From Escherichia phage vB_EcoM_CRJP21: a stretch of 64,000 nt of DNA. The number at the start of each line of letters is the position of its first letter. Positions within the stretch are counted from its first letter, which is position 1. A model generated the notes under the pieces. It had not been told where the DNA came from. It made no database searches and saw only the letters and a list, made by a program, of their open reading frames with translations. The stretch lies in the sequence record OQ708376.1; one strand, written 5' to 3'. Made by a program: the position numbers and the translations under genes. This document shows, in pieces, positions 1 through 64,000 of the stretch.

Positions 1-82
1 AATACTTGGTATATCAATTTACTATTTCCATTTGTCGGTGTTGGTTTAGGGTTTACTTTGCATAGTGTATGTAAGGATTACA

Positions 83-361
83 ATGAGAACAAATGAAGTA
101 CTTATTGCTGAAACAATGAAGATGATTTACAATATCACGTCAGCACAGAATATGCCCTATCCAACTAAGTCTTTATTGAGGACTGTGTATCTGGGGATAG
201 TACAGGAGTACTACAAATCCAAGCACCGAAGCATTATTAGTGTTTATCGTGATTATGAAAGGATTCGTATTTTATTCTGGAACAAGAATCGAGTACGTTC
301 TGAATGTGACCTAGTGGACTTTAAATTAGAGAATCTTTATTGCTATAAACAGGGACAATAG
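83..361 (+). CDS. hypothetical protein
   Basis: ORF in track (65-361); first ATG at 83; frame opens after stop at 47-49. Confidence 0.4.
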   Translation: MRTNEVLIAETMKMIYNITSAQNMPYPTKSLLRTVYLGIVQEYYKSKHRSIISVYRDYERIRILFWNKNRVRSECDLVDFKLENLYCYKQGQ

Positions 362-379
362 TTTAATTCATGATATAAT
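352..379 (+). promoter_or_regulatory. sigma70-like early promoter, GGGACA-N13-TGATATAAT
   Basis: GGGACA at 352-357, 13-nt spacer, extended -10 TGATATAAT at 371-379; same architecture recurs 7 more times in window. Confidence 0.5.
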
Positions 380-419
380 AATGGGTAAGGAACAATAATT
401 AACACAAGGAGTGTGTGAA

Positions 420-1148
420 ATGCTTGACCGTATCCGTTTCGCTACAGAGATGGCGAATGAATTAAACATGGCAAATTTCCAAATGTTAACATCAGTAATG
501 GCTGAACATGCATGTGCTTATTCTGTAAGTGGTGTGCAGTGTGGTCAGGAGAATATGTTAGCAGATGTTTATAGTGAAGTGCAAAGTAAGCAATATAGTG
601 TAAAGACATATAAGGATAAGTTTGTTAGTCTTTATATGAACGAAGATATTGCTGAAGACCGTAAATTCACTGATTTTATTATTGAACGACGAGTATCAGG
701 TGTATCTAATCCTAATGCATCAAGCGAGGAAGTTTTTGCAGAAGTACTGAAAGATATATACGAAAATGAATTAAAAAGTAAGAATCATTACAATGTACGT
801 GAAACTAACACAGTGCTCTTGGGATATGATGAAGACGAAGAATACTATTATTTTCGTATGACTGAAGTTCCTTTTGAATACAAATCTCCATATACAACTA
901 CAGTGAAAGAATTTACTGAAAAAAGTAAAAACTTCATGAAGCATGAAGGAAATCGTTGTAGTATAAATGGTTACGACGAAAATGGCATTCACATTTATGA
1001 GTGGGTTCACCCAAATTGTCAGACATACACTCGTTGCTTGAAAAAACGTTATAATTTAGAAGAGCATGAATCATTCTATTTTAAAGTTAAGAAGCAAGGT
1101 TACACTCGCCCCGCCGATTCTGAATTGATGGGTATGATATATTTCTAA
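420..1148 (+). CDS. hypothetical protein
   Basis: ORF 411-1148; ATG at 420 preceded by AGGAG at 405-409. Confidence 0.55.
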   Translation: MLDRIRFATEMANELNMANFQMLTSVMAEHACAYSVSGVQCGQENMLADVYSEVQSKQYSVKTYKDKFVSLYMNEDIAEDRKFTDFIIERRVSGVSNPNASSEEVFAEVLKDIYENELKSKNHYNVRETNTVLLGYDEDEEYYYFRMTEVPFEYKSPYTTTVKEFTEKSKNFMKHEGNRCSINGYDENGIHIYEWVHPNCQTYTRCLKKRYNLEEHESFYFKVKKQGYTRPADSELMGMIYF

Positions 1149-1158
1149 GGAAACTTCT

Positions 1159-1440
1159 ATGGATTTTTATCTACACACATGGACATACGAACAATATATT
1201 ACATTATATCTTGAAATTATTAACACAGAACCTAGGTGTGGTTGTTGGTTCGCAGATATCATAAAAGAGTATGCTGACGAGTTCGAGTTTGTGTATCTTG
1301 GGTCTGATATATTTGTAAAAAGTGTAGGTAAAACCGGACGAATCACTGATATAGATTACGACACTGTTAGTGTGAATTTCTATGTTGATTTTCCTGATGC
1401 TGGAGTTGATGGTGTATATTGTCTTTATGAAATAATTTAA
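1159..1440 (+). CDS. hypothetical protein
   Basis: 93-aa ORF directly after previous gene, followed by terminator. Confidence 0.5.
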   Translation: MDFYLHTWTYEQYITLYLEIINTEPRCGCWFADIIKEYADEFEFVYLGSDIFVKSVGKTGRITDIDYDTVSVNFYVDFPDAGVDGVYCLYEII

Positions 1441-1447
1441 ATTCTTA

Positions 1448-1471
1448 GGCCAGCGTTTGCTGGTCTTTTTT
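1448..1471 (+). terminator. intrinsic terminator
   Basis: GGCCAGC-gttt-GCTGGTC stem followed by TTTTTT. Confidence 0.6.
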
Positions 1472-1484
1472 CGCAGGTACAAAG

Positions 1485-1787
1485 ATGTTCAGTATAGATT
1501 TAATTAACAGTACTATCAAAATGTTGGCTGATTTGGTGAGACAATCCAATGGAACTTTATATCCATCAATGTATAAAATGTTTGACCGATACATCAAGGA
1601 TTGTAACATATCATTATATGGACTTACTGTTGATATAGACGATTACTATGGAATTAATACTTCATATAAAACAGGAATTTTAATTGGTATTAATATAAAG
1701 ATGGGGTATTTCCCTTATTACTGTATAGGATTACCAGATAATACTTTGGTAGAATATCCAGCCAGTACTATTAAATTAAGAGGATAA
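1485..1787 (+). CDS. hypothetical protein
   Basis: 100-aa ORF, compact spacing. Confidence 0.5.
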   Translation: MFSIDLINSTIKMLADLVRQSNGTLYPSMYKMFDRYIKDCNISLYGLTVDIDDYYGINTSYKTGILIGINIKMGYFPYYCIGLPDNTLVEYPASTIKLRG

Positions 1788-1794
1788 AACTAAA

Positions 1795-2373
1795 ATGAAT
1801 GTATTAGAATTAAGTACTAAGCTGATTAGTATGCGTAATGAGTGGTACGATTGGTTTTATAATGGTACTGATATGAATTTTTCAAAATATCCATTTATGG
1901 AATCAGGATGTGATTCAAGATACCGCTGGTTGAGCAAAAGTGATTCTGGTTTACATATTAGAATCGATGATAGTGGTCGAGGAATTATACACGATTTACT
2001 TCAAGTTGATCAATTCGTCCATGACAATTGGTGTGATAACGATCCATACCTTGGAAATATGATTTATATAAGTGAAGATGATTGCGTATTCGTTATCCAG
2101 CGACATGGTAATTCTATGTTTTATGTAGCAGACAGCAGTACACCAGAAGGTGCAGCAGCCGATGGACTTATGCCTAAGATTGATATATTGGAATTTGGAT
2201 TACCTGAGCACTTCCAGATTAGTACTTTATACGATATTCCACCACTTGAGTTCTTTGAAGAATTTAAATTGTACTTCAATGATCTTCAAAAATTGAGTAC
2301 TGATAGACGCATTGAAATAACTGTTAAGTACATGGACGGAACGAAATTAACCGATACGGGGATAGAATTTTGA
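1795..2373 (+). CDS. hypothetical protein
   Basis: 192-aa ORF; ATG 8 nt after previous stop. Confidence 0.5.
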   Translation: MNVLELSTKLISMRNEWYDWFYNGTDMNFSKYPFMESGCDSRYRWLSKSDSGLHIRIDDSGRGIIHDLLQVDQFVHDNWCDNDPYLGNMIYISEDDCVFVIQRHGNSMFYVADSSTPEGAAADGLMPKIDILEFGLPEHFQISTLYDIPPLEFFEEFKLYFNDLQKLSTDRRIEITVKYMDGTKLTDTGIEF

Positions 2374-3059
2374 TTAAAGATTTAGATAGAATTTTATATG
2401 TACTAAGGGGTGTAATTACATTACATCCACAAATCAATCGAATTGAAAGTACATTTCAGTTGGAGTCAAGAGAAACTCCATATTCACATATATCAAATGT
2501 AGTTGGTTCACTCAGTACTGAAGACTCGTCTTACGATATTTGTGTATGTGAAGTACAACCAAGTTCGGATCTTGGATTTGCTATTTTTGATAAAAATCAA
2601 AATCTCATTAGTATGTTTCAGTGCAATAATCCTTTTTGGAAAACATGCCTGTATCCAGAGTGGGCTATGCTTGATCCAACCAAGAGTACCATTAAAGTTT
2701 ATGACTCTAAAAATGATGAAGTCGTTATTGATTTAGATGAGTCAATGTCAGAGGAAGAACACTTTCAGCTAATGATGATGCGTGCTATGCCTGAATACAA
2801 TGCAATGATTAACACTGTGCAATACATTAAGGATACCATGCCAGCGTTGCGTACACATGAGTTTTGTCATCCGGTATTGTATGAACATCTAGATTTAGAC
2901 TTCAGTACTATTAAATTTAAAGATAGTGTTAAAAAATATATTCAAGAGAATGTTAAATTTGATTTTATTAGTACTATGAACAATAATCCAAAAACTAATT
3001 TTAGGCATCAGTACAATGAATCTTTGTCCGGTGGACGTGATACCAGTTGGTGGAAATAA
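2370..3059 (+). CDS. hypothetical protein
   Basis: 229-aa ORF; apparent TTG start overlapping previous stop by 4 nt; no upstream in-frame ATG. Confidence 0.45.
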   Translation: MIKDLDRILYVLRGVITLHPQINRIESTFQLESRETPYSHISNVVGSLSTEDSSYDICVCEVQPSSDLGFAIFDKNQNLISMFQCNNPFWKTCLYPEWAMLDPTKSTIKVYDSKNDEVVIDLDESMSEEEHFQLMMMRAMPEYNAMINTVQYIKDTMPALRTHEFCHPVLYEHLDLDFSTIKFKDSVKKYIQENVKFDFISTMNNNPKTNFRHQYNESLSGGRDTSWWK

Positions 3060-3060
3060 T

Positions 3061-3324
3061 ATGAATATTAAAGATAGATTACAATTACTGTACACACTTG
3101 AACAGGCTGCTTATGATCTTGTTCGAAAAATCTCAGATGAACTACCTAAAGGAACTAAAGTTCGTGTACGTGAGATGAATTATTTTTCTGGAGTAATTGA
3201 AGAACAAGTACTAACAGTGAATAAAGTAACATACTATGAATCTGAGTTGTCTATTCAGTGTGAATCTGATGATGGATTAATATCATATTATGGAACTGAT
3301 GTAGATATAGAGGTAATAAAATGA
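3061..3324 (+). CDS. hypothetical small protein
   Basis: ATG at 3061 after GGTGGA; track ORF 3016-3324. Confidence 0.45.
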   Translation: MNIKDRLQLLYTLEQAAYDLVRKISDELPKGTKVRVREMNYFSGVIEEQVLTVNKVTYYESELSIQCESDDGLISYYGTDVDIEVIK

Positions 3325-4463
3325 CCCTTTTGCAAATATATGAAGATTTAATGCACTTATGTAATACAAACGATGCATTCTTTTATGTGGATCATAAAAG
3401 TCCTGCTGGTGGCACGTATCGTGTATTCAGTTATCGTCTAGCATCATACACTGATTTCATGCAACCAAATGCGTTGGAAACCCGTGGCTCTATGTGGGAA
3501 ATTGATGAAGAAGGTGACATGATACGTTGTGCAGCACGTACAATGAAAAAGTTCTTCAATGCTTACGAGAATCCTGCTACAATGTTCCCTGCTAACACCA
3601 CATGCGATGACATTGCGGTAGTGATGCCTAAGTTGGATGGCTCGATCATCAGTACTTATCGTGATAATGATGGTGAGATTCGTTGTAAATCACATACTGC
3701 ATTGTATTCTGACCATGCGATTAACAGTACTCGACTTATTAACGAGAACCAGAATTTGTATCAGTACATCGACGAAGCGGAACGTTTAGGTTACACAGTT
3801 AATATGGAGTATACAAGCCCAGAGTACCGAATTGTATTACCATATCAGGTAGAACAACTGTTTGTACTGAACGTTCGTCATCGTGTGAGTGGTGAGTTGC
3901 TATGTGGTAAAGCACTACGTGATAAGTTTCCATGTCTTGCACAGTACAGTACTAATATGACTGGAAAAGATATTCATCACACTTTTCCGGTACGAAATAC
4001 CTTCCGTGAAAGCGTGGAGGAAGTTCATAAAATGCTTGATATTGAGGGTTTTGTGTGCATCCTAAATAATGGGACAATGTGTAAAATAAAGACTGACTGG
4101 TACAGTTCATTACATCTTACAAAAGATAGTATTATTATTGATTCTCATTTATATGAAGCAGTATTAAATGGTTCAAGTGATGATTTAAAACAATTGTTCA
4201 GTACTGATGAATATGCTATGCAAAAGATATTAAGAATGGAACAATTGGTATTTTCGTGCTATAATGCATTACAAGATGAAGTAGAAAGCTTCGTCAAGGA
4301 ACACAAGCACTTGGAGCGAAAGGAATTCGCAATGAAGGTTCAGGAGTGTTTAACTAATGAACTGAATCGTCAGGGCTTGGCCTTTGCAATGTATAACAAT
4401 AAGAAAGTTGATTACAAAGAGACTCTTATAAAATACATGAAAATTGTACTAAAGGATTTTTAG
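3321..4463 (+). CDS. rnlA: RNA ligase 1 (T4 Rnl1-like)
   Basis: 380 aa; N-terminal region (FYVDHKSPAGGTYRVFSYRLASYTDF) matches T4 Rnl1 pattern; ligase motif I lysine in MPKLDGS. Confidence 0.85.
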   Translation: MTLLQIYEDLMHLCNTNDAFFYVDHKSPAGGTYRVFSYRLASYTDFMQPNALETRGSMWEIDEEGDMIRCAARTMKKFFNAYENPATMFPANTTCDDIAVVMPKLDGSIISTYRDNDGEIRCKSHTALYSDHAINSTRLINENQNLYQYIDEAERLGYTVNMEYTSPEYRIVLPYQVEQLFVLNVRHRVSGELLCGKALRDKFPCLAQYSTNMTGKDIHHTFPVRNTFRESVEEVHKMLDIEGFVCILNNGTMCKIKTDWYSSLHLTKDSIIIDSHLYEAVLNGSSDDLKQLFSTDEYAMQKILRMEQLVFSCYNALQDEVESFVKEHKHLERKEFAMKVQECLTNELNRQGLAFAMYNNKKVDYKETLIKYMKIVLKDF

Positions 4464-4493
4464 TACTATCTAGCCTAAGCACAAGGAGAAGTG

Positions 4494-4748
4494 ATGGCTA
4501 AACCTAAGTATAAAAATGACGGTTCCCTTTCTCCGACTGAATTCAGGAAAATACAAGAAGAAATCGATGAATTACAGCACAAACGCTCAATGAAAGGTGT
4601 GAAGATAAGTAAGAAACGAATCGAGAATACCTTCGGATGTAGTAGTACTGAATACAAGAAGAAAAGGAAACCAAAAGGTGTTAAGCCGAGAATACATGAT
4701 GTAACTCGCTATACATCGAAACGTGAAAATAAATTTGATCCACTATAA
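4494..4748 (+). CDS. hypothetical basic protein
   Basis: ATG at 4494 after AAGGAG; lysine/arginine-rich 84 aa. Confidence 0.45.
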   Translation: MAKPKYKNDGSLSPTEFRKIQEEIDELQHKRSMKGVKISKKRIENTFGCSSTEYKKKRKPKGVKPRIHDVTRYTSKRENKFDPL

Positions 4749-4757
4749 GGAGTTCAT

Positions 4758-4988
4758 ATGAAAGTTGAAGTTCAGCATAGTATTGTTCAGGATATGTCAG
4801 TAGTTAAATTTCTTTCTCTGAAAGATTACTTCAGATGTATCAAGTTCCTAGAAGAATCTCAATTACAGTGGACCCCATTAAAGTACAGTTCATCCAATGA
4901 TACTGCTAGTATTCGTTGTGATGAATCTGTACTTGTGAAAATCTCCAAGCGATTTGGAGTAGGAAAAGTTAATGAGCACAGTAAGTGA
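4758..4988 (+). CDS. hypothetical protein
   Basis: 76-aa ORF. Confidence 0.45.
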   Translation: MKVEVQHSIVQDMSVVKFLSLKDYFRCIKFLEESQLQWTPLKYSSSNDTASIRCDESVLVKISKRFGVGKVNEHSK

Positions 4989-5226
4989 CCTAAAATACTA
5001 CAACAAAACTGCGGATACGTTTATTACTCATTTATATGAAGAATTTAGTCGTATCCGTGAGGAATATACAGGTAAATGTATTTTATATAGTTCTTATCAT
5101 AGTGGTGGAATTGAAAGTGCTTACATTACTAAAGTGAAGTTTTCTGATGACTATCAATTACTCTTTGAATTAGATGATTGTTTCGTTATTGAAGCTTGTT
5201 TGATAGTGGATGTTCTAGATAATTGA
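4972..5226 (+). CDS. hypothetical protein
   Basis: 84-aa ORF overlapping previous by 17 nt. Confidence 0.45.
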   Translation: MSTVSDLKYYNKTADTFITHLYEEFSRIREEYTGKCILYSSYHSGGIESAYITKVKFSDDYQLLFELDDCFVIEACLIVDVLDN

Positions 5227-5232
5227 GGACAT

Positions 5233-5547
5233 ATGAATAAAGAACTTGCATTTGAGAGGATCGAAAAGTTAAAGTACATTGAAAAGGAACTAATAGAATC
5301 TGTCGAATCAATGGTCGAAGATTACGTTTTCGATTTTAAGAAAACATTGATTGGATGTAAAGTTAAATGCTGGGATCATACAATCAGAGAATGGTTCAGT
5401 ACTATAATTCTTGATGTTAAAGTATCGCGTACTGCTATTGGTAATTTAGTAAATGGTGAATGCTTTGTATACACTGAATACAATAACGGAACAAGAAACC
5501 TTTCAAGAGGATGGCACAAACTCGAAGATGTAGAATTCATTGAGTAA
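5233..5547 (+). CDS. hypothetical protein
   Basis: 104-aa ORF. Confidence 0.5.
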   Translation: MNKELAFERIEKLKYIEKELIESVESMVEDYVFDFKKTLIGCKVKCWDHTIREWFSTIILDVKVSRTAIGNLVNGECFVYTEYNNGTRNLSRGWHKLEDVEFIE

Positions 5548-5559
5548 CAAGGAGTAATA

Positions 5560-6492
5560 ATGCCAACTATTACACTAACAGTTGGATTACCTGGGTGTGG
5601 TAAAACCACATGGGCAGTTCAAGAAATTAAAAATGCCAAATCCAAGACTATCAACATCAACCGTGATGATATTCGTGAATCTATGGCTGGGTCACATGAT
5701 GCTTACAAATTCAACGATGCTAATGAGCAGTACGTAACTAATTTACAGTTCAGTGCAGCAAATTCAGCAGCAGAGAATGGTTGGAACATCATCATATCCG
5801 ATACAAACCTTAAACAACATTTCCGTAATCTCTGGAAAGTATGGGCTAAAGATAATGGTTATGATTACAAAGAAAAGAACTTCTATGATGATTTTGTACC
5901 TAATGAAGACCGTGGTGCAGATGTTCATGAATTCTTTAAGATTAAAGAGTTCGTAAAACTTTGTAAGAAATATAACCTCCAGCGTGAGCGTTCAGTACAA
6001 GATGATATCATTGACACAATGGCAGATACGTACTATTATAGTAAGGCATTGCACATTGGTTACTATGGTAATTCACGAGAAGCTGCTGTTATCGTTGATA
6101 TTGACGGTACTCTTGCTCATAAATGGGGTCGTAATCCTTACGATGAAAGTACTGTTCTTCAGGATACACCTGATGAAGAAGTTATTTTGTCTATTATCGC
6201 TGAAGCAGTTTTTCATAAACGCAAGATTATCGTCATGAGTGGGCGTACTGAAGGGTGTCGTGCTGATACCGAACAGTGGCTTAAGAATTGGGGTGTTCCT
6301 TACGATGCATTGTTTATGCGAGATATCGATGATAAACGTCCTGATGATGTTGTAAAATTCGACCTGTACATGAAAAATGTGGTTGATCATTACGATGTTA
6401 AAAAGGTATATGATGACCGAGCACAAGTCGTATTCATGTGGCGTAAGCTACTTGGTTTGAAAGTTTTTCAAGTTGCAGAAGGAAATTTCTAA
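5560..6492 (+). CDS. pseT: polynucleotide 5'-kinase / 3'-phosphatase (T4 Pnk-like)
   Basis: P-loop GLPGCGKTT, NINRDDIR, and HAD-type phosphatase motif VDIDGTL; colinear with T4 Pnk over full length. Confidence 0.85.
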   Translation: MPTITLTVGLPGCGKTTWAVQEIKNAKSKTININRDDIRESMAGSHDAYKFNDANEQYVTNLQFSAANSAAENGWNIIISDTNLKQHFRNLWKVWAKDNGYDYKEKNFYDDFVPNEDRGADVHEFFKIKEFVKLCKKYNLQRERSVQDDIIDTMADTYYYSKALHIGYYGNSREAAVIVDIDGTLAHKWGRNPYDESTVLQDTPDEEVILSIIAEAVFHKRKIIVMSGRTEGCRADTEQWLKNWGVPYDALFMRDIDDKRPDDVVKFDLYMKNVVDHYDVKKVYDDRAQVVFMWRKLLGLKVFQVAEGNF

Positions 6493-6497
6493 TACAA

Positions 6498-6528
6498 AAG
6501 GGATCATATGTTGGTCCCTTTTTCTTTT
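6498..6528 (+). terminator. intrinsic terminator
   Basis: AGGGATCA / TGGTCCCT stem followed by T-tract. Confidence 0.6.
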
Positions 6529-6541
6529 AAGGAATATTATA

Positions 6542-6718
6542 ATGAATGTAAAAACACAGATGTTATTACAAAAAGAATACTTAGAAAATATAGAAATGTT
6601 CTATAGATTGTCTTTATACGAAAATAAACATAAAAAATATAGCTTTTCTAAACATCTAAACACAAGTACTGATGATTATCTATTTTCATCAATGTTTTAT
6701 GTGAGAGGTTTATTATAA
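6542..6718 (+). CDS. hypothetical small protein
   Basis: ATG at 6542 with AAGGAA 7 nt upstream; track ORF 6473-6718 starts inside terminator. Confidence 0.4.
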   Translation: MNVKTQMLLQKEYLENIEMFYRLSLYENKHKKYSFSKHLNTSTDDYLFSSMFYVRGLL

Positions 6719-6978
6719 TGGATAAATTTCACACAGATATAACACAGATAGGTAATCTTATCAATAGTCTAATTACTGATTTAGAAGAAAAGTATTTAGG
6801 TCGAAATGTATACGTAGAAATGTATGAAACATATGGTGTTATTGATATGATTTATTACAGTGCATTGAAGTGTGAAATACGTTTAACAGTATGTTTGTTT
6901 GAAAAAAATACATTCAACAGAAGTACTGCAATTCGCCAAGTTGGAGTTGATGATATAGAATTATACGAGGAACAATGA
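6718..6978 (+). CDS. hypothetical small protein (small-protein family with KY-G-V motif)
   Basis: 86 aa; motif LEEKYLGRNVYV resembles neighbours 6975, 9670, 10673. Confidence 0.45.
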   Translation: MDKFHTDITQIGNLINSLITDLEEKYLGRNVYVEMYETYGVIDMIYYSALKCEIRLTVCLFEKNTFNRSTAIRQVGVDDIELYEEQ

Positions 6979-7229
6979 TGTTTGAGCAGGACTTAGAGAT
7001 ATTCAAAAGTCATATTGATTACTTGACTATATTAGAAAATGATTTAACTACAAAGTACAAAGGTATTCGTGTTCTGTGCTGGTATGATGATTGGGATTAT
7101 AAACGTGAACTCACGATTGATCGAATTTATTTCAGTGACGGTGTACTAAATGTACATGGTGTAAATGATTTTGGTCATTCATATACATATTCTAATAATG
7201 CTAAATTTAAAAGGATCTACAATGAATGA
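6975..7229 (+). CDS. hypothetical small protein (same family)
   Basis: 84 aa; LTTKYKGIRVLCW. Confidence 0.45.
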   Translation: MMFEQDLEIFKSHIDYLTILENDLTTKYKGIRVLCWYDDWDYKRELTIDRIYFSDGVLNVHGVNDFGHSYTYSNNAKFKRIYNE

Positions 7230-7524
7230 ATATTATCATAATTTATTCGATTACATAAAACTAATAGATGATCTTTCTTTTGAATTTCTCAGTACTGAAA
7301 AAGTTCTTGAACCTCTCTATTATGATTGTATTAGTTCACTATGTTTAGATGAAAAAGAGATATTAGCAAACAACTTACCATCCACGGTCTGTACAATCAA
7401 TGGTTCCAAGGCATTAGTGTGCGAGGTTAATTTTCATAAATCACTTAATACAATTGTTTACAAGTTCGATAACACTTGGGTAAATCATGTAACCAGTAAT
7501 ATTAAATCTGTGAGATTTTTATGA
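7222..7524 (+). CDS. hypothetical protein
   Basis: ATG at 7222 after AAGGA; track ORF 7165-7524. Confidence 0.45.
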   Translation: MNEYYHNLFDYIKLIDDLSFEFLSTEKVLEPLYYDCISSLCLDEKEILANNLPSTVCTINGSKALVCEVNFHKSLNTIVYKFDNTWVNHVTSNIKSVRFL

Positions 7525-7817
7525 ATATAAAAAAATTATTTGAACAAGTAAATTTATTGTACTGGTGTTCAGACGGTTCAGATAAGGAATATAGTGAAGT
7601 TTATTTAGAACTGTTTAGAACTGAAATTCATCAAATTCGAAGATACCTAATTGATAACAAAACTAAAGTACAAGTAAGATACCATAACGGTACTTTAAAG
7701 AATGGTGTAATTATTGGATTGATAGTTACACGAATGTCTAATAATATTAAAGTTGCAGTTAGATTAATGACTGATGATGGTGTCTACACAATAGAAGCTA
7801 GTGAGATTATATATTAA
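7521..7817 (+). CDS. hypothetical protein
   Basis: 98-aa ORF, ATGA overlap with previous. Confidence 0.45.
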   Translation: MNIKKLFEQVNLLYWCSDGSDKEYSEVYLELFRTEIHQIRRYLIDNKTKVQVRYHNGTLKNGVIIGLIVTRMSNNIKVAVRLMTDDGVYTIEASEIIY

Positions 7818-8123
7818 ATGGATATACAAACATTCAATAAACTTAAGTACTATGATGATGGTTTTGCATTAATAATTAACGAACTTGATGGAATACCATA
7901 CGAATATCATAATCAAGTAATGAAGATAATAAAATGTATATGTGAAGAATTAAAAAGTATATTTAAAAATGAATATGTTTATGATTTAGGTAATAATAGC
8001 AAAAAACTATACATAAAGAAATTCTGGGGAACGCATTGCGGTTTGATGGTCGATTTAGGTTTAAGTTTAGACGATAATTCTGAATCATGTTCATTATATA
8101 TAGATGAAATGCGAATATCATGA
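7818..8123 (+). CDS. hypothetical protein
   Basis: 101-aa ORF. Confidence 0.45.
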   Translation: MDIQTFNKLKYYDDGFALIINELDGIPYEYHNQVMKIIKCICEELKSIFKNEYVYDLGNNSKKLYIKKFWGTHCGLMVDLGLSLDDNSESCSLYIDEMRIS

Positions 8124-8149
8124 GACGTATCAGAATTCGGTGATATAAT
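8122..8149 (+). promoter_or_regulatory. sigma70-like promoter, GAGACG-N13-TGATATAAT
   Basis: extended -10 TGATATAAT 8141-8149; -10 sits inside inverted repeat GGTGAT...ATCACC (8140-8165). Confidence 0.45.
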
Positions 8150-8180
8150 TTGATTACATCACCAATAGGGAGAAGTTGAA

Positions 8181-8507
8181 GTGAATGGTTCGTTTTTAAC
8201 AATATTAGAAAAGACAACCGAGATGCTTTCTAGCTCGTTAATGCAGATTTTCAGTACTAATAATTTATACAATACCCAGGTGTTAGATTCAATTAATAAT
8301 AACTATGTGGTAAGTATATCTGATGAAATATGTCCATTTAACGCGTATTCAATTTATAGTGTAGAAGAGTTTCATATATCCGAGATTCGATGTGGTTTTG
8401 GTGCTTGGTTAGTTCTAAATGAACGTTCAGGGTTGTCTTTATACATCGAAGAAGTTAGTAAATTTATATACAAAGGAGTAGAATATGTTAACCCCAATTA
8501 TTCTTAG
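8181..8507 (+). CDS. hypothetical protein
   Basis: 108-aa ORF, apparent GTG start after GGGAGAAG. Confidence 0.4.
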   Translation: MNGSFLTILEKTTEMLSSSLMQIFSTNNLYNTQVLDSINNNYVVSISDEICPFNAYSIYSVEEFHISEIRCGFGAWLVLNERSGLSLYIEEVSKFIYKGVEYVNPNYS

Positions 8508-9123
8508 CAGTGCATATGTAATCGGTATTATTATTTCTGGTATGCTTGCATATAACTATAACCGAAGTGTTCTAGGTTATGTAGTACTTGGTACAGTACT
8601 AAGTCCAGTGATTGCTATTGGTCTTCTTGTTATGCTAGGTGAGAAAAATACAAGCTTCTTTATTACTAAAGAACTTGATAAAATCACCCCAGCACCAGAA
8701 ACAGTTATTCCAGAAGTTAAAGAAGAAGTTAAAGAAGTTAAAGAAGTTGAAGTGCAAATGCAAGTTAAAGTGTATAATACACTTGAAGAAACTGACCCTA
8801 AAGTTGTAGTGAATGTAGTTCCAGTCGTTGAAGAGGTGAAACCAAAAGCTCCTAAAGTACAGAAAAATACTAAAACTGCAAAGAAAGCTCGTTACACTAA
8901 AGGTAAGAACAAAGGTAAATCTAAGGATGAACCACAACTAGGTGTTCATGACCATACTGCACAAATTGCAACGGCAGCGACCGCAGCAGCAATCGTAACA
9001 TCACCAATCTACAACAATGATGATTACAGTGATTATAGCCGTCACAGCAGTTCTTCCTCTGATTCTTGTTCCTATGATAGCTCTAGTTCTGATTCAAGTT
9101 CATCTTCTGGAAGTTGTGATTAA
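8485..9123 (+). CDS. membrane protein with KEV repeats and Ser/Asp-rich tail
   Basis: two N-terminal hydrophobic helices; (VKEE/VKEV) repeats; C-terminal SSSSSDSCSYDSSSSDSSSSSGS. Confidence 0.5.
   Translation: MLTPIILSSAYVIGIIISGMLAYNYNRSVLGYVVLGTVLSPVIAIGLLVMLGEKNTSFFITKELDKITPAPETVIPEVKEEVKEVKEVEVQMQVKVYNTLEETDPKVVVNVVPVVEEVKPKAPKVQKNTKTAKKARYTKGKNKGKSKDEPQLGVHDHTAQIATAATAAAIVTSPIYNNDDYSDYSRHSSSSSDSCSYDSSSSDSSSSSGSCD
8713..8753 (+). repeat. short tandem repeat (GTTAAAGAA-like units) inside CDS
   Basis: gaagttaaagaagaagttaaagaagttaaagaagttgaag encodes EVKEEVKEVKEVEV. Confidence 0.6.
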
Positions 9124-9452
9124 TGTCAATGAAACCACTAATTCAACATAATATTTTTTATAGGTCATTATTCAAAATTCAAGATGATTTTTATCAGACG
9201 TTGAGTAATGTTCTTATAGGTAAAACTGTACGATATTCGGAACAATACATCAAACGTATGACAAGTCAGTATATTGACCCTGAATACGAATACGACATTG
9301 AACACATTAATCCCAATACTAGAATGAAAATCATTGAGATATTTAAGAATGGGAGAACTATAGGTGCTGAAATTGAGTACTTAAATTGTGATTGTTACAT
9401 AGATACAGAGTTGAGTTTGGATTATCTTGTTTTAGTGGATGATGAGGAATAA
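9123..9452 (+). CDS. hypothetical protein
   Basis: 109-aa ORF. Confidence 0.45.
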   Translation: MSMKPLIQHNIFYRSLFKIQDDFYQTLSNVLIGKTVRYSEQYIKRMTSQYIDPEYEYDIEHINPNTRMKIIEIFKNGRTIGAEIEYLNCDCYIDTELSLDYLVLVDDEE

Positions 9453-9454
9453 TT

Positions 9455-9670
9455 ATGATAACATTTTTCGCAATATATGGATTTGTAGCATTTGTTACAT
9501 TTATAACCAACTTTCTAGTACTTAATTGGGGTTGTTTTAAAGATGAAATCATGATTATCATGAATCTCCAAACAGCAGCACTGATGGCTATTATTTGGCC
9601 TGTAACGTTAGTATATATTTTTATTTCACTTACCCAAGATATTATTAACAAATATAAGAGAAAGAAATAA
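9455..9670 (+). CDS. small membrane protein
   Basis: 71 aa, two hydrophobic segments. Confidence 0.45.
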   Translation: MITFFAIYGFVAFVTFITNFLVLNWGCFKDEIMIIMNLQTAALMAIIWPVTLVYIFISLTQDIINKYKRKK

Positions 9671-9921
9671 TGTTCAACAACGACTTATCACATTTGCGAT
9701 ATCTTATGTCTTTGGCTGATGATTTTATAAATGATCTGAAGCCAAAATATATTGGTCAAGAAGTACGATTAATAAACTCCAGAGGGTATGGAAAGTATAT
9801 TATTACTGATATGTATATTAGTGGTGGTGAATGGCGTTTTAAAATTAATACTTATCTTAAAGATGGTTCTTTTGCTGGAACACAAGTTACTAAACACACT
9901 AATATTATATGGTTGGAGTAA
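9670..9921 (+). CDS. hypothetical small protein (KY-G-V family)
   Basis: 83 aa; LKPKYIGQEVRLI. Confidence 0.45.
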   Translation: MFNNDLSHLRYLMSLADDFINDLKPKYIGQEVRLINSRGYGKYIITDMYISGGEWRFKINTYLKDGSFAGTQVTKHTNIIWLE

Positions 9922-9923
9922 TA

Positions 9924-10667
9924 ATGAAACATTTCTTAGAAGTAACCGTACCTGATGATAAAGATTTATACATTGTAGGTGATTTGCATGGTAATGGTAA
10001 ACTATGGGATGCTACAGTGAAAGAATTTGGTATTACACACAATGATTATGTTTTCAGTGTAGGTGATATTATCGACCGTGGAGAACAAAATTCAAAGCTC
10101 CTTTTTGAATTTTTGTTCGGAGAAAATCGTTACATGATTGCGGGTAATCATGAGATGATGTGCGTTGATTCGGAAACACTTCGAGATTGGTATCATTGTT
10201 GGATAAGTAATGGTGGTGATAAATTCCTTGATGAAGTTGGAGGAACAGGTATTCAATTCTTTCGTCAGTACTTGAAAGATCTCCCTATGATTATCCAAAT
10301 CAATCACCGAGGATTGAAGATTGGGTTAGTTCATGCTGGAGTTCCGTTGGAATATACAACATGGGAACGATTTGTTAATGGGACAAAATCACTTAGTGCT
10401 GATATAATTGATAAGTGCTTGTGGGATAGAAAAACATTCGATTATTGTAGAACTAATAATACATATTATGCACCTAAGTTAGATGGAGTGCATTGTGTCT
10501 TTAGTGGACATACAGCAGTTACAGACCCACTCATTTACGGTAATCGCATTTGGATTGATAGTCAGTTCTTGACGGGTGACTTAACTCTCGCTACTCCACA
10601 AAGTGGTGGAATGAGATACTTACGTAAAGAAAAAGATGAGTACTCATTCAATCGTTTCAAAAGGTAA
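9924..10667 (+). CDS. Ser/Thr protein phosphatase-family metallophosphatase
   Basis: GDLHGN, GDIIDRGEQ, GNHEMM motifs (PPP/ApaH-like); ATG 9924. Confidence 0.7.
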   Translation: MKHFLEVTVPDDKDLYIVGDLHGNGKLWDATVKEFGITHNDYVFSVGDIIDRGEQNSKLLFEFLFGENRYMIAGNHEMMCVDSETLRDWYHCWISNGGDKFLDEVGGTGIQFFRQYLKDLPMIIQINHRGLKIGLVHAGVPLEYTTWERFVNGTKSLSADIIDKCLWDRKTFDYCRTNNTYYAPKLDGVHCVFSGHTAVTDPLIYGNRIWIDSQFLTGDLTLATPQSGGMRYLRKEKDEYSFNRFKR

Positions 10668-10672
10668 TAATT

Positions 10673-10942
10673 ATGCATGATGTAGTTAAAAAATATTTGA
10701 ATGATAGATATATTATGAAAAAATCTATTAATTCTATCCTAAAAGACCATGCTAATCAAATACGTGAGATTCTATCAAATAAACTTATTGGTTGTTCAGT
10801 TGAGTTCAACTACAAAAAGAATGTCGTGAAGATTGGAGTTATTAAACGTGTAGTTGCTGTTTATGACCAAAATGTATATGTTGAAATTGAATATGATGGT
10901 AAATTATCACAATTAAGTACTGAAGATTTAACATTTTTATAA
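10673..10942 (+). CDS. hypothetical small protein
   Basis: 89-aa ORF. Confidence 0.45.
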   Translation: MHDVVKKYLNDRYIMKKSINSILKDHANQIREILSNKLIGCSVEFNYKKNVVKIGVIKRVVAVYDQNVYVEIEYDGKLSQLSTEDLTFL

Positions 10943-10952
10943 GGAAATAGAA

Positions 10953-11180
10953 ATGAAAGTAATTCAAGTTATGGTAGAAAAATACCAAACTGAAGATGGT
11001 CGTATTTTTGATTCAGCTAAACAAGCTGAACACCATGAACGTATTATTTCGGGTGCACGTAAAGTATGTCCTACATGTAATGGAACACAACAAGTACCGT
11101 CAGAAGATTACCGCAGCTTTTATGCTTGTCCACACTGTGATGGGAAAGGCTACGTAGAAAAACAAGAGGTATGGAAATGA
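10953..11180 (+). CDS. zinc-ribbon small protein
   Basis: CPTCNG ... CPHCDGKG, two CxxC pairs. Confidence 0.45.
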   Translation: MKVIQVMVEKYQTEDGRIFDSAKQAEHHERIISGARKVCPTCNGTQQVPSEDYRSFYACPHCDGKGYVEKQEVWK

Positions 11181-11590
11181 AATTGTATTGTTTAACTAAT
11201 ATGTACTGCCAAGGTGTCCAAGCTGGTATTCAAGCATTCCATGCTGGTGTTAAACTAATTAAAGAATATGAAGGTACTGCTTTCAGTACTATTATTGATG
11301 AATGGTACTATGAACACGAAACTATTGTAGTACTAAATGCTGGTGGACATGATAAGTTAAATTTTTATTATAACAACCTTAGCAAACAGGGAAAAGTTCC
11401 GTTTGCCAAATTCAATGAAGCTGGATTGAATGATGCTATTACCTGTGTAGCAGTACTGTGTACGTCTGAAATGATTGAAGACATGGCTGTTATGCGTATG
11501 AATCTTCCTGCTGGTGATCAACTAATGCAAGTAAAATATGGTGCATTGTTTGACACATTAAAAGCAATCAGCACAATGAGGACTATTTGA
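11171..11590 (+). CDS. possible PTH2-like (peptidyl-tRNA hydrolase 2 fold) protein
   Basis: spacing pattern of conserved Gly/Ala/His/Asp positions resembles PTH2; assignment by eye only. Confidence 0.35.
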   Translation: MEMKLYCLTNMYCQGVQAGIQAFHAGVKLIKEYEGTAFSTIIDEWYYEHETIVVLNAGGHDKLNFYYNNLSKQGKVPFAKFNEAGLNDAITCVAVLCTSEMIEDMAVMRMNLPAGDQLMQVKYGALFDTLKAISTMRTI

Positions 11591-12789
11591 TGGATTTTCC
11601 AGAGAAGTTATTTGTTGCACGTTCCTATGTAAACCACAACCAAGTTGATGGTTTTATTATCGATGCAACAAAATCACATACAAAAGCGTTTGAAACAAAG
11701 AAAGAGAGAGCAGAGTACTGGGCAAAGAAGAACAATCTTCCATCGTTATATATTGACAACGTTCCAACTACGGGATTTTGTGTAGTTGATAAATTAACAA
11801 CTCATGCACGAGAAACATATTTCACGATCCGTCACCCAGAAGGATTTGAATTTATGATTAGTGCCAAAAACATGAATGATTTAATTATCAATAACGATAT
11901 AATCAAAGGTGTTTTTGTAGACCCAATGTTTTTCAACAATAACTTAGAATTAATTAATGGTAAAACAAAAACGTTTGCTAAGTTAGTTGAAAAAGAAAAT
12001 AAAAAAGAACAACAAAAAGAAACTGTAGCAGGTCTTAAAGTTGGTGATGGTTTCACTTATCTCAAAGAAGATTACTATTACTGCGGTAAAGTTCATGCAA
12101 TTTGTATAAAGAAAACTAAAGAATTTGCATACCCCGACAAAAGTTCTGTTTATCATTTACTTTTCAACAGTACTCGTGGAACTTATGCATTGAATCAACG
12201 TTTGGATAATTACAATCTGGAACCTCGTGCACTCTTGAATAAGAAGACTACGGCAGATGAAGAAATTAAACTTGCTAATGATTTTTGGCAAAGCTATAGA
12301 ACAAACAGACATAACCCATTAGGTGAATCTAACATTCCAGTACTGGTACACAATAAATCATTTAAAGCAAAAGACCTAAAAATTAAATATGAAGAAATAA
12401 ATGTTGATGATCTTATGAATAATGGACGTTTCAACGAGAACGTACCATTTATGACTAAAGATAATGAACAAACATATCGCGTATTTTTTGGTGTAAGTAA
12501 TAATACAACGCGTAGTTATTATGGGCGTAGTGGAGATTATAATATCCATTATAATGATAAATTTGAACGCTTTAGTGCATATCCAGTTCAAATTGATGAT
12601 AATGGGATTATGGTAATGGATGTTGATATTAATGAACACTCATCATTTAGTACATGGAATGGCTATCGTTCCCCATTCTTCCCACCAAATGAACGCAAAA
12701 CATCAAGTTCTCGTTACTACCAAGATAAGCCGTGTCACGTTCAACTATCAATTAGTAATCCACTTTATATTGGAAAGTATTATCTATAA
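11587..12789 (+). CDS. hypothetical protein
   Basis: 400-aa ORF, no recognised motif. Confidence 0.5.
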   Translation: MMDFPEKLFVARSYVNHNQVDGFIIDATKSHTKAFETKKERAEYWAKKNNLPSLYIDNVPTTGFCVVDKLTTHARETYFTIRHPEGFEFMISAKNMNDLIINNDIIKGVFVDPMFFNNNLELINGKTKTFAKLVEKENKKEQQKETVAGLKVGDGFTYLKEDYYYCGKVHAICIKKTKEFAYPDKSSVYHLLFNSTRGTYALNQRLDNYNLEPRALLNKKTTADEEIKLANDFWQSYRTNRHNPLGESNIPVLVHNKSFKAKDLKIKYEEINVDDLMNNGRFNENVPFMTKDNEQTYRVFFGVSNNTTRSYYGRSGDYNIHYNDKFERFSAYPVQIDDNGIMVMDVDINEHSSFSTWNGYRSPFFPPNERKTSSSRYYQDKPCHVQLSISNPLYIGKYYL

Positions 12790-12800
12790 AGGAATATACA

Positions 12801-14219
12801 ATGAGCATTTTAGCAATTCTTGAAAGCATTAAAAATACTAGCAGTACACTAGGCAAAAAAGCTATTCTTGAACAAAATAAAGATAATGTAACTTTACAAA
12901 AAGTACTGAAATATACTCTAGACCCTTCTATCGTTAGTGGCTATAAGAAGCTCCCTGCCGCTGATGACGTATATCAACATATGACGTTAGATGAAGCAAT
13001 TGATAAGCTAGAATGCATTTACAAGCGTGATGTGACAGGAAATGCGGGGCGTGATTTCATTGCTTCAGTACTGGGTTCTGTATCTGAAGATGATCAGGAA
13101 GTTCTCCGTAAAATGCTTACTAAAAACCTTGATTGTGGTATTCAAGAAAAGAACTGCAATGATGTATTTGGTAAAGGCTTTATTAAAGACGAACCATATA
13201 TGCGTTGTTCTTTGATTGACAAAAAGACTGCAAAGAACATCAACTTCAAAGATTATGGTTACGCTATATCAGAAGTGAAAATGGATGGTCAGTACTTGAA
13301 CCACGTTGTTATTAATGGTTCATTAACTTCTACATCCCGTAATGGTAAACTATACGACTTCCTGGGTTGTCGTGATGGTGAGATGGCAGGTCTTGCTCAC
13401 ATCATCCAAAGTAAAGATGAACGTTTTAGTAGTGGTGTGGTCTTTATGGGGGAAGGTGTAGTACTGGACAATGATGGGGAAACCATTCTCCCACGCACTA
13501 CTGGCAACGGTATAATTCAGAAAGCTGGTAAAGATAGCATCAGTCAGAATGAAGCAATGCGTACTGTATTCGTTCTATGGGATGTTGTTCCATATGATGC
13601 ATTTTGTGAAGGTGTATGGGATGTAAAACGTAAAGAACGTCGCGAGATCTTAGTAGATGCAATTAACGAACTCAATAGTGATTTTGTTCGTATGGTTGGA
13701 TTCCGTAAAGTTCTAAACATCAAAGAAGCATTTGAGTACAATAGTGAACTAATGAACGAAGGTGAAGAGGGTTCAGTACTGAAATGTGAAGATGGTATCT
13801 GGAAATCTCACACTTCTCCGAAGCAGTTGAAAATGAAATTGAAAATGCAACTAGACTTGCGTATTGTTGGTTTCAATGAAGGTGAAGGTAAACGTAAAGG
13901 AAGCCTAGGTTCTTTACAACTGGAAAGTGCTTGTGGTTCATTGAAAGTTAATGTGGGTACTGGTATCAAAGAGAAAGATGCTGAATGGACATTTAAAACC
14001 ATTTGGGAAAGAATGCAAGAACTTATTGGTAAAGTGGTTACAGTTGAGTGTAATGACATTGTATTCGAGAAGCGTACTGGTGAGCCATCACTGTTCTTAC
14101 CAGTGTTTATTGAATTTAGATTTGACAAAAACACTTGTGACGACTATACTCGTATTTTAGAAATTCGTGATAGTGCTGTTGAGGTGTTCTCAAACAGTAT
14201 CATTGAATCACTTGGCTAA
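12801..14219 (+). CDS. 30: ATP-dependent DNA ligase (T4 gp30-like)
   Basis: N-terminus ILAILESIKNTSSTLGKKAILEQNKDN parallels T4 ligase; adenylation motif KMDGQ. Confidence 0.85.
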   Translation: MSILAILESIKNTSSTLGKKAILEQNKDNVTLQKVLKYTLDPSIVSGYKKLPAADDVYQHMTLDEAIDKLECIYKRDVTGNAGRDFIASVLGSVSEDDQEVLRKMLTKNLDCGIQEKNCNDVFGKGFIKDEPYMRCSLIDKKTAKNINFKDYGYAISEVKMDGQYLNHVVINGSLTSTSRNGKLYDFLGCRDGEMAGLAHIIQSKDERFSSGVVFMGEGVVLDNDGETILPRTTGNGIIQKAGKDSISQNEAMRTVFVLWDVVPYDAFCEGVWDVKRKERREILVDAINELNSDFVRMVGFRKVLNIKEAFEYNSELMNEGEEGSVLKCEDGIWKSHTSPKQLKMKLKMQLDLRIVGFNEGEGKRKGSLGSLQLESACGSLKVNVGTGIKEKDAEWTFKTIWERMQELIGKVVTVECNDIVFEKRTGEPSLFLPVFIEFRFDKNTCDDYTRILEIRDSAVEVFSNSIIESLG

Positions 14220-14238
14220 ACACTTATAGGAGGTAATT

Positions 14239-15030
14239 ATGAAATTTGTTGTAACGTCTGACGTACACGGTGGTACTGATTACCTCCATAGTGGTGATTA
14301 CAGTGATACAGTACTGATTATTGCTGGGGACTTCGATGAAGTTAAACGCAGTCGTTACCGTACTGGTATAGAATCACTATGTAAGCAGTTTAAGAATGTA
14401 GTACTGGTTCCTGGCAATCATGAATATTATGGTTCCAATATCCACAAAACGCATAAAGTACTGTCCGATATGCAAGATGAGATTCCTAATTTCATCTTTT
14501 TGCAAAACAAATTTGTATGGCTGGATGGAGTACTGCTTGTTGGTAGTACTCTGTGGACAGACTTCGATAAAGGTAATTCTTTGACGAAGTTTGATGCTCG
14601 TCTGAAGATGAACGATTACAAACATATCCGTCATGGAACAACATCAGAGCCTTGGCGTAAGAAACTGACACCAGATGATACTGAGTTTATGCATCACAAA
14701 GATAAACAATTTATCAAAAATTCTATTGACACAGTTCGCTTTATGCATGATAATGATTTCAAGGTCATCGTGGTTACCCATCACGCACCAAGTTATCAAA
14801 GTGTTTCACCAAAATATAAAAATGATTCACTGAATGGTTGTTACTGTTCCGATATGGATCAGTACATTGAAGATTTGGGTGCTGATGTTTGGATTCATGG
14901 TCATGTTCATAGTAGTTTTGACTACCACATTGGTAAGACACGTATCATTTGTAATCCACGAGGCTATGAATCATACAGTGGAGCTTGTGAGAATTTTGAT
15001 TACAATCCTAAATTTGTATTTGAAATTTAA
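14239..15030 (+). CDS. calcineurin-like metallophosphoesterase
   Basis: SDVHGG, GDFDE, GNHEYYG, THHAP, GHVH motifs. Confidence 0.65.
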   Translation: MKFVVTSDVHGGTDYLHSGDYSDTVLIIAGDFDEVKRSRYRTGIESLCKQFKNVVLVPGNHEYYGSNIHKTHKVLSDMQDEIPNFIFLQNKFVWLDGVLLVGSTLWTDFDKGNSLTKFDARLKMNDYKHIRHGTTSEPWRKKLTPDDTEFMHHKDKQFIKNSIDTVRFMHDNDFKVIVVTHHAPSYQSVSPKYKNDSLNGCYCSDMDQYIEDLGADVWIHGHVHSSFDYHIGKTRIICNPRGYESYSGACENFDYNPKFVFEI

Positions 15031-15042
15031 TGAGAGGATATT

Positions 15043-15426
15043 GTGTCATTAATTTATTTTGAACTACCAGAATATACCAATTATCCAAGCCGAGTTATTT
15101 GCTCAGTTTATAGTAATGCATATCATCACTTGTTAGTGAATAGTAATAAAGCTGTGCATTATTATCGAAATAAAGAACCACGTACATTAAAGAATCGTTA
15201 TGGGTTTGACCCAACTAACACTGAAGTTGAACTCTGTGATCTGTTCGGGGAAGTAATGGTGGTGTTGAAACGAGATATTCATCTTTTCCATACATACAAA
15301 CTTAATCAGTACTTTATGGAAACACTGTCTATACGTTCCCATGCTCCGATGATTAAAGTTGATTTGAATTATGTTGATGATAAATTGAAATATGATTTCA
15401 TTAATTCACTTGTTTATTTGGAGTAA
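15043..15426 (+). CDS. hypothetical protein
   Basis: 127-aa ORF, GTG start. Confidence 0.4.
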   Translation: MSLIYFELPEYTNYPSRVICSVYSNAYHHLLVNSNKAVHYYRNKEPRTLKNRYGFDPTNTEVELCDLFGEVMVVLKRDIHLFHTYKLNQYFMETLSIRSHAPMIKVDLNYVDDKLKYDFINSLVYLE

Positions 15427-15427
15427 T

Positions 15428-15832
15428 ATGAATATACGTTCAGTACGAATATTTTCATTTGTTGATATGAATAAAAAACACTCTTATGTGTTTGAAAATG
15501 TCAATAAGTTAAATCCTCATACGGCAAAAATGATTGAAACCATGAAGAACTTGAGTTTACATATAGAAGTTTACTATCTTCATGACGATTCTGTTTATGT
15601 ATATGATGATGGATGGTATGACGGTGTGTTTTATTATGACATTAGCACTACTGCTGATTACTACTTTCTAGTGAGTAATCCACTATTCAGTACTAAAACT
15701 TTGTTTGACATTACCGATACAAGCGTGTATGATACAAGTCATGTTGAGTTACTTAAGTTTGATCCAGTATTATTCAACAAAGAGACGGCGTATTGGATGA
15801 CTGATTTCTTTTCAAATATTCCAGTAAAATAG
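15428..15832 (+). CDS. hypothetical protein
   Basis: ATG 15428 overlapping previous stop. Confidence 0.4.
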   Translation: MNIRSVRIFSFVDMNKKHSYVFENVNKLNPHTAKMIETMKNLSLHIEVYYLHDDSVYVYDDGWYDGVFYYDISTTADYYFLVSNPLFSTKTLFDITDTSVYDTSHVELLKFDPVLFNKETAYWMTDFFSNIPVK

Positions 15833-15834
15833 TT

Positions 15835-15862
15835 TGGACATTTTAAATCTTAGTGATATAAT
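15835..15862 (+). promoter_or_regulatory. sigma70-like promoter, TGGACA-N13-TGATATAAT
   Basis: TGGACA 15835-15840, TGATATAAT 15854-15862, 35 nt upstream of ClpP-like gene. Confidence 0.5.
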
Positions 15863-15896
15863 ACTCACAACAACGAAATAATAGAGGAAATTAATA

Positions 15897-16592
15897 ATGG
15901 TTGAACAATTCATGTTTGGTGGTTATGCTAATGGCGAAGTACGTAACATTTCTATTCCTTACGTAGTTGAGAAAGTTAATGGTTCAGAACGTACATATGA
16001 TCTAGCATCTCGTATGATGCAAGACCGTATCATTTTCCTTGATACTGATTTCAATGATCAAATGGCACATATCATCAAACAACAATTGGTATGGTTAGAC
16101 TCACAAGGTGATTCCCCTATTACATTCTACATTAGTTCACCGGGTGGTTCAGTACACGCAGGTTTGGGTATTGCAGATGTTGCTAAGTCTTGTATTTCCC
16201 CAATTCGCACTGTAGTTATGGGTTATGCAGCATCAATGGGTTGCTATACACAATCTGTTATTGGGACTAAAGGTTTCCGTTTAGGTGGTAAACGCTCATA
16301 CTTCATGTGTCACCAAGTAAGTTCTGGTACACAAGGTCTAATTACAGACCAGAAGATTTCCCTACAACATTCTGATGCACTGAATACATTGTTGACCAAA
16401 GAAATTGCAGAAGCTGTAGGTGTATCACATGAACAATTACTAAAAGATGCTGACCGCGATTTGTGGTTAAATGCAGAAGAAGCACTTGAATATGGTGAAC
16501 ATGGTTTCATTGATGGTATTATTCTTGGACCACGTAACGAAGAAGGTAAGTACTTAGTTAAGCGTCGCGGCGGTGTAGAAGAGTGGGTGTAA
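15897..16592 (+). CDS. ClpP-like serine peptidase
   Basis: ISSPGGSV, catalytic Ser in GYAASMGCY and His in MCHQ aligned to ClpP. Confidence 0.75.
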   Translation: MVEQFMFGGYANGEVRNISIPYVVEKVNGSERTYDLASRMMQDRIIFLDTDFNDQMAHIIKQQLVWLDSQGDSPITFYISSPGGSVHAGLGIADVAKSCISPIRTVVMGYAASMGCYTQSVIGTKGFRLGGKRSYFMCHQVSSGTQGLITDQKISLQHSDALNTLLTKEIAEAVGVSHEQLLKDADRDLWLNAEEALEYGEHGFIDGIILGPRNEEGKYLVKRRGGVEEWV

Positions 16593-16640
16593 GATAGATT
16601 GTGATGCCTCAATATGGGGCATCATCTTTGTGGAGATTAT

Positions 16641-16931
16641 ATGAAAGTACTAGTACGTAATAATACGGAAGTAGCAAATGTATTAGAAGATTCCGATTTT
16701 ATTAATGTTGCGTTCGATCAAATTAGTGCAGTAGCACTTGAATTAAAAAATGTAGATGAATCTGAGCGTGTGCTGAATGGTTTTGCAATTGTACTTGAAT
16801 TAATGAAGGAAGTACTAATTAAAAAGAACATTAATCCAGTTGATGCGGTTCAACATGCAGAAGCTGTGCGTAAAGAACACGGTACATTCTCTGACAAAAA
16901 ATACATTCAAACTGATGAGGTAAAAGAATAA
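16641..16931 (+). CDS. hypothetical protein
   Basis: ATG 16641 after GGAG. Confidence 0.45.
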   Translation: MKVLVRNNTEVANVLEDSDFINVAFDQISAVALELKNVDESERVLNGFAIVLELMKEVLIKKNINPVDAVQHAEAVRKEHGTFSDKKYIQTDEVKE

Positions 16932-16932
16932 T

Positions 16933-17379
16933 ATGTCCAATGCACAATATAAAGATGGTTATGACGCATACAAAGCAAAAGTAGTTCTAAGTGCTGAACA
17001 GCTAAAAATGCAGCATCCATTATATCGTCAGGGCTATCGTGCAGCACAAGCAGAAGCAATGAAGAAAAATAATGTAACTTTCCCTACTACACTATATGAT
17101 ATTCCAAAACGTCCACACATTTTTAAAGCTGAATGGACTGATATTATGGCAGCGACAAAGCGTCCACGCTTTGCTAAATTACACACCGATGAAGGTCGCT
17201 GGTTGCTAATGGGGATTATGAAAGCAGTTGAGAATCAATCTCATAAGATTGTTCGTTATAAAGATGTTGTTGCTATGGTTGATAAAGCATTTGACCTTGT
17301 ACTTCAATATGGTTATGATGAAGGTGTTCTAACTGTCGCTGATTGTGAAAAATATCAGTACACCCCATATCAAAAATAA
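16933..17379 (+). CDS. hypothetical protein
   Basis: 148-aa ORF. Confidence 0.5.
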   Translation: MSNAQYKDGYDAYKAKVVLSAEQLKMQHPLYRQGYRAAQAEAMKKNNVTFPTTLYDIPKRPHIFKAEWTDIMAATKRPRFAKLHTDEGRWLLMGIMKAVENQSHKIVRYKDVVAMVDKAFDLVLQYGYDEGVLTVADCEKYQYTPYQK

Positions 17380-17388
17380 TATTGTGAA

Positions 17389-17420
17389 AAGGAATCCTAT
17401 CATGGGATTCCTATTTTTAT
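17389..17420 (+). terminator. intrinsic terminator
   Basis: GGAATCCTA / TGGGATTCC stem then TTTTT. Confidence 0.6.
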
Positions 17421-17505
17421 TGCTGTATATCAATTTTCCATTGATCATATTTTGATCTATATGAGCTAAATACCCAAGGAATCATTGTTACTAGGGTAGG
17501 TGAAT

Positions 17506-18054
17506 ATGCAGCAATATAATTTAACTGAAGAACAAAGTGATATTTTTTACCATCATATGTTTTTAATTGATGAATTTGCTTTAAAAATTAATTCCGAAGC
17601 AATTGATATATTGAAGAAATGGTATAGTTGTTATAATAAAAACAAAAAGTGGTATTGGTTTAATAGAAATATAAAATCATTTCTAAAAACAATCACATAC
17701 ACTGATAGTATTGAGTTAATACATAGTTCTATTGGATATAGTTACTTAACTAAACACAACAGTACTATGATGTTATCAGGGTTTAAAGTTGAAAGAATTT
17801 CCAAGTTAACAGGTTTGTCATTAGAAACAATTCTATATGATATTGAGAAAATTTGGAAAACTATAGAATTAATGCATAAAAATATGTCATTCATATATAG
17901 AAATTATGATATATTCACTGATGTACGACAATATCATAATAAACCGTATGTATTGGATGAAAAGTACTATAATCATATGGAAGTTTGTTCTAAACTCGTT
18001 GATGATTGGAATCTAGAGGGACATAATGAAATACACACACCTAAGTATAGATGA
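17506..18054 (+). CDS. hypothetical protein (very AT-rich, N/K/I/Y-rich)
   Basis: ORF 17500-18054; ATG at 17506. Confidence 0.45.
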   Translation: MQQYNLTEEQSDIFYHHMFLIDEFALKINSEAIDILKKWYSCYNKNKKWYWFNRNIKSFLKTITYTDSIELIHSSIGYSYLTKHNSTMMLSGFKVERISKLTGLSLETILYDIEKIWKTIELMHKNMSFIYRNYDIFTDVRQYHNKPYVLDEKYYNHMEVCSKLVDDWNLEGHNEIHTPKYR

Positions 18055-18550
18055 TACTAATATCTGGTTAGATAACATAATCAAGACATTAGAATTAATT
18101 AAACTTACATTACAAAAAACTACTGATATTGAAATTAATATTAAACAAGAAATATTAAACTATTATCATAGAAACAAATATAGCACGTTTATCTCTAAAT
18201 TAATTTATGGATTATATGATATTGAAGATATTTGCATCGGTTACAGTACTGGTATTTGCTTCACAGTTAATGGTTTAAAAAATGATTTAAATTTCAGACT
18301 TTCCGATGAAGAGCAAGATTTTCGTAGATTTTGTGATAATATTATGGATACAGATAAAATTACATTTGTTATTGAATTAAATCAAACGTGGTCCACATAT
18401 GCAGATAAACCATTTGAAATTAATGAAACAGATGTGTTAAACTATATTCGAGTTATGAAAATTCATGATTTGTGTAAAAACGCATTGTTAAGTATTGGAG
18501 CTTATAATGAAACATACGACTTGGTTGAAGATAGCAGAAGTAGTTGCTGA
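18026..18550 (+). CDS. hypothetical protein (very AT-rich)
   Basis: ATG 18026 after GAGGG. Confidence 0.45.
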   Translation: MKYTHLSIDDTNIWLDNIIKTLELIKLTLQKTTDIEINIKQEILNYYHRNKYSTFISKLIYGLYDIEDICIGYSTGICFTVNGLKNDLNFRLSDEEQDFRRFCDNIMDTDKITFVIELNQTWSTYADKPFEINETDVLNYIRVMKIHDLCKNALLSIGAYNETYDLVEDSRSSC

Positions 18551-18986
18551 GGAAAGTAAATGTATTTCACAAAAAGTTGGTTGTGTTATTGTTAAAAATA
18601 ACCGAGTATTGAGTACTGGTTACAATGGTACTCCATCAAAACAACCAAATTGTTGTGACGTGAATCAACACTTAGTCAATGATGGGTGTTTTCAAGACTG
18701 GGTTAGTGATGAAGCAAAGCATGAACATCATGAGTGGAGTAATATTCATGAAATCCATGCTGAAATGAACGCTTTACTCTATAGTTCTCCTACTGAACGT
18801 CAAGGTGCAACTCTTTACACAACACTACAACCATGTTATACTTGTTCTAAGTTGATCGCAGGTAGTGGGATTTCACGTGTAATTTATCTCAAAAATTATC
18901 CTCGTACACCACCAGAAGCTATTAAAGTACTGGAAGATGCTGGAATTATTGTTAATTGCATTTATGATAAGGGTCTTGATAAATGA
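18507..18986 (+). CDS. cd: dCMP deaminase
   Basis: zinc-binding HAEMNA ... PCYTC, N-terminal GCVIVKNNRVLSTGYNGTPS. Confidence 0.8.
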   Translation: MKHTTWLKIAEVVAEESKCISQKVGCVIVKNNRVLSTGYNGTPSKQPNCCDVNQHLVNDGCFQDWVSDEAKHEHHEWSNIHEIHAEMNALLYSSPTERQGATLYTTLQPCYTCSKLIAGSGISRVIYLKNYPRTPPEAIKVLEDAGIIVNCIYDKGLDK

Positions 18987-19240
18987 CAGTAATAATTATT
19001 ATTGCTTTTCTAATAACAGTGTTTTTCATTTTTATGTTATATATAGTTGCTATGGATGAACCTAATACTTCTTTTCGAAATTATGAAGTTCGTTTTTCTG
19101 CACAAAATAATAAGTACTATATTGTAAACTGTATACACCGTAGTGAGAAAAGGGTAACAAGTAGATTTGGATTTACCATTTATTATAAAGACCGAGTAGA
19201 AGCTGATATGATTTGTCAGAAGCTTAATACTGTAGAATAA
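18983..19240 (+). CDS. small membrane protein
   Basis: N-terminal hydrophobic helix IIIIAFLITVFFIFMLYIVA. Confidence 0.45.
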   Translation: MTVIIIIAFLITVFFIFMLYIVAMDEPNTSFRNYEVRFSAQNNKYYIVNCIHRSEKRVTSRFGFTIYYKDRVEADMICQKLNTVE

Positions 19241-19268
19241 AAAAAGGAGCCGTATGGCTCCTTTTTTG
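19239..19268. terminator. bidirectional intrinsic terminator
   Basis: AAAAAA-GGAGCC-gtat-GGCTCC-TTTTTT between convergent genes. Confidence 0.65.
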
Positions 19269-19646
19269 TTAACCAGGGAGGTTACAATAATACAAATCCC
19301 AAGGGTGATATTTCATCGCACCAGTACTCAATTTAATTTTATGAAACTGGAATGATTCGGCAAATGCACTATCGTCAATCTTAATACAAAAAGTGTTTTT
19401 GGCTAGAGTTGGTGCAATTTCCAATGCTGTTTTAGATGCATCTAATCTAATTTTATCTTTATCATAACTAGTGATAGTTACAAAACGATAAACATTAAAA
19501 TCAGTATCAATGAGATCGTAAACACAACTAGAACGTTGATTAAAGATGTTCAAGTTATATTTCAATTCACCGTTTATATTAGCTGCGGTTACACAAAACC
19601 CGCCGATATTGAATGGTAGTTTACCTTGTGCTGCGATAGCTTTCAT
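19269..19646 (-). CDS. hypothetical protein (only reverse-strand gene)
   Basis: 125-aa ORF; AAGGAAA RBS on - strand before ATG at 19646. Confidence 0.5.
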   Translation of the reverse strand: MKAIAAQGKLPFNIGGFCVTAANINGELKYNLNIFNQRSSCVYDLIDTDFNVYRFVTITSYDKDKIRLDASKTALEIAPTLAKNTFCIKIDDSAFAESFQFHKIKLSTGAMKYHPWDLYYCNLPG

Positions 19647-19716
19647 ATTTTATTTCCTTTTTTAAATATAAGTATGAAATATATTTGTTTTTTACATCAG
19701 ATGCACCATGAACTAG

Positions 19717-19745
19717 TTGACAAAACATCAGTGGTATGATATGAT
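19717..19745 (+). promoter_or_regulatory. sigma70 promoter TTGACA-17-TATGAT
   Basis: TTGACA 19717-19722, TATGAT 19740-19745. Confidence 0.5.
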
Positions 19746-19807
19746 CTGTTATAAACTGTACACCTTAAGTTTTATTTTTAAAAATTTGAGTTAAGTACAG
19801 AAAAAGT

Positions 19808-19836
19808 TTGACTTAAGTGTTTAAGTACTATATTAT
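19808..19836 (+). promoter_or_regulatory. sigma70 promoter TTGACT-17-TATTAT
   Basis: TTGACT 19808-19813, TATTAT 19831-19836, ~35 nt before gene 19872. Confidence 0.45.
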
Positions 19837-19871
19837 TTATATCTTCCTAAACAAAATTGAGGACTTGTTAT

Positions 19872-20480
19872 ATGAAAAGACTATGGCTTGAAGTGATACA
19901 AGCAGCGATGTTTCTATTGTTAATAAATTTTCCAGCCAGTGCTGGTATTGAAAGTAAAAATGTGATAAAGTATAATCCTGAAACCCGAAATGTATATTTC
20001 ATATCAGATATTACAGATGGGTCACTCAAGAGAATGATAGAGTTGTATGATAAAGAACACTATGATACCATCACAATTACATCTCCTGGTGGTGATTTTG
20101 ATGCAGGTATTCGAATGGCAAACTTTGTTAGAGACAATGGGATAAATTTAATTGTTTCTAGGTATTGCAATTCAGCATGTACTGTGGTATTCTTTAGTGT
20201 ATCTCCCGAAAAGCGATATATGACAAATCGCTCAGTACTGGGTCTTCATAACATTTCGATTAAAAGTAATGTTACTGATGGTGATAATTCATTTGTGTCT
20301 GTAAGACAGCTATCAACTTTTACCGAAGAAATGGCAACAAAGGTAGGTTTCCTTTTTTCACTATATGCAGCAAATGGAATCCCACCAGAAGTTCTATTTA
20401 GAGTTAGTCGTTCTCGTGGTGAAGATGTTGTAATATTAACAAAACCAGAACTGGTTTTTTACGGTTCAGTCAAACAATAA
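19872..20480 (+). CDS. secreted ClpP-fold serine peptidase-like protein
   Basis: signal peptide MKRLWLEVIQAAMFLLLINFPASA; ITSPGGDFDAG aligned to ClpP SPGG region. Confidence 0.5.
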   Translation: MKRLWLEVIQAAMFLLLINFPASAGIESKNVIKYNPETRNVYFISDITDGSLKRMIELYDKEHYDTITITSPGGDFDAGIRMANFVRDNGINLIVSRYCNSACTVVFFSVSPEKRYMTNRSVLGLHNISIKSNVTDGDNSFVSVRQLSTFTEEMATKVGFLFSLYAANGIPPEVLFRVSRSRGEDVVILTKPELVFYGSVKQ

Positions 20481-20550
20481 AAATAATTAAAATAACAGGA
20501 TGATTATGATGTACTTCCTTTGTTATTAATTATATTGAGATTATATAACT

Positions 20551-20811
20551 ATGACAAACATCCAAAACTTGACATCTATTATTTTTTATGCTACTGTAGT
20601 AATGTATGCTACAGTTATTTTTCTAACAGTTTTCATTTACAAAGATTATCGTAATGGCTTTATTGATCCAACTACAATGAAGTTCAATTCAAAATTCGAA
20701 GCAATAATTTATTATGTACTATCAACTTCATACTTGGTGTGCCTAATGTTGTTAGGAGCACTAATTTATATCTTATACACAACATTATTTGCAATTGGAG
20801 CTATTTTATGA
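20551..20811 (+). CDS. small membrane protein
   Basis: two long hydrophobic segments. Confidence 0.45.
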   Translation: MTNIQNLTSIIFYATVVMYATVIFLTVFIYKDYRNGFIDPTTMKFNSKFEAIIYYVLSTSYLVCLMLLGALIYILYTTLFAIGAIL

Positions 20812-21401
20812 CCTGTATTATTGCACACACTGACGGAGTAAGTTCTTTTATTGCTGGGGATAAGTTAGGAAGCAATGGATTTACAAAAACTGTTCAAACT
20901 GAGCCAAAGGTATTCGAGAAAGAATTTATCAAGTTACATGATGATGGACTAACTAGAACTAAAGAAGTAATGGCATTGGGTTATACTACATCATTTCGTA
21001 TGGGTCAGTTGTTAAATTATAACCTTAATTTACCTGAACAAGATGCTAGTCAAACATTTTCACAATATTTGGTTCTTAAAGTTATTCCAATCATTCGTCA
21101 AATGTTTAAAGAAGAATGGGGTGCACGAGATGCATCACAAGATGTAGGTGGTGGACAATTTATCATTCTCCACAATCATACAATCTATGAAGTTCAAGAA
21201 GACTTTTCAGTACTACAACCTAAAACAAGAATTACCGCAGTAGGTAGTGGGACATATCATGCAATTGCAGCAATGCAAGCATATATTGAAGTTGAGAACG
21301 AATCTAAAAAACCACTACACGAACGTATCAAATCAATTTTTAAAATTGTTAGTGATAATGTAACAAGCGTAAGCGAAGAGTTTGATGTTTTAAAATATTA
21401 A
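20808..21401 (+). CDS. HslV / proteasome beta-like Ntn peptidase
   Basis: ATG 20808 gives MTCIIAHTDG (Thr at position 2 as in HslV); FIAGDKLGSNG and TAVGSGTYHAIAAMQA parallel HslV. Confidence 0.55.
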   Translation: MTCIIAHTDGVSSFIAGDKLGSNGFTKTVQTEPKVFEKEFIKLHDDGLTRTKEVMALGYTTSFRMGQLLNYNLNLPEQDASQTFSQYLVLKVIPIIRQMFKEEWGARDASQDVGGGQFIILHNHTIYEVQEDFSVLQPKTRITAVGSGTYHAIAAMQAYIEVENESKKPLHERIKSIFKIVSDNVTSVSEEFDVLKY

Positions 21402-21428
21402 AAGTACTAATATTATAAGAGAGAATAG

Positions 21429-21623
21429 ATGATGGCATACACAATTTATGAATGGGTTTTGAGTTTTTTTATAGTTTTTTCTATTGTTGTAATTTATAAC
21501 AATGCTAAATGCTTATATAGGGACTTGAAATCCAATGGTTATCACAAAGATAATAATTTTATGTATGCCTATCATATTGGAATCATTCTGTTATTATCAA
21601 TATATTTAATTGTTTTTTTATAA
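21429..21623 (+). CDS. small membrane protein
   Basis: 64 aa, hydrophobic. Confidence 0.4.
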   Translation: MMAYTIYEWVLSFFIVFSIVVIYNNAKCLYRDLKSNGYHKDNNFMYAYHIGIILLLSIYLIVFL

Positions 21624-21632
21624 GGATTGAAT

Positions 21633-22385
21633 ATGATATCAGAAAAATTTATAAGCAATGAAGGTAAAAAGCGATTACTGATTATATCAGGTGCAGGACT
21701 TTCTGTTGAAAGTGGTATGGAACCTTTTCGATTTGATGATGGTTTGTGGGATACATTTAAAATTAATGATGTATGTAACATTGCTAGTTTAACTACGAAA
21801 TATCACGTTGTTCATTCCTTCTATAATACATTACGTGTAAAATTGGGTCAATGCAAACCCAATGCAATGCATTATTTTATAAAATCGTTAGAAGATCAAT
21901 ATGGTGATTGCTTCCTTCATATGACTTCTAACATGGACGATCTTTATACTCGTATTGGTGGTCATGAGCTTAAACTTCATGGAAACTTGTGCGAAGTTAT
22001 TGAAAATTATAGTATCAATTCCGATGATTATAATGTTATTAACTGCGGATACGAACCATACATACCAAAACATGATGTTTTTGCCAAACCAAATGTAGTA
22101 ATGATTGGAGAATATCATCGTTATGTTGATGGTATTCGCTTACCAATTTACGAAGAACGAAATAATGTGTTGAAATCTCTTAATGAAAATGATACAGTTA
22201 TTGTAATTGGTAGTAGCGATACAGTACTGGTATGGTCGAGATTAGCAGCAGCATTACCATGTTATAGTGTTAATGTTAACATTCGTAAAAATGATAATGA
22301 TTTTTTGTTTAATGAAAAAGTTATCAAGCCAGCAACCAAAGCAATACCGCATCTAGAGACTATAATTAAGGAACGTATGAAATGA
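21633..22385 (+). CDS. Sir2-family (sirtuin/CobB-like) NAD-dependent enzyme
   Basis: GAGLSVESGMEPFR, HMTSNMDDL, catalytic LHGNL, VVMIGE, VIGSSDTV; lacks canonical CxxC zinc tetrad. Confidence 0.75.
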   Translation: MISEKFISNEGKKRLLIISGAGLSVESGMEPFRFDDGLWDTFKINDVCNIASLTTKYHVVHSFYNTLRVKLGQCKPNAMHYFIKSLEDQYGDCFLHMTSNMDDLYTRIGGHELKLHGNLCEVIENYSINSDDYNVINCGYEPYIPKHDVFAKPNVVMIGEYHRYVDGIRLPIYEERNNVLKSLNENDTVIVIGSSDTVLVWSRLAAALPCYSVNVNIRKNDNDFLFNEKVIKPATKAIPHLETIIKERMK

Positions 22386-22933
22386 GTGTTAAAGAAGTTC
22401 CCTTTGGTGAATATGGCACACGTGCAAATTTTGTATTTTGTTATTTCTTTGCAAGAAAATGCAACCCTTACAAAAACTATGAGTTGAATGATATACCAGA
22501 AGTAAATTTAGTATTACTGCAATTACGATGGGATGGTCTTCTTGGTGGATGTGGTGGAACCGTAGAAAGTACTGATATCTCACTAGAAGATGCGTTGCGT
22601 CGTGAAGTTCAAGAAGAAATGGATTACAATATTTTTGTTTCCCATCTTCGACCACTCAAAACTTTTGAAATTTACCCAGGTGCAAACAGTCACAGTTTTA
22701 GCTATGAAGTAACCTATGACGAGTTGAAACACATTAGAGATGGATACACTAATGCTAAACATGCAAGTGCAGAAGTTGCTGGTGTAAATTTATGTCATAT
22801 TTCGCGTTATTCTAAGGGACAAAATCGAGAAGCGGGATATAATAATCTTATGACACAGAACTTCATCGGTACAGCAAAACAAGAATTGGAGTATCTGGTT
22901 CAAAAAGAAAACTTACTAATTAGTTATCTATAG
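22382..22933 (+). CDS. Nudix-like hydrolase (divergent Nudix box)
   Basis: GGTVESTDISLEDALRREVQEEMDY approximates GX5EX7REUXEEXGU with a 3-residue insertion. Confidence 0.4.
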   Translation: MSVKEVPFGEYGTRANFVFCYFFARKCNPYKNYELNDIPEVNLVLLQLRWDGLLGGCGGTVESTDISLEDALRREVQEEMDYNIFVSHLRPLKTFEIYPGANSHSFSYEVTYDELKHIRDGYTNAKHASAEVAGVNLCHISRYSKGQNREAGYNNLMTQNFIGTAKQELEYLVQKENLLISYL

Positions 22934-22942
22934 GAGTTTAAC

Positions 22943-23263
22943 ATGTCTTACTCAATGTTTTTGGATGATATTCGTGATGCAAATCTATATTATCCAAACC
23001 AAGATATGGTGGTATGTCGTGACTTTAAAAGTGCATGTGAATATGTTATTGAAAATGGAATTCCAGCATTTGTATCATTCGACCATGACTTGGGTGATGT
23101 GAGCGAAGACGAAAAGACTGGATATTCTTTTGCTAAGTTTCTTATTGATTATATGTTTGATAATAATATTAAAGAACCGTTTGAGTACTTTGTTCACAGT
23201 AGTAATCCTGTTGGTAAAATTAATATTGAAACATACTTAAACAATGGATTTAACTCATTATGA
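22943..23263 (+). CDS. hypothetical protein
   Basis: 106-aa ORF. Confidence 0.45.
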   Translation: MSYSMFLDDIRDANLYYPNQDMVVCRDFKSACEYVIENGIPAFVSFDHDLGDVSEDEKTGYSFAKFLIDYMFDNNIKEPFEYFVHSSNPVGKINIETYLNNGFNSL

Positions 23264-23562
23264 TTCAAACACACATCAAAAGTCTTATTTGTACTGTTCT
23301 GTTAGGTGCAGGAGTTCTTTGGTTCGGACAGTATCACGAGAACACTAAGCGTACCAACATTCACTACAATACCGCAGAAGTTGTTAGTTTAGGACAATGT
23401 AGCGAGTCCAAATGTTCATTTATGTATAAAACCCAAAGTGGTGAAGTACGTAATGGACTATCAAGAGAACCAGTTTCAATTGGTCAACTTGTTTACCAGG
23501 AGTGCTGGGAAGAAAAGGTTCGAGGTTCACGTTGCTATGTTGAATACGAACCAAATATGTAA
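23260..23562 (+). CDS. membrane-anchored hypothetical protein
   Basis: N-terminal TM LICTVLLGAGVLWFGQY. Confidence 0.45.
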   Translation: MIQTHIKSLICTVLLGAGVLWFGQYHENTKRTNIHYNTAEVVSLGQCSESKCSFMYKTQSGEVRNGLSREPVSIGQLVYQECWEEKVRGSRCYVEYEPNM

Positions 23563-23622
23563 TAATCCGAGTCAATAACATTAGTCGAGTACAAGGATGT
23601 ACTCATAACTCAAGGATGTTTT

Positions 23623-25062
23623 ATGAAAAAATATACAATTGACACAAACGTACTACTATCTGACCCTAATGCATCTATTGCTTTTGATGGTGCTGCAATC
23701 ATTCTACCATTTACAGTACTGGAAGAATTGGATTCAATTAAGAGTCGTAATGTAGATGTTTCACGCGATGCTCGTGTTGCTATTCGTAACATTGAAGCAA
23801 TTATTGCAGATGCATCACATGATGAGATTAGTAGTACTGGTGTTAATATTGCTGATGTTCATACCAATATGAATCCTGATAGCAAATTGTTTGTTATTAC
23901 AAACGAAGAAGCTGAAGCACTAATTCGTACTAAAGGTTCAGAAGAGAAAGTTCAAACCCTTCTCAAAAGCACAGTACCTGATGATAAAATCATTCTGGTA
24001 GCTTTAGCAACAGAATCAGTACTGGTAACTCGTGATATCAACATGCGTATCAAAGCACTAAGTTATGGTGTCGAGGTACAAGATTATCGCCATGATATTG
24101 TTATTGGTGATAGTGATTTGATTCACATTGGTCAACACCATTTGGAAATTAATTTTTGGGAAGTATATAGCAACTTATCCAATACTAATATTCAATCCGA
24201 ACAAGTTGGTCGTCGTTTGTATCATTACATTTCTAAAAGCTTGATTGAACATTTGCTTCCACAAAATCTATGCATCGGTGATTATCTATATGATGATGCA
24301 GACGTATTATTTGTGTACGAAGGTCAATCAGCAATTGAGGAAGATGATGGAACACTAACACCAGAAGATATTTTGGTATTCCAAGATATTGGACAATCAG
24401 TAGCTTTACGTGCTAAAGTATGGGATATTAAAGCAAAGAATATCCAACAAGCACTCGCCATCAACAGTATTCTCGATCCTGATGTACATCTAACAGTACT
24501 GCTAGGTTCTGCTGGTACTGGTAAAACACTAATTACGATTGCTACTGCATTAGAATTAGTACTGGAAAAACGTAAATACGACCGAATCATCTTCTCTAAA
24601 ACTCAAGACTCACAGTTTGAAGATATTGGTTTCTTGCCAGGTTCAGAAGCAGAAAAAGTGATTCCATTCTGTGGAGCCGCAATTGACGCGTTAGAGTTTC
24701 TTCATAAAGATGATGCTAACCCTCAAGGTAGTATTGAAGAGATTATGAAACGTAATGTTATTCAATTTAAAGCACTAAACTTTGTACGTGGACGTTCATT
24801 CACCAACACTATTCTAGTAGTTGATGAATTCCAAAACATTACACCTGCACAAGCTAAAACAATCTTGACACGAGCAGGATTAAACTGTAAAGTAGTAATT
24901 ATGGGTAACTTGAGTCAGATTGACAGTAAGTTTATTAGTCCTGTTAACAGTGGTTTGACATATGTAACTGAGAAGTTTAAAGATTGGGCAGGTTGTCGTG
25001 TCATCGAACTAGAAGGTGTTGTTCGTTCACCACTTGCAGAATTTGCTGAAGAAAATATGTAA
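23623..25062 (+). CDS. phoH: PIN-domain + PhoH-like ATPase
   Basis: N-terminal PIN (IDTNVLL), Walker A GSAGTGKTL, Walker B VVDEFQN. Confidence 0.8.
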   Translation: MKKYTIDTNVLLSDPNASIAFDGAAIILPFTVLEELDSIKSRNVDVSRDARVAIRNIEAIIADASHDEISSTGVNIADVHTNMNPDSKLFVITNEEAEALIRTKGSEEKVQTLLKSTVPDDKIILVALATESVLVTRDINMRIKALSYGVEVQDYRHDIVIGDSDLIHIGQHHLEINFWEVYSNLSNTNIQSEQVGRRLYHYISKSLIEHLLPQNLCIGDYLYDDADVLFVYEGQSAIEEDDGTLTPEDILVFQDIGQSVALRAKVWDIKAKNIQQALAINSILDPDVHLTVLLGSAGTGKTLITIATALELVLEKRKYDRIIFSKTQDSQFEDIGFLPGSEAEKVIPFCGAAIDALEFLHKDDANPQGSIEEIMKRNVIQFKALNFVRGRSFTNTILVVDEFQNITPAQAKTILTRAGLNCKVVIMGNLSQIDSKFISPVNSGLTYVTEKFKDWAGCRVIELEGVVRSPLAEFAEENM

Positions 25063-25070
25063 TATTGTAT

Positions 25071-25099
25071 GGGACATTATGTCCCATACATGATATAAT
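25071..25099 (+). promoter_or_regulatory. promoter GGGACA-N14-TGATATAAT with dyad symmetry over -35
   Basis: -35 lies in palindrome TGGGACAT-T-ATGTCCCA (25070-25086). Confidence 0.5.
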
Positions 25100-25130
25100 G
25101 TTGTTATCATAATACAGAAGGAGATATAAA

Positions 25131-25319
25131 ATGGCTAAACAACCTAAGAAAAAAGAACCAGTAGCAAAAGTTAAGAAAGAGAAAGTTATTCAATCTAAAG
25201 AACAACGTATGTACGAACAACGTAAGAGTGAAACCCTATCCGGTCTTCAAGCTCTACGCAAACAAGGTGTACTAACTCGTGCACAGTACCGTGAACTAGT
25301 AGCTCAGAAAGGTTTTTGA
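25131..25319 (+). CDS. small basic protein
   Basis: 62 aa lysine-rich. Confidence 0.45.
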   Translation: MAKQPKKKEPVAKVKKEKVIQSKEQRMYEQRKSETLSGLQALRKQGVLTRAQYRELVAQKGF

Positions 25320-25423
25320 TTCATTTGAAGACATATTGTGGAGTTCTTAATAAATACTTTTATAAGAATAATAATACTTTTTATTAAATTAAAAAGAACT
25401 CCATGTGTTATTTCAGTTTTTCG

Positions 25424-25450
25424 TCCCTGTCTTTTGGCAGGGATTTTTTA
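25424..25450 (+). terminator. intrinsic terminator
   Basis: CCCTG-tcttttgg-CAGGG then TTTTTT; preceded by a long AT-rich hairpin 25340-25403. Confidence 0.55.
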
Positions 25451-25545
25451 TATCTATATCTTGACAAAAGGAACAAATCATGAGAACATGTATTAAAGGA
25501 AGAATGACTTTCCATTAGGTTATTTTAACTTAAAGGAGATTTCAT

Positions 25546-26103
25546 ATGTTTTTTGACCAAACATTTACGTTGTATCACGATTCTGGTAAAGTTGAGATTA
25601 TTGATAATCTGTTAGAGTACATTGCGGAACATGACGGTATAGACCGTTTCCACAGTAAGATGAAATTCGATTTAGCTGAATTCAACAAAAAGAATCGTGA
25701 AACATTTTGGAAGAACCGTTTCTATTACGAAATGTTTCCAGAAAAGTTTGTGGGTTATTATCTTTGTACTGAAAAAGGATTACTTGTATCTCCTGATTTA
25801 CTTATGGGTGAATACATGATACTCTATAATGAGTACTGGGAACATAAACGTAAAGCTCGTGATACGGAATGGCGACATAAGCGTTCGTATATGTACAAAC
25901 ATAACCACTCCCGATACAAGCGTCCTAAGACACAACAAGAGCGTCGTATGGCTTGTGCAGTACTGAAGGATGAGGGGGAACCTGATATACGTGGAAGACG
26001 TAAGATGCGTTCATTACCATCGTATTGGGACGATATCAGAACAAGACATAGTACTGGCTGGAAATACAGTACTAAACGTAAACATCAATACAAAGGGAGC
26101 TAA
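25546..26103 (+). CDS. hypothetical protein with basic C-terminus
   Basis: 185-aa ORF. Confidence 0.5.
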   Translation: MFFDQTFTLYHDSGKVEIIDNLLEYIAEHDGIDRFHSKMKFDLAEFNKKNRETFWKNRFYYEMFPEKFVGYYLCTEKGLLVSPDLLMGEYMILYNEYWEHKRKARDTEWRHKRSYMYKHNHSRYKRPKTQQERRMACAVLKDEGEPDIRGRRKMRSLPSYWDDIRTRHSTGWKYSTKRKHQYKGS

Positions 26104-26130
26104 TGCTCCCTAATTTTATAGGTGAACTTT

Positions 26131-26460
26131 ATGAACAAAATTGACGTTACTGTAGTGATTGGTTATATTGAAATTGAACCGTGTGGCATTGATACCTTTA
26201 TTGACACTCTTAATAAGTATCGTGCTGAATATAACGGTCACATTAGTCTTTCACCAGACAGTGGGTACGGCGGTTTTCATGGATACAATGTAATTTGGAC
26301 CAGAGAAGAAACTGACGAAGAATATAATACACGAATTGAAGCTGAATCTAAAAGATGTGAAGAAATTGAACGTCAAGAAATGAAACACTTAATGAACAAG
26401 AAATCATTAAGTACCGAAGAGAAATCTAAACTGCTAAAATACATCAAGGATTACATGTAA
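26131..26460 (+). CDS. hypothetical protein
   Basis: ATG 26131 after AGGTGA. Confidence 0.45.
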   Translation: MNKIDVTVVIGYIEIEPCGIDTFIDTLNKYRAEYNGHISLSPDSGYGGFHGYNVIWTREETDEEYNTRIEAESKRCEEIERQEMKHLMNKKSLSTEEKSKLLKYIKDYM

Positions 26461-27110
26461 TGAAAAATGTAACTCAAGAAAAGATTCTGTACCTTGCAAA
26501 GTACAATGGTGGTTTCAATATCATTAGCCGTGAGTACAGTGGTAATTTGGCTAAGTTGATTGACAGTTTGTTAGAATTTGATTTCATTAAATGGGAAACT
26601 AATGAACTTTGGTACGAATATGCTGGTCAGAAATGGGAAAGTGATTATGATAATGCAATACATTCATACACTATCACCAAAGCAGGTGAAGTTCGATTAG
26701 CCATTATGCGTTGTGCATATACTTACAAAAATCATAAAGGTGAAGAAAAACATATTCGCAGAAATGAAGAGCTATTACTTCTCATGGAAGCAGCAAAAGT
26801 TACAATGCATGATTTGTTCCACCACCCACGTTGGTATGAAAATCTAACAAAAGCAGAGTACAAAGCTTTACGTTACATTGATGAACAAAACAACAACCCA
26901 GTTGAAGTTGATGATGTTAGTGATGATGAACTAAGCCTCAAAAATGTATTTGAAAGTACCAGTACTGAAAGTATTACAGACATTTCTGTACAGATGGCAC
27001 TAAAAGCAATGGAACTTTTCAAGACACAATATGAAGGACACAGTGCTGAAGAAGTAGAGCGTGAGTTCATTACACGCGTACAGATTGCATTGTTCCAATC
27101 GAAAAAGTAG
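26460..27110 (+). CDS. hypothetical protein
   Basis: 216-aa ORF. Confidence 0.5.
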   Translation: MKNVTQEKILYLAKYNGGFNIISREYSGNLAKLIDSLLEFDFIKWETNELWYEYAGQKWESDYDNAIHSYTITKAGEVRLAIMRCAYTYKNHKGEEKHIRRNEELLLLMEAAKVTMHDLFHHPRWYENLTKAEYKALRYIDEQNNNPVEVDDVSDDELSLKNVFESTSTESITDISVQMALKAMELFKTQYEGHSAEEVEREFITRVQIALFQSKK

Positions 27111-27116
27111 GATGAT

Positions 27117-27296
27117 ATGAAATTTTTACTTGTACTAATCGCAGTTCTTATGGTATTATCTTGTTCAGTTAGTAATGGTTCATACATTTACGTATCAGTA
27201 TTTGAAGAAGCTCCCGACAACTGTGTATTAACTCACACTGGAATTGTGTTAGTTAATGGTAAACCATCAATCGAGTACTTATGTATAGGTGATTAA
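27117..27296 (+). CDS. small lipoprotein
   Basis: 59 aa (below track cutoff); signal + lipobox VLSC; RBS AGGA. Confidence 0.4.
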   Translation: MKFLLVLIAVLMVLSCSVSNGSYIYVSVFEEAPDNCVLTHTGIVLVNGKPSIEYLCIGD

Positions 27297-27299
27297 ATT

Positions 27300-27530
27300 A
27301 TGAAATTATTATATATTTTTATTATTTCTTCTATTGTATTTCTGAGTGGATGTGCTCCTAAAGTTGATGAGATGGATGCTGAAATCATCCGTCAAGGTTT
27401 AACAAAACTAAATCACCAAGGAACACTATACGCATGTCATACTATGCGTCATGGGCAAGATCTTAATCTCATGTGCAGGAAGATTGTGAATCGCAAACGT
27501 CTTAATACTGTTCCGAAGGATGCACAATGA
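27300..27530 (+). CDS. small lipoprotein
   Basis: signal peptide and lipobox LSGC. Confidence 0.5.
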   Translation: MKLLYIFIISSIVFLSGCAPKVDEMDAEIIRQGLTKLNHQGTLYACHTMRHGQDLNLMCRKIVNRKRLNTVPKDAQ

Positions 27531-27697
27531 AAGAAGTAATTGACTACAAATGTAAAAATTGTGGCAAAGATAAGGGTAAGCATTCAGTACAAGGGATGGC
27601 TTGCCCGAATCCAGGTCGTGGTAATTTCAGAGGGTTTAGTACTGAAAAGTCTTACGAACCGGATCATACCAAACCTGTAATGGGTTATAAATTATGA
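27527..27697 (+). CDS. small zinc-ribbon protein
   Basis: 56 aa (below track cutoff); CKNCG ... ACPNPG; ATGA overlaps both neighbours. Confidence 0.4.
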   Translation: MKEVIDYKCKNCGKDKGKHSVQGMACPNPGRGNFRGFSTEKSYEPDHTKPVMGYKL

Positions 27698-28053
27698 GTG
27701 ATTATGTAGCATTTCTTCATCGCTTTGGAGAAGCTAAAGAAAAACATATTATCCGTATGCCATTATATGGTGAAAAAGACTGGTACAAAAGTACTATCAG
27801 TGTAGGTGCATTTCGTGACCGTGAAGCTGGATTCTTTCTGGGTAAGAAACATGAACGAGAGGTACTTTGCTCACTGTGGCGTTTGGATGAATGGGATAGT
27901 GAGAACGTAAGAACTGCTGAATCAATGCTGGCTATTGTTGGTATTGCGAACTATCAGCATCCATATGACCTATTACCTACATTTGAACATGCTTCTTTGT
28001 TTGACTTTTACAAAGCAGTAGGGTATGATTATAAAAAGAAACGTTACATTTAA
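27694..28053 (+). CDS. hypothetical protein
   Basis: 119-aa ORF. Confidence 0.5.
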   Translation: MSDYVAFLHRFGEAKEKHIIRMPLYGEKDWYKSTISVGAFRDREAGFFLGKKHEREVLCSLWRLDEWDSENVRTAESMLAIVGIANYQHPYDLLPTFEHASLFDFYKAVGYDYKKKRYI

Positions 28054-28098
28054 TATCAGTACTGTCATAATGGCAGTACTTTTTAATTGGAGATTACT

Positions 28099-28713
28099 AT
28101 GACTACATCGGAAAAGTACTGGTGGATTTTGGCTCATCCTAAATTCATAAACAAAGATATGGTTCCAGCTAGGATTGATATAGAACCTCATGATGTGTGT
28201 CCAATGACAAATCGAATTGAAGATTTCAAAGCATTGAATACAAAGACTCAATTTTGGGTAGAATTTCTTTCACCAATGTATATTGAGCAAGACGACGAAT
28301 GGGTACAAGCACATGATTATCAATTGGATTGTGGTGGTGATACGTATGAAGAGGCGATTGATAAATTATACAAAAATGTGCTAAACACATATGGTGATTA
28401 CACCCAACAAGAAGCAGATAACACATTTAATAAGATCCATGCATTCAAATCTACTCCATCAATTTTTAATCCTACTAAAACTGTTTGGGAGGAACGACAC
28501 AGTTGGAGTTCATGTGTAATCGATGAAGAAACCAAAGAAAAAATCATCGATGATATAAAAAATTTAAAAAATACGATAGAAGCCTTGCGTGAATTCATAA
28601 TGTCTTGTACAATAGAACAACAGAAAGAGGCAAAGATACATTTGGAGAGTGAAGAATGTAAACTTTGGGTTCTAGAGAAATCTATTGAAAAGGGTATAGA
28701 CTTAGACTTATGA
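28099..28713 (+). CDS. hypothetical protein
   Basis: ATG 28099 after GGAG. Confidence 0.5.
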   Translation: MTTSEKYWWILAHPKFINKDMVPARIDIEPHDVCPMTNRIEDFKALNTKTQFWVEFLSPMYIEQDDEWVQAHDYQLDCGGDTYEEAIDKLYKNVLNTYGDYTQQEADNTFNKIHAFKSTPSIFNPTKTVWEERHSWSSCVIDEETKEKIIDDIKNLKNTIEALREFIMSCTIEQQKEAKIHLESEECKLWVLEKSIEKGIDLDL

Positions 28714-29078
28714 ATAGTAAATTGAAGAAACTAATCGAAGAATTACGCCAGATGCCACCTATTGAACAAGTAGGAAATTACAAACGGTATCGTGTTATTG
28801 CTCGTGCACTTGATAAAAAAGGTAGAGTACTGGCAACTCGCACAAATTCTTATACACAGACTCACCCAGTACAGAAGGGTTTCGCCATTCGTGCTGGGCG
28901 ACCGCAAGGTGAGTTTCTTCATGCTGAAATTTCATGTTTACTGGCTGCTCGTACTGATGTTCATACTTTACTGATTGCACGGATAAGTAAAGATGGAATT
29001 CCTGTTCCGGCTAAACCATGTGAAATTTGCTCATTAGCAATAAAAGAATATGGGGTGAAAGAGATTATCCACACATGA
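28710..29078 (+). CDS. CDA-fold zinc deaminase-like protein
   Basis: HAE ... PCEIC zinc-binding signature in a 122-aa protein. Confidence 0.55.
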   Translation: MNSKLKKLIEELRQMPPIEQVGNYKRYRVIARALDKKGRVLATRTNSYTQTHPVQKGFAIRAGRPQGEFLHAEISCLLAARTDVHTLLIARISKDGIPVPAKPCEICSLAIKEYGVKEIIHT

Positions 29079-29296
29079 AAATTGAAAGATATGCTAAGCA
29101 TACTGTTGGGTGTGTAAATGATATATTCTATTATTATATTTTTGCACCTGAACTACGTTTTCAAATCACAACATACAATGATGGCAGATTTAAAGATACA
29201 AACTTCCTCATAACCGACTTAGCAAAGTATGCGAATACAGAACATTTTAATCATTTAGTATTTGTGTACTGTATACCAAACCCAAATAAAAAGTAG
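29075..29296 (+). CDS. hypothetical protein
   Basis: ATGA overlap with previous stop. Confidence 0.4.
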   Translation: MKIERYAKHTVGCVNDIFYYYIFAPELRFQITTYNDGRFKDTNFLITDLAKYANTEHFNHLVFVYCIPNPNKK

Positions 29297-29306
29297 GAGA
29301 TTAAAA

Positions 29307-29666
29307 ATGGCTAAAACAATTTCTTTAAAAAATGAAAATGTAGGACAACGCAAAGATGGTTTCTTTGGTTTTTCTTGGACAACATTATTCTTTGGACCGT
29401 TCCCTGCATTGTTTCGTGGTGACTTTATTACGTTCATCGGTGCATTTGTAATTTACTTCATCCTCAACGCAGTGTCATTTTGGATTGTGGGTACAATTGC
29501 AATGGTTGTATGGGCATTTCTTTATAATAAGTACTACACCGTGAATCTCATCAAGAATGGGTATAAATTCAATGGCACACATGAAGAAAATGCTGAAGCT
29601 GCAATGGCTTTGCAAATTGATTTGAATAAAAACAACACAGTTGATAAAAATAAAGATCCTGAATAA
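29307..29666 (+). CDS. membrane protein
   Basis: ATG 29307 after AGGAG; two TM helices. Confidence 0.5.
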   Translation: MAKTISLKNENVGQRKDGFFGFSWTTLFFGPFPALFRGDFITFIGAFVIYFILNAVSFWIVGTIAMVVWAFLYNKYYTVNLIKNGYKFNGTHEENAEAAMALQIDLNKNNTVDKNKDPE

Positions 29667-29885
29667 ATGGAAAAATACGATATAATTTACGATTATTATG
29701 GTAAGGCTTATATGAAGTGTGGGCGTTATGTTGAACTCTCTAATAGAGAATCAATAGATCCCCACACTCTTATAACAATTCATAATTCGTACTATAAAAA
29801 AGTTACAATAGCTAATTTTGCAACATACGTAAATAATCCTTTATTTCCTTACATTATTCAGTACTACTGTAGAGTTATCAAATAA
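29667..29885 (+). CDS. hypothetical protein
   Basis: 72-aa ORF. Confidence 0.4.
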   Translation: MEKYDIIYDYYGKAYMKCGRYVELSNRESIDPHTLITIHNSYYKKVTIANFATYVNNPLFPYIIQYYCRVIK

Positions 29886-29897
29886 GGTAAAAAAGAA

Positions 29898-30308
29898 ATG
29901 TTAGCTGATGAATTTATGTCACTAAGTATCAAGATATTTGATATACTAGGTGATGAAACAGATTTCAATCTAAGCGACAAAGATATTCCATTGGAAGATG
30001 GTGGATACTTTTTTGCGATTGGAACTACGTATAATCTGGATCTTTCAAAGCCTATCAGTGATGATAGTGATTATAATGCAACAACATATTTTGATTTCCA
30101 GCTTGATGGACATAAAGAGCGTTTACTAACGTACAGACGTAAAGGTAGTTTCAATAGAACCGAGATTACAATAATGGATTTTGAAAAACGCATTGAACTA
30201 GCTAAGAAACATCCATTCATCAGTACTCATACATTTAATAGCCTAATCGATCTATTAGATAATTATCCATATACAATCCGAGGGTCGTTACGTTTAAATG
30301 CAGAATGA
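29898..30308 (+). CDS. hypothetical protein
   Basis: 136-aa ORF. Confidence 0.5.
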   Translation: MLADEFMSLSIKIFDILGDETDFNLSDKDIPLEDGGYFFAIGTTYNLDLSKPISDDSDYNATTYFDFQLDGHKERLLTYRRKGSFNRTEITIMDFEKRIELAKKHPFISTHTFNSLIDLLDNYPYTIRGSLRLNAE

Positions 30309-30483
30309 AATCTTCAAAAAAGAATACGATGGTGAAAGTCTCTATGATATTCAAAGAGACGTACATGAAGCATTCGATTCAAGATTTAACCCATTAGCTG
30401 AACAAATCCCACAAGATGAGTTTGGTTTTCAGGAAGGCACTTTCACAGTGACTATTACATGGAGTCCAGATGAGACTAGCTAA
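30298..30483 (+). CDS. hypothetical small protein
   Basis: 61-aa ORF. Confidence 0.4.
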   Translation: MQNEIFKKEYDGESLYDIQRDVHEAFDSRFNPLAEQIPQDEFGFQEGTFTVTITWSPDETS

Positions 30484-30586
30484 ACTTGTCATAGGTTGTA
30501 GTGCACTTGCTGCATATATGCTTTTTTCCGCACCAACCAATGTATTACTGTTAATTTGGGCAGTTGTTATATTAGCAGTACTTTAA
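30470..30586 (+). CDS. possible small hydrophobic peptide
   Basis: 38 codons ending immediately before terminator. Confidence 0.25.
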   Translation: MRLAKLVIGCSALAAYMLFSAPTNVLLLIWAVVILAVL

Positions 30587-30608
30587 AGCACCCTAGTGGT
30601 GCTTTTTC
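30586..30608 (+). terminator. intrinsic terminator
   Basis: AGCACCC / GTGGTGCT stem then TTTTT. Confidence 0.55.
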
Positions 30609-30682
30609 TATTTGTGCAAATAAAAACCAATGTGACTTTTCCTTGATATAGGTCAAGAGAAATAACCTGTTCTGACGCTATA

Positions 30683-32551
30683 ATGTTGTCTGGTGATATT
30701 AAATATCTTCACCCCCAGATGATTTCAAAATACAAGGAATGTACAATGCAATTAGATAAATTATATACTGACGTAACGAATTTCCTCAATCAGAGCAATA
30801 CTGATCTTACCAACGAAAATGCGAACAAAGATGCGAAATGCGTCAATACACACAGGGATTTACTTGCAGGTATCCTATCTAAGCATTATTCACAAGATGT
30901 TATTCCAAATGAGCTAATGCAGTGGCATAATGATGGTTATGGTCATATTCATGATTTAGACTACTATATCAGCCCATTAACCAACTGTTGCTTAGTTAAC
31001 TACCCAGATATGCTAAAAAATGGATTTACCATTGGTTGTGCCAAAATTGAAGAACCAAAGAGTTTTAGTGTAGCATGTACAGTACTGACACAGATTGTAC
31101 AAGCTGTAGCTAGTTCCCAATACGGCGGTCAATCGTTGGCTCACATTGATGTCGGTTTAGAACCTTACGTTCAAAAGTCATGGGATAAGCTGTTAGAAAA
31201 ACAAAAGAAATATAATCTAAGTGATGAGTTCATTGAAGAAGAATTACGAAAAGAAGTATACGATGGATGTCAAACATTACTTTACCAGACTAATTCAATG
31301 ATTAGCACTAATGGACAAGCTGCATTCATTTCTCTTAGTTTAGGGCTTAATACTTCTAAATTTGGTAAATTAATCACTGAACAGTACTTAAAAGTTCATG
31401 AGAATGGTTTAGGTAAAGATAAGATTACTCCAGTGTTTCCTAAAGTTATTTTCTTTCTACAAGATGGTATAAACATGAATGCAAATGATAGTAATTATGA
31501 CCTTAAACATTTAGCTATGCGTTGTGCATCAAAACGAATCTACCCAGACTTTGTTTCAGTACCATTAAATCACAAAGTGACTGGAAGTAGTAGTACTGCT
31601 GTAACACCGATGGGCTGTCGTTCATTCTTAGGAAAATGGGAAGATTCAAATGGAAATGAACAATACAACGGTCGTTTCAATTTAGGTGTGGTTTCTATCA
31701 ATTTACCTCTAATTGCTCTTGAGAGTACTTCTGACGGAGAGTTTTTTGATAAGATAGACGAGCATATGAATATTGCATATCGTGCTCAGATGAACCGTGT
31801 GGAGCGTTTAAAAGGCACTAAAGCGAAGCAGAATCCAATTTTGTTCATGGAAGGTGCATTATCACGTTTAGGTGCAGAAGAAACCATTGACAAGCTATTT
31901 TACAATGGTTATGCTAGTATTAGTATTGGTTATGTTGGTCTTGTTGAATGTTCAGAAATCCTCACTGGTTCTATCAGTAAGGAGTTTTGTATGTCAGTAC
32001 TGAATTATATGAAAGTAAAATGTGATGAGTTCAAAAAAGAAAGTAATATTGCTTTTAGTCTATATGGAACTCCAGCAGAGTCGCTTTGTTATAAATTTGC
32101 ACGTTGCATTGAAGCAAAATATCCTTCAGTACTAAAACGTGATTACATCACAAATTCCTTCCATCAACCAGTATGGGTAGAAAGTTCTCCATTTGATAAA
32201 TGGAGTTATGAAGAAGGGTTTGCTTACCTAAGTAACGGTGGAAATATCAGTTATGTTGAATCTCCAAACTTAGCAAACAACATTCAAGCACTTGAAACAT
32301 TAGTTAACTATGCGTACACTAAGATACCATATTTTGGTATTAACCAACCAGTTGACCATTGTTATGAATGTGGCTTCCAGGGTGAGTTCAGTGTAGATAA
32401 ACATGGTTTCCACTGTCCTGTATGTGATAATCGTAATGAGAAGACAATCTCAGTGATTCGTCGTGTTTCTGGGTACTTGGGTAATCCTTCTTCGCGTGGC
32501 TTCAATAAAGGCAAGCAACAAGAGTGTTGTGAGCGTATTCAGCACAAATAA
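30683..32551 (+). CDS. nrdD: anaerobic ribonucleoside-triphosphate reductase
   Basis: colinear with T4 NrdD (NENANKD, TNCCLV, C-terminal Cys cluster, glycyl-radical RVSGYLG); true start may be ATG 30746 (AAGGAA RBS); no intron. Confidence 0.85.
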   Translation: MLSGDIKYLHPQMISKYKECTMQLDKLYTDVTNFLNQSNTDLTNENANKDAKCVNTHRDLLAGILSKHYSQDVIPNELMQWHNDGYGHIHDLDYYISPLTNCCLVNYPDMLKNGFTIGCAKIEEPKSFSVACTVLTQIVQAVASSQYGGQSLAHIDVGLEPYVQKSWDKLLEKQKKYNLSDEFIEEELRKEVYDGCQTLLYQTNSMISTNGQAAFISLSLGLNTSKFGKLITEQYLKVHENGLGKDKITPVFPKVIFFLQDGINMNANDSNYDLKHLAMRCASKRIYPDFVSVPLNHKVTGSSSTAVTPMGCRSFLGKWEDSNGNEQYNGRFNLGVVSINLPLIALESTSDGEFFDKIDEHMNIAYRAQMNRVERLKGTKAKQNPILFMEGALSRLGAEETIDKLFYNGYASISIGYVGLVECSEILTGSISKEFCMSVLNYMKVKCDEFKKESNIAFSLYGTPAESLCYKFARCIEAKYPSVLKRDYITNSFHQPVWVESSPFDKWSYEEGFAYLSNGGNISYVESPNLANNIQALETLVNYAYTKIPYFGINQPVDHCYECGFQGEFSVDKHGFHCPVCDNRNEKTISVIRRVSGYLGNPSSRGFNKGKQQECCERIQHK

Positions 32552-32559
32552 GGTAAATT

Positions 32560-32892
32560 ATGGATTTAAAGCCAATTGTGGTTAACAAATACAAAGAACC
32601 GTATGATGTGTATATTGGACGTGGGTCTAAATGGGGAAACCCATTTACCCATATTAAAGATAAACAAACCAAAGCCGAGTTCATTGTTAGTACAAGAGAA
32701 GAATCAATTGAAAAATTCAGAGAATACATTATTGAACGTATTTCTTGTGGAGAAGTTAAGATTGATGAATTACTTGAACTCGCAGGGAAACGCCTTGGTT
32801 GTTTCTGTAAACCAAAATCATGTCACGGCGATGTTCTTGTCGAAATAGTGAGTGCAATATTAGATGAATTACCAGACGATAATCAAGGATGA
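32560..32892 (+). CDS. hypothetical protein (possibly DUF4326-like)
   Basis: 110 aa; YDVYIGRGSKWGNPF motif. Confidence 0.5.
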   Translation: MDLKPIVVNKYKEPYDVYIGRGSKWGNPFTHIKDKQTKAEFIVSTREESIEKFREYIIERISCGEVKIDELLELAGKRLGCFCKPKSCHGDVLVEIVSAILDELPDDNQG

Positions 32893-33334
32893 TTTAGTAA
32901 ATGGAGAGGGCGTTCGCTGCTCTTTATTTGTTAGTGGGTGTTCGCACGGATGTGATGGTTGCTTCAATGAAGAAGCATGGGACTACCGAAGTGGACAAGA
33001 GTTCAGTACTGAAACAGTTGAGATTATACTACAGGAACTAAAAAAACCATATGTTAGTGGTTTGTCACTTCTAGGCGGCGATCCATTAATGAAAAAGAAT
33101 ATAGATGAAGTTTTAAATCTATGCAAAGTAGTTAAAGAAACTTATCCTAGTAAAACTATTTGGTGCTGGAGTGGGTATACTTTAGATGAGATTATGAAAA
33201 ATCATGCTAAAGATATACTTCAGTACTTAGATGTATTAGTTGATGGTAAATTTATTGAGTCCGAAAAGAATTTAAAATTACCTTTCCGTGGTTCAAATAA
33301 TCAAAGAATACTATATAAAAATAAAGATTTTTAG
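32864..33334 (+). CDS. nrdG: NrdD-activating radical SAM protein
   Basis: CSHGCDGC (CxxxCxxC) near N-terminus; immediately downstream of nrdD. Confidence 0.8.
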   Translation: MNYQTIIKDDLVNGEGVRCSLFVSGCSHGCDGCFNEEAWDYRSGQEFSTETVEIILQELKKPYVSGLSLLGGDPLMKKNIDEVLNLCKVVKETYPSKTIWCWSGYTLDEIMKNHAKDILQYLDVLVDGKFIESEKNLKLPFRGSNNQRILYKNKDF

Positions 33335-33336
33335 CA

Positions 33337-33362
33337 TAAGCACCCGTTGGGTGCTTTTTTAT
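33337..33362 (+). terminator. intrinsic terminator
   Basis: AAGCACCC-gtt-GGGTGCTT then TTTTTT. Confidence 0.65.
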
Positions 33363-33368
33363 TATGTA

Positions 33369-33376
33369 TATAAATA
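33369..33376 (+). promoter_or_regulatory. T4-type late promoter motif TATAAATA
   Basis: exact TATAAATA ~35 nt upstream of ATG 33411. Confidence 0.45.
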
Positions 33377-33410
33377 CATTAACTAATATCTAATTTATAA
33401 GGGATATATA

Positions 33411-36107
33411 ATGTCAAAGAAAATATATGGTGGCTTAGATGTCACACATAATGTGACAGTTAATGGTAAAAGAACAATTCAAGGAATAAATGAACAAGTT
33501 TTTGATTCCAACGGTAACTTGGAATTAGATACTTATTCCAGAGATGAAGTACTAGATATAGTAAGTATGATGCCAATCTCCCATTATGGTTCACAAAACT
33601 ATCTACCTGCGGGTGTATCTGGGGATTTCAATGGTGCATCAGAAAACCAGTCACAACGTAGAAATAAAATTTTATTAGAAAACGATGGTACACTAGTACT
33701 TTTACGTAGTGGGACAAACGGTAGTGTTGAGGGATTATTTTATTCATATTTGGCTAACGCATTATCAGTTGATGACATGAGCCGTACAATTAACACTAGT
33801 CGTCAATACAAGCCTGGGTTTTTTGGTTCAAATAGAGTTGCGATTGGTTTATACAATACTGATCCAAATATTTTACTCGGTAGATATATTGATACTTCTA
33901 ACAGTACTAATGGTTTGTTCATATCAATTACCAATGGTACATTAGATGATAAATTGCATACTGGTTTTTTCGTTAACCAAGCAGATATATCACCTGAAGG
34001 TGGTATTGAATATGCTATGATGGCAGAAGATGGTTCTATATATGTTTTTAACGTACTTAATGAAAATAACCAACTACAATTAGTTGTTGTTAAAGTTGTT
34101 TATAATATAAGCAATGGTACTTATACTGCAACTCGAATTACTGGATGGACTACAAAAACATTCTATAATACAACTTATTCTGCACAGAATAACATGGTTA
34201 TTACTAATCAAGTAACTTCAACTAATATAGCAGATAAGCCTTATGTGTATGTACCACAAAACCTACGTGGTATTGGGATTTATATGACATCCATTGATTT
34301 GTATGTTGCACAGCAACCAGGAACACAGAACTTTCGTTTTAGAATGAATGGTGATGCATGGTTTACAATGGCGACATATAATGTCCGACCACAACATAGC
34401 TACAGCTTTGCATTTAATATGAGTACTAAACAATGCACCCTAGACGCTGGGAATGACATAGGTTCATATCAAGCACCATTGGTTATAACCAATACTGGCT
34501 CTGCATTAGTGCCTACAGGTAACGTTTTAAATAATGATCCATTATATAATCATGCTGGTGCAAGAAACATTTATAGTTCATATTTTTATTTGAATTCTGG
34601 TGAAGCTTTTTGTACTGCATGTCCAAACTTAGCAGAACCATTACTTATGCAAAAAGCTAAGTTTCCTATTCAAATAGTTTATAGTATGCTGAATGTCCGT
34701 GCTGTACTTTCTACTGACTTCAAAGGTGGTATAGTTCGCCCGTCTTTTGGTTCAGCGGTTGGTTCATTTATTAATGGTGTAGAATTACTACCAGATAACA
34801 GTACTAAACAATATTCACGTGCATCAGGTAGTGGTGGATTTAGACCATCATATGCAGTTCATAAAAGTACTCCTAATTTTACATTTAAATCATTATCTTT
34901 AGGAACAATACAAGGTTATGAACCTACAGTTGAACGTGCTAATGTTGATGATAATGCAAATAATAGAATTTTTATTAGTAGTATTTCTGGGTCAACTGTC
35001 ACAACCAATGGTGGTATTTTTATGGTTGGGCAACGTTATTCACAATCATTATCCTATGATAAAAACTTAAATGGCACAGGAATTATAAGCGTTACACAAT
35101 CAGTACTGGACAATTTTAGAAATACTGAATATGCCAAAGTTCTAAGTGATTGGAATTTATCAGCACAAGCATACCGTGATATGACACTATTTGTTCCACA
35201 ACAAACAGACATTCCAGCTTTTGTTATGTTGAGTACAATTACTAATGATTATAGAAACTATATTAGAATTGCTGAAGTTAATGTCAATACTAGAGTTGGT
35301 AATATTACATCTATTACATTTAAGCGTTTAGTACTTGAGAATACGTATGGTGATAACTTTACACCAACTGGGAATGGTTCGATTGCATCTTCTTCTGTTG
35401 GTTTGACAATATATGATGGTGGTTCATTCTACTTCATTGGTGGTTCTGACCCATTATCACATCCAACAATAGGTAATACTGCAACTCATCAATTTAGAGC
35501 ATATGTAACTAAATCAACTGCACAATTTACAAGTTTTATAATTACTGGTTCTCATGCCAGTTATGAACAAGGAAGTCAACCAGCAGCGTTACCTGGTATT
35601 GGTTTTGGAATTTTTGAACCAATGGATTACTCAAATAAAATGACATTCAAAAAATATGGAACAACGATTGCAGACTATAATAACTGGACTGCACAAGGTA
35701 GCCCAATTAACGTAGTATCCCAGGACGTTGCTCAAGGGTTTATTGTATATTTTACAGAGGAAACACCAGTTATTCTTTCAGGTAAGTCATTTTCACTACC
35801 AGTTTCAAATATTGATTTGAGAACTATTAAGTCTAATCCAGCAAATACAACATTTTATGTATATGTTAAATTGGAACAAGGATTGGCAAACTATTACATA
35901 ACTACTGATGTTATTTCTGAAACAGGAACAACTGCATATAATATTTTTTGGATAGGTACAATTCAAACTAATGCAATTCAAATCGAAACAATTAATATAC
36001 AAAAACGTTCCCGTTTAGATATATTTGGTGCTTCACTTGAATCAGCAGGTTCATCGTTCCCAGTTAGCTACGGTCTACCATCACAAACAGGAACCATAAA
36101 CTGGTAA
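33411..36107 (+). CDS. large structural-like protein (putative fibre/adhesin), paralog A
   Basis: 898 aa, S/T/N/G/Y-rich; N- and C-terminal modules shared with 36119 and 36723 proteins. Confidence 0.5.
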   Translation: MSKKIYGGLDVTHNVTVNGKRTIQGINEQVFDSNGNLELDTYSRDEVLDIVSMMPISHYGSQNYLPAGVSGDFNGASENQSQRRNKILLENDGTLVLLRSGTNGSVEGLFYSYLANALSVDDMSRTINTSRQYKPGFFGSNRVAIGLYNTDPNILLGRYIDTSNSTNGLFISITNGTLDDKLHTGFFVNQADISPEGGIEYAMMAEDGSIYVFNVLNENNQLQLVVVKVVYNISNGTYTATRITGWTTKTFYNTTYSAQNNMVITNQVTSTNIADKPYVYVPQNLRGIGIYMTSIDLYVAQQPGTQNFRFRMNGDAWFTMATYNVRPQHSYSFAFNMSTKQCTLDAGNDIGSYQAPLVITNTGSALVPTGNVLNNDPLYNHAGARNIYSSYFYLNSGEAFCTACPNLAEPLLMQKAKFPIQIVYSMLNVRAVLSTDFKGGIVRPSFGSAVGSFINGVELLPDNSTKQYSRASGSGGFRPSYAVHKSTPNFTFKSLSLGTIQGYEPTVERANVDDNANNRIFISSISGSTVTTNGGIFMVGQRYSQSLSYDKNLNGTGIISVTQSVLDNFRNTEYAKVLSDWNLSAQAYRDMTLFVPQQTDIPAFVMLSTITNDYRNYIRIAEVNVNTRVGNITSITFKRLVLENTYGDNFTPTGNGSIASSSVGLTIYDGGSFYFIGGSDPLSHPTIGNTATHQFRAYVTKSTAQFTSFIITGSHASYEQGSQPAALPGIGFGIFEPMDYSNKMTFKKYGTTIADYNNWTAQGSPINVVSQDVAQGFIVYFTEETPVILSGKSFSLPVSNIDLRTIKSNPANTTFYVYVKLEQGLANYYITTDVISETGTTAYNIFWIGTIQTNAIQIETINIQKRSRLDIFGASLESAGSSFPVSYGLPSQTGTINW

Positions 36108-36118
36108 AGGATTACATA

Positions 36119-36706
36119 ATGGCATATAAAATAAGAGCAGACCTTAAGGCAATGCAACAAGTTACAGTTCAGGGTAAAAGTACTGGTCTTGGTGTATTAG
36201 GTAATAATATGACTTATTACCCAACAAATTCAAATGGGGAATGTACATTCCCCTCTATTACCAAAGATGAAGTTAACTTTATTGTCAATGGATTACCACT
36301 TACACAATACGGAGAATTGTATGATGACGCTAGTCTAAATATTACTTCATCAGGCTATAGTCTTACATTTAATAGACAGATACCATCATTTATTGGTGGT
36401 TATCTTTATAAATTTCCAGCAGTTTCTATTTTTGCTTCAACTGTTTCATCTGGAACACAAACACAATACGTATATGCAACGTTAGTTCTCGGTGAACCAA
36501 TTTATAAAATATCACCAACACAAATACAAGAATCTGAAATTATAATGTTTATTGGAACACTGACCGTTGGTACAAGTGGTATTACAAATATAAACATTAA
36601 TAAAGTATCCAGATTTAGTACATATAGACCTAGTGTTACACAAAAAGGTTCTTCATTCCCAGTCAGTACTGGAAAACCATCAGAAACTGGTACAATTGGT
36701 TGGTAA
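36119..36706 (+). CDS. short paralog of fibre-like family
   Basis: 195 aa with the shared C-terminal module (RFSTYRPSVTQKGSSFPVSTGKPSETGTIGW). Confidence 0.5.
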   Translation: MAYKIRADLKAMQQVTVQGKSTGLGVLGNNMTYYPTNSNGECTFPSITKDEVNFIVNGLPLTQYGELYDDASLNITSSGYSLTFNRQIPSFIGGYLYKFPAVSIFASTVSSGTQTQYVYATLVLGEPIYKISPTQIQESEIIMFIGTLTVGTSGITNININKVSRFSTYRPSVTQKGSSFPVSTGKPSETGTIGW

Positions 36707-36722
36707 ATTAAGGAAAAGAAAG

Positions 36723-39452
36723 ATGTCATCAAAACGAATTATAGGAAGTGCCGAGATCCTTGGGAACTTGGCAATTGGACAAAGGTACGCTATGCGTACT
36801 TTTAATGGAACCTCACCGAATGCCAATACTGGAATTGTTCAATATCCAATATATAAGCGTTCAGAAGTTCAAAGTATTTTAGATATGTTGCCTATATCAC
36901 GTGTAGGAGAAATGGATTACTTGCCATTAAACGTAAGTGGGTCGTATGAAGGTGCTACACCTATGTCAAGTGACCAAGTAGTTCAGCCAACAATTATTGA
37001 AGATGATGGAACCGCCGTTGTTCTGCGTAGCGGAACCAATGGTAGTACTAAAGGTTTTTATTATTCATTTATACGAGAACTCCGAAATATAACTATGATT
37101 TCACAAGAAAGTGTTATTTCCACCAATTCAATGTATAAACCTTCAATTATGAGTAGTACTGAAAATATTAAGTATTTTATTGGCTCTAATGGTTATGAGA
37201 TGCTTGGATGTTTAAGTACAGAAGATAATTATATTTTCACTTTAACAAATGGTACATTCAACGAAATTTCACATATTCACGCTAAAGTTCCAAGTACATC
37301 ATTTGGAAATGATATGCCATTATACGTTCATATTGTAGGTTCTAAAGTATATATTTGGTGTAAAGATAAAAGTGTTTCTAATTTAGGATTAGCACTTTCA
37401 ATTTATACAGTAGAGCTAAGTGATGTGAAAGCAAGCTCAATGGCATCATTAACAAAAGTTACTGGATTATCAGGGCAAACTGTTCGAAATACAAGTTATT
37501 CTGCATCTAATAACATAAGAGTGTTTGATAGATTATATAGTGTTGGTACTAGCTCGGATTCATTATTCGAAGTTACATCACCAGTCTCACGTGTAGAATT
37601 TTCGGATTATACAGACTTTAATATACAAGCAAACGTTAGTACTGATTTATCCAAAATACGTGTAACTTTATACCCAACACATAGAATGGTTACACCTTTA
37701 TATATTTCAACAGTGTATGGTACTGGTATCAGTTTTGTTTATAATATAAACTCAAAATCTATGTCACTAGATGGTTCTGCTCGTGCTCCTGCGACAGTTT
37801 CATATAATAATGGCTTCCAAGTTACAAACCCATTTGAAATAGATATGGTAAACTTTACTGGAACAACAGCTACCGGAGTTTTAGGTAATGCTGGTGGGTT
37901 ATGTCAAACAAAAGATGGTCTTGTATTTGCATCTAAATTCAGATGGAGTTCTACTGAATTTTATGGTTTACAAAGATATAAAGTTAATGGTACACCATTT
38001 GATTCATGGGTAGCCAGTACTAGATCCGCAAGTAACGTTATAAATACAAACGTTTTACCAGTTTTTGGTAGTGCTGTTGGTGCAAACCTATTAGGTGTAC
38101 GTTTCATCGATAATAGAAAAATATTATTAGCATGTTCTGGTACGTATGATGATGTAACATATAATTATAATAATACTGTTTTTTCTGAAATAGGCCCACA
38201 ACCAACATATCAATATAACTCAGTTCAACATAATACTACATTAAATGGTTTTGCACCACAATCTAATCGTAAACAAATAGGTGATGATTTTACATACACT
38301 GCTATGATTTCTCTTGTTGATACCGATGGTAGTGTTAGATGTTATGGAACATCATTCATTGAAGGTGTATATAAAACAAGTGGTGGATTATTAAACCCAG
38401 ATACTTTAGAATTTGATGAAACATATACAATAGAACCAACGGTATTAGAATCATTAAAACAAGATATTTTTGCTAATCTAGGAAACTCTGGCATTGTTGG
38501 TACACTATCTGGACAAATTGTATTATATTATGTACCTGATAATACTTTTTCTAAATCCATTGCAGTAGTTTCAGCATATAATCTTAACAATAACCAAGGT
38601 TATGCAATTTATGCCGAAGTTGATGTTGTATTATCTGGATCTAACATAACTTCAGCTACATTGGTAAGTACTAGATATGAGACACTTAGTTCTGTTACAG
38701 GAATTATTACTGAAGCATATATGAAACGTTGTACTGGTCTAACAGTTGCTAAATATTCAGGATTTGGTTATATTGGTGTTGATGCAGTTCATCAATTTTC
38801 ACAACCAGGTAATGCACAATTTAAGATGATGATAGCTAAAACAGTAAATGGTGTCATAACATCAAATCGTTTTTTATCATCTAGTTACATCCAACTCGGT
38901 GCAGCATATCAACATGGTGTTATTCCTGGTGTTGGTTTTGGATATTACAATTTTCAAGATTCTGACTATCAAACCAAATCTGTATTCAGCGTTTTTGGTA
39001 CAACATCTGCTGAAATGGATGGTTTAATTAGCGGAAATGGTAGCGTTAAAGAAAAGATTGTGGTAGTATCACAAGACGTTGCACAAGGATTCTCAGTGTA
39101 CTTTACACGTGAAGTTCCGGTATTTTTAGGTGGAATTTTCGACAGACTACCTATACAAAGTGTAGATTTAAGTACTGTAAAAAATAATCCAGCTAATACT
39201 ACGTTCTATTTGTATATACAAATGAACAGGAATACTAAGAAAGCTTCATATGTTATTAGTACTGAAACTATTGATGAATCTTTAACTAGCACTTACATTG
39301 GTAAGATAGTTACTGGAACTTCAGGAATTACTTCGATTGATACTGAAAAAGTGACTCGTTTTTTGACATATCGCCCAAGTACAACGAAACGTGGTTCAGC
39401 GATACCTGCCAGTACTGGTGTACCGTCTGGGTCAGGCACACGTTGGAAATAA
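36723..39452 (+). CDS. large structural-like protein, paralog B
   Basis: ATG 36723 after AAGGAAAAG; ~909 aa. Confidence 0.5.
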   Translation: MSSKRIIGSAEILGNLAIGQRYAMRTFNGTSPNANTGIVQYPIYKRSEVQSILDMLPISRVGEMDYLPLNVSGSYEGATPMSSDQVVQPTIIEDDGTAVVLRSGTNGSTKGFYYSFIRELRNITMISQESVISTNSMYKPSIMSSTENIKYFIGSNGYEMLGCLSTEDNYIFTLTNGTFNEISHIHAKVPSTSFGNDMPLYVHIVGSKVYIWCKDKSVSNLGLALSIYTVELSDVKASSMASLTKVTGLSGQTVRNTSYSASNNIRVFDRLYSVGTSSDSLFEVTSPVSRVEFSDYTDFNIQANVSTDLSKIRVTLYPTHRMVTPLYISTVYGTGISFVYNINSKSMSLDGSARAPATVSYNNGFQVTNPFEIDMVNFTGTTATGVLGNAGGLCQTKDGLVFASKFRWSSTEFYGLQRYKVNGTPFDSWVASTRSASNVINTNVLPVFGSAVGANLLGVRFIDNRKILLACSGTYDDVTYNYNNTVFSEIGPQPTYQYNSVQHNTTLNGFAPQSNRKQIGDDFTYTAMISLVDTDGSVRCYGTSFIEGVYKTSGGLLNPDTLEFDETYTIEPTVLESLKQDIFANLGNSGIVGTLSGQIVLYYVPDNTFSKSIAVVSAYNLNNNQGYAIYAEVDVVLSGSNITSATLVSTRYETLSSVTGIITEAYMKRCTGLTVAKYSGFGYIGVDAVHQFSQPGNAQFKMMIAKTVNGVITSNRFLSSSYIQLGAAYQHGVIPGVGFGYYNFQDSDYQTKSVFSVFGTTSAEMDGLISGNGSVKEKIVVVSQDVAQGFSVYFTREVPVFLGGIFDRLPIQSVDLSTVKNNPANTTFYLYIQMNRNTKKASYVISTETIDESLTSTYIGKIVTGTSGITSIDTEKVTRFLTYRPSTTKRGSAIPASTGVPSGSGTRWK

Positions 39453-39457
39453 TTTTA

Positions 39458-39486
39458 AAGCTCGTCTATTGACGGGCTTTTCTTTT
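39458..39486 (+). terminator. intrinsic terminator
   Basis: AGCTCGTC / GACGGGCT stem then TTTTCTTTT. Confidence 0.55.
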
Positions 39487-39497
39487 ATGTGTATAAT
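39469..39497 (+). promoter_or_regulatory. sigma70 promoter TTGACG-17-TGTGTATAAT
   Basis: overlaps the terminator stem. Confidence 0.45.
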
Positions 39498-39519
39498 TGA
39501 ATAAAAATAGGAGGAAATT

Positions 39520-40086
39520 ATGGTTAAATCTTTGCTACCACCACCAAAACGTCATAAAATCAAAGAAATGAAAGAACAACGTACATTAAAGATGTACAAC
39601 AATTTAGTTCAGTTACTGTGTAAAAGTCCATCGCTCAAAGCAGAGTTTAAAACTGATGATGACCGCAAAGCACTAATTGAGATGAAGTATATGCTCAGTA
39701 AAATGTCCTTTTACAAATTTGTAAAAGAATACACAACTGACCCATTTAGTCCTCGTTGGAGATCCAAACCAAGAGAGTATTTTTACGGTGGTTCATATAC
39801 GGATCGCATTCAAGACACAGTGATGGGAGTTGAATTTGAAATCGATTATGAGCCGAATGGTGTGGAAAGCTGGCCGATTGAGAAACGTTTACCAAGTGAA
39901 GAAGAAATTTATGTTTATGCAAGAAAACTTTCAAATTTCAGTTCAAGAATTACTCTAGGCAATTTAGATTCATTTATTATTTTCTATACACGTGTTGGTG
40001 TAGATAAAATGGTAACTAAACTCAATGAACTTTCATTACAACAAAAACAGATTAATGCATACAAAGACATTACTGATTTATACTAA
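39520..40086 (+). CDS. hypothetical protein, tandem paralog 1 of 3
   Basis: 188 aa; shares a conserved segment with the next two genes. Confidence 0.5.
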   Translation: MVKSLLPPPKRHKIKEMKEQRTLKMYNNLVQLLCKSPSLKAEFKTDDDRKALIEMKYMLSKMSFYKFVKEYTTDPFSPRWRSKPREYFYGGSYTDRIQDTVMGVEFEIDYEPNGVESWPIEKRLPSEEEIYVYARKLSNFSSRITLGNLDSFIIFYTRVGVDKMVTKLNELSLQQKQINAYKDITDLY

Positions 40087-40098
40087 TGAGGAATGGAT

Positions 40099-40614
40099 AT
40101 GTTTTTTGGATCAGTTGGAAAACAAAACAGTACTTTAATTTGGCATGAAATTATCTTTAAAATTATATCTAAAAGCTACTCACTAAAGGATATTATTACC
40201 ACAGATAATGATAGACGTATCCTGTTAGATGCAAAATATAAATTGAGCAAACACCCTTTACTTTCTTTAATCATTGATTACGTTTGTGATTATGAATCTA
40301 GTCGTTGGAAGTGGGAAGACGGCGGTTTATTTCGTGGAAAAACATTCTACGGTGCGGAACGATATGTTTTCAGTGATACATCAAATGGCGTTAAGTTTGT
40401 TATTAGAAACTTTAACTCCAAAGAAAATGATTATCTTGAAAGTGGAGTGAAAGTATATATCGATAATAATAGCAATGTACTAACATATGACGAATCACTA
40501 ATTATGTTACAAATAATGCGTGGTGTTGAAGGTGTAAGAAACAACCTTACTAAATTGAAAATCCAGCAAAATGATATACATAATAGACAGAAAATTAAGG
40601 GTTTATATAAATGA
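40099..40614 (+). CDS. hypothetical protein, tandem paralog 2 of 3
   Basis: ATG 40099 after GAGGA (alternative ATG 40093). Confidence 0.5.
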   Translation: MFFGSVGKQNSTLIWHEIIFKIISKSYSLKDIITTDNDRRILLDAKYKLSKHPLLSLIIDYVCDYESSRWKWEDGGLFRGKTFYGAERYVFSDTSNGVKFVIRNFNSKENDYLESGVKVYIDNNSNVLTYDESLIMLQIMRGVEGVRNNLTKLKIQQNDIHNRQKIKGLYK

Positions 40615-41120
40615 TTTCATTTTTCAAAAAGAAACAAAAAGTTGATGAAACCGGATTAGAATCGTTTCTATGGACTCTTATCATCAAAAAAAGTCCATTG
40701 ATAAAAGAATATGCTATCAATGATGCTAATAGAAAAACTATCATTGAATACAAATATGAATTATCTAAATGTGATCCAATTGTTTATCACTTTGCGAAGT
40801 ACTGTTCAAAAAATTTATCGGATATCACAATCTACCACGAGTCAGTCCCAATGAGTTTTCCTTATGGTGATTGGGTAGATACTTTTGATATTTTTGATGG
40901 GTCAAATGGTTTCAGTTTCTTTTACTCGTCAAATAAAGCAAGTGTTCGTATTAAAACAGACATAGGTTGGACAAAGCATAGCTCAAATAAAGAAGATTAT
41001 AATTTATTAGCTGACGTATACCGAAGTGTGAAGAATTCAAAGGATATTGATGAAAGAATTAAAAAGCAAAATCGTATATCTTTATCACTTGAAACATACA
41101 AGTCAAAGTATGGTGGTTAA
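40611..41120 (+). CDS. hypothetical protein, tandem paralog 3 of 3
   Basis: 169 aa. Confidence 0.5.
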   Translation: MISFFKKKQKVDETGLESFLWTLIIKKSPLIKEYAINDANRKTIIEYKYELSKCDPIVYHFAKYCSKNLSDITIYHESVPMSFPYGDWVDTFDIFDGSNGFSFFYSSNKASVRIKTDIGWTKHSSNKEDYNLLADVYRSVKNSKDIDERIKKQNRISLSLETYKSKYGG

Positions 41121-41122
41121 CT

Positions 41123-41524
41123 ATGACTACAGTTGATGATATCTATAGCACTATACGCAATATGAGTACAGATAGAAAAGTATTTGGCGATAAAGAAAAA
41201 TCTAAGTGTTATGGTATTGATTCTTTTGATATAATTTCTTATGAGTACAATACAAGTGGAAATAGTTCACTGAATATCGTCTGTCCTCGTGATCCAGAAA
41301 ATAATTTTATGTATGTTGAAATTAATAATGATGGAATGTTTTTTACAAAAGTTTTAAAAGGTGGAATTAATTACGAACCTATTGAATGTATGAATGAAGA
41401 AACTTTCTTTCAAGAAGATACAATTATCAATTTAGGTTTTAGTTTTGATGATTATAAAACATTAGAACATGACTTTAATCGTTATTATAATGGTTTCTTA
41501 AAGGAGTTAACAATTTATCTATGA
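41123..41524 (+). CDS. hypothetical protein
   Basis: 133-aa ORF. Confidence 0.5.
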   Translation: MTTVDDIYSTIRNMSTDRKVFGDKEKSKCYGIDSFDIISYEYNTSGNSSLNIVCPRDPENNFMYVEINNDGMFFTKVLKGGINYEPIECMNEETFFQEDTIINLGFSFDDYKTLEHDFNRYYNGFLKELTIYL

Positions 41525-42753
41525 ATAACCAATATATTGAACAAACAATAGTGAAACACTTGGCTGGGTCACAAGCCTACGGAACCAGTACACCTGAAAG
41601 TGATACTGATTATCGTGGTATTTTTCTTGCTAATAAAGAATTTATTCTTACACCCTTCTATAAGGTCAAAGAGGTAGCTGATAAAAGCGAAGAAGATACT
41701 AAATTCTATGAGTTGAATCAGTATTTAAAATTATACACTGAAGCTAACCCTAATATTCTTGAATCACTTTGGGTTGAACCTGAACACATTGTTGAAAGTA
41801 CTGAAATTTATGACTATCTTCGTTCATTTAACCAAAAACTTCTTAGTTCCAAGATTGCATTTTCATACACTGGATATGCATATAATCAGATTAAGCGTAT
41901 GACAAATCATCACGGTTGGATGGATAAAGAGCGTATTGCTGAAAAACGATTAAATGAGATTTTAGAAGAACACCCAGTCGATGAGGTTCTTGCGTGGATG
42001 TATGATTCATTTCCACAATATCTTGTTGAACGTTTAGATACATCGAACTTACATCCATTTAATGCTAAAAAGATTGATTTTGAAAAATATATGCGTGATA
42101 CGTCATTGCAGTTAGTTTCGAAAAATCCATTAAAGCAATATCATTTTGTAAGATTAGTGCATAACTACACTACTGATAAAATTCTAGATCGTGATTTCAA
42201 TTTATTGAATTTTAATAATGGCTATGAACTAATTCATTACGGAGAAAACATTTTTGCGATTATTAAAAATCCGAATGAAAGTACTATCAATGGTGATGGT
42301 TCATTGCGTTATTTTTCTAAAGAGCGTAGTACTGAAGAGTTGAAAACCAAACCAGAACTGATTGTCAAATTTAACGAAAAAGAATATCAGGAAAATAGTG
42401 AGAATAGGAAAAGTTATCATAAATGGAAAGAAAATCGTAATGCCAAACGTGCTATTTTAGAATCACAGCACGGATACGATTGTAAACATGCTATGCACAC
42501 AATCCGACTTTTGAATAGTGCAGAAGAAGCATTACAAAGTGGTATTATTCAAGTTAAACGTCCTGATGCACAAATGCTGATGGATATTCGCAATGGTAAG
42601 TGGAAATATGAAGAAGTATTAGAATACTTTGATGATAAAGTAAAATATATTCGTGATGTTCTATATAAGAAATCTGTACTTCCTAAAAAACCAAACATCA
42701 AATTAGCATCAAAAATTATCATTGATATTAGAGAAATGCAATGGTATAAGTAA
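41521..42753 (+). CDS. Pol-beta superfamily nucleotidyltransferase
   Basis: N-terminal GSQAYGTSTPESDTDYRGIF fits GS...SDxD nucleotidyltransferase signature. Confidence 0.55.
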   Translation: MNNQYIEQTIVKHLAGSQAYGTSTPESDTDYRGIFLANKEFILTPFYKVKEVADKSEEDTKFYELNQYLKLYTEANPNILESLWVEPEHIVESTEIYDYLRSFNQKLLSSKIAFSYTGYAYNQIKRMTNHHGWMDKERIAEKRLNEILEEHPVDEVLAWMYDSFPQYLVERLDTSNLHPFNAKKIDFEKYMRDTSLQLVSKNPLKQYHFVRLVHNYTTDKILDRDFNLLNFNNGYELIHYGENIFAIIKNPNESTINGDGSLRYFSKERSTEELKTKPELIVKFNEKEYQENSENRKSYHKWKENRNAKRAILESQHGYDCKHAMHTIRLLNSAEEALQSGIIQVKRPDAQMLMDIRNGKWKYEEVLEYFDDKVKYIRDVLYKKSVLPKKPNIKLASKIIIDIREMQWYK

Positions 42754-42921
42754 CATATACAAGTGTAATGGTACTAAAAATGCCATTACACTCAATAAAT
42801 ACTCAATATAAATTAACACAAGGATTAAGTATGGCACAACAAATTTTCACAGATATCCACACTACCGGAGTTATTAAATTTCAAAATAATTTTTCTGGTG
42901 CTACTGGTGTAGACATTAAAA

Positions 42922-43458
42922 ATGATGGTTTTAACATTGTCAGTACTCGGATCTATTGATGGTGAAGATAGTTCTCTTAGTGATTCTGTGATTGCATCAT
43001 TCGGAACTAATAAAAACAGTTCTTTTATTATATCTGGATGGACTGGAATGACTGATTCTGAAAATAATGTTAAGATAAAAGCTAAAGCTACTAACGAGAA
43101 TCATGAAACAGAATGGGTAACATTATATGATAGTGCAAGTAATAAGTTATATAATGTATTAAGTTCTAATAATATTTTAATTAATCCACTGTCGGGCAAT
43201 GCTGTTTTTAATATTAATTTATCTGATAGAAATACTACTATTTCGATTGGTGCGGCTCCTACTGAAGTTTATTCAATTACCATCCTATTAACACAACAAA
43301 CAGGTTCAAACCTAGTTAATTGGGGTTCTAATGTTAAATGGTCATATAACAGACCAGTTGTTCTTTCTTATGAAATTGGTGAAAAAGATATTATTTCATT
43401 AGAAACATATGATAAAGGAGTTACATGGTACGGTGCATTAATTAGAGCAGGAGTATGA
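42922..43458 (+). CDS. hypothetical beta-rich protein (possibly fused to upstream ORF 42831-42959 via frameshift)
   Basis: no RBS at 42922; upstream ORF with AAGGA RBS ends at 42959 in another frame; A5 run at 42918-42922. Confidence 0.4.
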   Translation: MMVLTLSVLGSIDGEDSSLSDSVIASFGTNKNSSFIISGWTGMTDSENNVKIKAKATNENHETEWVTLYDSASNKLYNVLSSNNILINPLSGNAVFNINLSDRNTTISIGAAPTEVYSITILLTQQTGSNLVNWGSNVKWSYNRPVVLSYEIGEKDIISLETYDKGVTWYGALIRAGV

Positions 43459-43459
43459 T

Positions 43460-46249
43460 ATGTTAAACAATAATATTGATAATATTGTACAACTTCTTTA
43501 TGGGCATCACAAATTTATTGAAAGAAATACTGGTGATACAATAGACCCAACAGTACAACATTATGTGGTGAATAATCAGGGTGTTTTGGCGAACAACCGT
43601 CATTTTATTAACTATTCTGCAATGGAAGGTCAACCAAACGGTGACGGGACAACAGAAGGTCAAAGTCTATTAATTTTGGGATACATTTATGCGTATCTGG
43701 CAACAAATGATCCAATGTTTTTAGATAAAGCCAAATGGTACTGGGATGCATATCATCAGTACTTTTATGCTGGACGTGAATTACCAGACCCACCAACTCC
43801 ACTTCAATGTAACTGGATAGTTAATGCCAAAGAACCGATTTTGGCTAACTGGCCTTTAGCTGATGATGGATGGCCTACACATGGTGGTTTCAAGGGTGTA
43901 GAATTTACATTTACAAATGGACAATGTAAAATACCACATGGTGCACCTTATTATGGTCAGTTCTTGGATAAAGTAACATTCGCATTCAAAGGTGCTTTAG
44001 CATGGAACCAAATAAATGCGTCAGTAAAAGCATTACTACCAGATGGTAGTGTTGATTGGGATACCCCTGGTGATCAATATGATGTTGACTGGATTATTGA
44101 TTTCATGGGTAGAAAAATCGACTGGGATGGTAATATTTTAGCAGAAGGTTTTGACGAATCTGAAAAAGGAACGGTTCAATTAAAAAATACAACAATTAAT
44201 GGTGTATATAAATTAAATTTTGCTAATCGTCAACCAGTAGAATATGGTGGTGTGATAATTCAACGAAATGAAATGCAACACAACCGACCACTTCATGTTC
44301 CAATTGATTTGGAATTTGCGGATAATGCATCAGATGCAGAATTGTGGTTTAGTGATGCTTCTTATTTGTTATATAAAATAACAAAAGAAAGAAAACATTA
44401 TTTGGGTTGGAAATGTTCATTACTCACATGCTATGCTTATGGTGATATCGACTCCAGAGATAAATTTTTCAGACAAAGTACAATTGTAACCACACCATTC
44501 ACTGATGGTATTTCCTATGAATATTTTTATCCAAGTGATGCTATCGCTAAGTTTGGTAGAAATTCTTTAGGATATATTACTATCAGGCAAGACCAAAGTG
44601 CACAAAGTACAATGGAACAACAAGCTATTTGGTTCAGGGTCAATGCTGATTCTAAATTACTTGTAGATTATGGTGGTGTATGTGATGATGGTAAGCCGTT
44701 ATCATTTAAACCAGTACTGGAATTGTCTAAAACAAAAAATGATCATGATGTAGTAAGATATCGTTGTGGATTACCAGAAAGTAAAGACCAAAATATCACA
44801 CATTCATTAACACCTTTAAGTGCATTTGTTAGAGAAAAGAAAGCAGATGGTTCCCCTTATATAATTGCTGATAGTAGAATAGTTGTTCCTTATGGTGCAG
44901 CTACGTCCGAAATGATATATAGTACTGATATATTAGTTACACGCCGAGATACCATTAATCAGTTAGTTTGTGGTGAAGATGATGGTGCTGTTATTGGATT
45001 TTGGCTATTAGCAACAAATAAGTCTGAAGTTAAATCTTTTACATATCGTTCATATGAAGATGATTACAATATAAGAATTGTAGATGATAATGGTTGGAGA
45101 TGGTGGTGGATGATTCCTGCAACACACGGGGAATGGACTACAATCACACTAAGTTCCGATACATTACGTTTATCTGGGTATCAGCCAAATCATCCAAGTT
45201 CTGACCCAAGACCAGATGCACCAGTATATAGTGAGCTAGAAGATATTACTATTTTACCTGATACAACCCCAGTAGATGGTGTTGCTGCAATAATTGATTG
45301 GTATTGTATTAATGACATTCCAGAATTATATACGGATGCTGACGGTGATGACTATACTATGACATTTTCAATAACAATTGCAGGTGAATCACCATATACT
45401 GCACAGTTAGGGGATTGTGTAATCAAAGATTATTTGTTAAACTCATTGCATTACACACCAGGAACAATACCATTTTCTAACATCACTGACCCGTATGCGA
45501 ACCAGTACTCAGGTTGGCGTGGTTTACCGTATCCAGGTTATCAATATCCAGTGATATATTGTTTTAAAGACCAGCCAGTAGATAACACACGCTTAGGAAA
45601 CATGTTAAGCTTTATGAAAGATTCCCAAACATGGTTTACTCAACAATTCGGTACTGTTGGTCCGTGTGCACAAGCATATGTTTGGAACCGCTGGGATAAC
45701 TTAAAATATGGTGAACCAGATACATTTACTATGCTACATTGGGGTGATCAAGCATGGAGTGGGTATGAACCACGTGCGTTCTTTGGGGCTGCCAGAGCAT
45801 GGCAAGAACTCGCAGAGAGAGGAATTGAACCACCAGCAGATCTTGTTGAATTTTGTGAGAATTGGATTCACTTTTTAATTCAATTTCAAAAAGATAATGA
45901 TGGTCGTTCACCAACAATCTTCAATAAAGATGGCACAGTTGAAGGTCCAGATTGGGACTTTACAGGTCATATGTGTGGGTTGTGGTTAGCTGGGGCTTGT
46001 GCTGCTGGATTGGCTGGATGTAAAATAGAAGGTCTAACAACACTCGCTGATAACTTAGTTCTCGAACTTCAAAAGAATTATGTTATTGTAAATCCAGGTT
46101 CCCCAATGAATGGTTCATGGAGTCCAGCAGTTAGAGAAGGTACTGATAATGGTATGTTTTTTGGTTTCTGGGCAGGTGAGATTATGCGTGGATTGGGGTT
46201 ATACTCAATGTACCGTTTAAACACACCAAATCGTTTCCGTGATTTATAA
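43460..46249 (+). CDS. large hypothetical protein (Trp-rich)
   Basis: 929-aa ORF. Confidence 0.55.
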   Translation: MLNNNIDNIVQLLYGHHKFIERNTGDTIDPTVQHYVVNNQGVLANNRHFINYSAMEGQPNGDGTTEGQSLLILGYIYAYLATNDPMFLDKAKWYWDAYHQYFYAGRELPDPPTPLQCNWIVNAKEPILANWPLADDGWPTHGGFKGVEFTFTNGQCKIPHGAPYYGQFLDKVTFAFKGALAWNQINASVKALLPDGSVDWDTPGDQYDVDWIIDFMGRKIDWDGNILAEGFDESEKGTVQLKNTTINGVYKLNFANRQPVEYGGVIIQRNEMQHNRPLHVPIDLEFADNASDAELWFSDASYLLYKITKERKHYLGWKCSLLTCYAYGDIDSRDKFFRQSTIVTTPFTDGISYEYFYPSDAIAKFGRNSLGYITIRQDQSAQSTMEQQAIWFRVNADSKLLVDYGGVCDDGKPLSFKPVLELSKTKNDHDVVRYRCGLPESKDQNITHSLTPLSAFVREKKADGSPYIIADSRIVVPYGAATSEMIYSTDILVTRRDTINQLVCGEDDGAVIGFWLLATNKSEVKSFTYRSYEDDYNIRIVDDNGWRWWWMIPATHGEWTTITLSSDTLRLSGYQPNHPSSDPRPDAPVYSELEDITILPDTTPVDGVAAIIDWYCINDIPELYTDADGDDYTMTFSITIAGESPYTAQLGDCVIKDYLLNSLHYTPGTIPFSNITDPYANQYSGWRGLPYPGYQYPVIYCFKDQPVDNTRLGNMLSFMKDSQTWFTQQFGTVGPCAQAYVWNRWDNLKYGEPDTFTMLHWGDQAWSGYEPRAFFGAARAWQELAERGIEPPADLVEFCENWIHFLIQFQKDNDGRSPTIFNKDGTVEGPDWDFTGHMCGLWLAGACAAGLAGCKIEGLTTLADNLVLELQKNYVIVNPGSPMNGSWSPAVREGTDNGMFFGFWAGEIMRGLGLYSMYRLNTPNRFRDL

Positions 46250-46250
46250 C

Positions 46251-46279
46251 TTGACATAGAAAAAGTAATTATGTATAAT
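46251..46279 (+). promoter_or_regulatory. consensus sigma70 promoter TTGACA-17-TGTATAAT
   Basis: TTGACA 46251-46256, TATAAT 46274-46279 with upstream TG. Confidence 0.6.
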
Positions 46280-46280
46280 T

Positions 46281-46310
46281 AGAGAACTTCATATGGAGTT
46301 CTCTTTTTTT
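46281..46310 (+). terminator. intrinsic terminator
   Basis: AGAGAACTTCAT / ATGGAGTTCTCT stem then TTTTTTT. Confidence 0.6.
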
Positions 46311-46323
46311 ATAAGGTGATAAA

Positions 46324-46743
46324 ATGTTAAATGAACGTATTAAAAATGCACTACATGTATTGAATCAAGAAGTCAATTCTATTCATAAAAGTACTGACCG
46401 TTATAAAGTAATGCATGAAATCAAACAAGAATTGGAATCTATTAATAAGGGAGAGTGGTGGTATCTTCAGCCCGAATATCAAACTCGTGAATTAAACGAT
46501 GTTGAAAAAGAAATTGTCAAATTCATCACTACTCGTTATTGTGATACATCAGAGAATGATGTATCAGCGAACTTCAATCTTACTAAATTGGAAGTCGAAG
46601 AAAAATTCCATTTTGATTGGCTTGATTGGATTGAAATGGTAATGGAACTAGAAGAAAAATTCAATGTTGAAGTTGATGAAAAGTTCGAGAATAATGAAAC
46701 TAAGCTGTATGAACTAGTAGAACATATTCAAAAAATGTTGTAA
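46324..46743 (+). CDS. protein with ACP-like C-terminal domain lacking carrier serine
   Basis: FDWLDWIEMVMELEEKF aligns to ACP DSLDTVELVMALEEEF with Ser replaced by Trp. Confidence 0.5.
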   Translation: MLNERIKNALHVLNQEVNSIHKSTDRYKVMHEIKQELESINKGEWWYLQPEYQTRELNDVEKEIVKFITTRYCDTSENDVSANFNLTKLEVEEKFHFDWLDWIEMVMELEEKFNVEVDEKFENNETKLYELVEHIQKML

Positions 46744-46796
46744 AACTATACAATTGTATACTCTAAATAATATCATCAACTATAGGAGATATTATT

Positions 46797-47171
46797 ATGA
46801 GTATGTTAGAAATAATTGTTTCAAAAATTCTTATTCCATTTTGGAAACCAATTTCTTTTGTATTATTAATTGGCGGTTCAGCTTATGCTGGTTGGGAAGC
46901 TAATACTTATTACAGTGGATATCAACAAAGCATAGAGCAACAAATAGCTAAAAAAGTTGATACCGCCTTGGATAAAATGCAACAAGAAAATGCAAAAAAT
47001 TACCTTGAAACTAAAAAAATCATGGAAGATAATGCTAAAGTTATTGAAACAAAGGTTCCTTTTATTGTAGAACGTGAAGTTTATAAGAATGTATGTTTAG
47101 ATGAAGATGGTGTAAAAGTACTGAATGAACTAAAACAAAATTCTCAAGCTGCGAGGAATAAATTCAAATGA
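46797..47171 (+). CDS. putative i-spanin
   Basis: N-terminal TM, charged helical periplasmic region, overlaps lipoprotein gene. Confidence 0.5.
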   Translation: MSMLEIIVSKILIPFWKPISFVLLIGGSAYAGWEANTYYSGYQQSIEQQIAKKVDTALDKMQQENAKNYLETKKIMEDNAKVIETKVPFIVEREVYKNVCLDEDGVKVLNELKQNSQAARNKFK

Positions 47172-47476
47172 AAAAATTATTAGTTCCGTTTATTTCTTTT
47201 TTAATTATAAGTGGATGTGCAGAACAAGTAAAACTACAATCCCCTACACCAATTAAACAAGAAATTCTGTTAGAAAGATGTGATGATGATACACCTCTAC
47301 CACAAAAAATTATGATTGACAAAAATGGTTTTAAAGGTTATGATGGTGCAGAAATTCTTAAAGTACTTACTCGTTGGGATGCAGTATACAACGAATGTGC
47401 TTTAAAACATGATGCATTAATTAAAACTATTCGTGATTTACAAGGTAAAGATATTAAAATCAATATCAAGGAATAA
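47168..47476 (+). CDS. putative o-spanin (lipoprotein)
   Basis: signal + lipobox ISGC; additional Cys residues; ATGA overlap with i-spanin. Confidence 0.55.
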   Translation: MKKLLVPFISFLIISGCAEQVKLQSPTPIKQEILLERCDDDTPLPQKIMIDKNGFKGYDGAEILKVLTRWDAVYNECALKHDALIKTIRDLQGKDIKINIKE

Positions 47477-47477
47477 A

Positions 47478-48089
47478 ATGAACAAATATCATGTTTACTA
47501 TACGACCAAATTATCACTTCTTGACGAATTAAATCAACGAAGTACTAAGATGAAACGCTACACTTTAAATGGTATTACTTTTCGATATTTCCCACAAAAA
47601 GTTCTTACATTTATTAAGAATCCAAAATGCGTGGCATGTGGGATTGAAGCTACTGAAGTACGCATTGAACGTTCATTATGTTCTGATCCAGTATATGGTA
47701 AACCACATTTAAATGTATATGCTGTATGTGGTCTTTATGAAGTTTTAATGACAGTTGACCATAATCATCTGGCATCTAAGGGTGGACCTGATTTAGAGTC
47801 AAACTTTAATACTATGTGCTCCAGATGTAATCAACTACGTTCGAATAAAACTGAAACAGTTGATGAGTTTCTTGAGAAAGTTAAAGGTCGTAATCTTCTC
47901 CAAGAACATATGAATAATTTCTTTAATGTACAAAAAAAGAAAAATAACATTGACAAGTCGAAACTACTAGAAGAACGTAGGTTACGTCAAGAATTATGGG
48001 AAACTGATCATCTATGGCATGTTCGAGAGTTTGGTCGTCATATGAAAGCATTGAAAAAAGAACAGAAGAAATTGAATAAACATGATTGA
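47478..48089 (+). CDS. HNH endonuclease
   Basis: CVACG ... VDHNHLASKGG ... CSRCN (HNH with zinc-binding Cys pairs). Confidence 0.7.
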   Translation: MNKYHVYYTTKLSLLDELNQRSTKMKRYTLNGITFRYFPQKVLTFIKNPKCVACGIEATEVRIERSLCSDPVYGKPHLNVYAVCGLYEVLMTVDHNHLASKGGPDLESNFNTMCSRCNQLRSNKTETVDEFLEKVKGRNLLQEHMNNFFNVQKKKNNIDKSKLLEERRLRQELWETDHLWHVREFGRHMKALKKEQKKLNKHD

Positions 48090-48101
48090 TATGATATTAT
48101 A

Positions 48102-48131
48102 GGGACTTGAGTATTCAAGTCCTTTTTTTTT
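48102..48131 (+). terminator. intrinsic terminator
   Basis: GGGACTTGA-gtat-TCAAGTCC then T9. Confidence 0.65.
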
Positions 48132-48142
48132 GGAGAAAATAT

Positions 48143-48415
48143 ATGAAAACAAAATTATTTCCACAACAAATAATGATTGAACTGTGCGAACATCAGTCTG
48201 GTGAAGTTGTTACAATCAGTGGTGATACGTATTCCATCATTTTAAATGAACAACAATTTGATCATACAAACCATACGAATGAACTGTATAATCTTATGTT
48301 TATGGACGATAAGAGTGAAAAATACTATCATTGTACATATGAACGATGTATAGATACAACACCATTTTGTAATGAAATGGTTGGTGTTAAATGTTATGAA
48401 TGTGAAGTGTTATGA
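48143..48415 (+). CDS. hypothetical Cys-rich protein, tandem paralog 1 of 2
   Basis: MKTKLFPQQIMIELCEH ... KYYHCTYER. Confidence 0.5.
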   Translation: MKTKLFPQQIMIELCEHQSGEVVTISGDTYSIILNEQQFDHTNHTNELYNLMFMDDKSEKYYHCTYERCIDTTPFCNEMVGVKCYECEVL

Positions 48416-48435
48416 AGTTTTTTAGGTAAAAATAT

Positions 48436-48792
48436 ATGAAAACAAAAATCTTTCTACCACAAACCATGATGGAACTGTGTGAACATGATGCAGGGGATGT
48501 TGTCACTATTAGTGGTTCCTGGAATGAGAGTACTGAAGACTTTATGCCAGATGAGGTATATTCTGTTGTTTTAAATGAACAGTACAATACAAGCCGTTGG
48601 AATGCACAGTACAATCTAGTTTTTCTTGACAATAACAATGAAAAGTACTATCATTGTACGTATGAACGAGGTCTGACAGAACGTAACTACACAACTCCTT
48701 TCTGTGATGAAATGGATGGTGTAAAGTGCTATGAAGTTTATGTTCGTCAGGTTCCAGTTGTTACTTACAAAACCGAGTGGGATTATCTGTAA
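48436..48792 (+). CDS. hypothetical Cys-rich protein, tandem paralog 2 of 2
   Basis: MKTKIFLPQTMMELCEH ... KYYHCTYER. Confidence 0.5.
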   Translation: MKTKIFLPQTMMELCEHDAGDVVTISGSWNESTEDFMPDEVYSVVLNEQYNTSRWNAQYNLVFLDNNNEKYYHCTYERGLTERNYTTPFCDEMDGVKCYEVYVRQVPVVTYKTEWDYL

Positions 48793-49190
48793 TGCTTAAA
48801 GATTTAGATTTTTCAAATTTAGAGATCATCAGTGCAGTGAAGAATATTACTGATATGGATGATGAAAAAGGTGTAATGGTAACTATCACTTTCGTAAAGG
48901 AAGAGGATAGCTATAAGCATCTTACTGGAATTGAAGAACTAATTCATAAAACCAATCTTGAGAATGATGGTAAACTCATCAAGCTTCAGGCTTCATATAC
49001 GCAAAAAACGTCAAATTTTATAGACCTAAATAATGTAGTCAAGGTGGTATACAATCATCCTGATCACACATATAGGAACACGACAAGAAATGAAAATGTT
49101 GCTAACGATTCGAATATTATCGAAGATGTTGAATTCATAAACACAATTTTTGATCGTTGTTCTAAGGATTTAAAAAAAGTATACATGTAA
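48792..49190 (+). CDS. hypothetical protein
   Basis: ATG 48792 overlapping previous stop. Confidence 0.45.
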   Translation: MLKDLDFSNLEIISAVKNITDMDDEKGVMVTITFVKEEDSYKHLTGIEELIHKTNLENDGKLIKLQASYTQKTSNFIDLNNVVKVVYNHPDHTYRNTTRNENVANDSNIIEDVEFINTIFDRCSKDLKKVYM

Positions 49191-49191
49191 T

Positions 49192-49219
49192 GGGACATTA
49201 TATGTTCCAATGATATAAT
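49192..49219 (+). promoter_or_regulatory. promoter GGGACA-N13-TGATATAAT
   Basis: same architecture as 25071 promoter; drives the ORF-poor island. Confidence 0.5.
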
Positions 49220-49496
49220 GTATATAGAAAATGACAACGGACATTGAAAAATGGACACTGAGAACCTACTTCTCTTGAAAATGTAAAGGATAGATGAGCT
49301 TTACCGTTGTAGCGAACAGCAGAAGAAACCTGTTAGAGTACTGGCATTTAAACAAACACGATGTAAGACCACGAATCACGGCGACACGGCTGTATAAAGA
49401 ACTCCGATAAGCATACAGAGAGTTCCTAGATAGATGTATAAGGTTCGCACCTTACCAGATTTGCTAAGGGAGTTTAAGAATAGCGGACGCAATTTT

Positions 49497-49525
49497 ACAA
49501 GAAAGTTGCGTCCAAAATTTGAGAA
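49497..49525 (+). repeat. direct repeat copy 1 (29 bp)
   Basis: ACAAGAAAGTTGCGTCCAAAATTTGAGAA; copy 2 at 49649-49677 differs at 2 positions. Confidence 0.7.
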
Positions 49526-49648
49526 CAGGTACTACTTTGATCGAATAGAGTTAGTACTGAGTGCTGTTGATGAAAAGACCAGCGACCGTTGCATATGACT
49601 GCGATAGAGAGAAACCGAGCAACCCGCTTTCGCTCTCTAAATTTTGGT

Positions 49649-49677
49649 ACAAGAAAGATCCGTCCAAAATTTGAGAA
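49649..49677 (+). repeat. direct repeat copy 2 (29 bp)
   Basis: ACAAGAAAGATCCGTCCAAAATTTGAGAA. Confidence 0.7.
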
Positions 49678-49713
49678 ATTCGCAATTCGATAATATCCGA
49701 TGCCATCATCGTC

Positions 49714-49740
49714 AAGAGAGACTTAATTGTCTCTTTTTTA
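49714..49740 (+). terminator. intrinsic terminator
   Basis: GAGAGAC-ttaatt-GTCTCT then TTTTTT. Confidence 0.6.
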
Positions 49741-49878
49741 TTATCTTCATTCCCCTGCGGGGGATGTAATAGTCCTCAACAAATCCCGTCAAGTTTTTAA
49801 AGTACATTATCATTTTCAGAAGGAACTAGTTTACGAAGTAAACGCAGTGACTTCTTGAGTTACGAGAGAACGAAGTGA

Positions 49879-50307
49879 ATGAGTAACACAACGAAAATAT
49901 CCGATAAATCTGAATTAACACAAATGTTATTCAAAGAATATTTTGAGTTCCAGATAAAAGACGAACATCAATTACCACAGCAATATTTGAAAAGAATTAA
50001 AGATCCGTCAGTAATTACTAAAGAAACTAATTTTTATAATAGTATTTTAGATTTCGTTAAATCAGTTCATACAACAAGACCTATTGTAGTTTTGTTTTTT
50101 GATAAATCTATTCCTTTAGTAGTTCCTGAAAATGTATTTTTTATCTCAGAAACTGATTTAAATAATCAAAGTACTGTAAGTAGATTAAGAAATTGCTTAC
50201 TTGTAGTATGTGATTCTTCTTTGTATATTAATAGAATACTATGGGATAGAAGTAAACGCAATACAGTTTCGGAAATGAATCCTGAAATTACCTTTATTAT
50301 TAACTAA
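49879..50307 (+). CDS. hypothetical protein
   Basis: 142-aa ORF, ATG 49879. Confidence 0.5.
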   Translation: MSNTTKISDKSELTQMLFKEYFEFQIKDEHQLPQQYLKRIKDPSVITKETNFYNSILDFVKSVHTTRPIVVLFFDKSIPLVVPENVFFISETDLNNQSTVSRLRNCLLVVCDSSLYINRILWDRSKRNTVSEMNPEITFIIN

Positions 50308-50339
50308 ATAATAAGAGAATAACTCTAAGGAGAGATATT

Positions 50340-50780
50340 ATGGAAGATATTAATGATTTACGACACGTAATGGACTTTATCGGAAGTACTGAAGAAGATA
50401 ATTCATATGATGAAGTACTATTAACTTTTATTGAAAATAGTTTGTTTTTGAGTTCTGCTGCACATAACTGGCACTTACAATGTCATTTTTATACAAAGCA
50501 TTTACAATTAGATGAACTATATAAAGAATTACCAGAATATGTAGACGCATTTGTTGAAGGTATCATGAATAATCGTGGTGCTTTACAAGTTGGGACTGGT
50601 AATAGTTATCGTTTTACACCAATTGAAGATTGTGTACCAATTCTTGAAGAATATGTTGAGCAATGCAGAGCAATTCATGATATGCTTGAAGAATCGGGTG
50701 ATTACGGCAGTGTAAACACATTAGAAGATATTATGAGTTTTGTTGAAGGCGTACTTTACAAACTTAAAGTTTTACAATAA
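50340..50780 (+). CDS. Dps/ferritin-like protein
   Basis: LTFIENSLFLSSAAHNWHLQCHFYTKHLQLDELYKEL ... RGALQVGT aligns with E. coli Dps helix A/B region. Confidence 0.65.
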   Translation: MEDINDLRHVMDFIGSTEEDNSYDEVLLTFIENSLFLSSAAHNWHLQCHFYTKHLQLDELYKELPEYVDAFVEGIMNNRGALQVGTGNSYRFTPIEDCVPILEEYVEQCRAIHDMLEESGDYGSVNTLEDIMSFVEGVLYKLKVLQ

Positions 50781-50787
50781 ACTATAT

Positions 50788-50816
50788 GGAGAGTCGTTAT
50801 GACTCTCCTTTTCTTT
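50788..50816 (+). terminator. intrinsic terminator
   Basis: GGAGAGTC-gttat-GACTCTCC then TTTTCTTTT. Confidence 0.65.
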
Positions 50817-50827
50817 TGGAGAAAATA

Positions 50828-51181
50828 ATGAGCGATTACCGAGTTACAACAGGTCTGATGGCACGATTAGTTGAAGCTGTACCTGAAGATGATTATGAAG
50901 CTATTTCAGATCGTCTATTTGACGCAGATACTAATCTCCATATTACATATGATGGTACACTTGTCTTCAGTACTGATCTTGATGTTCCTGCGTATGAATT
51001 TGAGATTTCTTTTGGTAACAACTTAACCCCTGAAGAATTCGCTAGAAAATGTGAGCGTGAAGGGCTGTGCATTGACGTTAGTTCAGTTCAGCCATATACA
51101 TCTCTGTGGTGTGATAATGCTGATAGCCCAATGTCAATGACATCTTTACAGGATTTTGTAAATGCAAATCAAAAAGATTAA
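50828..51181 (+). CDS. hypothetical acidic protein
   Basis: ATG 50828 after GGAG; track start 50786 lies inside terminator. Confidence 0.5.
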   Translation: MSDYRVTTGLMARLVEAVPEDDYEAISDRLFDADTNLHITYDGTLVFSTDLDVPAYEFEISFGNNLTPEEFARKCEREGLCIDVSSVQPYTSLWCDNADSPMSMTSLQDFVNANQKD

Positions 51182-51554
51182 ATTCCACCAGCATTGTTCT
51201 ATACATGAATGTGATGATTGTGGTATACAAATGAGTGACATTTATACTGTTTCATGTAAAGGTTTCAAATTCTCTCACGGTGAACCTGCTTATTGTTATG
51301 GTACAGAAGAAGGTGATATCGAAGTAGTACTGAAAGAATTGTTCCAGTACTTGCAAAGTGTAGGTCATGATGTTACAATACCCACATATTATGAAGATGA
51401 TTATGATGCACATGTAGAAGAAAATACATATTATAATCAATTCGTTTATGGTAATGGTTTTATCACATACCTACATGAGAATGGTATTGAGGTAAAAACT
51501 AAGTACACCAGTGATGATTATGATGATGATAATTCTATGGAGATTGAAGATTGA
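51162..51554 (+). CDS. hypothetical acidic protein
   Basis: 130-aa ORF. Confidence 0.45.
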   Translation: MQIKKIKFHQHCSIHECDDCGIQMSDIYTVSCKGFKFSHGEPAYCYGTEEGDIEVVLKELFQYLQSVGHDVTIPTYYEDDYDAHVEENTYYNQFVYGNGFITYLHENGIEVKTKYTSDDYDDDNSMEIED

Positions 51555-52135
51555 AAGCAAAAGACTTGGCAGCACTGTTGATGCAGAATCCTGAAATGGA
51601 AGTGTATCATGAGCACATGCACATTGATGACATGTGTGACGCTTACTATTCACCAGAAAATGTGTCTGGTATTGAAATCACCCCTAGTGGAGTATTCATC
51701 AGTAGTGAACGTATTGATTTCAATTCCCAGCAAGAAATCAAAACTCCACATAATAAACCTCGCATTGGTGCTATTGACCTAGTATTTCATCAGGACCGTT
51801 TGGTGGAATATGATGAAGACGATGGTACTACCCAAACTGATGTTGAGAATGTTGTTTTTCGTTTTTATAATGCATACGAAGACCCAACTACTGGAGAAGA
51901 TTTCTTCCGTGAGCTATTAGAGGATGGAGAAGTTTATGGTCAGGATGGTACGGTTTTTGTACTGGACCCTAACTATGAGCCTGATCACAATACATGGCAA
52001 TTCTATACACCAGAAGATGTAATGGAAGTTAAAGTACTTATGGATATTGACGATAAATGGAATCCTATGTATACTTCAATGACATATGAAGAAGCCAAAG
52101 AATATTTCGTTTCTAAACTAAACATTACAAAATAA
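51551..52135 (+). CDS. hypothetical acidic protein
   Basis: 194-aa ORF. Confidence 0.5.
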   Translation: MKAKDLAALLMQNPEMEVYHEHMHIDDMCDAYYSPENVSGIEITPSGVFISSERIDFNSQQEIKTPHNKPRIGAIDLVFHQDRLVEYDEDDGTTQTDVENVVFRFYNAYEDPTTGEDFFRELLEDGEVYGQDGTVFVLDPNYEPDHNTWQFYTPEDVMEVKVLMDIDDKWNPMYTSMTYEEAKEYFVSKLNITK

Positions 52136-52152
52136 TAAGGATTCACAAATTT

Positions 52153-52434
52153 ATGAAAATTGTTGCAAGTGCATGGATGAAACTACCAGATGGTACAACT
52201 GCTTTTGAAGAATATGGCTTTGTTGAAAGTGTAGATGAATTAAAGCGTTTCAAAAGTGAAAATGATGATGATGTGTTTGATATTGTATTTGTATATCATC
52301 ATATTCCTAATGATACTGATTATGAACATTATTATTATCATCCTGATTTGTTGGAAACACTTGTATGCGACAACTATCATGAAATTGATGAAAATACAGC
52401 TTTACTAATGTTGAGTACCGTATCTCCGGTATAA
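52153..52434 (+). CDS. hypothetical protein
   Basis: 93-aa ORF. Confidence 0.45.
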   Translation: MKIVASAWMKLPDGTTAFEEYGFVESVDELKRFKSENDDDVFDIVFVYHHIPNDTDYEHYYYHPDLLETLVCDNYHEIDENTALLMLSTVSPV

Positions 52435-52442
52435 GGAGTAAT

Positions 52443-52922
52443 ATGTATAATCTTATAATTATCCGCGAACCATATGAATCTGACAACAGTTCAACTGATG
52501 GTGAGGTTTTAGTATATCAAAGTTATGAACAAAGTGGCATTGAACATGAATTAAAAGATTATTTACGTCAACATATATATCTATATCGTTCAAAACCACA
52601 TGAACAGTATGGCGATATAATGTTTATCGTAACTCATAATGGTGCAGTAATTGAACATGTAAATATGACAAATAACATGTATTTTCATAATTACACTGAC
52701 ACGTCTAAAGAATTAGGAAACGATTTCAATGCTGTTTACAATGCATTGCGTATCAATTTTTTTAAAAATGACAAATTCTGTACTGATATTAGATTAGAAG
52801 AAGCAAATACAAAAAAGAAACTTTCTCGAAAATACGAGAGTGATAGAAAAAAAGAACAAGAGATTCAGCGTTTACACGAATTGATGAAAAAATACCCTAA
52901 TGAGGTACAACATGGCTCTTAG
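52443..52922 (+). CDS. hypothetical protein
   Basis: 159-aa ORF. Confidence 0.5.
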   Translation: MYNLIIIREPYESDNSSTDGEVLVYQSYEQSGIEHELKDYLRQHIYLYRSKPHEQYGDIMFIVTHNGAVIEHVNMTNNMYFHNYTDTSKELGNDFNAVYNALRINFFKNDKFCTDIRLEEANTKKKLSRKYESDRKKEQEIQRLHELMKKYPNEVQHGS

Positions 52923-53250
52923 AGGTTCAAATCAATATAAATGTATTGCAGAGATCAGGAAGAAAGATGGAACACTTGTAGACCGAACATTAAAGGAAGA
53001 ATATAAAGAACTACGTGATGTGGTGCATAATGATAGTTATGGCGGGATGCGTCGTCAAAAAATTTATGAATATCTAAAGAAAGGTTTAGAAATTCAGGTT
53101 AATGGTCTTCATTGTATTCAAACAAAAAATGATCCTGATATTCTACGTTTGTTGAAAGAAGATAAGATTGAAATGTTTAATGTTCCTATTTCATTCTATG
53201 GTAATAAACTAAAATGTAAGCATACTTTCTTGAGGATTAAAAATGGTTGA
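52912..53250 (+). CDS. hypothetical protein
   Basis: ATG 52912 after GAGG (alternative 52900). Confidence 0.45.
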   Translation: MALRGSNQYKCIAEIRKKDGTLVDRTLKEEYKELRDVVHNDSYGGMRRQKIYEYLKKGLEIQVNGLHCIQTKNDPDILRLLKEDKIEMFNVPISFYGNKLKCKHTFLRIKNG

Positions 53251-53467
53251 TTCATTTATGAAAAAAATCTTTAAAAATTTACTATCTGGATTTGAAAAAG
53301 CAGTCCGTCTTATTTTCAGTTCAGTTGTAATGGTTATTACAGTACTGGCATTTTCTCTAGTACTGCATTTTGTACCATTCTGGTTAGTCTTTATTGTACT
53401 TATTGCTCTGCTAGGTGCACATGTTTATTATGTTTACCGTGACGCATTGGATGATGATAACGATTAA
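53243..53467 (+). CDS. small membrane protein
   Basis: two hydrophobic helices. Confidence 0.45.
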   Translation: MVDSFMKKIFKNLLSGFEKAVRLIFSSVVMVITVLAFSLVLHFVPFWLVFIVLIALLGAHVYYVYRDALDDDND

Positions 53468-53475
53468 ATGTATTT

Positions 53476-53500
53476 GACCTCACTATGTGGGGTCTTTTTT
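53476..53500 (+). terminator. intrinsic terminator
   Basis: GACCTCAC / GTGGGGTC stem then TTTTTT. Confidence 0.6.
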
Positions 53501-53512
53501 AAGGAAAATTAT

Positions 53513-53965
53513 ATGCTTATAGAAACAGAAACATTTAAGCGTTTTATAGACGTATGTCGTGATACGTGTTTTTGTTTTCTTTCATCACAAGAACAGTTCG
53601 ATGCAATGAGTGATGTGTTAGGATATCGCCGTTCGGTATTGATGAATTTTGATGGTCCTTTGATTGAAGTTCATGATGATGTGTATTCCCTCCAATATGT
53701 ATCAATTAACAATGCGTTCATCTTTATTGCTGACACGTACTCAATTGTAGTTGAGGAACGTGGTAAAGGTATACCAACAACACACTATATTGATTGTCAA
53801 AGAACTGATTGTGTTTATAGTTCTGGACTAATACAAACACCAATTCCATATCCTAGCATTTATATAAACACACTCCATCAAGAAATTATTGAGTACTGTA
53901 ATAGTATTTCTGATACAGATACACAGTATTTTCCTATTGTATTATTGAAAGGAGTTAGAACATGA
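53513..53965 (+). CDS. hypothetical protein
   Basis: ATG 53513 after AAGGAAA. Confidence 0.5.
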   Translation: MLIETETFKRFIDVCRDTCFCFLSSQEQFDAMSDVLGYRRSVLMNFDGPLIEVHDDVYSLQYVSINNAFIFIADTYSIVVEERGKGIPTTHYIDCQRTDCVYSSGLIQTPIPYPSIYINTLHQEIIEYCNSISDTDTQYFPIVLLKGVRT

Positions 53966-54351
53966 GATGGAAGAAACGTCACATTAAGCGTTTTGAGAAA
54001 ATAATTAAAAAATATTACTCACATAAGTTAGATCCGATGATTCTTCAGCTAAGGACCAGTATTTTTGATAGACGTTATCCGCAGTGTTTAGAATCGTACA
54101 GTCGTAAGCGTTCCAAGAATGAATACCAGGTGTATCGTTATGATTTATCTGAATTGTTTTTGAATACTCGTGTATCAGTACCAATCAAGCTGTACTCAAG
54201 GGTAAAACGAAGTAGGGTTCAAGATATTACATATGGATATCTTATGATTGAAATCGACGACCTCAATGAAAAAACTGGCAGAAATTACAGTACTTTATGT
54301 CTGGAAAATCATGATTCAATAAAAAGAATCATAGAAGAGTTGGGAAAGTGA
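53962..54351 (+). CDS. hypothetical basic protein
   Basis: 129-aa ORF. Confidence 0.5.
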   Translation: MRWKKRHIKRFEKIIKKYYSHKLDPMILQLRTSIFDRRYPQCLESYSRKRSKNEYQVYRYDLSELFLNTRVSVPIKLYSRVKRSRVQDITYGYLMIEIDDLNEKTGRNYSTLCLENHDSIKRIIEELGK

Positions 54352-54369
54352 GATTTTTAGTGCTATAAT
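54342..54369 (+). promoter_or_regulatory. promoter GGGAAA-N13-TGCTATAAT
   Basis: extended -10 at 54361-54369. Confidence 0.45.
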
Positions 54370-54380
54370 TGGAGATGAGT

Positions 54381-54725
54381 ATGAAATACATCGATAAAGG
54401 TACAGTGGAGACACAGTACTGGAATATCCATATTGCTGGTGATATTCAAACAGCAAGAGAGTACACAAGAAAGTTTGCGTTTAAGCATGGCTTTTGTGTA
54501 CAATTAATTCCCTGTGAATATATCTACACTGGCGGTCTTGAAAGTGGGATGTGTGCTCGTATTATTCAGTACCCACGCTTTCCAAAAGAAGAAGTATATC
54601 TCAACCGAGATGTATTAAACTATGCAAAGGGTTTAGCTGAAGAGTTGTGTCAAAAGAGCTTTACTATAGAGCGAAATAATGATACAATTTATTATGAAAG
54701 TGATGAACCTTTACACAAGAAATAA
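54381..54725 (+). CDS. hypothetical protein
   Basis: ATG 54381 after GGAG. Confidence 0.5.
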   Translation: MKYIDKGTVETQYWNIHIAGDIQTAREYTRKFAFKHGFCVQLIPCEYIYTGGLESGMCARIIQYPRFPKEEVYLNRDVLNYAKGLAEELCQKSFTIERNNDTIYYESDEPLHKK

Positions 54726-54736
54726 AAGGAAAATAT

Positions 54737-54868
54737 ATGAATGGACTAAAGAAATTTGGTAAAGATTTTCTAAAATGTATACGCTATACATATGATGCAA
54801 ACCCAGAAATGACTGCTATTGTGGGTGTGTTTATTACACTCGTTGTATTAAGCTTTATTGTGGTGTAA
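54737..54868 (+). CDS. possible small membrane peptide
   Basis: 43 codons, C-terminal hydrophobic helix. Confidence 0.3.
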   Translation: MNGLKKFGKDFLKCIRYTYDANPEMTAIVGVFITLVVLSFIVV

Positions 54869-54871
54869 CAT

Positions 54872-55075
54872 ATGATTGAAATTAATGCTGATATCTATTG
54901 TAGTGCAGCACCAAATTACTTCATTTATGCACTAAGTACATTTGGTGAAACTGAAGGTGAAACTTTTGTTTTAGTAGAGAATACTACATGGTTCAAAACA
55001 AGTAATAAAATTCCGAAAGATGTTTTGGAAACATATGTTCGTATTGAAAATAAAAACATATATGTAATTTTATAG
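54872..55075 (+). CDS. hypothetical small protein
   Basis: 67-aa ORF. Confidence 0.4.
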   Translation: MIEINADIYCSAAPNYFIYALSTFGETEGETFVLVENTTWFKTSNKIPKDVLETYVRIENKNIYVIL

Positions 55076-55082
55076 GTAAAAT

Positions 55083-64000: not shown

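Follow-up and report, generated by a model that had tools for sequence, protein, structure and literature searches.

The window analysed here, a stretch of 64,000 nucleotides of Escherichia phage vB_EcoM_CRJP21 (OQ708376.1), comes from a 121Q/PBECO4-type jumbo coliphage genome (Asteriusvirus). On its + strand, at positions 43460..46249, an open reading frame with an ATG start encodes a protein of 929 aa, exactly as given in the preliminary description of this DNA, and it is the longest frame in the window, the runners-up being 909 and 898 aa long. Compared with the remaining + strand ORFs no shorter than 100 aa, the protein is enriched in tryptophan (31 residues, 3.34% versus 1.2% elsewhere; binomial P = 6e-7) and in glycine (8.2% versus 5.75%; P = 0.0015), whereas tyrosine shows no enrichment (5.6% versus 5.64%), so that the reported richness in Trp, Tyr and Gly applies to the first and the last of these residues. 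Upstream of it lies the gene of a 178-aa protein (42922..43458, +), here called the adaptor, a homologue of 121Q gp508 and phi92 gp140, and the start of the adaptor gene is overlapped in another frame by a 42-aa ORF (42831..42959, +) annotated in 121Q (gp507) and phAPEC6 (gp315c). Adaptor and enzyme genes follow each other in this order in phi92- and 121Q-type relatives as well; the phi92 gp141 gene lies within the baseplate module, whereas the CRJP21 pair stands alone between nucleotidyltransferase and ACP-like genes. The described promoter/terminator junction 3' of the gene is present: a sigma-70 promoter consensus with a perfect 12/12 match (TTGACA-17-TATAAT; 46251-46279, +) directly after the stop codon, and 3' of it a terminator-like 10-bp hairpin (46281-46304, +) with a T-run to about 46311. 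As sequence features, this promoter and the terminator-like site that follows it mark the end of the cassette at 46251..46311.

Pfam-A yielded no match to the 929-aa protein even at E <= 1, in line with the earlier remark that no motif could be placed in it. Despite the empty Pfam result, PHROG matches the protein over its whole length with phrog_2871, 'tail protein' (E = 0, 1509 bits, residues 2-926). The full-length homologues phi92 gp141, PVP-SE1 gp050, 121Q gp509, phAPEC6 gp314c and SPN3US gp124 range from 99.8% to 43% identity, with 121Q gp509 and phAPEC6 gp314c at 99.8% and phi92 gp141 at 57% over 99% of the length. Among 18 Asteriusvirus records from varied E. coli and Salmonella hosts the protein is 99.7-99.9% identical, the carriers of the near-identical form having been isolated on O157, K-12, APEC and Salmonella. 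Across genera the identity is 45-57%, with hosts ranging from Escherichia to Pseudomonas, Shewanella and Gluconobacter. Some database records label the homologues tail fiber.

Virion proteomics had been proposed as a check, and the relevant data exist for the close relative: phAPEC6 gp314c was detected by mass spectrometry in purified virions with 8 unique peptides and 13% coverage, and gp315c, the counterpart of the 42-aa ORF, with 69% coverage (PMC7247149). By analogy with this 99.8%-identical orthologue the CRJP21 protein is taken to be a virion component, and the 42-aa ORF may be part of the adaptor/enzyme cassette. In the 2026 cryo-EM study of the phi92 particle gp141 is neither located nor mentioned (PMC13450770), the SPN3US and Goslar papers say nothing on a homologue, and enzymatic activity is reported in the literature for no phrog_2871 relative. 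As the family is already annotated as a tail protein, the result is at present a moderate surprise.

The adaptor gene points to the way in which the protein is probably held on the particle. BLASTP relates the 178-aa product to phi92 gp140 (E = 3e-20), and its PHROG matches are phrog_32568, phrog_7760 and phrog_9017, 'tail fiber protein'. An all-against-all comparison of upstream proteins delimited a docking domain in its C-terminal ~105 aa (43141-43455, +); the upstream proteins of phi92, phiR8-01, SPN3US and an Enterobacter prophage match one another with E from 1e-12 to 1e-29, and Erwinia MM7 gp041 shares the domain as well (E = 4.5e-31). In every separate-gene context examined, namely the window and five others, the docking domain is encoded directly 5' of the enzyme gene. 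Depending on the type of virion, the upstream protein begins with the N-domain of a T7 tail fibre, with a tail-tube domain or with no more than a short stub. The adaptor of the podovirus phiR8-01 begins with a genuine T7 tail-fibre N-domain (Pfam Phage_T7_tail), as in T7 gp17-type N-terminal anchors, and that of a siphovirus-type prophage with a major-tail-protein domain. In a P2-like prophage relative (P0068) the enzyme is itself fused to an N-terminal baseplate wedge protein gpI (Tail_P2_I, PF09684, E = 7e-52). This domain was absent from the CRJP21 protein in the Pfam scan; since Tail_P2_I occurs only as the P0068 fusion, some homologues owe their 'tail protein I' label to the transfer of a name.

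Taken from sequence, these arrangements suggest that the adaptor probably fastens the 929-aa enzyme to the tail, and the one line of evidence that points to physical contact between the two proteins is synteny. A Rosetta-stone fusion of docking domain and enzyme was absent from the best 120 homologues. Four representatives with N-terminal extensions of ~275 aa showed similarity to the domain in a 24-column motif alone (E 0.0076 versus 0.5 for the reversed control), and P0295, which joins an N-terminal enzyme fragment to the docking domain, may be an artefact of assembly or gene calling. The same logic, here putative, is known from K1E, K1-5 and phi92 fibre I, in which a small anchor carries an endosialidase (PMC13450770). 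K1E/K1-5-type enzymes are, however, beta-propeller or beta-helix trimers, whereas the CRJP21 enzyme is a predicted (alpha/alpha)6 barrel, probably monomeric, with a docking domain of a separate family. By eye, the N-terminus of the adaptor seems to hold the start motif of phi92 gp140. Reading the 42-aa and 178-aa ORFs as a single gene with a +1 frameshift was dropped as unnecessary, phrog_32568 spanning the whole 178-aa product.

The structural model, its DSSP assignment and the structural matches revealed an (alpha/alpha)6 glycoside-hydrolase barrel interrupted by CBM-like beta-sandwich inserts, rather than the non-enzymatic structural fold that the preliminary description had named as evidence against an enzyme. 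Part 1 of the predicted barrel comprises aa 1-135 (43460..43864, +; helices 6-22, 65-82 and 85-102), part 2 aa 286-345 (44315..44494, +; helices 291-308 and 311-328) and part 3 aa 691-929 (45530..46246, +), with six long helices by DSSP and, according to the conservation tables, the conserved residues Y694, W742, D746, W766, Y769, R772, G885 and E907. Between them lie two beta-rich inserts, the first at aa ~136-285 (43865..44314, +; modelled strands from 145 to 281) and the second at aa ~346-690 (44495..45529, +; modelled strands from 352 to 656). The second holds a W546-x-W548-W-W cluster and a conserved D542, kept in 60/65 divergent relatives, and its region occurs duplicated in some relatives. 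Foldseek against the PDB, another of the checks proposed earlier, returned weak local matches and no full-length solved homologue. These matches include CBM-type jelly-rolls and are not tied to one particular insert; they comprise tandem CBM22 domains (4xup, prob 0.9-0.97), EngBF and SGBP-B, and would agree with insert 2 probably consisting of two jelly-roll domains. The closest structural similarity of the predicted barrel is to GH126, and the structural matches also include non-catalytic (alpha/alpha)6 barrels, the complement TED domain and SSV19 VP4.

Two short motifs of the clan GH-M active site connect the barrel with GH8 enzymes. In part 1, T64-T65-E66-G67-Q68-S69, putatively the motif of the general acid (codon of E66 checked at 43655-43657, +), pairs reproducibly in hhalign with TTSE55GQS (T52-S58) of E. 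coli BcsZ, used alone or as a profile. In part 2, the motif N289-A-S-D292-A-E294-x-W296 (D292 codon at 44333-44335, +) pairs just as reproducibly with S-A-S-D116-G-D118-V-W, which holds the ASDGD signature of GH8. In BcsZ, E55 (CelA E95) is the GH8 general acid and D116 (CelA D152) a substrate-binding Asp, the GH48 counterpart of which acts as base (PMC8805304, PMC13363691). The proposed equivalence of E66 and E55 draws on sequence and helix position. The alignment scores themselves were low: the barrel against BcsZ alone gave a non-significant E of 0.17, and against a 71-sequence BcsZ profile, the power of which is limited by homologues that are all at least 60% identical, E 0.036 with a probability of 1.4%. 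Because hhalign was not significant, only the reproducible motif pairing was used, with shuffling and conservation as backing. In 200,000 shuffles the two motifs arose singly at 0.29% and 0.06%, and both together at 0.

Conservation was followed in 55 close relatives and in a divergent set of 65 sequences with 19-35% identity. Of the close relatives 54/55 retain E66, and of the divergent ones 59/65. N289, D292, E294 and W296 are present in all 55 close relatives, and in the divergent set D292 is kept in 63/65 and W296 in 59/65, with E294 in just 13/65. The GH8-type general-base Asp, in contrast, is absent at the aligned position 770 (BcsZ D243, 'S-Y-D-A-x-R'), where close relatives carry Gln (39/55) or Glu (16/55), divergent relatives mostly Gln (44/65) and the CRJP21 protein Glu; the flanking Tyr769 and Arg772 are kept.

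The family thus differs from GH8 endoglucanases such as E. coli BcsZ and C. thermocellum CelA, which have a base Asp where it has Gln or Glu and which lack its large inserted domains. The pattern of a Glu and an Asp kept and the GH8 base absent is also that of GH126, whose conserved residues include Glu84, Asp136 and Tyr194; any correspondence of single residues to these would be tentative. GH126 itself (C. perfringens CPF_2247, PDB 3ren; Listeria PssZ, 6r2m) is only 11% identical to the 929-aa protein, 3ren gave no match at the sequence level by phmmer or by profile search of the PDB, and these bacterial enzymes are single barrels of ~330 aa without the two big beta inserts of the virion component. 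The GH48 cellulases CelF and CelS gave no sequence match either, and the equivalence of their residues is putative. No Pfam or NCBIfam glycosidase model matched the full protein (Pfam E <= 1) or the insert-free barrel (E <= 10), and the GH8 model PF01270 likewise did not match the 929-aa protein. When the PDB was searched by sequence and by profile, all that emerged was a marginal match to a helix hairpin of a GH76 enzyme (E 0.028) and a spurious one to the Hia adhesin. Since the profile-profile similarity to GH8 is weak, the proposed GH-M homology rests on the fold and the two short motifs.

We consider it fairly probable that the protein is a low-copy glycosidase tethered to the virion at the tail or baseplate periphery, representing a separate, uncatalogued GH-M-like (GH8/GH48/GH126) family. 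The N-terminal part of the 178-aa protein would anchor to the virion and its conserved C-terminal docking domain would hold the enzyme, two long loops of whose barrel would carry the jelly-roll, CBM-like beta domains. These domains would bind a bacterial surface glycan, which the barrel would cleave with E66 as general acid; D292 may distort the substrate or serve as a GH48-type base, and D746, E907 or D542 are alternative candidates for the base. Cleavage would let the phage pass through the polysaccharide layer or move along it. We infer catalysis, adaptor-enzyme contact, particle position and substrate from the evidence given above. The earlier guess of a carbohydrate-active, tail-associated virion enzyme is thus supported by the mass spectrometry of the orthologue, the predicted fold and the motif conservation. 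Given how little the protein varies among phages that infect many Gram-negative genera, a conserved envelope or matrix glycan is a more likely target than a serotype-specific capsule.

A protein of this kind might also bind without cutting, as a lectin-like receptor-binding tail protein that recognises a conserved surface sugar or as a structural scaffold of the baseplate periphery. The GH8 base position not being kept and the existence of non-catalytic (alpha/alpha)6 barrels like those named above speak against the glycosidase reading. However, E66 and D292, the two residues important for GH-M chemistry, are the best-conserved acidic residues of the whole family down to 19% identity, which pure binding or scaffolding would not obviously need, and GH48 enzymes work with a Glu and an equivalent Asp (PMC13363691); we regard a non-catalytic protein as unlikely. 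A peptidoglycan or periplasmic-glucan hydrolase acting from the virion after outer-membrane penetration is harder still to reconcile with the data and appears most improbable. The very broad conservation of the protein across Gram-negative hosts would fit a universal beta-1,4-linked substrate, and beta-1,4 glycans are what GH8-type enzymes cut (PMC8805304), but the modes of attachment (T7 tail-fibre N-domain, gpI fusion, tail-tube-domain adaptor) place the protein at the periphery and not on the central spike, the tape measure or ejected proteins. Besides, these phages have separate lysozyme or transglycosylase virion proteins, and no (alpha/alpha)6 peptidoglycan hydrolase was found among the structural matches.

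The term depolymerase, as used in the preliminary description, may suit the protein in the sense of a virion glycosidase with putative catalysis, and is unlikely to suit it in the sense of a serotype-specific capsule or O-antigen tailspike, for which the identity across genera is too high. Serotype-specific depolymerases diverge fast, whereas this protein is 99.8% identical among Asteriusviruses from the different hosts listed above and keeps 45-57% identity across genera. Neither a right-handed beta-helix trimer nor a beta-propeller sialidase fold occurred among its structural matches, and the predicted fold is not any other known tailspike fold. A classical host-specific tailspike that determines which serotypes the phage infects would find support in the tail fiber annotation of some records, in a review table whose entries on the fibres of phi92 include gp141 as a 'Glycosidase' (PMC5380687) and in the Atoyac podophages, where a tail-fiber/glycosidase pair is one of the variable regions proposed behind host-range differences (PMC7857530). 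The variable fibre genes of rV5/phi92-type phages are, however, different ones (PMC8594841), and we think this explanation very unlikely.

The virion enzymes so far characterised as glycan-degrading are for the most part beta-helix or beta-propeller tailspikes or esterases, each tuned to a single serotype. The glycosidase favoured here would be built otherwise, as an (alpha/alpha)6 barrel that contains CBM-like domains of its own and comes with an exchangeable adaptor, and it is conserved across phages of many genera. The adaptor/enzyme pair occurs in very different phages of all three tail morphotypes, and, as a tentative idea that we advance with considerable doubt, it could be a horizontally mobile, morphotype-independent 'plug-in' cassette for host recognition, the enzyme founding a new GH-M-like family with a non-GH8 base and acting on a glycan shared by Gram-negative bacteria, for example ECA, core-proximal sugars of LPS, cellulose or a PNAG-type matrix. 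A swap of the adaptor N-terminus would then suffice to fit myovirus baseplates, podovirus tails and siphovirus tail tubes, and the cassette would have a share in the unusual breadth of host range that has been reported for several carriers, namely phi92 and the Atoyac podophages. If active, the protein would define a glycoside-hydrolase family not described so far, directed at a bacterial target that is conserved, could partly explain the 'Swiss-army-knife' host range of phi92-type phages and the promiscuity of Atoyac podophages, and might provide a portable module of adaptor and enzyme for host-range engineering or for anti-biofilm enzymes. A gp141-type protein is as well a concrete candidate for the unassigned density in the periphery of the phi92 baseplate.

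The 929-aa protein encoded at 43460-46249 (+ strand, ATG start) belongs to the phage particle, as evidenced by its orthologue phAPEC6 gp314c (99.8% identical), which ESI-MS/MS of purified phAPEC6 particles identified among the structural proteins (105.3 kDa; 8 unique peptides, 13% coverage) and which the authors counted among three in-silico tail-fibre candidates (PMC7247149). The cryo-EM study of phi92 assigned the hub, spike, wedge (gp145/146), sheath initiator and fibres I and III; gp141, the phi92 relative of the protein, is unmentioned there, and fibre II and the fibre I arm are without assignment (PMC13450770). The preliminary description of the ORF as the largest in the window (the next longest encode 909 and 898 aa), free of a placeable motif and rich in Trp and Gly, was correct apart from the Tyr enrichment that it also proposed. 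Measured against all remaining + strand ORFs that encode 100 aa or more, Trp (31 residues, 3.34% vs 1.2%, binomial P 6e-7) and Gly (8.2% vs 5.75%, binomial P 0.0015) were over-represented, with Asp and Pro likewise elevated; Tyr was not enriched (5.6% vs 5.64%). A Pfam-A scan of the protein gave no match even at E <= 1.

The AlphaFold2 model, built from a 55-sequence alignment, was confident (mean pLDDT 88.1, pTM 0.82) and consists of eleven long helices in three chain stretches (residues 6-102, 291-328 and 709-919), between which two beta-rich inserts are placed (residues ~145-281 and 352-656). The best structural match was the GH126 enzyme CPF_2247 (3ren; score 25.6, 325/332 residues aligned), followed by 4xuv (GH105, 22.1), 6shm (GH76, 22.0), YteR (GH105, 21.2), 4q2b (GH8, 21.1), CelA (1cem; GH8, 20.6), PssZ (6r2m; GH126, 20.3) and 5bv9 (GH48, 20.1). 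No solved structure matched the protein over its full length, and Foldseek against all PDB chains returned weak, local matches only, to tandem CBM22 modules (probability 0.9-0.97), EngBF, a Bacteroides surface glycan-binding protein and GH48 (probability 1.0). [quoted passage not shown] Together, the fold matches and the CBM-type local matches indicate that the modelled architecture is that of a carbohydrate-active enzyme, with a barrel of catalytic type and CBM-like jelly-rolls emerging from two long loops. The likeness to carbohydrate-active enzymes previously suspected from sequence segments is thus borne out by the model, and the prediction did not return a non-enzymatic structural fold.

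Since a shared fold is no proof of catalysis, catalytic residues were sought by hhalign comparison of a barrel-only alignment with BcsZ, the GH8 enzyme from the E. coli K-12 genome. The matches to the single BcsZ sequence (E 0.17) and to a 71-sequence BcsZ profile (E 0.036, probability 1.4%) were weak, yet both runs paired the same two motifs: T64-T65-E66-G67-Q68-S69 opposite BcsZ T52-T53-S54-E55-G56-Q57-S58, and A290-S-D292-A-E294-x-W296 opposite BcsZ A-S-D116-G-D118-V-W. BcsZ E55 (CelA E95) is the GH8 general acid and D116 (CelA D152) a substrate-binding Asp, the equivalent of which serves as the base in GH48 (PMC8805304; PMC13363691). When the 929-aa sequence was shuffled, the two motif patterns turned up in 0.29% and 0.06% of trials, and never jointly in 200,000. 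Across the 55-sequence alignment and 65 divergent representatives at 19-35% identity, respectively, conservation was 54/55 and 59/65 for E66, 54/55 and 58/65 for Q68, 55/55 and 63/65 for D292, 55/55 and 59/65 for W296, and 55/55 and 61/65 for R772; E294 was kept in 55/55 and 13/65.

The BcsZ general base D243 (S-Y-D-A-I-R) aligns with S-G-Y769-[Q/E]770-P-R772, in which Y769 and R772 are retained and position 770 is Glu in the 929-aa protein. This position is Gln in most members, hence a GH8-type base is no feature of the family; the same holds for GH126, where the position is occupied by Leu (PMC13363691). Candidate alternative bases are D746 (52/65 divergent representatives), E907 (53/65, with Asp in 7 more) and D542 of the second insert (60/65). 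As the protein fails both the sequence-model and the base-residue tests of GH8 membership, filing it as GH8 is unwarranted. Catalysis nonetheless appears likely, and we read the proteins as a distinct, clan GH-M-related family in which the putative acid and Asp are present and the base would be other than that of GH8; the 929-aa protein would work in the manner of GH-M enzymes.

This family is sharply bounded and of moderate size, given that just 384 of 1.84 billion cluster representatives reached E <= 1e-3 in an exhaustive HMM search. Homologues were detected by tblastn in 530 phage genome records. The protein is present at 99.7-99.9% identity in 18 Asteriusvirus jumbo phages, including 121Q (gp509, annotated "tail protein"), PBECO4, phAPEC6, G17 and the Salmonella SD-series, and a 100% identical database entry already exists. 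Identity is 57% over the full length to phi92 gp141 and its kin, 41-56% to homologues in PVP-SE1-like and phAPEC8-like phages, the jumbo phages SPN3US and PCH45, Felix-O1-like Erwinia phages and Autographiviridae with ~40 kb genomes (phiR8-01, Ss1, Atoyac1), and 31-34% in rV5-like and Vibrio phages. Prophage copies at 45-53% identity were found in a large protein collection for Enterobacter, E. coli, Pseudomonas, Shewanella, Spongiibacter and Gluconobacter; those in lambda-like prophages are widespread in Enterobacter and E. coli genomes, one cluster holding 1020 member sequences. In some relatives a portion of the second beta insert occurs twice; others carry extra C-terminal modules, such as a "non-contractile tail sheath protein"-type TIM barrel. 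The extensions of relatives P0120 (1557 aa) and P0096/P0104 (about 1475 aa) measure ~550-600 aa; that of P0120 comprises the Pfam "non-contractile tail sheath protein" N-domain and TIM barrel and would make a two-enzyme-like polypeptide.

Directly upstream of the enzyme ORF lies the gene of a 178-aa protein (42922-43458, + strand; 121Q gp508), termed here the adaptor, whose C-terminal ~105 residues are homologous to phi92 gp140 (E = 3e-20). In 6/6 separate-gene contexts examined, the gene just upstream of the enzyme ends in this docking domain. The N-terminal part is short in the window, in phi92 (gp140, 157 aa) and in SPN3US (gp123, 156 aa); the Erwinia phage MM7 protein gp041 has 244 aa (docking domain E = 4.5e-31). 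The podovirus phiR8-01 protein g043 (269 aa) bears a genuine T7 tail-fibre N-terminal domain (PF03906, 36.3 bits, above cut-off), and the pair occupies the tail-fibre slot between internal virion proteins and terminase. In an Enterobacter lambda-like prophage the 560-aa adaptor starts with a major-tail-protein domain (phrog_158, E = 3e-17; Pfam Phage_TTP_12 just under cut-off) followed by fibre-like repeats. Its N-terminus resembles an adjoining 156-aa protein (E = 2.7e-8; prophage loci L006-L008, 8319-12823), which may be the tail-tube protein, and this likeness suggests that siphovirus-type prophages may carry the enzyme on the tail tube, either along its length or at its end. A P2-like prophage has no separate adaptor; there a complete Tail_P2_I wedge domain continues at its C-terminus into the enzyme, as one fusion protein whose gene directly follows V, W and J. 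A search for adaptor-enzyme fusions gave none that was unambiguous; from the synteny and the polarity of the gpI fusion we infer a physical contact between the two proteins. In the simplest model, the variable N-terminus of the adaptor would plug into the phage's own tail and the constant C-terminal domain would hold the enzyme. The neighbours of the pair in the window are non-structural genes: one for an RlaP-type nucleotidyltransferase precedes it, an ACP-like gene and a spanin gene follow it, and the pair ends at a terminator-like hairpin, an arrangement that fits a self-contained, mobile two-gene cassette. In MM7 (locus L011, 1538-7265) the enzyme homologue gp042 has an extra ~180-aa insertion, and the separate protein gp040 (502 aa), encoded two genes upstream, contains a stand-alone copy of part of the second beta insert (HMM 472-658, E = 1e-50), so the CBM-like module also occurs alone.

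The protein is most plausibly a peripheral, low-copy putative virion glycosidase that uses its own binding modules to bind, cut and traverse surface polysaccharide. The earlier proposal of a tail-associated depolymerase or other virion enzyme agrees with the virion orthologue and the CAZyme-type fold; a serotype-specific depolymerase is unlikely, as conservation is far too high for one, with 99.8% identity between phages whose isolation hosts were O157, K-12, APEC and Salmonella strains and ~50% across genera. The BASEL study argued likewise for the conserved segment of the rV5/phi92 fibre locus that hydrolyses glycans, and showed these phages to depend on ECA (PMC8594841). Atoyac podophages infect several genera, and their "tail fiber" and adjoining "glycosidase superfamily protein" are among few variable regions, proposed as host-range determinants (PMC7857530). 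Candidate substrates are ECA, core-proximal LPS sugars and cellulose or PNAG-type matrix glycans; peptidoglycan is less likely because attachment of the enzyme would be peripheral.

Existing labels in the family are tail protein (phrog_2871, E = 0, for the 929-aa protein), tail fibre and tail formation protein. The idea of a glycosidase-like tail protein is as such not new, as phi92 gp141 is listed as "Glycosidase" in a review table (PMC5380687) and the Atoyac1 homologue is annotated as glycosidase superfamily protein. We did not find described in the literature, for this family, the placement near GH8/GH48/GH126, the conserved Glu and Asp motifs with the missing GH8 base, the CBM-like inserts, or an adaptor combining a constant docking domain with exchangeable anchors across myo-, podo- and siphovirus contexts. 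Known virion depolymerases are SGNH esterases or trimers with a beta-helix or propeller fold; the protein is a predicted barrel. It is a well-founded candidate for a new glycosidase family and open to testing; with its adaptor it is a candidate portable host-recognition module, which would not surprise specialists.

A 42-aa ORF (42831-42959, + strand; 121Q gp507) overlaps the adaptor start in another frame. The product of its phAPEC6 counterpart gp315c (4.66 kDa) was detected in virions with 69% sequence coverage (PMC7247149), and hence may be a third, tiny cassette component. There seems to be no need for a +1 frameshift at ...ATC TAT TGA TGG... that would join this ORF to the adaptor, since phrog_32568 spans the 178-aa product end to end. 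The promoter/terminator junction noted earlier at the 3' end of the enzyme ORF is present as sequence features: a perfect (12/12) sigma-70 consensus TTGACA-17-TATAAT (46251-46279, + strand) one base past the stop and, within 2 bases, a strong 10-bp hairpin with T-run (46281-46304, + strand; site to 46311), which may act jointly as the "stop upstream, start downstream" punctuation typical of the phage group. A transcript from the predicted promoter would start inside or just before the hairpin. The ACP-like gene that comes next after the enzyme ORF (46324-46743, + strand; phrog_5934/4154, weak Pfam PP-binding_2, ACP in the phAPEC6 annotation) is an odd neighbour for a tail-protein cassette and a spanin gene. 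Farther upstream, three consecutive ORFs of 188, 173 and 169 aa (39520-41120, + strand; 121Q gp502-504) are apparent paralogues with the common N-terminal motif SPSLKAEF.TDDDRKALIEMKY.LSK.

Follow-up and report, generated by a model that had tools for sequence, protein, structure and literature searches.

What could a protein with the fold of an acyl carrier protein (ACP) do for a phage if a tryptophan stands where the carrier serine should be? The question is raised by a gene at positions 46,324–46,743 of a 64,000-nucleotide stretch of DNA from Escherichia phage vB_EcoM_CRJP21 (sequence record OQ708376.1), the whole of which was analyzed and is called the window below. The window is 98–99% identical to the Escherichia jumbo phages of the 121Q/PBECO4 group (genus Asteriusvirus). 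A reading made from the sequence alone had described an ACP-like domain with tryptophan in place of the phosphopantetheine serine, and the open reading frame, the alignments and a structural model all agree with this description.

The protein, its fold and its recognition helix

The gene and its protein have the following features:

46,313–46,319, + strand: Shine–Dalgarno sequence AAGGTGA, 4 nt 5' of the ATG, read directly from the sequence
46,324–46,743, + strand: coding sequence of 139 residues, pI 4.75, without a hydrophobic segment; equals 121Q gp510 and phAPEC6 gp313c
46,324–46,497, + strand: N-terminal domain (residues 1–58); in the AF2 model a helical hairpin (helices 2–19 and 25–41) followed by a low-confidence linker
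46,498–46,740, + strand: ACP-fold domain (residues 59–139), pI 4.35
46,615–46,662, + strand: helix II, the "recognition helix", D98 to F113, aligned to E. coli DSLDTVELVMALEEEF
46,618–46,620, + strand: TGG codon of Trp99, at the phosphopantetheine serine position (E. coli Ser36) in the alignments
46,627–46,629, + strand: TGG codon of Trp102, at the E. coli Thr39 position

The window protein is 100% identical to both 121Q gp510, which is labeled "hypothetical protein", and phAPEC6 gp313c, which is labeled "acyl carrier protein". It is a soluble, acidic protein (GRAVY −0.79), and no membrane or periplasmic targeting (TM segment, signal sequence or lipobox) was found in it; its maximum 19-residue Kyte–Doolittle value was 0.06, compared with 1.81 for Rz and 1.51 for Rz1.

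The sequence searches point to ACPs alone, but weakly. When the PDB was searched with phmmer, nearly all of the matches were ACPs (best E ~1e-3), with D98-W99-L100-D101 falling on the D-S-L-D of the carriers, and the PHROG ACP families matched at 1e-7 and 5e-6. The match to TIGR00517 (NCBIfam; 2.6e-5) reached 24 bits against a cut-off of 70.45, that to Pfam PP-binding_2 (PF14573; 0.0016) reached 19.1 bits against a cut-off of 32, and the Pfam scan gave no match to PF00550 (PP-binding). The full-length match was phrog_18343 (1.3e-61, residues 2–139).

The AF2 model had a pLDDT of 83 overall and of 87–94 in helices II–IV, and helix II starts at W99. When it was searched with Foldseek, all top matches were ACPs (TM ~0.7–0.78), and the C-terminal domain formed a four-helix ACP bundle. 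The sequence-only reading had made structure prediction its own check, a fold other than that of an ACP being the outcome against it, and it came through this check. It had also placed the ACP similarity in the C-terminal part of the protein; the alignment of helix II stands, but the similarity extends over the whole 81-residue domain, and the 58-residue N-terminal domain had been left unmentioned. The latter carries a turn motif, S23-x-D/E-R26-Y27, and has no recognizable Pfam family. Its identification as an LYR-type or other known module was tried and found unsupported, as ten diverse N-terminal segments searched against Pfam at E ≤10 returned only inconsistent noise. The arrangement of the two domains is uncertain in the model (pTM 0.61), and full-length superposition on relatives gave 8–18 Å rmsd.

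The top viral structural match, BFVD A0A2Z5HFQ2, is 72% identical over 138 columns within a 432-residue entry, which is possibly a mis-called or fused open reading frame of an Ecwhy_1-type phage.

With E. coli AcpP (PF00550), the phage protein has in common the acidic pI, helix II and the equivalents of D35, D38, E41, E47 and E48. On the other hand, it has tryptophan in place of both the attachment serine and Thr39, it carries the extra N-terminal domain, and it scores below all curated family cut-offs. Because it lacks the attachment serine and falls below these cut-offs, it ought not to be classified among the acyl carrier proteins.

The match between helix II of the window protein (DWLDWIEMVMELEEKF) and that of E. 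coli AcpP (DSLDTVELVMALEEEF) is nearly residue for residue. Its acidic residues D98, D101, E104, E110 and E111 are the equivalents of D35, D38, E41, E47 and E48, and across the 24 sequences of the family, D98 and D101 are present in all 24, E104 in 22 (with D in the other two) and E110 in 23, and E111 is nearly invariant. In E. coli ACP, neutralizing D35, E41 and E47/E48 abolishes recognition by AcpS (bioRxiv 10.1101/2025.01.28.635281).

The conserved serine of D-S-L at the N-terminus of helix II, by contrast, is absent, and Trp99 stands there. Helix II and the residues adjacent to it contain no serine, the nearest being S81. A sequencing error can be ruled out, since the TGG codon occurs in two sub-clades that are just 72% identical and in many deposited genomes. 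As far as the sequence can tell, a protein with tryptophan at the attachment site cannot be phosphopantetheinylated in the canonical way, and the claim that the protein cannot be a functional carrier was sound to this extent; neither phosphopantetheinylation nor acyl thioesters are predicted to occur in vivo.

Relatives in other jumbo phages

A word-indexed search of 5.8 billion proteins returned 11 relatives, and a profile search of 1.8 billion representatives returned 20 matches, ~12 of them two-domain relatives and the remainder ordinary ACPs near E 1e-4. As traced by tblastn, the family ranges over Asteriusvirus, Alcyoneusvirus (RaK2, K64-1), Mimasvirus (CBB, GAP32), Eneladusvirus (BF, Yen9, pEa_SNUABM), the Munch-like phages and Kaldavass. 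Of the 46 phage genomes with a match, most have an intact open reading frame, as do metagenomic contigs; proteins of the 121Q type (at least 90% identity) are present in 21 deposited phage genomes. A tblastn search with E. coli AcpP as the query found no AcpP-like gene, and hence no second, canonical ACP, in any Rak2-like phage. From its full-length similarity and its S/T-x-D/E-R-Y turn, we assign the window protein to a Rak2-like jumbo-phage family of two-domain ACP-like proteins (phrog_18343 and relatives), in which CBB gp163, GAP32 gp159, Serratia BF_0158, Yen9-03 g156 and Munch gp181 have the same architecture, the same motif and the same slot before the spanin genes.

The census of 24 sequences yielded two groups, both of which keep the turn motif of the N-terminal domain:

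Group 1 (8 sequences): CBB, GAP32, BF, Yen9-03, Munch, Kaldavass, P0021 and P0027; canonical LDSLD with serine in 8 of 8; position +3 variable
Group 2 (16 sequences): Asteriusvirus, RaK2 and metagenomic relatives; serine position held by S (5), W (4), D (2) and R, E, K, N and T (1 each); Trp at position +3 (Trp102) in 16 of 16

The "acyl carrier proteins" of the group-1 jumbo phages (Mimasvirus, Eneladusvirus and others) thus differ from the window protein both in their strictly kept serine and in lacking the invariant +3 tryptophan. Against the PF00550 cut-off of 20.8 bits, the group-1 proteins of CBB and BF scored 35.6 and 38.0 bits and that of Munch fell just under, whereas the five group-2 proteins scanned (window, P0009, JNE01, RaK2 and P0018) were below the cut-off or gave no match. 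In the Asteriusvirus/RaK2 branch, the serine position is unconstrained, with eight residue types, and the invariant residue there is Trp102, not Trp99. Conservation of the gene with a strict serine in one set of genera, and with serine loss and Trp102 gain in the other, amounts to a family-level switch.

Trp99 itself fits one Ser-to-Trp event. In the NJ tree, which is a simple one for lineages with evident recombination among them, the Trp sequences (121Q-type and Ecwhy_1-type, 72% identical and both with TGG) form one clade, and the sister of this clade consists of Ser-bearing Asteriusvirus sequences, with TCA or TCT at the same codon.

Several mosaics were observed. Compared with the related locus L001, the window is 94% identical in Rz1 and only 69% identical in the ACP-like protein, and Rz of locus L005 is 94% identical to that of L004. 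Within the ACP-like protein, the N-terminal half of the window sequence groups with the Ser-bearing P0011 and the C-terminal half with the other Trp clade. These patterns indicate recombination within and around the gene.

Is the gene still under selection? The dN/dS ratio was 0.22 between the two Trp clades and 0.22–0.33 among the Asteriusvirus orthologues, compared with ~0.1 for Rz. Such values, of ~0.2–0.3, argue that the gene is under purifying selection, yet fast-evolving. Between the window phage and RaK2, identity was 28–31% for the ACP-like protein but 74% for the NTase, 57% for Rz and 41% for Rz1, and the group-1 orthologues are just 17–25% identical to the window protein. Divergence so much faster than that of the neighbors would be expected with a co-evolving partner no less than with a host enzyme of very high conservation.

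In three Asteriusvirus genomes of Salmonella phages, the 3' end of the gene has lesions, as alignment to window positions 46,560–46,830 shows. In SD-6_S16 (L022), a 39-bp in-frame deletion removes helix IV; in SD-1_S14 (L021), a deletion of ~130 bp extends across the intergenic motif and reaches the first codons of Rz; and in SD-15_S21 (P0004), a frameshift leads to a 192-residue read-through product. These lesions may mean either that the gene is dispensable on Salmonella or that the assemblies contain errors.

The promoter, the spanin genes and the upstream slot

The elements that flank the gene, and the spanin genes that follow it, are these:

46,251–46,279, + strand: sigma-70-type promoter, TTGACA (46,251–46,256), 17 nt, TATAAT (46,274–46,279)
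46,281–46,311, + strand: terminator-like hairpin with a 10-bp stem and a 4-nt loop, then T7; 2 nt 3' of the −10 hexamer; −13 kcal/mol, z −4.4
46,760–46,790, + strand: intergenic element ACTCTAAATAATATCATCAACTATAGGAGAT with a T4-type late-promoter-like TAAATA and the Shine–Dalgarno sequence of the i-spanin gene; near-invariant in 4 lineages
46,797–47,171, + strand: Rz-like i-spanin (phrog_1152; hydropathy)
47,168–47,476, + strand: lipobox protein, o-spanin (ISGC lipobox; hydropathy)

The promoter had been called the best consensus promoter of the window, and it is indeed the sole 12/12 match in the 64 kb. An extended −10 (TGnTATAAT) was considered and rejected, as the TG directly abuts TATAAT. 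The promoter module is kept upstream of the orthologues in L001 and L004 and is missing from L005, RaK2 and CBB, in which the gene directly adjoins its upstream neighbor or overlaps it; a sigma-70 promoter of its own thus appears to be limited to part of Asteriusvirus. Expression from such a promoter would be early.

A transcript that starts ~7 nt after the −10 hexamer would begin within the left arm of the hairpin. Consequently, the hairpin would terminate only the read-through from the tail-fiber gene and spare the promoter-initiated RNA. At 48,072–48,124, a promoter-like site (9/12, with TG) is likewise followed at once by a 10-bp hairpin and a T-run, in the layout of 46,251–46,311. The two sites together suggest a recurrent design, with terminator and promoter overlapping.

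Downstream of the gene, the element at 46,760–46,790 (CTCTAAATAATA...) is conserved above the flanking coding sequence, and its putative function is that of a late promoter; it resembles the ATAAATA late motif that has been described for CBB and GAP32 (PMC5259590). A perfect 14-nt palindrome, TATACAATTGTATA, lies directly 5' of the strongly conserved late-promoter-like CTCTAAATAATATCATCAACTATAGGAGAT element upstream of the i-spanin gene (window 46,747–46,790); relatives do not share the palindrome. In the annotation of phage Munch, a terminator stands between the ACP-like gene and Rz. Given the promoter upstream of the gene, the late-promoter-like motif before Rz and the Munch terminator, the ACP-like gene and the spanin genes probably belong to separate transcription units.

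The order ACP-like gene, i-spanin, o-spanin was found in every relative examined (window 46,324–47,476 and ~15 related loci). An HNH gene usually comes next after the o-spanin, but the loci of CBB, GAP32, BF and Kaldavass lack it. In the window, this HNH endonuclease gene lies at 47,433–48,089, and it keeps this position after the spanins in Asteriusvirus, in RaK2 and Munch, and in several relatives from metagenomes, so that it behaves as a resident gene rather than as a mobile homing endonuclease. Two adjacent open reading frames farther on, 48,107–48,415 (102 residues) and 48,436–48,792 (118 residues), are clear paralogues, with a shared pattern that begins MKTK..F.PQ..M.ELCEH..G.VVTISG and ends YHCTYER...TPFC.EM.GVKCYE.

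The upstream neighbor, on the other hand, varies. It is a tail-fiber module in the window, an RlaP-type NTase gene directly in L001, L005 and L015, and a phrog_21561 gene that overlaps the start of the ACP-like gene in RaK2, CBB, BF and Munch; open reading frames of 146 and 287 residues occupy the position in other lineages. The tail-fiber module of the window (42,768–46,249), an insertion that only some members of Asteriusvirus have, comprises a 63-residue open reading frame, a 178-residue fiber protein (phrog_32568) and a 929-residue fiber, and is placed between the NTase gene (41,521–42,753) and the ACP-like gene; in RaK2 and CBB, three unrelated small open reading frames fill the same slot. 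The slot has the marks of a gene-turnover hotspot. A conserved upstream partner gene was looked for and rejected, as RaK2 ORF006–008 and CBB gp160–162 (phrog_10375, phrog_21561), the genes that in other genera overlap the start of the ACP-like gene, have no homologue in the window.

The phAPEC6 virion proteome of 62 proteins contains the adjacent fiber protein gp314c and lacks the ACP-like protein (PMC7247149). A role as a virion component or tail-fiber chaperone was judged unlikely on account of this absence and of the lineage-specific nature of the fiber module, although in Eneladusvirus the protein was detected in virion preparations.

Possible functions of the ACP-fold protein

Because the acidic face of helix II is preserved, we propose that the ACP-fold protein works as a docking or adaptor module without a prosthetic group, that is, by binding a partner and not by carrying acyl groups, and we give this reading a probability of about one half. 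The gene is the Asteriusvirus orthologue of a Rak2-like jumbo-phage gene that in sister genera keeps a canonical, serine-bearing ACP domain, and its product joins a jumbo-phage-specific helical hairpin at the N-terminus to a C-terminal ACP-fold domain that became independent of the prosthetic group. In the Asteriusvirus/Alcyoneusvirus branch, fixation of a tryptophan a single helical turn past the start of helix II (W102) accompanied the loss of constraint on the attachment serine; in the 121Q lineage, the serine position itself is tryptophan (W99), leaving no phosphopantetheinylation and no acyl shuttling. The acidic face of helix II (the D35, D38, E41, E47 and E48 equivalents) is kept by selection and would dock on a basic, ACP-client-type surface of a partner protein, with the aromatic residue or residues at the head of helix II taking over the contribution of the pantetheine arm, as Phe113 does in the mitochondrial ACP of Plasmodium.

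This Plasmodium protein (mACP) is the closest precedent. In P. falciparum, its serine is replaced by Phe113, which is needed for binding to Isd11 (PMC8547962). Both are ACP-fold proteins with a bulky aromatic residue in place of the phosphopantetheine serine, and both are retained under selection, the phage protein at a dN/dS of 0.22 between the Trp clades. On the other hand, mACP is a eukaryotic, organellar protein with a known LYR-motif partner, whereas Pfam searches recognized no LYR-like partner or domain on the phage side, and beyond the common fold, there is no specific homology between the two. In addition, the aromatic residue of mACP is at the serine position, whereas the one that is invariant in the phage family (group 2) is at +3.

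By this analogy, we infer that the tryptophans substitute for the pantetheine arm, and the pattern of serine loss and Trp102 gain suggests that an aromatic residue has replaced the contribution of the arm. Such a residue could act in the partner interface, or it could fill the acyl pocket and stabilize the apo fold, which may be all that W102 does. In group 2, residues well suited to capping the N-terminus of a helix (S, T, D, N) are frequent at the serine position, so W99 may be neutral and simply tolerated, and not a functional stand-in. Similarly, the conservation of helix II could arise partly from fold stability or cation binding and not from docking.

Could the partner be a host enzyme that the phage puts out of action? 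In this alternative, which we regard as possible but clearly less likely than a docking module, an obligate apo-ACP mimic made early in infection would titrate the host enzymes that dock on helix II (AcpS, PlsB, LpxA/D, FabH, SpoT, MukB) and thereby stop lipid synthesis or another ACP-dependent process. The helix II determinants that AcpS uses are intact, Trp99 bars conversion to the holo form, and the protein is not among the phAPEC6 virion proteins. The only perfect sigma-70 promoter of the window stands before the gene, with a hairpin that would insulate it from upstream late transcription. According to a passage in PMC4736557 that cites Keating 1995, overexpression of an obligate apo-ACP (S39A) suppresses the growth of E. 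coli, and apo-ACP inhibits glycerol-3-phosphate acyltransferase. Obligate apo-ACP mutants (S36/S39 substitutions), which the same passage gives as toxic to E. coli, are unmodifiable and keep helix II, as the phage protein does, although they were made in the laboratory from the ACP of the host itself. The growth suppression by an obligate apo-ACP and the host-type promoter make such a mimic plausible.

The surface that an ACP mimic would target is almost invariant among Enterobacterales. An identity of only 28–31% between the window and RaK2 proteins is odd for a mimic of such a surface, and in the sister genera, which keep the serine strictly, host AcpS would convert the protein to the holo form. 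Titration is weakened by this fast divergence, by the strict serine and by the conserved N-terminal domain, which it leaves unexplained along with the invariant W102; moreover, the promoter is confined to part of Asteriusvirus, and elsewhere the gene overlaps its upstream neighbor.

A bolder form of the argument, to which we would attach slightly less weight than to titration, is a carrier-to-mimic series, in which an ancestral serine-bearing phage ACP became a prosthetic-group-free effector in Asteriusvirus/Alcyoneusvirus. Its tryptophans at the head of helix II would do the work of the acyl-pantetheine arm, and what it plugs or hijacks would be either an ACP client of the host (AcpS, PlsB, LpxA/D, SpoT, MukB) or a co-evolved phage partner; it would be the first viral ACP mimic.

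An accessory role in the lysis module seems improbable. Here, the protein would be a cytoplasmic factor tied to the i-/o-spanin pair that, for example, aids the synthesis of the spanins or the o-spanin lipoprotein or sets its timing. The constant order of the three genes, while the upstream neighbor changes, speaks for this role, but these phages keep synteny over the entire region, which makes adjacency little informative. Adjacency to the spanins was noted earlier in Eneladusvirus, and the ACP-like protein was detected there by LC-MS/MS in virion preparations (PMC7760394), a detection that may reflect either contamination or true association. The protein lacks a TM segment or signal sequence, whereas spanins are periplasmic; the conserved late-promoter-like element, and in Munch an annotated terminator, lie between the genes; and in most genera, the gene overlaps the one upstream. 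Lipoprotein acylation, for its part, draws on phospholipids and not on acyl-ACP as donors. Furthermore, the endolysin gene is ~22 genes away (121Q gp532; PMC5259590).

Least probable of all is that the protein is a relic, decaying or neutral, of a former phage ACP, or a carrier by non-canonical attachment, with no docking function: the unconstrained serine position, the fast divergence and the three Salmonella genomes, whose 3'-end lesions suggest that the gene may be dispensable, would fit a relic, but the dN/dS of 0.2–0.3, the intact frame in most of the 46 matched genomes and in metagenomic contigs, the invariance of D98 and D101 in the family and of W102 in group 2, and the chance that the lesions are assembly errors go against it, and a non-canonical carrier has no serine in or next to helix II to use, the nearest being S81.

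In the literature, no Asteriusvirus transcriptome was found, nor was any description of the serine loss or the Trp102 switch, or any functional study of the ACP-like protein. Database labels that call the Asteriusvirus and RaK2 proteins "acyl carrier protein", "acpP" or "D-alanyl carrier protein" mislead as to function. What defines an ACP is its prosthetic arm, and only a handful of natural proteins with this fold are known to function in its absence; of these, mACP of Plasmodium has been studied best. One orthologous phage gene that exists in both states, with a strict serine or with an unconstrained serine position and a fixed tryptophan, offers a comparative system for what the ACP fold does beyond carrying. 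Should an ACP client of the host prove to be the partner, the protein would represent a phage effector of host takeover of a new type, and inhibitors of ACP-dependent enzymes could be modeled on it as a natural template.

Follow-up and report, generated by a model that had tools for sequence, protein, structure and literature searches.

The ORF-poor island of Escherichia phage vB_EcoM_CRJP21 is best explained as a stand-alone gene, occupying 49192-49793 on the + strand, for a large and highly structured non-coding RNA. We give this reading, which is drawn from sequence comparison, a probability of about 0.8. The window, i.e., the whole stretch of 64,000 nucleotides that was analysed (record OQ708376.1), belongs to a PBECO4/121Q-like jumbo phage (Asteriusvirus) and is 95-96% identical to PBECO4-like Asteriusviruses. 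The RNA of the window is type A of a paralogous family, and this family is previously uncatalogued: it is absent from Rfam 15, from the annotations of the matching records and from the searchable open-access literature, in which no published description of the element was found; neither a jumbo-phage review nor the CBB paper mentions it. To our knowledge, the large intricate RNAs of bacteria and phages that have no known function (OLE, ROOL, GOLLD, raiA) are rare; they count as some of the chief unsolved puzzles in RNA biology, and they come mostly from organisms difficult to manipulate. The CRJP21 family is comparable to them in size and complexity, and its support is unusually clean (56/71 compensatory pairs, two pseudoknots). 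Its carriers are Enterobacterales prophages and coliphages that can be cultured, such as PBECO4, 121Q, phAPEC6 and Sharanji, and the RNA is readily testable in E. coli.

The island and its predicted transcription unit

The earlier note, made from the letters alone, had described a GC-rich island that runs from a promoter to a terminator, and all the sequence features that it listed are found where it had placed them. The GC content is 0.38-0.42 over 49200-49800 vs 0.24-0.34 in the flanks. The longest ORFs inside the island have 54 aa, and a 64-aa minus-strand ORF (49064-49258) reaches just 68 nt into its start. The ORFs flanking the island are complete, separate genes; a free-standing ORF for an HNH endonuclease of 218 aa lies 1.1 kb upstream. 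The gene and its immediate surroundings comprise the following elements:

49192-49219 (+), putative promoter: -35-like GGGACA (49192-49197), extended -10 TGATATAAT (49211-49219), predicted start near A49226
49226-49740 (+), core transcript of the structured non-coding RNA, ~515 nt, beginning at the predicted start and ending with the U-run of the terminator
49714-49739 (+), intrinsic terminator: 9-bp stem (49714-49737), 6-nt loop, U6
49746-49793 (+), conserved 3' module: hairpin UUCAUUCCCC-UGC-GGGGGAUGUAA (49746-49769) and tail CCUCAACAAAUCCCGUCAAG (49774-49793)
49829-49843 (+), lineage-specific hairpin GUUUAC-GAA-GUAAAC, in the spacer before the ORF at 49879

Family searches were made with profile HMMs. 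When the window and its two closest relatives were left out of the profile, it still matched 49237-49743 (+) at E = 7.7e-91, and neither BLASTN nor the family profile finds a second copy in the 64-kb window. The MFE z-score of the core transcript is -3.84. The earlier note had thought of one or more small RNAs; the RNA kind holds, but a set of several small RNAs does not, since long-range helices and two pseudoknots join 49266-49691 into a single multi-domain RNA of ~515 nt.

The transcript is predicted to be driven by a sigma-70-type extended -10 promoter, whose activity and timing we infer from its sequence. The call of GGGACA-N13-TGATATAAT made earlier stands, with a score of 10/12; the spacer between GGGACA and TATAAT is 16 nt, and a TG precedes TATAAT within TGATATAAT. 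The motif GGGAYA-N12-15-TGNTATAAT occurs five times in the window, always on the + strand, against 0.02 occurrences expected, and in 39 of the 45 family members a TGNTAYAAT (extended -10) is found 20-96 nt upstream of the P1 loop. The terminator that had been called at 49714-49740 is likewise borne out as a 9-bp stem followed by a T-run. Terminator-like sites number 2 in the 1.2-kb region vs 0.5 in shuffles, and the terminator stem (helix 13) covaries in the 31 members that possess it. By a crude test on stretch length and T-run, a terminator is present in 28/45 members; type C and many prophage copies are without one. At the level of sequence, the element is therefore a unit of promoter and intrinsic terminator that is conserved in homologues.

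The proposal that the island ends at this terminator was only half right: the terminator is real, but conservation extends to the 3' module at 49746-49793. This module is present in 45/45 members and directly follows the first CGUCAR in those without a terminator, and because it is contiguous with the RNA there, we consider it part of the same RNA family; in CRJP21 it would be reached by terminator read-through. The CCCC-TGC-GGGG hairpin that had been noticed at 49752-49762 exists, but it is the core of a longer one (49746-49769). Its 5' arm drifts from C to U and its G-run is invariant, and these G-C to G-U exchanges indicate pairing at the RNA level. A search for a covarying partner of the invariant 3' tail and G-run gave only isolated, phylogenetically confounded column pairs. 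Further downstream, the palindrome GTTTAC-GAA-GTAAAC at 49829-49843 is present as had been claimed; it is identical in Turkey5, and in A4 it reads GTTATC-GTA-GATAAC, with both arms changed and complementarity kept. These three lineages provide weak evidence for the pairing.

A coding alternative had also been put forward, according to which the region encodes micro-proteins of 38, 54 and 32-34 aa, of which two are coupled by ATGA and have the peptide TRK(L/I)RPKFE in common. The ORFs, the ATGA overlap (49595-49598) and the common peptide do exist in the window, and tiny CDSs, including a minus-strand ORF of 54 aa, are annotated here in some GenBank records. Coding is nevertheless refuted by the homologues, in which the 38-aa, 54-aa and 34/32-aa ORFs are each intact in 0/44 and the annotated minus-strand ORF in 1/44. 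Stops and frameshifts are met already at 79-85% nucleotide identity, the micro-ORFs being interrupted in Turkey5 (~85% identical) and A4 (~79%). The ORFs are spread over three frames and run straight through helices, and the comparative alignment that the earlier note had suggested reveals substitutions that keep base pairs, not codons. The shared peptide is real, but it is a by-product of a repeat at the RNA level, with no peptide under selection, and we see next to no chance that micro-proteins are made here. Dozens of deposited jumbo-phage genomes carry spurious "hypothetical protein" CDSs on the element, an annotation that is corrected by the present analysis.

Covariation and the predicted fold

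The covariation set comprised 45 non-redundant members in a sequence-only alignment (MAFFT). The 71 pairs of the curated structure are paired in 96.8% of cases, vs 35-44% (35.5-43.7%) for slid partners, and compensatory changes on both sides are seen at 56 of them. The covariation score is 0.536, compared with 0.05-0.07 for slid partners, and was reached by none of 500 shuffles; as the members are related by descent, the shuffle controls overstate significance, whereas the slid-partner control does not. RNAalifold, applied to 21 sequences, gave 71 pairs with 42 compensatory. Compensatory substitutions thus go beyond the controls, as they do in a conserved structured RNA. In addition, G-U/U-G cells are far more numerous than A-C/C-A cells (180 vs 23), from which it follows that the + strand is the RNA strand. 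The elements of the fold are listed below:

49266-49453 (+), 5' domain: P1-P5, P3a and PK2
49266-49276/49286-49293 (+), P1, 5' domain
49298-49302/49309-49313 (+), P2, 5' domain
49316-49320/49389-49393 (+), P3, 5' domain
49330-49333/49378-49381 (+), P3a, 5' domain, enclosing a variable insert
49399-49404/49420-49425 (+), P4, 5' domain
49440-49442/49451-49453 (+), P5, 5' domain
49384-49386 x 49435-49437 (+), mini-pseudoknot PK2, 3 bp, 5' domain
49485-49525 (+), region of repeat copy 1: hairpin GGACGCAAUUUU (49485-49496)/AAAGUUGCGUCC (49502-49513) with loop ACAAG, and tail AAAAUUUGAGAA; the repeat itself is 49496-49525
49528-49558 (+), P7 hairpin, whose loop carries the 5' strand of PK1, AUCGAAU (49540-49546)
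49562-49599 (+), P8 hairpin (49562-49565/49581-49584, helix 9) and near-invariant joiner CGACCGUUGCAUAUGAC
49600-49691 (+), 3' three-way junction P9/P10/P11 and the PK1 3' strand (helices 8, 10, 11 and 12 of the covariation model)
49600-49604/49680-49684 (+), P9, three-way junction
49607-49611/49627-49631 (+), P10, with invariant loop AAACMGAGCAACCCG
49634-49637/49673-49676 (+), P11, with tip AAAUUUUGG/CCAAAAUUU bearing repeat copy 2
49648-49677 (+), repeat copy 2, on the P11 tip
49540-49546 x 49685-49691 (+), pseudoknot PK1, 7 bp, whose 3' strand AUUCGAU abuts P9 directly

In total, the model has 13 helices including PK1, plus the mini-pseudoknot PK2. Helices 1-6, which make up the 5' domain, are 92.7-100% paired and have both-side changes at 22/30 pairs; the pairs of PK2 alternate between U-A (42) and C-G (3) and between G-C (37) and A-U (8) with zero exceptions. 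The 3' domain of the model consists of P7, P8 and the P9/P10/P11 junction, with the P7 loop pairing over ~140 nt with the strand that abuts P9. In P7 (helix 7), both sides change at 10/10 pairs, and the pairing of the P11 tip was read directly from the sequence. PK1 was recovered by an unbiased all-against-all covariation scan; it is paired in 99.7% of cells and has both-side changes at 7/7 pairs (in 19-23 sequences at four of them). Its variants include AUCGAAU/AUUCGAU, AUUGUAU/AUACAAU and UUCAUGU/ACAUGAA, and a divergent subfamily, which keeps the 3' domain and has a different 5' domain, carries CUCAUAU/AUAUGAG and UUUACGU/ACGUAAA. Two further pairings were kept out of the model, namely the RNAalifold helix GCUAAGGGAG x CGACCGUUGC and that of GAUGA with UCGUC/UCAUC; their columns are invariant or uncompensated. 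Several helices and joiners (e.g., GCUAAGGGAG with CGACCGUUGC) are beyond the reach of covariation because they are invariant.

The two near-identical direct repeats of 29 bp that had been reported are confirmed as 30 nt each (49496-49525 and 49648-49677), 93% identical and spaced by 152 nt from start to start, with a BLAST E of 4.7e-7 vs the whole window. The hairpin of copy 1 appears in both the MFE and the centroid folds. The region of copy 1 is variable in the alignment: the type-A copies of Mimasvirus (GAP32, CBB, XbC2) lack the module, which is found in type B/C and in prophage copies. Judged by its sequence, the repeat is a duplicated RNA module of hairpin plus tail, which the members bear at one or both positions.

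Repeats of CRISPR-like length (29-30 nt), several palindromes and the HNH endonuclease ORF 1.1 kb upstream might also be taken for signs of a DNA-level element, such as a CRISPR-like mini-array, binding sites for protein (iterons or operators) or what is left of a decayed mobile element or gene. This can hardly be the case. Tolerance of G-U but not of A-C (180 vs 23) is a signature of RNA, not of duplex DNA; there are just two repeats, 152 nt apart and both in covarying helices, and no cas genes; and the HNH gene is missing beside the other family copies inspected. A sequence in decay would not be conserved across genera with compensatory changes, and the degraded pseudogene remnant that the earlier note had envisaged in related phages is contradicted by these phages, which keep the structure by compensatory changes. 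A CRISPR mini-array in particular was rejected, with two repeats only, a spacer of ~122 nt and both repeats inside covarying helices; no cas-like domains were found in the nine neighbouring ORFs.

About 90 of ~500 positions are invariant across the 45 diverged members, including G359-U365 in the P8/joiner region, many of these being in joiners and loops that do not pair. Together with two pseudoknots, a three-way junction and a size and complexity within the range of known large ribozymes, this would suit a large catalytic RNA, self-processing or acting on other RNA, with the joiners and pseudoknots forming its active site. We consider a ribozyme improbable, since high conservation fits a binding scaffold equally, six diverse members gave not even a weak match to any ribozyme of Rfam 15, neither a split host gene nor an exon context is seen, and no substrate can be identified from sequence.

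Distribution in phages and prophages

The island matches 71 phage records, all of Rak2-like jumbo phages, and in the stretches inspected the homologues fill gene-free gaps of ~0.7 kb or underlie unconserved tiny "hypothetical" CDSs. The genomes inspected have three or four paralogues each. In 121Q these are at 192,793 (type C), 247,439 (type A) and 326,670 (type B), all on the + strand, so that type C is ~55 kb upstream and type B ~79 kb downstream of type A, beyond the range of the window; Serratia phage BF has four. That several diverged copies of one RNA are kept in a jumbo-phage lineage, across at least five genera, argues for a role in an important step of infection. The RNA is 79% identical to that of phage A4 and 85% to that of Turkey5, equal to or above the neighbouring CDSs (61-87%). 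The statement that the RNA is more conserved than its flanks is only partly true, since in comparison with 121Q the identity of the RNA (98.7%) is level with that of the downstream genes (98-99%), and divergence is confined to the upstream genes (65-83%).

Full-length members are also found in 9 genome contigs of Enterobacterales, in 2 of 5,426 complete E. coli genomes and at 62 of 80 metagenome loci. Some enterobacterial prophages have a single copy of the RNA, and carriers of prophage copies include E. coli LR-29-1 and Citrobacter amalonaticus P55. Each bacterial contig that was examined has an integrase of the serine or tyrosine type beside the RNA, and most have a CI-type repressor close by as well, with the RNA between integrase and repressor; the CI gene after the prophage copies runs divergently or in opposite orientation. 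Among the copies inspected, no protein gene is consistently adjacent. Downstream genes differ among paralogues and genera (an ADP-ribosylglycohydrolase, a Dps-like protein, a methyltransferase operon), and the other neighbours code for integrases, CI repressors or ParB-like proteins or carry no annotation. In two prophage contigs the RNA is followed by a 165-aa ORF, which was considered as a partner and rejected, as it had no tblastn match in 50,697 phage records.

These neighbourhoods bear on the possibility that the RNA is a cis-acting leader, i.e., a long structured 5' UTR (riboswitch, attenuator or processing site) controlling the ORF at 49879-50307. The 3' module ends ~85 nt short of the start codon (ATG at 49879), the succession of a strong terminator and further conserved RNA is reminiscent of an attenuator, and type-C copies, which like many prophage copies have no terminator, run directly into a same-strand downstream gene. 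However, the class of the downstream gene varies among paralogues and genera, which is not the pattern of a riboswitch or leader, the genes beyond type-B copies are convergent with them and the terminator of these copies is bidirectional, and prophage copies precede a divergent or oppositely oriented CI gene. The RNA is also far larger and more elaborate than known cis-regulators, and we regard control in cis as quite improbable.

The siting of the copies similarly argues against a replication-origin primer. ColE1 RNA II, which is ~550 nt long, requires its fold for priming. The CRJP21 RNA resembles it and the T4 origin transcripts in being a structured RNA of ~0.5 kb with a strong promoter and a G-rich element near the 3' end, and might be imagined to form a persistent R-loop in the manner of ColE1 RNA II or T4 oriF/oriG, the paralogues being multiple origins. 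Three copies at intervals of 55-80 kb along the same strand of a 350-kb genome, the strong promoter, the C-run/G-run at the 3' end and the AT-rich DNA downstream would agree with this. The family differs, however, in its int-cI prophage siting, its terminator and its pseudoknotted fold: the prophage copies lie between integrase and repressor, not in replication modules, an efficient intrinsic terminator stands ahead of the G-run in 28/45 members, and two pseudoknots and ~90 invariant positions exceed what an R-loop needs. No iterons and no inflection of the cumulative GC skew were found at the locus. A primer thus seems very improbable.

Possible mode of action and related RNAs

As a tentative proposal, to which we give somewhat less than even odds, the RNA may be made by the host polymerase and act in trans via its fold as an assembly, scaffold or decoy. 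Host RNA polymerase would transcribe it early in lytic infection and, in carriers of the prophages, also in lysogens. The RNA would then act by its three-dimensional fold and not by base-pairing with mRNA or by coding, either as an RNA-only assembly or as a scaffold or decoy of RNA and protein, and would engage some component that Enterobacterales hosts have in common. Each of the paralogues may have its private pairing, the pseudoknot sequences of the three or four copies being mutually non-complementary. Action in trans is suggested by the type-B copies that face convergent genes and by the unrelated downstream genes of the paralogues and prophage copies.

Abundant, stable, structured RNAs that act as decoys by binding a conserved cellular component in trans are exemplified by 6S RNA, CsrB/CsrC and Y RNA. 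The likeness of the CRJP21 RNA to these would be limited to the proposed mode of action; unlike them, it has no 6S-like open-promoter mimic, no conserved array of GGA hairpins and no Rfam match. OLE and raiA are, like the CRJP21 RNA, large, highly conserved, multi-helix non-coding RNAs that emerged from comparative genomics and have many invariant unpaired nucleotides, but they are chromosomal, in Firmicutes and Actinobacteria, and have characteristic gene neighbourhoods, whereas the CRJP21 family is phage-borne and without an Rfam match.

The Infernal/Rfam check suggested earlier turned up no known family. None of the 4227 covariance models of Rfam 15 matches anywhere in the window at the gathering threshold, and in six loci with other members the host SRP RNA alone was matched, a positive control for the scan. 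At E up to 5-10, there is scattered snoRNA and miRNA noise that is inconsistent between members. That no tRNA pattern was evident by eye agrees with ARAGORN, which finds 0 tRNA or tmRNA genes in the 64-kb window. For group I and group II introns there is neither an Rfam match nor an interrupted host gene. HEARO and omega-RNA (IscB, TnpB) share with the CRJP21 RNA the combination of a large structured RNA and an HNH-domain ORF, here 1.1 kb upstream; unlike in those systems, the 218-aa HNH endonuclease is free-standing and is not found beside other family copies. This candidate was rejected, as there is no match to the HEARO model of Rfam and the upstream ORF has an HNH domain only and is not IscB.

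The closest analogues of the CRJP21 RNA are the phage-borne ornate RNAs ROOL and GOLLD. These are encoded by phages or prophages, are multi-pseudoknotted and several hundred nt long, and have no known function; their covarying "tertiary" loop pairings proved to be intermolecular bridges, and in phages and prophages they are often located beside tRNA islands (PMC12286853). The CRJP21 RNA is similarly borne by phages and prophages, large, and endowed with many helices and covarying long-range loop pairings, and in both cases the RNAs are likely stand-alone transcripts that would act via their 3D fold. A further point of likeness is the divergent subfamily with its retained 3' domain and its different 5' domain. 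On the other hand, the CRJP21 RNA does not match the Rfam models of ROOL and GOLLD in sequence or structure, and it occurs as three or four diverged paralogues per genome. ROOL and GOLLD belong mostly to Firmicutes and environmental lineages, whereas the hosts of the CRJP21 family are Enterobacterales. The siting is different as well, with no tRNA in the 64-kb window and protein genes as the annotated neighbours elsewhere. By analogy, the family could be an undescribed class of ornate RNA, present in E. coli-infecting jumbo phages and enterobacterial prophages, in which the L7 x J9 "pseudoknot" would be an intermolecular bridge giving RNA-only homo-oligomers, the paralogues would form separate orthogonal assemblies and, as the siting of prophage copies beside the immunity region suggests, the whole would serve in conflict between phage and host or among phages (as anti-defence, for exclusion or to take over a host machine); we hold this more specific version of action in trans to be doubtful.

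No RNA-seq study of Asteriusvirus, Mimasvirus or Eneladusvirus was found in the literature, and PA5oct, a distantly related jumbo phage, is the only relative with RNA-seq. The PA5oct ncRNA002, the one of its non-coding RNAs that was compared with the family profile, gave nothing at E <= 10 (nhmmer --max). In this jumbo phage, which is related to the 121Q/RaK2 group, RNA-seq defined four ORF-free RNAs of 0.24-0.62 kb (ncRNA001-004), two of which are highly expressed throughout infection (PMC7318152).

An RNA gene in the ORF-poor island

The ORF-poor island at 49191-49878 had been interpreted in an earlier note as small RNA(s) or three micro-ORFs. Comparative sequence analysis identifies it as a conserved RNA gene with its own predicted promoter, usually a terminator, and an elaborate fold maintained by selection. 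The RNA part of the interpretation thus stands, as one large molecule (about 515 nt, ~49226-49740, + strand) rather than several, and the peptide part falls because the ORFs are not conserved: each of the three + strand micro-ORFs is intact in 0 of 44 homologues, and the peptide common to two of them is merely a by-product of the RNA-level repeat. Micro-proteins as the functional product are barely credible. A minus-strand ORF annotated in phages 121Q and A4, intact in 1 of 44 homologues, was rejected as a gene.

The descriptive claims of that note were borne out. A scan tool placed GGGACA at 49192-49197, a 16-nt spacer and TATAAT with a preceding TG (TGATATAAT, 49211-49219), as well as a terminator whose 9-bp stem (49714-49737) leads into a T-run. 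The direct repeat extends to 30 nt (49496-49525 and 49648-49677; 93% identical, BLAST E = 4.7e-7 within the window), the GC fraction is 0.38-0.42 in the island versus 0.24-0.34 in the flanks, the longest ORF inside is 54 aa, and ARAGORN, run on the whole window, returned zero tRNA and zero tmRNA. The CCCC-TGC-GGGG hairpin, which sits within a longer hairpin (49746-49769), and the palindrome GTTTAC-GAA-GTAAAC (49829-49843) were read straight from the sequence; the latter forms a hairpin specific to Asteriusvirus copies of type A, the paralogue present in the window, and phage A4 changes both of its arms with complementarity kept.

The window holds five sites of the class GGGAYA-N12-15-TGNTATAAT, each on the + strand, versus 0.02 expected, and the match at the RNA gene is therefore not due to chance. 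The motif probably represents a class of phage promoters whose -35 element is non-canonical; it occurs at the RNA gene and presumably serves protein operons too.

Sites of GGGACA-N13/14-TGATATAAT from a motif search of the window (+ strand)
352-379
10380-10408
25071-25099
49192-49219
59658-59685

Predicted anatomy of the RNA in the window (+ strand; P, helix; PK, pseudoknot)
near A49226: transcription start, predicted
49266-49293: P1, 5' domain
49298-49313: P2, 5' domain
49316-49320/49389-49393: P3, 5' domain, with P3a and a variable insert inside
49399-49425: P4, 5' domain
49440-49453: P5, 5' domain, which also holds PK2
joiner: invariant GCUAAGGGAG, then repeat copy 1
49485-49513: repeat copy 1, a 12-bp hairpin, plus tail; region variable, absent from some members
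49528-49558: P7, 3' domain
49562-49584: P8, 3' domain, followed by near-invariant joiner CGACCGUUGCAUAUGAC
49600-49604/49680-49684: P9, three-way junction with P10 (49607-49631) and P11 (49634-49676)
P11 tip: 9 bp, AAAUUUUGG/CCAAAAUUU, bearing repeat copy 2
49685-49691: 3' strand of PK1, immediately after the P9 3' strand
short stretch 5' of the terminator, ending in CAUCGUCAAG
49714-49739: terminator
49746-49769 and 49774-49793: 3' module, G-run hairpin and tail CCUCAACAAAUCCCGUCAAG

The 3' module belongs to the RNA family, since it is present in 45 of 45 members and lies directly after the first CGUCAR in the 17 that have no terminator. The 5' arm of its hairpin varies between C and U opposite the invariant G-run, which indicates pairing at the RNA level. 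Beyond the tail, other genera (retrieved loci L002-L005, L008, L010) share AUGAAUUGAG, GUACRAACGAAGUGAAGUAC and AACGAAAAUUCUUWGACAWUCGAAGAAU, followed in type-B copies by a bidirectional terminator; part of this stretch was aligned weakly by MAFFT to the start of ORF 49879 in the window (region 49798-49900).

Covariation and the fold

In MAFFT alignments based on sequence only, invariant blocks alternate with helices that change on both strands, and RNAalifold predicted 71 pairs from 21 sequences, 42 of them with compensatory changes. A curated structure of 13 helices and 71 pairs was evaluated on 45 members less than 97% identical to one another, with a control in which every 3' partner was shifted by 1-3 columns. 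Standard pairing was found in 96.8% of cells versus 35.5-43.7% for the slid partners, changes on both sides at 56 of the 71 pairs (635 cells versus 46-93), and the covariation score was 0.536 versus 0.05-0.07; none of 500 shuffles matched any observed measure. The MFE z-score is -3.84, and the identity of the RNA to its A4 and Turkey5 homologues (79% and 85%) is comparable to or higher than that of neighbouring CDSs (61-87%).

An unbiased all-against-all column scan yielded PK1, a long-range 7-bp pairing between the P7 loop (AUCGAAU, 49540-49546) and AUUCGAU (49685-49691) that is paired in 99.7% of cells. Its strands are AUCGAAU/AUUCGAU in type A, AUUGUAU/AUACAAU in type B, UUCAUGU/ACAUGAA or UCAUAU/AUAUGA in type C, and CUCAUAU/AUAUGAG and UUUACGU/ACGUAAA in a divergent metagenomic subfamily. 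The 3-bp PK2 (49384-49386 with 49435-49437) has two covarying pairs and zero exceptions. Cells with G-U/U-G (180) far outnumber those with A-C/C-A (23), which indicates that the + strand is the functional RNA; an element acting at the DNA level is scarcely conceivable.

Distribution of the RNA family

PBECO4-like jumbo coliphages (genus Asteriusvirus) share 95-96% identity with the window. The 688-nt island as sole query matched 71 phage records, all of Rak2-like jumbo phages (hosts Escherichia, Salmonella, Klebsiella, Erwinia, Yersinia, Cronobacter, Pectobacterium, Serratia and 'Xanthomonas'), with identity dropping to 66-74% in other genera; RaK2 itself carries a divergent member (E = 8e-34). 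In every phage record inspected the match occupies a gap of ~0.7 kb or underlies tiny unconserved 'hypothetical' CDSs. Such deposited CDSs lie within the RNA gene in either orientation, are unconserved among homologues and are very likely annotation artefacts.

Because the neighbours of matching loci differ, paralogues were recognised: type A is usually upstream of an ADP-ribosylglycohydrolase region, type B between endonuclease VII and the baseplate hub, and type C upstream of a methyltransferase operon. The + strand of phage 121Q carries C at 192,793, A at 247,439 and B at 326,670; four copies are present in Serratia phage BF, and several paralogues are kept across at least 5 genera. A profile from which the window and its nearest relatives had been left out found a sole match in the window, the type A copy (49237-49743, +, E = 7.7e-91).

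A degenerate core pattern of 21-22 nt recovered 36 IMG/VR stretches, 13 stretches in bacterial genomes (9 true members by profile) and 83 in metagenomes (true members in 62 of the 80 returned as loci). The RNA is also present in temperate phages. Bacterial carriers are Citrobacter, Serratia, Enterobacter, Silvania, Buttiauxella and E. coli (2 of 5,426 complete genomes), and PGAP places no annotation on these copies. A serine or tyrosine integrase adjoins the RNA in the bacterial contigs whose neighbours were examined, and most of these contigs also have a CI-type repressor nearby, so that the RNA sits between integrase and repressor. Within Enterobacterales prophages and islands, the large serine recombinase or tyrosine integrase stands shortly upstream of the RNA gene, mostly in the same orientation; in Serratia fonticola two ParB-like genes separate recombinase and RNA. 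The chromosomal copy of E. coli LR-29-1 lies beside ffs (SRP RNA) in an island with an IS3 transposase, an integrase fragment, DUF4326, DUF488 and dual-OB-domain genes. The divergent metagenomic subfamily retains the 3' domain, PK1 and the G-run hairpin with tail, and its 5' domain is unalignable with the main family; its neighbours include a T4-type baseplate gene (L098) and an MFS transporter gene (L107).

Retrieved loci with homologues (coordinates local to each)
CDSs annotated on the RNA gene: L001 3846-4001 (121Q gp516); L006 1314-1463 (A4_511); L004 1703-1855 (Yen9-04 g347/g348); L008 971-1475; L009 1336-1580
Prophages and islands: L060 1845-5730; L059 2461-6572; L065 61-4193; L057 896-4504; L129 958-5687
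E. coli LR-29-1 island: L070 1791-1887, 6001-6583
Divergent subfamily, metagenome contigs: L098 9287-9444; L107 1050-1238; L128 692-849; L132 7426-7607; L140 65-222

Known RNAs, possible function and local flanks

Seven family members including the window gave no matching family in Rfam 15 at gathering and no consistent weak match, and full-text searches of the open-access literature, with targeted reading, found no description of the element. Membership tests rejected a tRNA/tmRNA, a CRISPR array, an intron, HEARO/omega-RNA, a riboswitch and a small-protein gene. Four ncRNAs were reported for PA5oct, the related jumbo phage with the one RNA-seq study; the single one compared with the family is not homologous. 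We rate the RNA as a new class, as judged against Rfam, record annotations and open-access literature only. Support for this new complex fold is unusually strong, and its carriers are culturable coliphages, so decisive experiments are straightforward.

ROOL and GOLLD offer the best analogy: both are RNAs of unknown function with multiple pseudoknots, encoded by phages or prophages. The general kind, a large ornate phage RNA, is the same, whereas homology, tRNA neighbourhood and host range are not in common. GOLLD has a conserved 3' region and a variable 5' region, and covarying loop pairings once read as tertiary contacts are intermolecular bridges of RNA-only nanocages (PMC12286853). From these parallels we favour, at roughly 35-40%, an RNA-only assembly, or an RNA-protein scaffold or decoy, that would act on a host component. 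The predicted promoter has the form of a host sigma-70 promoter with extended -10, which should allow synthesis of the RNA by host RNA polymerase at an early stage and also in lysogens. Differing downstream genes and the convergent genes at type-B copies suggest that the RNA is trans-acting, most likely through its three-dimensional structure; a cis-leader appears quite improbable. A ribozyme is unlikely, and an RNA priming an origin very unlikely.

Where the RNA gene begins at its 5' edge, similarity to 121Q changes abruptly (48436-49190 versus 49226-50780): identity is 65% and 83% for the upstream CDSs, and 98-99% for the RNA, the 3' module and the two downstream CDSs. This step suggests that a recombination boundary lies at the RNA promoter or close to it. 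A free-standing HNH endonuclease ORF (47433-48089, +, 218 aa; Pfam HNH E = 1.3e-5), annotated as such in 121Q and A4, precedes the RNA by 1.1 kb and is missing beside the copies of other genera. It is followed by tandem paralogues at 48107-48415 and 48436-48792 (+; 102 and 118 aa, 53% identical, E = 6e-35) that have no Pfam match, at a place where 121Q apparently has a single gene (gp514). The island is flanked upstream by a DUF7325 protein (48777-49190, +), named 'structural protein' in 121Q, and downstream by a DUF5856 ferritin/Dps-like protein (50340-50780, +), annotated in relatives as starvation-inducible DNA-binding protein or DpsA.

What the first reader, a model, noticed from the sequence alone, without database searches (positions are those of the whole stretch)
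50340..50780. Dps/ferritin-like protein
Residues 25-83 align closely with the E. coli Dps helix A/B region (AHNWHLQCHFYTKH vs AHWNMRGANFIAVH; RGALQVGT vs GGVALGT). Dps sequesters iron and protects DNA; a phage copy may protect replicating DNA from oxidative or Fenton-type damage or modulate host iron.
Basis: partly seen in the sequence, partly recalled or inferred. Interest (0 to 1): 0.5.

Follow-up and report, generated by a model that had tools for sequence, protein, structure and literature searches.

The report
Phage Dps-like mini-ferritin (DUF5856)
This jumbo-phage gene encodes a small four-helix-bundle protein distantly related to the bacterial iron-detoxifying protein Dps; the resemblance is real but already recorded in public annotations, and no member of the family has been tested biochemically.

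Summary

The four primary Dps ferroxidase ligands are essentially invariant in 147 distant relatives: H45, H54, D69 and E73. The protein is acidic (pI 4.3) and has no lysine-rich tail, so its database names "DNA-binding" and "transcriptional regulator" have no support.

T4 gene rI.-1 is a member of the family. Orthologues were detected by mass spectrometry in purified virions of phAPEC6 and CBB, and other phages fuse the domain to prohead-protease-like proteins.

Verdict: correct but ordinary, because near-identical proteins are already annotated Dps-like or ferritin-like. The open question is whether it is a packaged capsid cargo.

Side observation: a conserved, multi-copy, structured RNA of about 500 nt with no Rfam match lies just upstream (49210-49770).

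The parts
50340..50780 (+). CDS, 146 aa, 16.9 kDa, pI 4.3. DUF5856-family Dps-like four-helix-bundle protein, with predicted helices A 22-47, B 51-79, C 95-119 and D 122-144 and a disordered acidic N-terminus (residues 1-19).
50327..50334 (+). Shine-Dalgarno sequence AAGGAGAG, 5 nt upstream of the ATG.
   Evidence: read directly from the sequence
50472..50558 (+). Segment encoding the putative inter-subunit ferroxidase ligands: H45 (50472-74), H54 (50499-501), D58 (50511-13, second shell, variable in the family), D69 (50544-46) and E73 (50556-58).
   Evidence: Invariant in 147/147, 147/147, 146/147 and 147/147 distant relatives for H45, H54, D69 and E73. Aligned to the Dps ferroxidase ligands by HMMER.
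50788..50818 (+). Terminator-like hairpin (9-bp stem, 5 G-C pairs) followed by a T-run, 8 nt after the stop codon. The mechanically listed downstream ORF start at 50786 lies inside it, so the real start of the next gene is probably ATG 50828.
   Evidence: pattern match only
49879..50307 (+). Upstream 142-aa ORF (phrog_35272, unknown function), 32 nt from the Dps-like gene and probably co-transcribed with it. The small-ORF-plus-DUF5856 arrangement is also present in CBB (CBB_168/169).
49714..49745 (+). Terminator-like hairpin plus T-run that would close the preceding transcription unit (the structured RNA element) and mark the 5' boundary of the two-gene unit.

Best explanation
The gene encodes a phage-lineage mini-ferritin, a Dps homologue of the DUF5856 family. 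Shown: it folds as a ferritin-type four-helix bundle, and the four primary Dps ferroxidase ligands are essentially invariant across the family. Inferred: two subunits pair through antiparallel B helices, so that H45 and H54 (with D58 nearby) of one chain face D69 and E73 of the other, giving two di-iron sites per dimer. The dimers probably assemble into a Dps-like 12-mer cage. Fe(II) is oxidised, probably by H2O2 as in Dps, and stored as ferric mineral, which suppresses Fenton chemistry around phage DNA and phage metallo-enzymes. The protein is strongly acidic and lacks a basic tail, so it most likely does not bind DNA. Some of the protein travels with the virion.
Confidence: 0.6

Rival explanations
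1. Packaged capsid cargo (compatible with the ferroxidase chemistry, but with a different site of action). The Dps-like protein is deliberately loaded into the HK97-fold head. It may be part of, or sit next to, the uncharacterised inner body. There it would protect the densely packed 350-kb genome from iron and peroxide damage outside the cell, or be ejected with the DNA. This would parallel ferritin-like cargo in encapsulins.
For: phAPEC6 gp306c (99% identical) was detected in purified virions with 6 peptides and 65.8% coverage, among the highest of 62 proteins. CBB_169 (57% identical, different genus and host) was detected in CsCl-purified virions with 3 peptides and 26.3% coverage. Phage A4 and the CBB GenBank record call it 'structural protein'. 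The metagenomic protein P0084 fuses DUF5856 to a domain homologous to T1-like 'prohead core protein serine protease' and is encoded two small genes after the portal. BFVD contains 'Prohead protease' proteins that include a Dps-like fold. phAPEC6 and 121Q have an inner body of unknown composition.
Against: The phAPEC6 list also contains thymidylate synthase, a RecA-like protein, SSB and topoisomerase, so abundant soluble proteins co-purify. A roughly 200-kDa, possibly iron-loaded cage could co-sediment with phage. The orthologue is absent from the main text of the RaK2 proteome paper, and the CBB supplement appears to flag only the CBB mass spectrometry, not GAP32's or RaK2's. The gene lies among small early-type genes, far from the head module. 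Another long family member, P0046, is not in a head module. To my knowledge T4 RI.-1 has not been reported as a T4 head protein.
Confidence: 0.35
2. Accessory regulator of lysis inhibition, as proposed for T4 RI.-1: a non-enzymatic partner that stabilises RIII and the RI-holin complex.
For: T4 rI.-1 is a true DUF5856 member (114.5 bits; hhalign 98.7%). Plasmid overexpression of RI.-1 prolonged lysis inhibition of T4D and acted synergistically with RIII. The RaK2 authors made this link.
Against: The evidence comes from overexpression only and is indirect. RaK2-like phages lack rI, rIII and the T holin. Invariance of four metal-ligand residues across very different phages is not explained by an adaptor role. 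A protective anti-oxidant effect would also delay the collapse of infected cells, so the T4 phenotype fits the main explanation.
Confidence: 0.07
3. Ferritin-fold protein with different chemistry: binding another metal (Mn, Zn, Cu), acting as a peroxidase or nuclease as reported for the Dps-like PA4880, or a purely structural helical bundle.
Against: Sequence profiles pick Dps specifically and align ligand to ligand. The His2/Asp/Glu set is the Dps iron site.
Confidence: 0.12
4. Starvation-inducible transcriptional regulator or DNA-binding protein, as named in PHROGs and RefSeq.
For: Only the transferred names.
Against: There is no DNA-binding domain hit. The pI is 4.3, with 28 acidic and 8 basic residues, and the N-terminal 25 residues carry 9 acidic and 1 basic residue. 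[quoted passage not shown]
Confidence: 0.03

Closest known systems
Bacterial Dps mini-ferritins (e.g. S. aureus Dps 2d5k, B. anthracis Dlp-2 1jig, L. innocua Dps 1qgh, E. coli Dps 1dps)
   Same: Ferritin-type four-helix bundle of about 150 aa. The same four primary ferroxidase ligands are in the same helices, with the same H-to-D (15 residues) and D-x3-E spacing on helix B. The start of helix D is similarly acidic.
   Different: Only about 15-23% identity. Below the curated Ferritin and Dps thresholds. The A-B loop is three residues shorter. The Trp sits before rather than after the first His. The second-shell Asp is variable. No B-C helix in the model. The N-terminus is acidic rather than basic. 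Found only in phages in these searches, and detected in virions.
Pfam DUF5856 / PHROG 858, including phage T4 RI.-1 (MobD.6)
   Same: Full-length membership: 98.7 bits here and 114.5 bits for T4 RI.-1. The same invariant H, H, D, E, Y-K set. Thymidine kinase lies nearby in T4, A4 and CBB.
   Different: The jumbo-phage subgroup has an extra conserved acidic N-terminal segment (R8 and D12 invariant among close relatives) that T4 RI.-1 lacks. T4's gene sits in the rI lysis-inhibition operon, which Rak2-like phages do not have.
Ferritin-like cargo of encapsulins (from general knowledge, not tested here)
   Same: A ferritin-superfamily iron oxidase enclosed in an HK97-fold shell would be the same design, if packaging is real.
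   Different: Encapsulated ferritins are a different branch of the superfamily and are loaded by short targeting peptides. No such peptide or loading mechanism was shown here, and packaging itself is unproven.
Classical ferritin and bacterioferritin
   Different: Their di-iron site lies inside one subunit and uses Glu and ExxH motifs on helix pairs A/B and C/D. This family has no conserved ligands on helices C/D.

Membership tests
Pfam DUF5856 (PF19174) | Score above the curated gathering threshold (34.6 bits) | tested here: met
   98.7 bits, E = 4e-28, full-length match 1-94/94.
Dps (mini-ferritin) | Four-helix bundle with a long B-C crossover | tested here: met
Dps (mini-ferritin) | Inter-subunit ferroxidase ligands: His (helix A), His (helix B), and Asp and Glu (helix B of the partner subunit) | tested here: met
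   H45, H54, D69 and E73 align to the Dps ligands and are invariant in 146-147 of 147 relatives. This is tested at sequence level only. Site geometry was not testable.
Dps (mini-ferritin) | Curated sequence-model thresholds (Pfam Ferritin PF00210 gathering score 24.5 bits; NCBIfam Dps equivalog 114 bits) | tested here: not met
   18.3 bits and 15.4 bits respectively.
Dps (mini-ferritin) | Conserved Trp immediately after the first ferroxidase His, and a second-shell Asp four residues after the second His | tested here: not met
   The residue after H45 is Leu (127/147), with a Trp at position 44 in 70/147. D58 is kept in only 59/147.
Dps (mini-ferritin) | Short helix in the B-C loop at the two-fold interface | tested here: inconclusive
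   Residues 80-94 are modelled as coil at pLDDT about 70.
Dps (mini-ferritin) | Dodecameric hollow cage with 23 symmetry, iron oxidation and iron storage | not testable with these tools
   Only monomer prediction was available, and there is no biochemistry.
DNA-binding Dps (E. coli type) | Lys/Arg-rich flexible terminal tail | tested here: not met
   Residues 1-25 carry 9 acidic and 1 basic residue. Whole-protein pI is 4.3.
Ferritin / bacterioferritin | Intra-subunit di-iron centre with Glu and ExxH motifs on helix pairs A/B and C/D | tested here: not met
   There are no conserved acidic or His ligands on helices C/D. The only invariants there are Y140 and K141.
T4 lysis-inhibition module | Co-occurrence with rI, rIII and the t holin | not tested
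   Not examined in this window. The RaK2 authors report these genes absent from RaK2.

The most novel reading that the evidence does not exclude
DUF5856 proteins are Dps-type ferroxidase cages that are deliberately packaged inside HK97-fold phage heads. In Rak2-like jumbo phages they would be free subunits, and in other phages they would be fusions to the prohead protease or scaffold. That would make them a viral counterpart of ferritin-loaded encapsulins, guarding the packaged genome or the first minutes of infection against iron and peroxide damage, and perhaps contributing to the unidentified inner body of 121Q and phAPEC6.
Probability: 0.3. Interest if true: 0.7.

Novelty: already known. 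Interest (0 to 1): 0.33.

Why it matters
As an annotation it adds little. Proteins 99% identical are already labelled Dps-like, ferritin-like or DUF5856 in GenBank and RefSeq, and the CBB genome paper lists 'Ferritin-like superfamily' for the orthologue.

Three points here go beyond the existing annotations. First, the full Dps ferroxidase ligand set is invariant across a large, purely phage family that includes T4 rI.-1, which argues for real metal chemistry rather than a decayed fold. Second, the widely propagated names 'transcriptional regulator' and 'DNA-binding protein' are unsupported. Third, two independent virion proteomes and the prohead-protease fusions raise the testable idea that phages carry an iron-detoxifying cage inside the capsid. 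If that is true, it bears on phage particle stability, on iron carried by phage particles, and on the evolutionary link between phage capsids and encapsulins.

Tried and rejected
- **Direct BLASTP to E. coli Dps:** no meaningful alignment, so the claim had to be tested with profiles.
- **Literature:** a search for DUF5856 returned nothing. A search for jumbo phage plus Dps/ferritin returned only bacterial Dps papers. A search for 'starvation-inducible' plus Rak2 returned nothing.
- **Other libraries:** NCBIfam gave only a far sub-threshold Dps hit. The PADLOC defence library gave no hit for this gene or its upstream partner.
- **Neighbouring genes:** all belong to unknown PHROGs, and Pfam finds only DUF7325 for ORF 48777-49190, so there is no functional guilt by association.
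- **T4-type late promoter:** TATAAATA is not enriched in the window and is absent near the gene. Sigma-70-like matches around the gene are no more frequent than in shuffles.
- **C-terminal extensions of the 200-390 aa relatives and the 620-830 aa fusions:** no Pfam or PHROG identity. P0151 lies on a contig too short to be informative, and P0046 sits among small genes near a sigma factor rather than in a head module.
- **'Transcriptional regulator':** rejected on composition and the absence of any DNA-binding domain.
- **Lysis-inhibition role:** considered and ranked low.
- **Dimer or dodecamer prediction:** not possible with the monomer-only structure tool and its restriction on input sequences.

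Full report
**The object.** The window is about 96% identical at the nucleotide level to Asteriusvirus jumbo coliphages (121Q, PBECO4, phAPEC6, slurp01). It encodes 146 aa and is preceded by AAGGAGAG. All larger ORFs in the window are on the + strand, and no tRNA genes were found. A terminator-like hairpin with a T-run follows the stop codon at 50788-50808, and a similar one lies at 49714-49737. Together they bracket a likely two-gene unit: ORF 49879-50307 plus this gene. These are pattern matches, not shown function. The mechanically listed start of the next ORF (50786) lies inside the hairpin, so ATG 50828 is the more plausible start.

**Family assignment.**
- Pfam places the protein in DUF5856 at 98.7 bits against a cut-off of 34.6. 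The Ferritin model scores 18.3 bits against a cut-off of 24.5.
- PHROG 858 matches at 5e-35.
- The NCBIfam Dps equivalog scores 15 bits against a cut-off of 114.
- The single sequence finds only Dps proteins among PDB sequences, but weakly, at E = 3e-4 to 0.3.
- A profile of 23 close homologues still finds only Dps.
- A 46-sequence profile covering distant relatives raises the hits to 7e-9 (S. aureus Dps), 1.6e-6 (Dlp-2), 2e-6 (MrgA) and 3e-6 (L. innocua Dps).

So the homology to Dps is genuine but remote.

**Ferroxidase ligands.** In the 23 close relatives, H42, W44, H45, H54, D58, D69 and E73 are invariant. A full scan of 1.84 billion representative proteins found 767 family members at E <= 1e-3. 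When 149 of the best 150 hits were aligned to the family HMM, the residues were kept as follows:

| Residue | Kept in distant relatives |
|---|---|
| H45 | 147/147 |
| H54 | 147/147 |
| D69 | 146/147 |
| E73 | 147/147 |
| Y61 | 145/147 |
| Y140 | 144/148 |
| H42 | 92/128 |
| D58 | 59/147 |
| W44 | 70/147 |

HMMER aligns H45 to the first Dps ferroxidase His (the H of the Dps 'HW' motif), with a three-residue insertion in the Dps A-B loop. It aligns H54, D69 and E73 to the other three ligands.

All invariant polar residues lie on helices A and B. None lies on helices C or D, which rules out a ferritin/bacterioferritin-type site inside one subunit. H54 and D69 are 15 residues apart on a single helix, so they can only share a metal site across a two-fold dimer. 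That is the Dps arrangement. This last step is inference.

**DNA binding.** The protein is 16.9 kDa with pI 4.3, 28 acidic residues and 8 basic residues. Its first 25 residues carry nine acidic and one basic residue. It has no equivalent of the lysine-rich tail that E. coli Dps uses to bind DNA (established knowledge). The database names 'starvation-inducible DNA-binding protein' and 'transcriptional regulator' are name transfers with no support.

**What is already known.**
- Proteins 99.3% identical occur in more than 20 deposited phage genomes.
- 121Q gp518 has been annotated 'starvation-inducible DNA-binding protein'.
- Munch and SE_PL call the protein 'ferritin-like', Turkey5 calls it 'DpsA', and the K64-1 RefSeq record calls it 'DUF5856 family protein'.
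- The CBB genome paper's supplement lists 'Ferritin-like superfamily (IPR009078)' for CBB_169.
- RaK2's authors linked gp015 to Aeh1 RI.-1.
- I confirmed that T4 rI.-1 itself is a DUF5856 member (114.5 bits; hhalign 98.7%) and keeps all the ligands.

The only experiments on the family are plasmid overexpression studies. In them, RI.-1 prolonged T4 lysis inhibition and acted synergistically with RIII. That result is indirect, and a protective anti-oxidant role would explain it equally well. Rak2-like phages lack rI, rIII and the T holin.

**Virion association.**
- phAPEC6 gp306c is the orthologue. It appears in the published virion proteome with 6 unique peptides and 65.8% coverage, among the highest of 62 proteins.
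- CBB_169 is 57% identical and comes from another genus and host. It was detected in CsCl-purified virions with 3 peptides and 26.3% coverage.
- Phage A4 and the CBB GenBank record call the protein 'structural protein'.
- The metagenomic protein P0084 carries a DUF5856 domain behind a domain homologous to the 'prohead core protein serine protease' of T1-like phages. It is encoded just after the portal gene.
- BFVD contains 'Prohead protease' proteins that include a Dps-like fold.
- phAPEC6 and 121Q have an inner body of unknown composition.

There is evidence against true packaging. The phAPEC6 list also contains thymidylate synthase, a RecA-like protein, SSB and topoisomerase, so abundant soluble proteins co-purify. 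The orthologue is absent from the main text of the RaK2 proteome paper, and the CBB supplement appears to flag only the CBB mass spectrometry, not GAP32's or RaK2's. The gene sits among small genes of unknown function. I put true packaging at about 0.3-0.35.

**Most likely mechanism.** The protein is a Dps-type mini-ferritin. Dimers would form two inter-subunit di-iron sites, and the dimers would probably assemble into a 12-mer cage that oxidises Fe(II) and stores Fe(III). That would limit Fenton damage in the infected cell and possibly inside the particle, without binding DNA. Fold, family membership and ligand conservation are shown here. Dimer geometry, cage assembly, iron chemistry and the site of action are inferred.

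**Verdict.** The residual interest lies in the untested packaging idea and in the fact that T4 rI.-1 belongs to the same metal-site family.

**Side observation.** Immediately upstream, at about 49210-49770 (+), lies an ORF-less element with higher GC than the window (39% vs 33.5%). It has a conserved extended -10 box, a terminator hairpin and a second 3' hairpin.
- It occurs in 3-5 copies per genome in every Rak2-like genus sampled, almost always in unannotated gaps: 71 records and 249 places (loci).
- Seven divergent copies give a consensus structure of 71 pairs, 34 of which show compensatory double changes. These include long-range helices.
- 96% of cells are paired, against 38-50% when partners are slid. 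There are 34 double-change pairs, against 3-9 in the slid controls, and 0 of 500 shuffles reach the observed values. One caveat applies: the structure was derived from the same alignment.
- Rfam 15 has no match for it.
- G-U pairs in conserved helices favour the + strand.

This looks like an undescribed structured RNA and may deserve more attention than the gene that was flagged.

Noticed in passing
window 49210-49770 (+); related copies in L010:1250-1800, L011:270-900, L012:270-900, L013:270-930, L014:380-960, L002:1860-2440: Conserved, ORF-less, structured element of about 500 nt with its own extended -10 box (49192-49219) and terminator hairpin (49714-49737). It is present in 3-5 copies per genome in all Rak2-like jumbo phages (71 records, 249 places). 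34 of 71 predicted base pairs show compensatory changes, 96% of cells are paired versus 38-50% in slid controls, and there is no Rfam match. It is probably an undescribed multi-copy phage ncRNA.
   Followed up: partly
window 49496-49525 and 49648-49677: 30-nt direct repeat (TACAAGAAAG.T.CGTCCAAAATTTGAGAA, 93% identical) inside the RNA element. The second copy is conserved in CBB, XbC2 and Munch, while the first lies in a segment that several copies lack.
   Followed up: partly
window about 50828 (junction); L003:1534-2159: Most relatives (phAPEC6, 121Q and others) carry an extra 626-bp segment here that encodes a protein of about 205 aa (121Q gp519). Its N-terminus resembles window ORF 51551-52135, so it is a paralogue. 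This phage lacks the segment, and UE-S1 is colinear with the window.
   Followed up: partly
window 50786-51181: The mechanically listed ORF start (ATG 50786) lies inside the terminator hairpin of the Dps-like gene. The likely true start is ATG 50828 (MSDYRV..., 117 aa, phrog_10749), preceded by GGAG.
   Followed up: partly
L009:1320-1706 (phage T4 rI.-1): T4 gene rI.-1 (MobD.6), so far discussed only as a lysis-inhibition accessory gene, is a DUF5856 member that keeps all the Dps-type ferroxidase ligands. Thymidine kinase lies close to the DUF5856 gene in T4, A4 and CBB.
   Followed up: yes
P0046, P0054, P0079 (200-390 aa); P0151, P0159 (620-830 aa); P0069: Family members with long extensions of unknown identity: C-terminal domains with no Pfam or PHROG match, Q-rich linkers in the very long forms, and one DUF3008-DUF5856 fusion. 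A free-standing DUF3008 gene lies near the DUF5856 gene in L007.
   Followed up: partly
L005:3568-3786: The metagenomic phage contig that carries the prohead-protease-like/DUF5856 fusion also encodes an Acb2/Tad1-hairpin (anti-CBASS/anti-Thoeris sponge) family protein.
   Followed up: no
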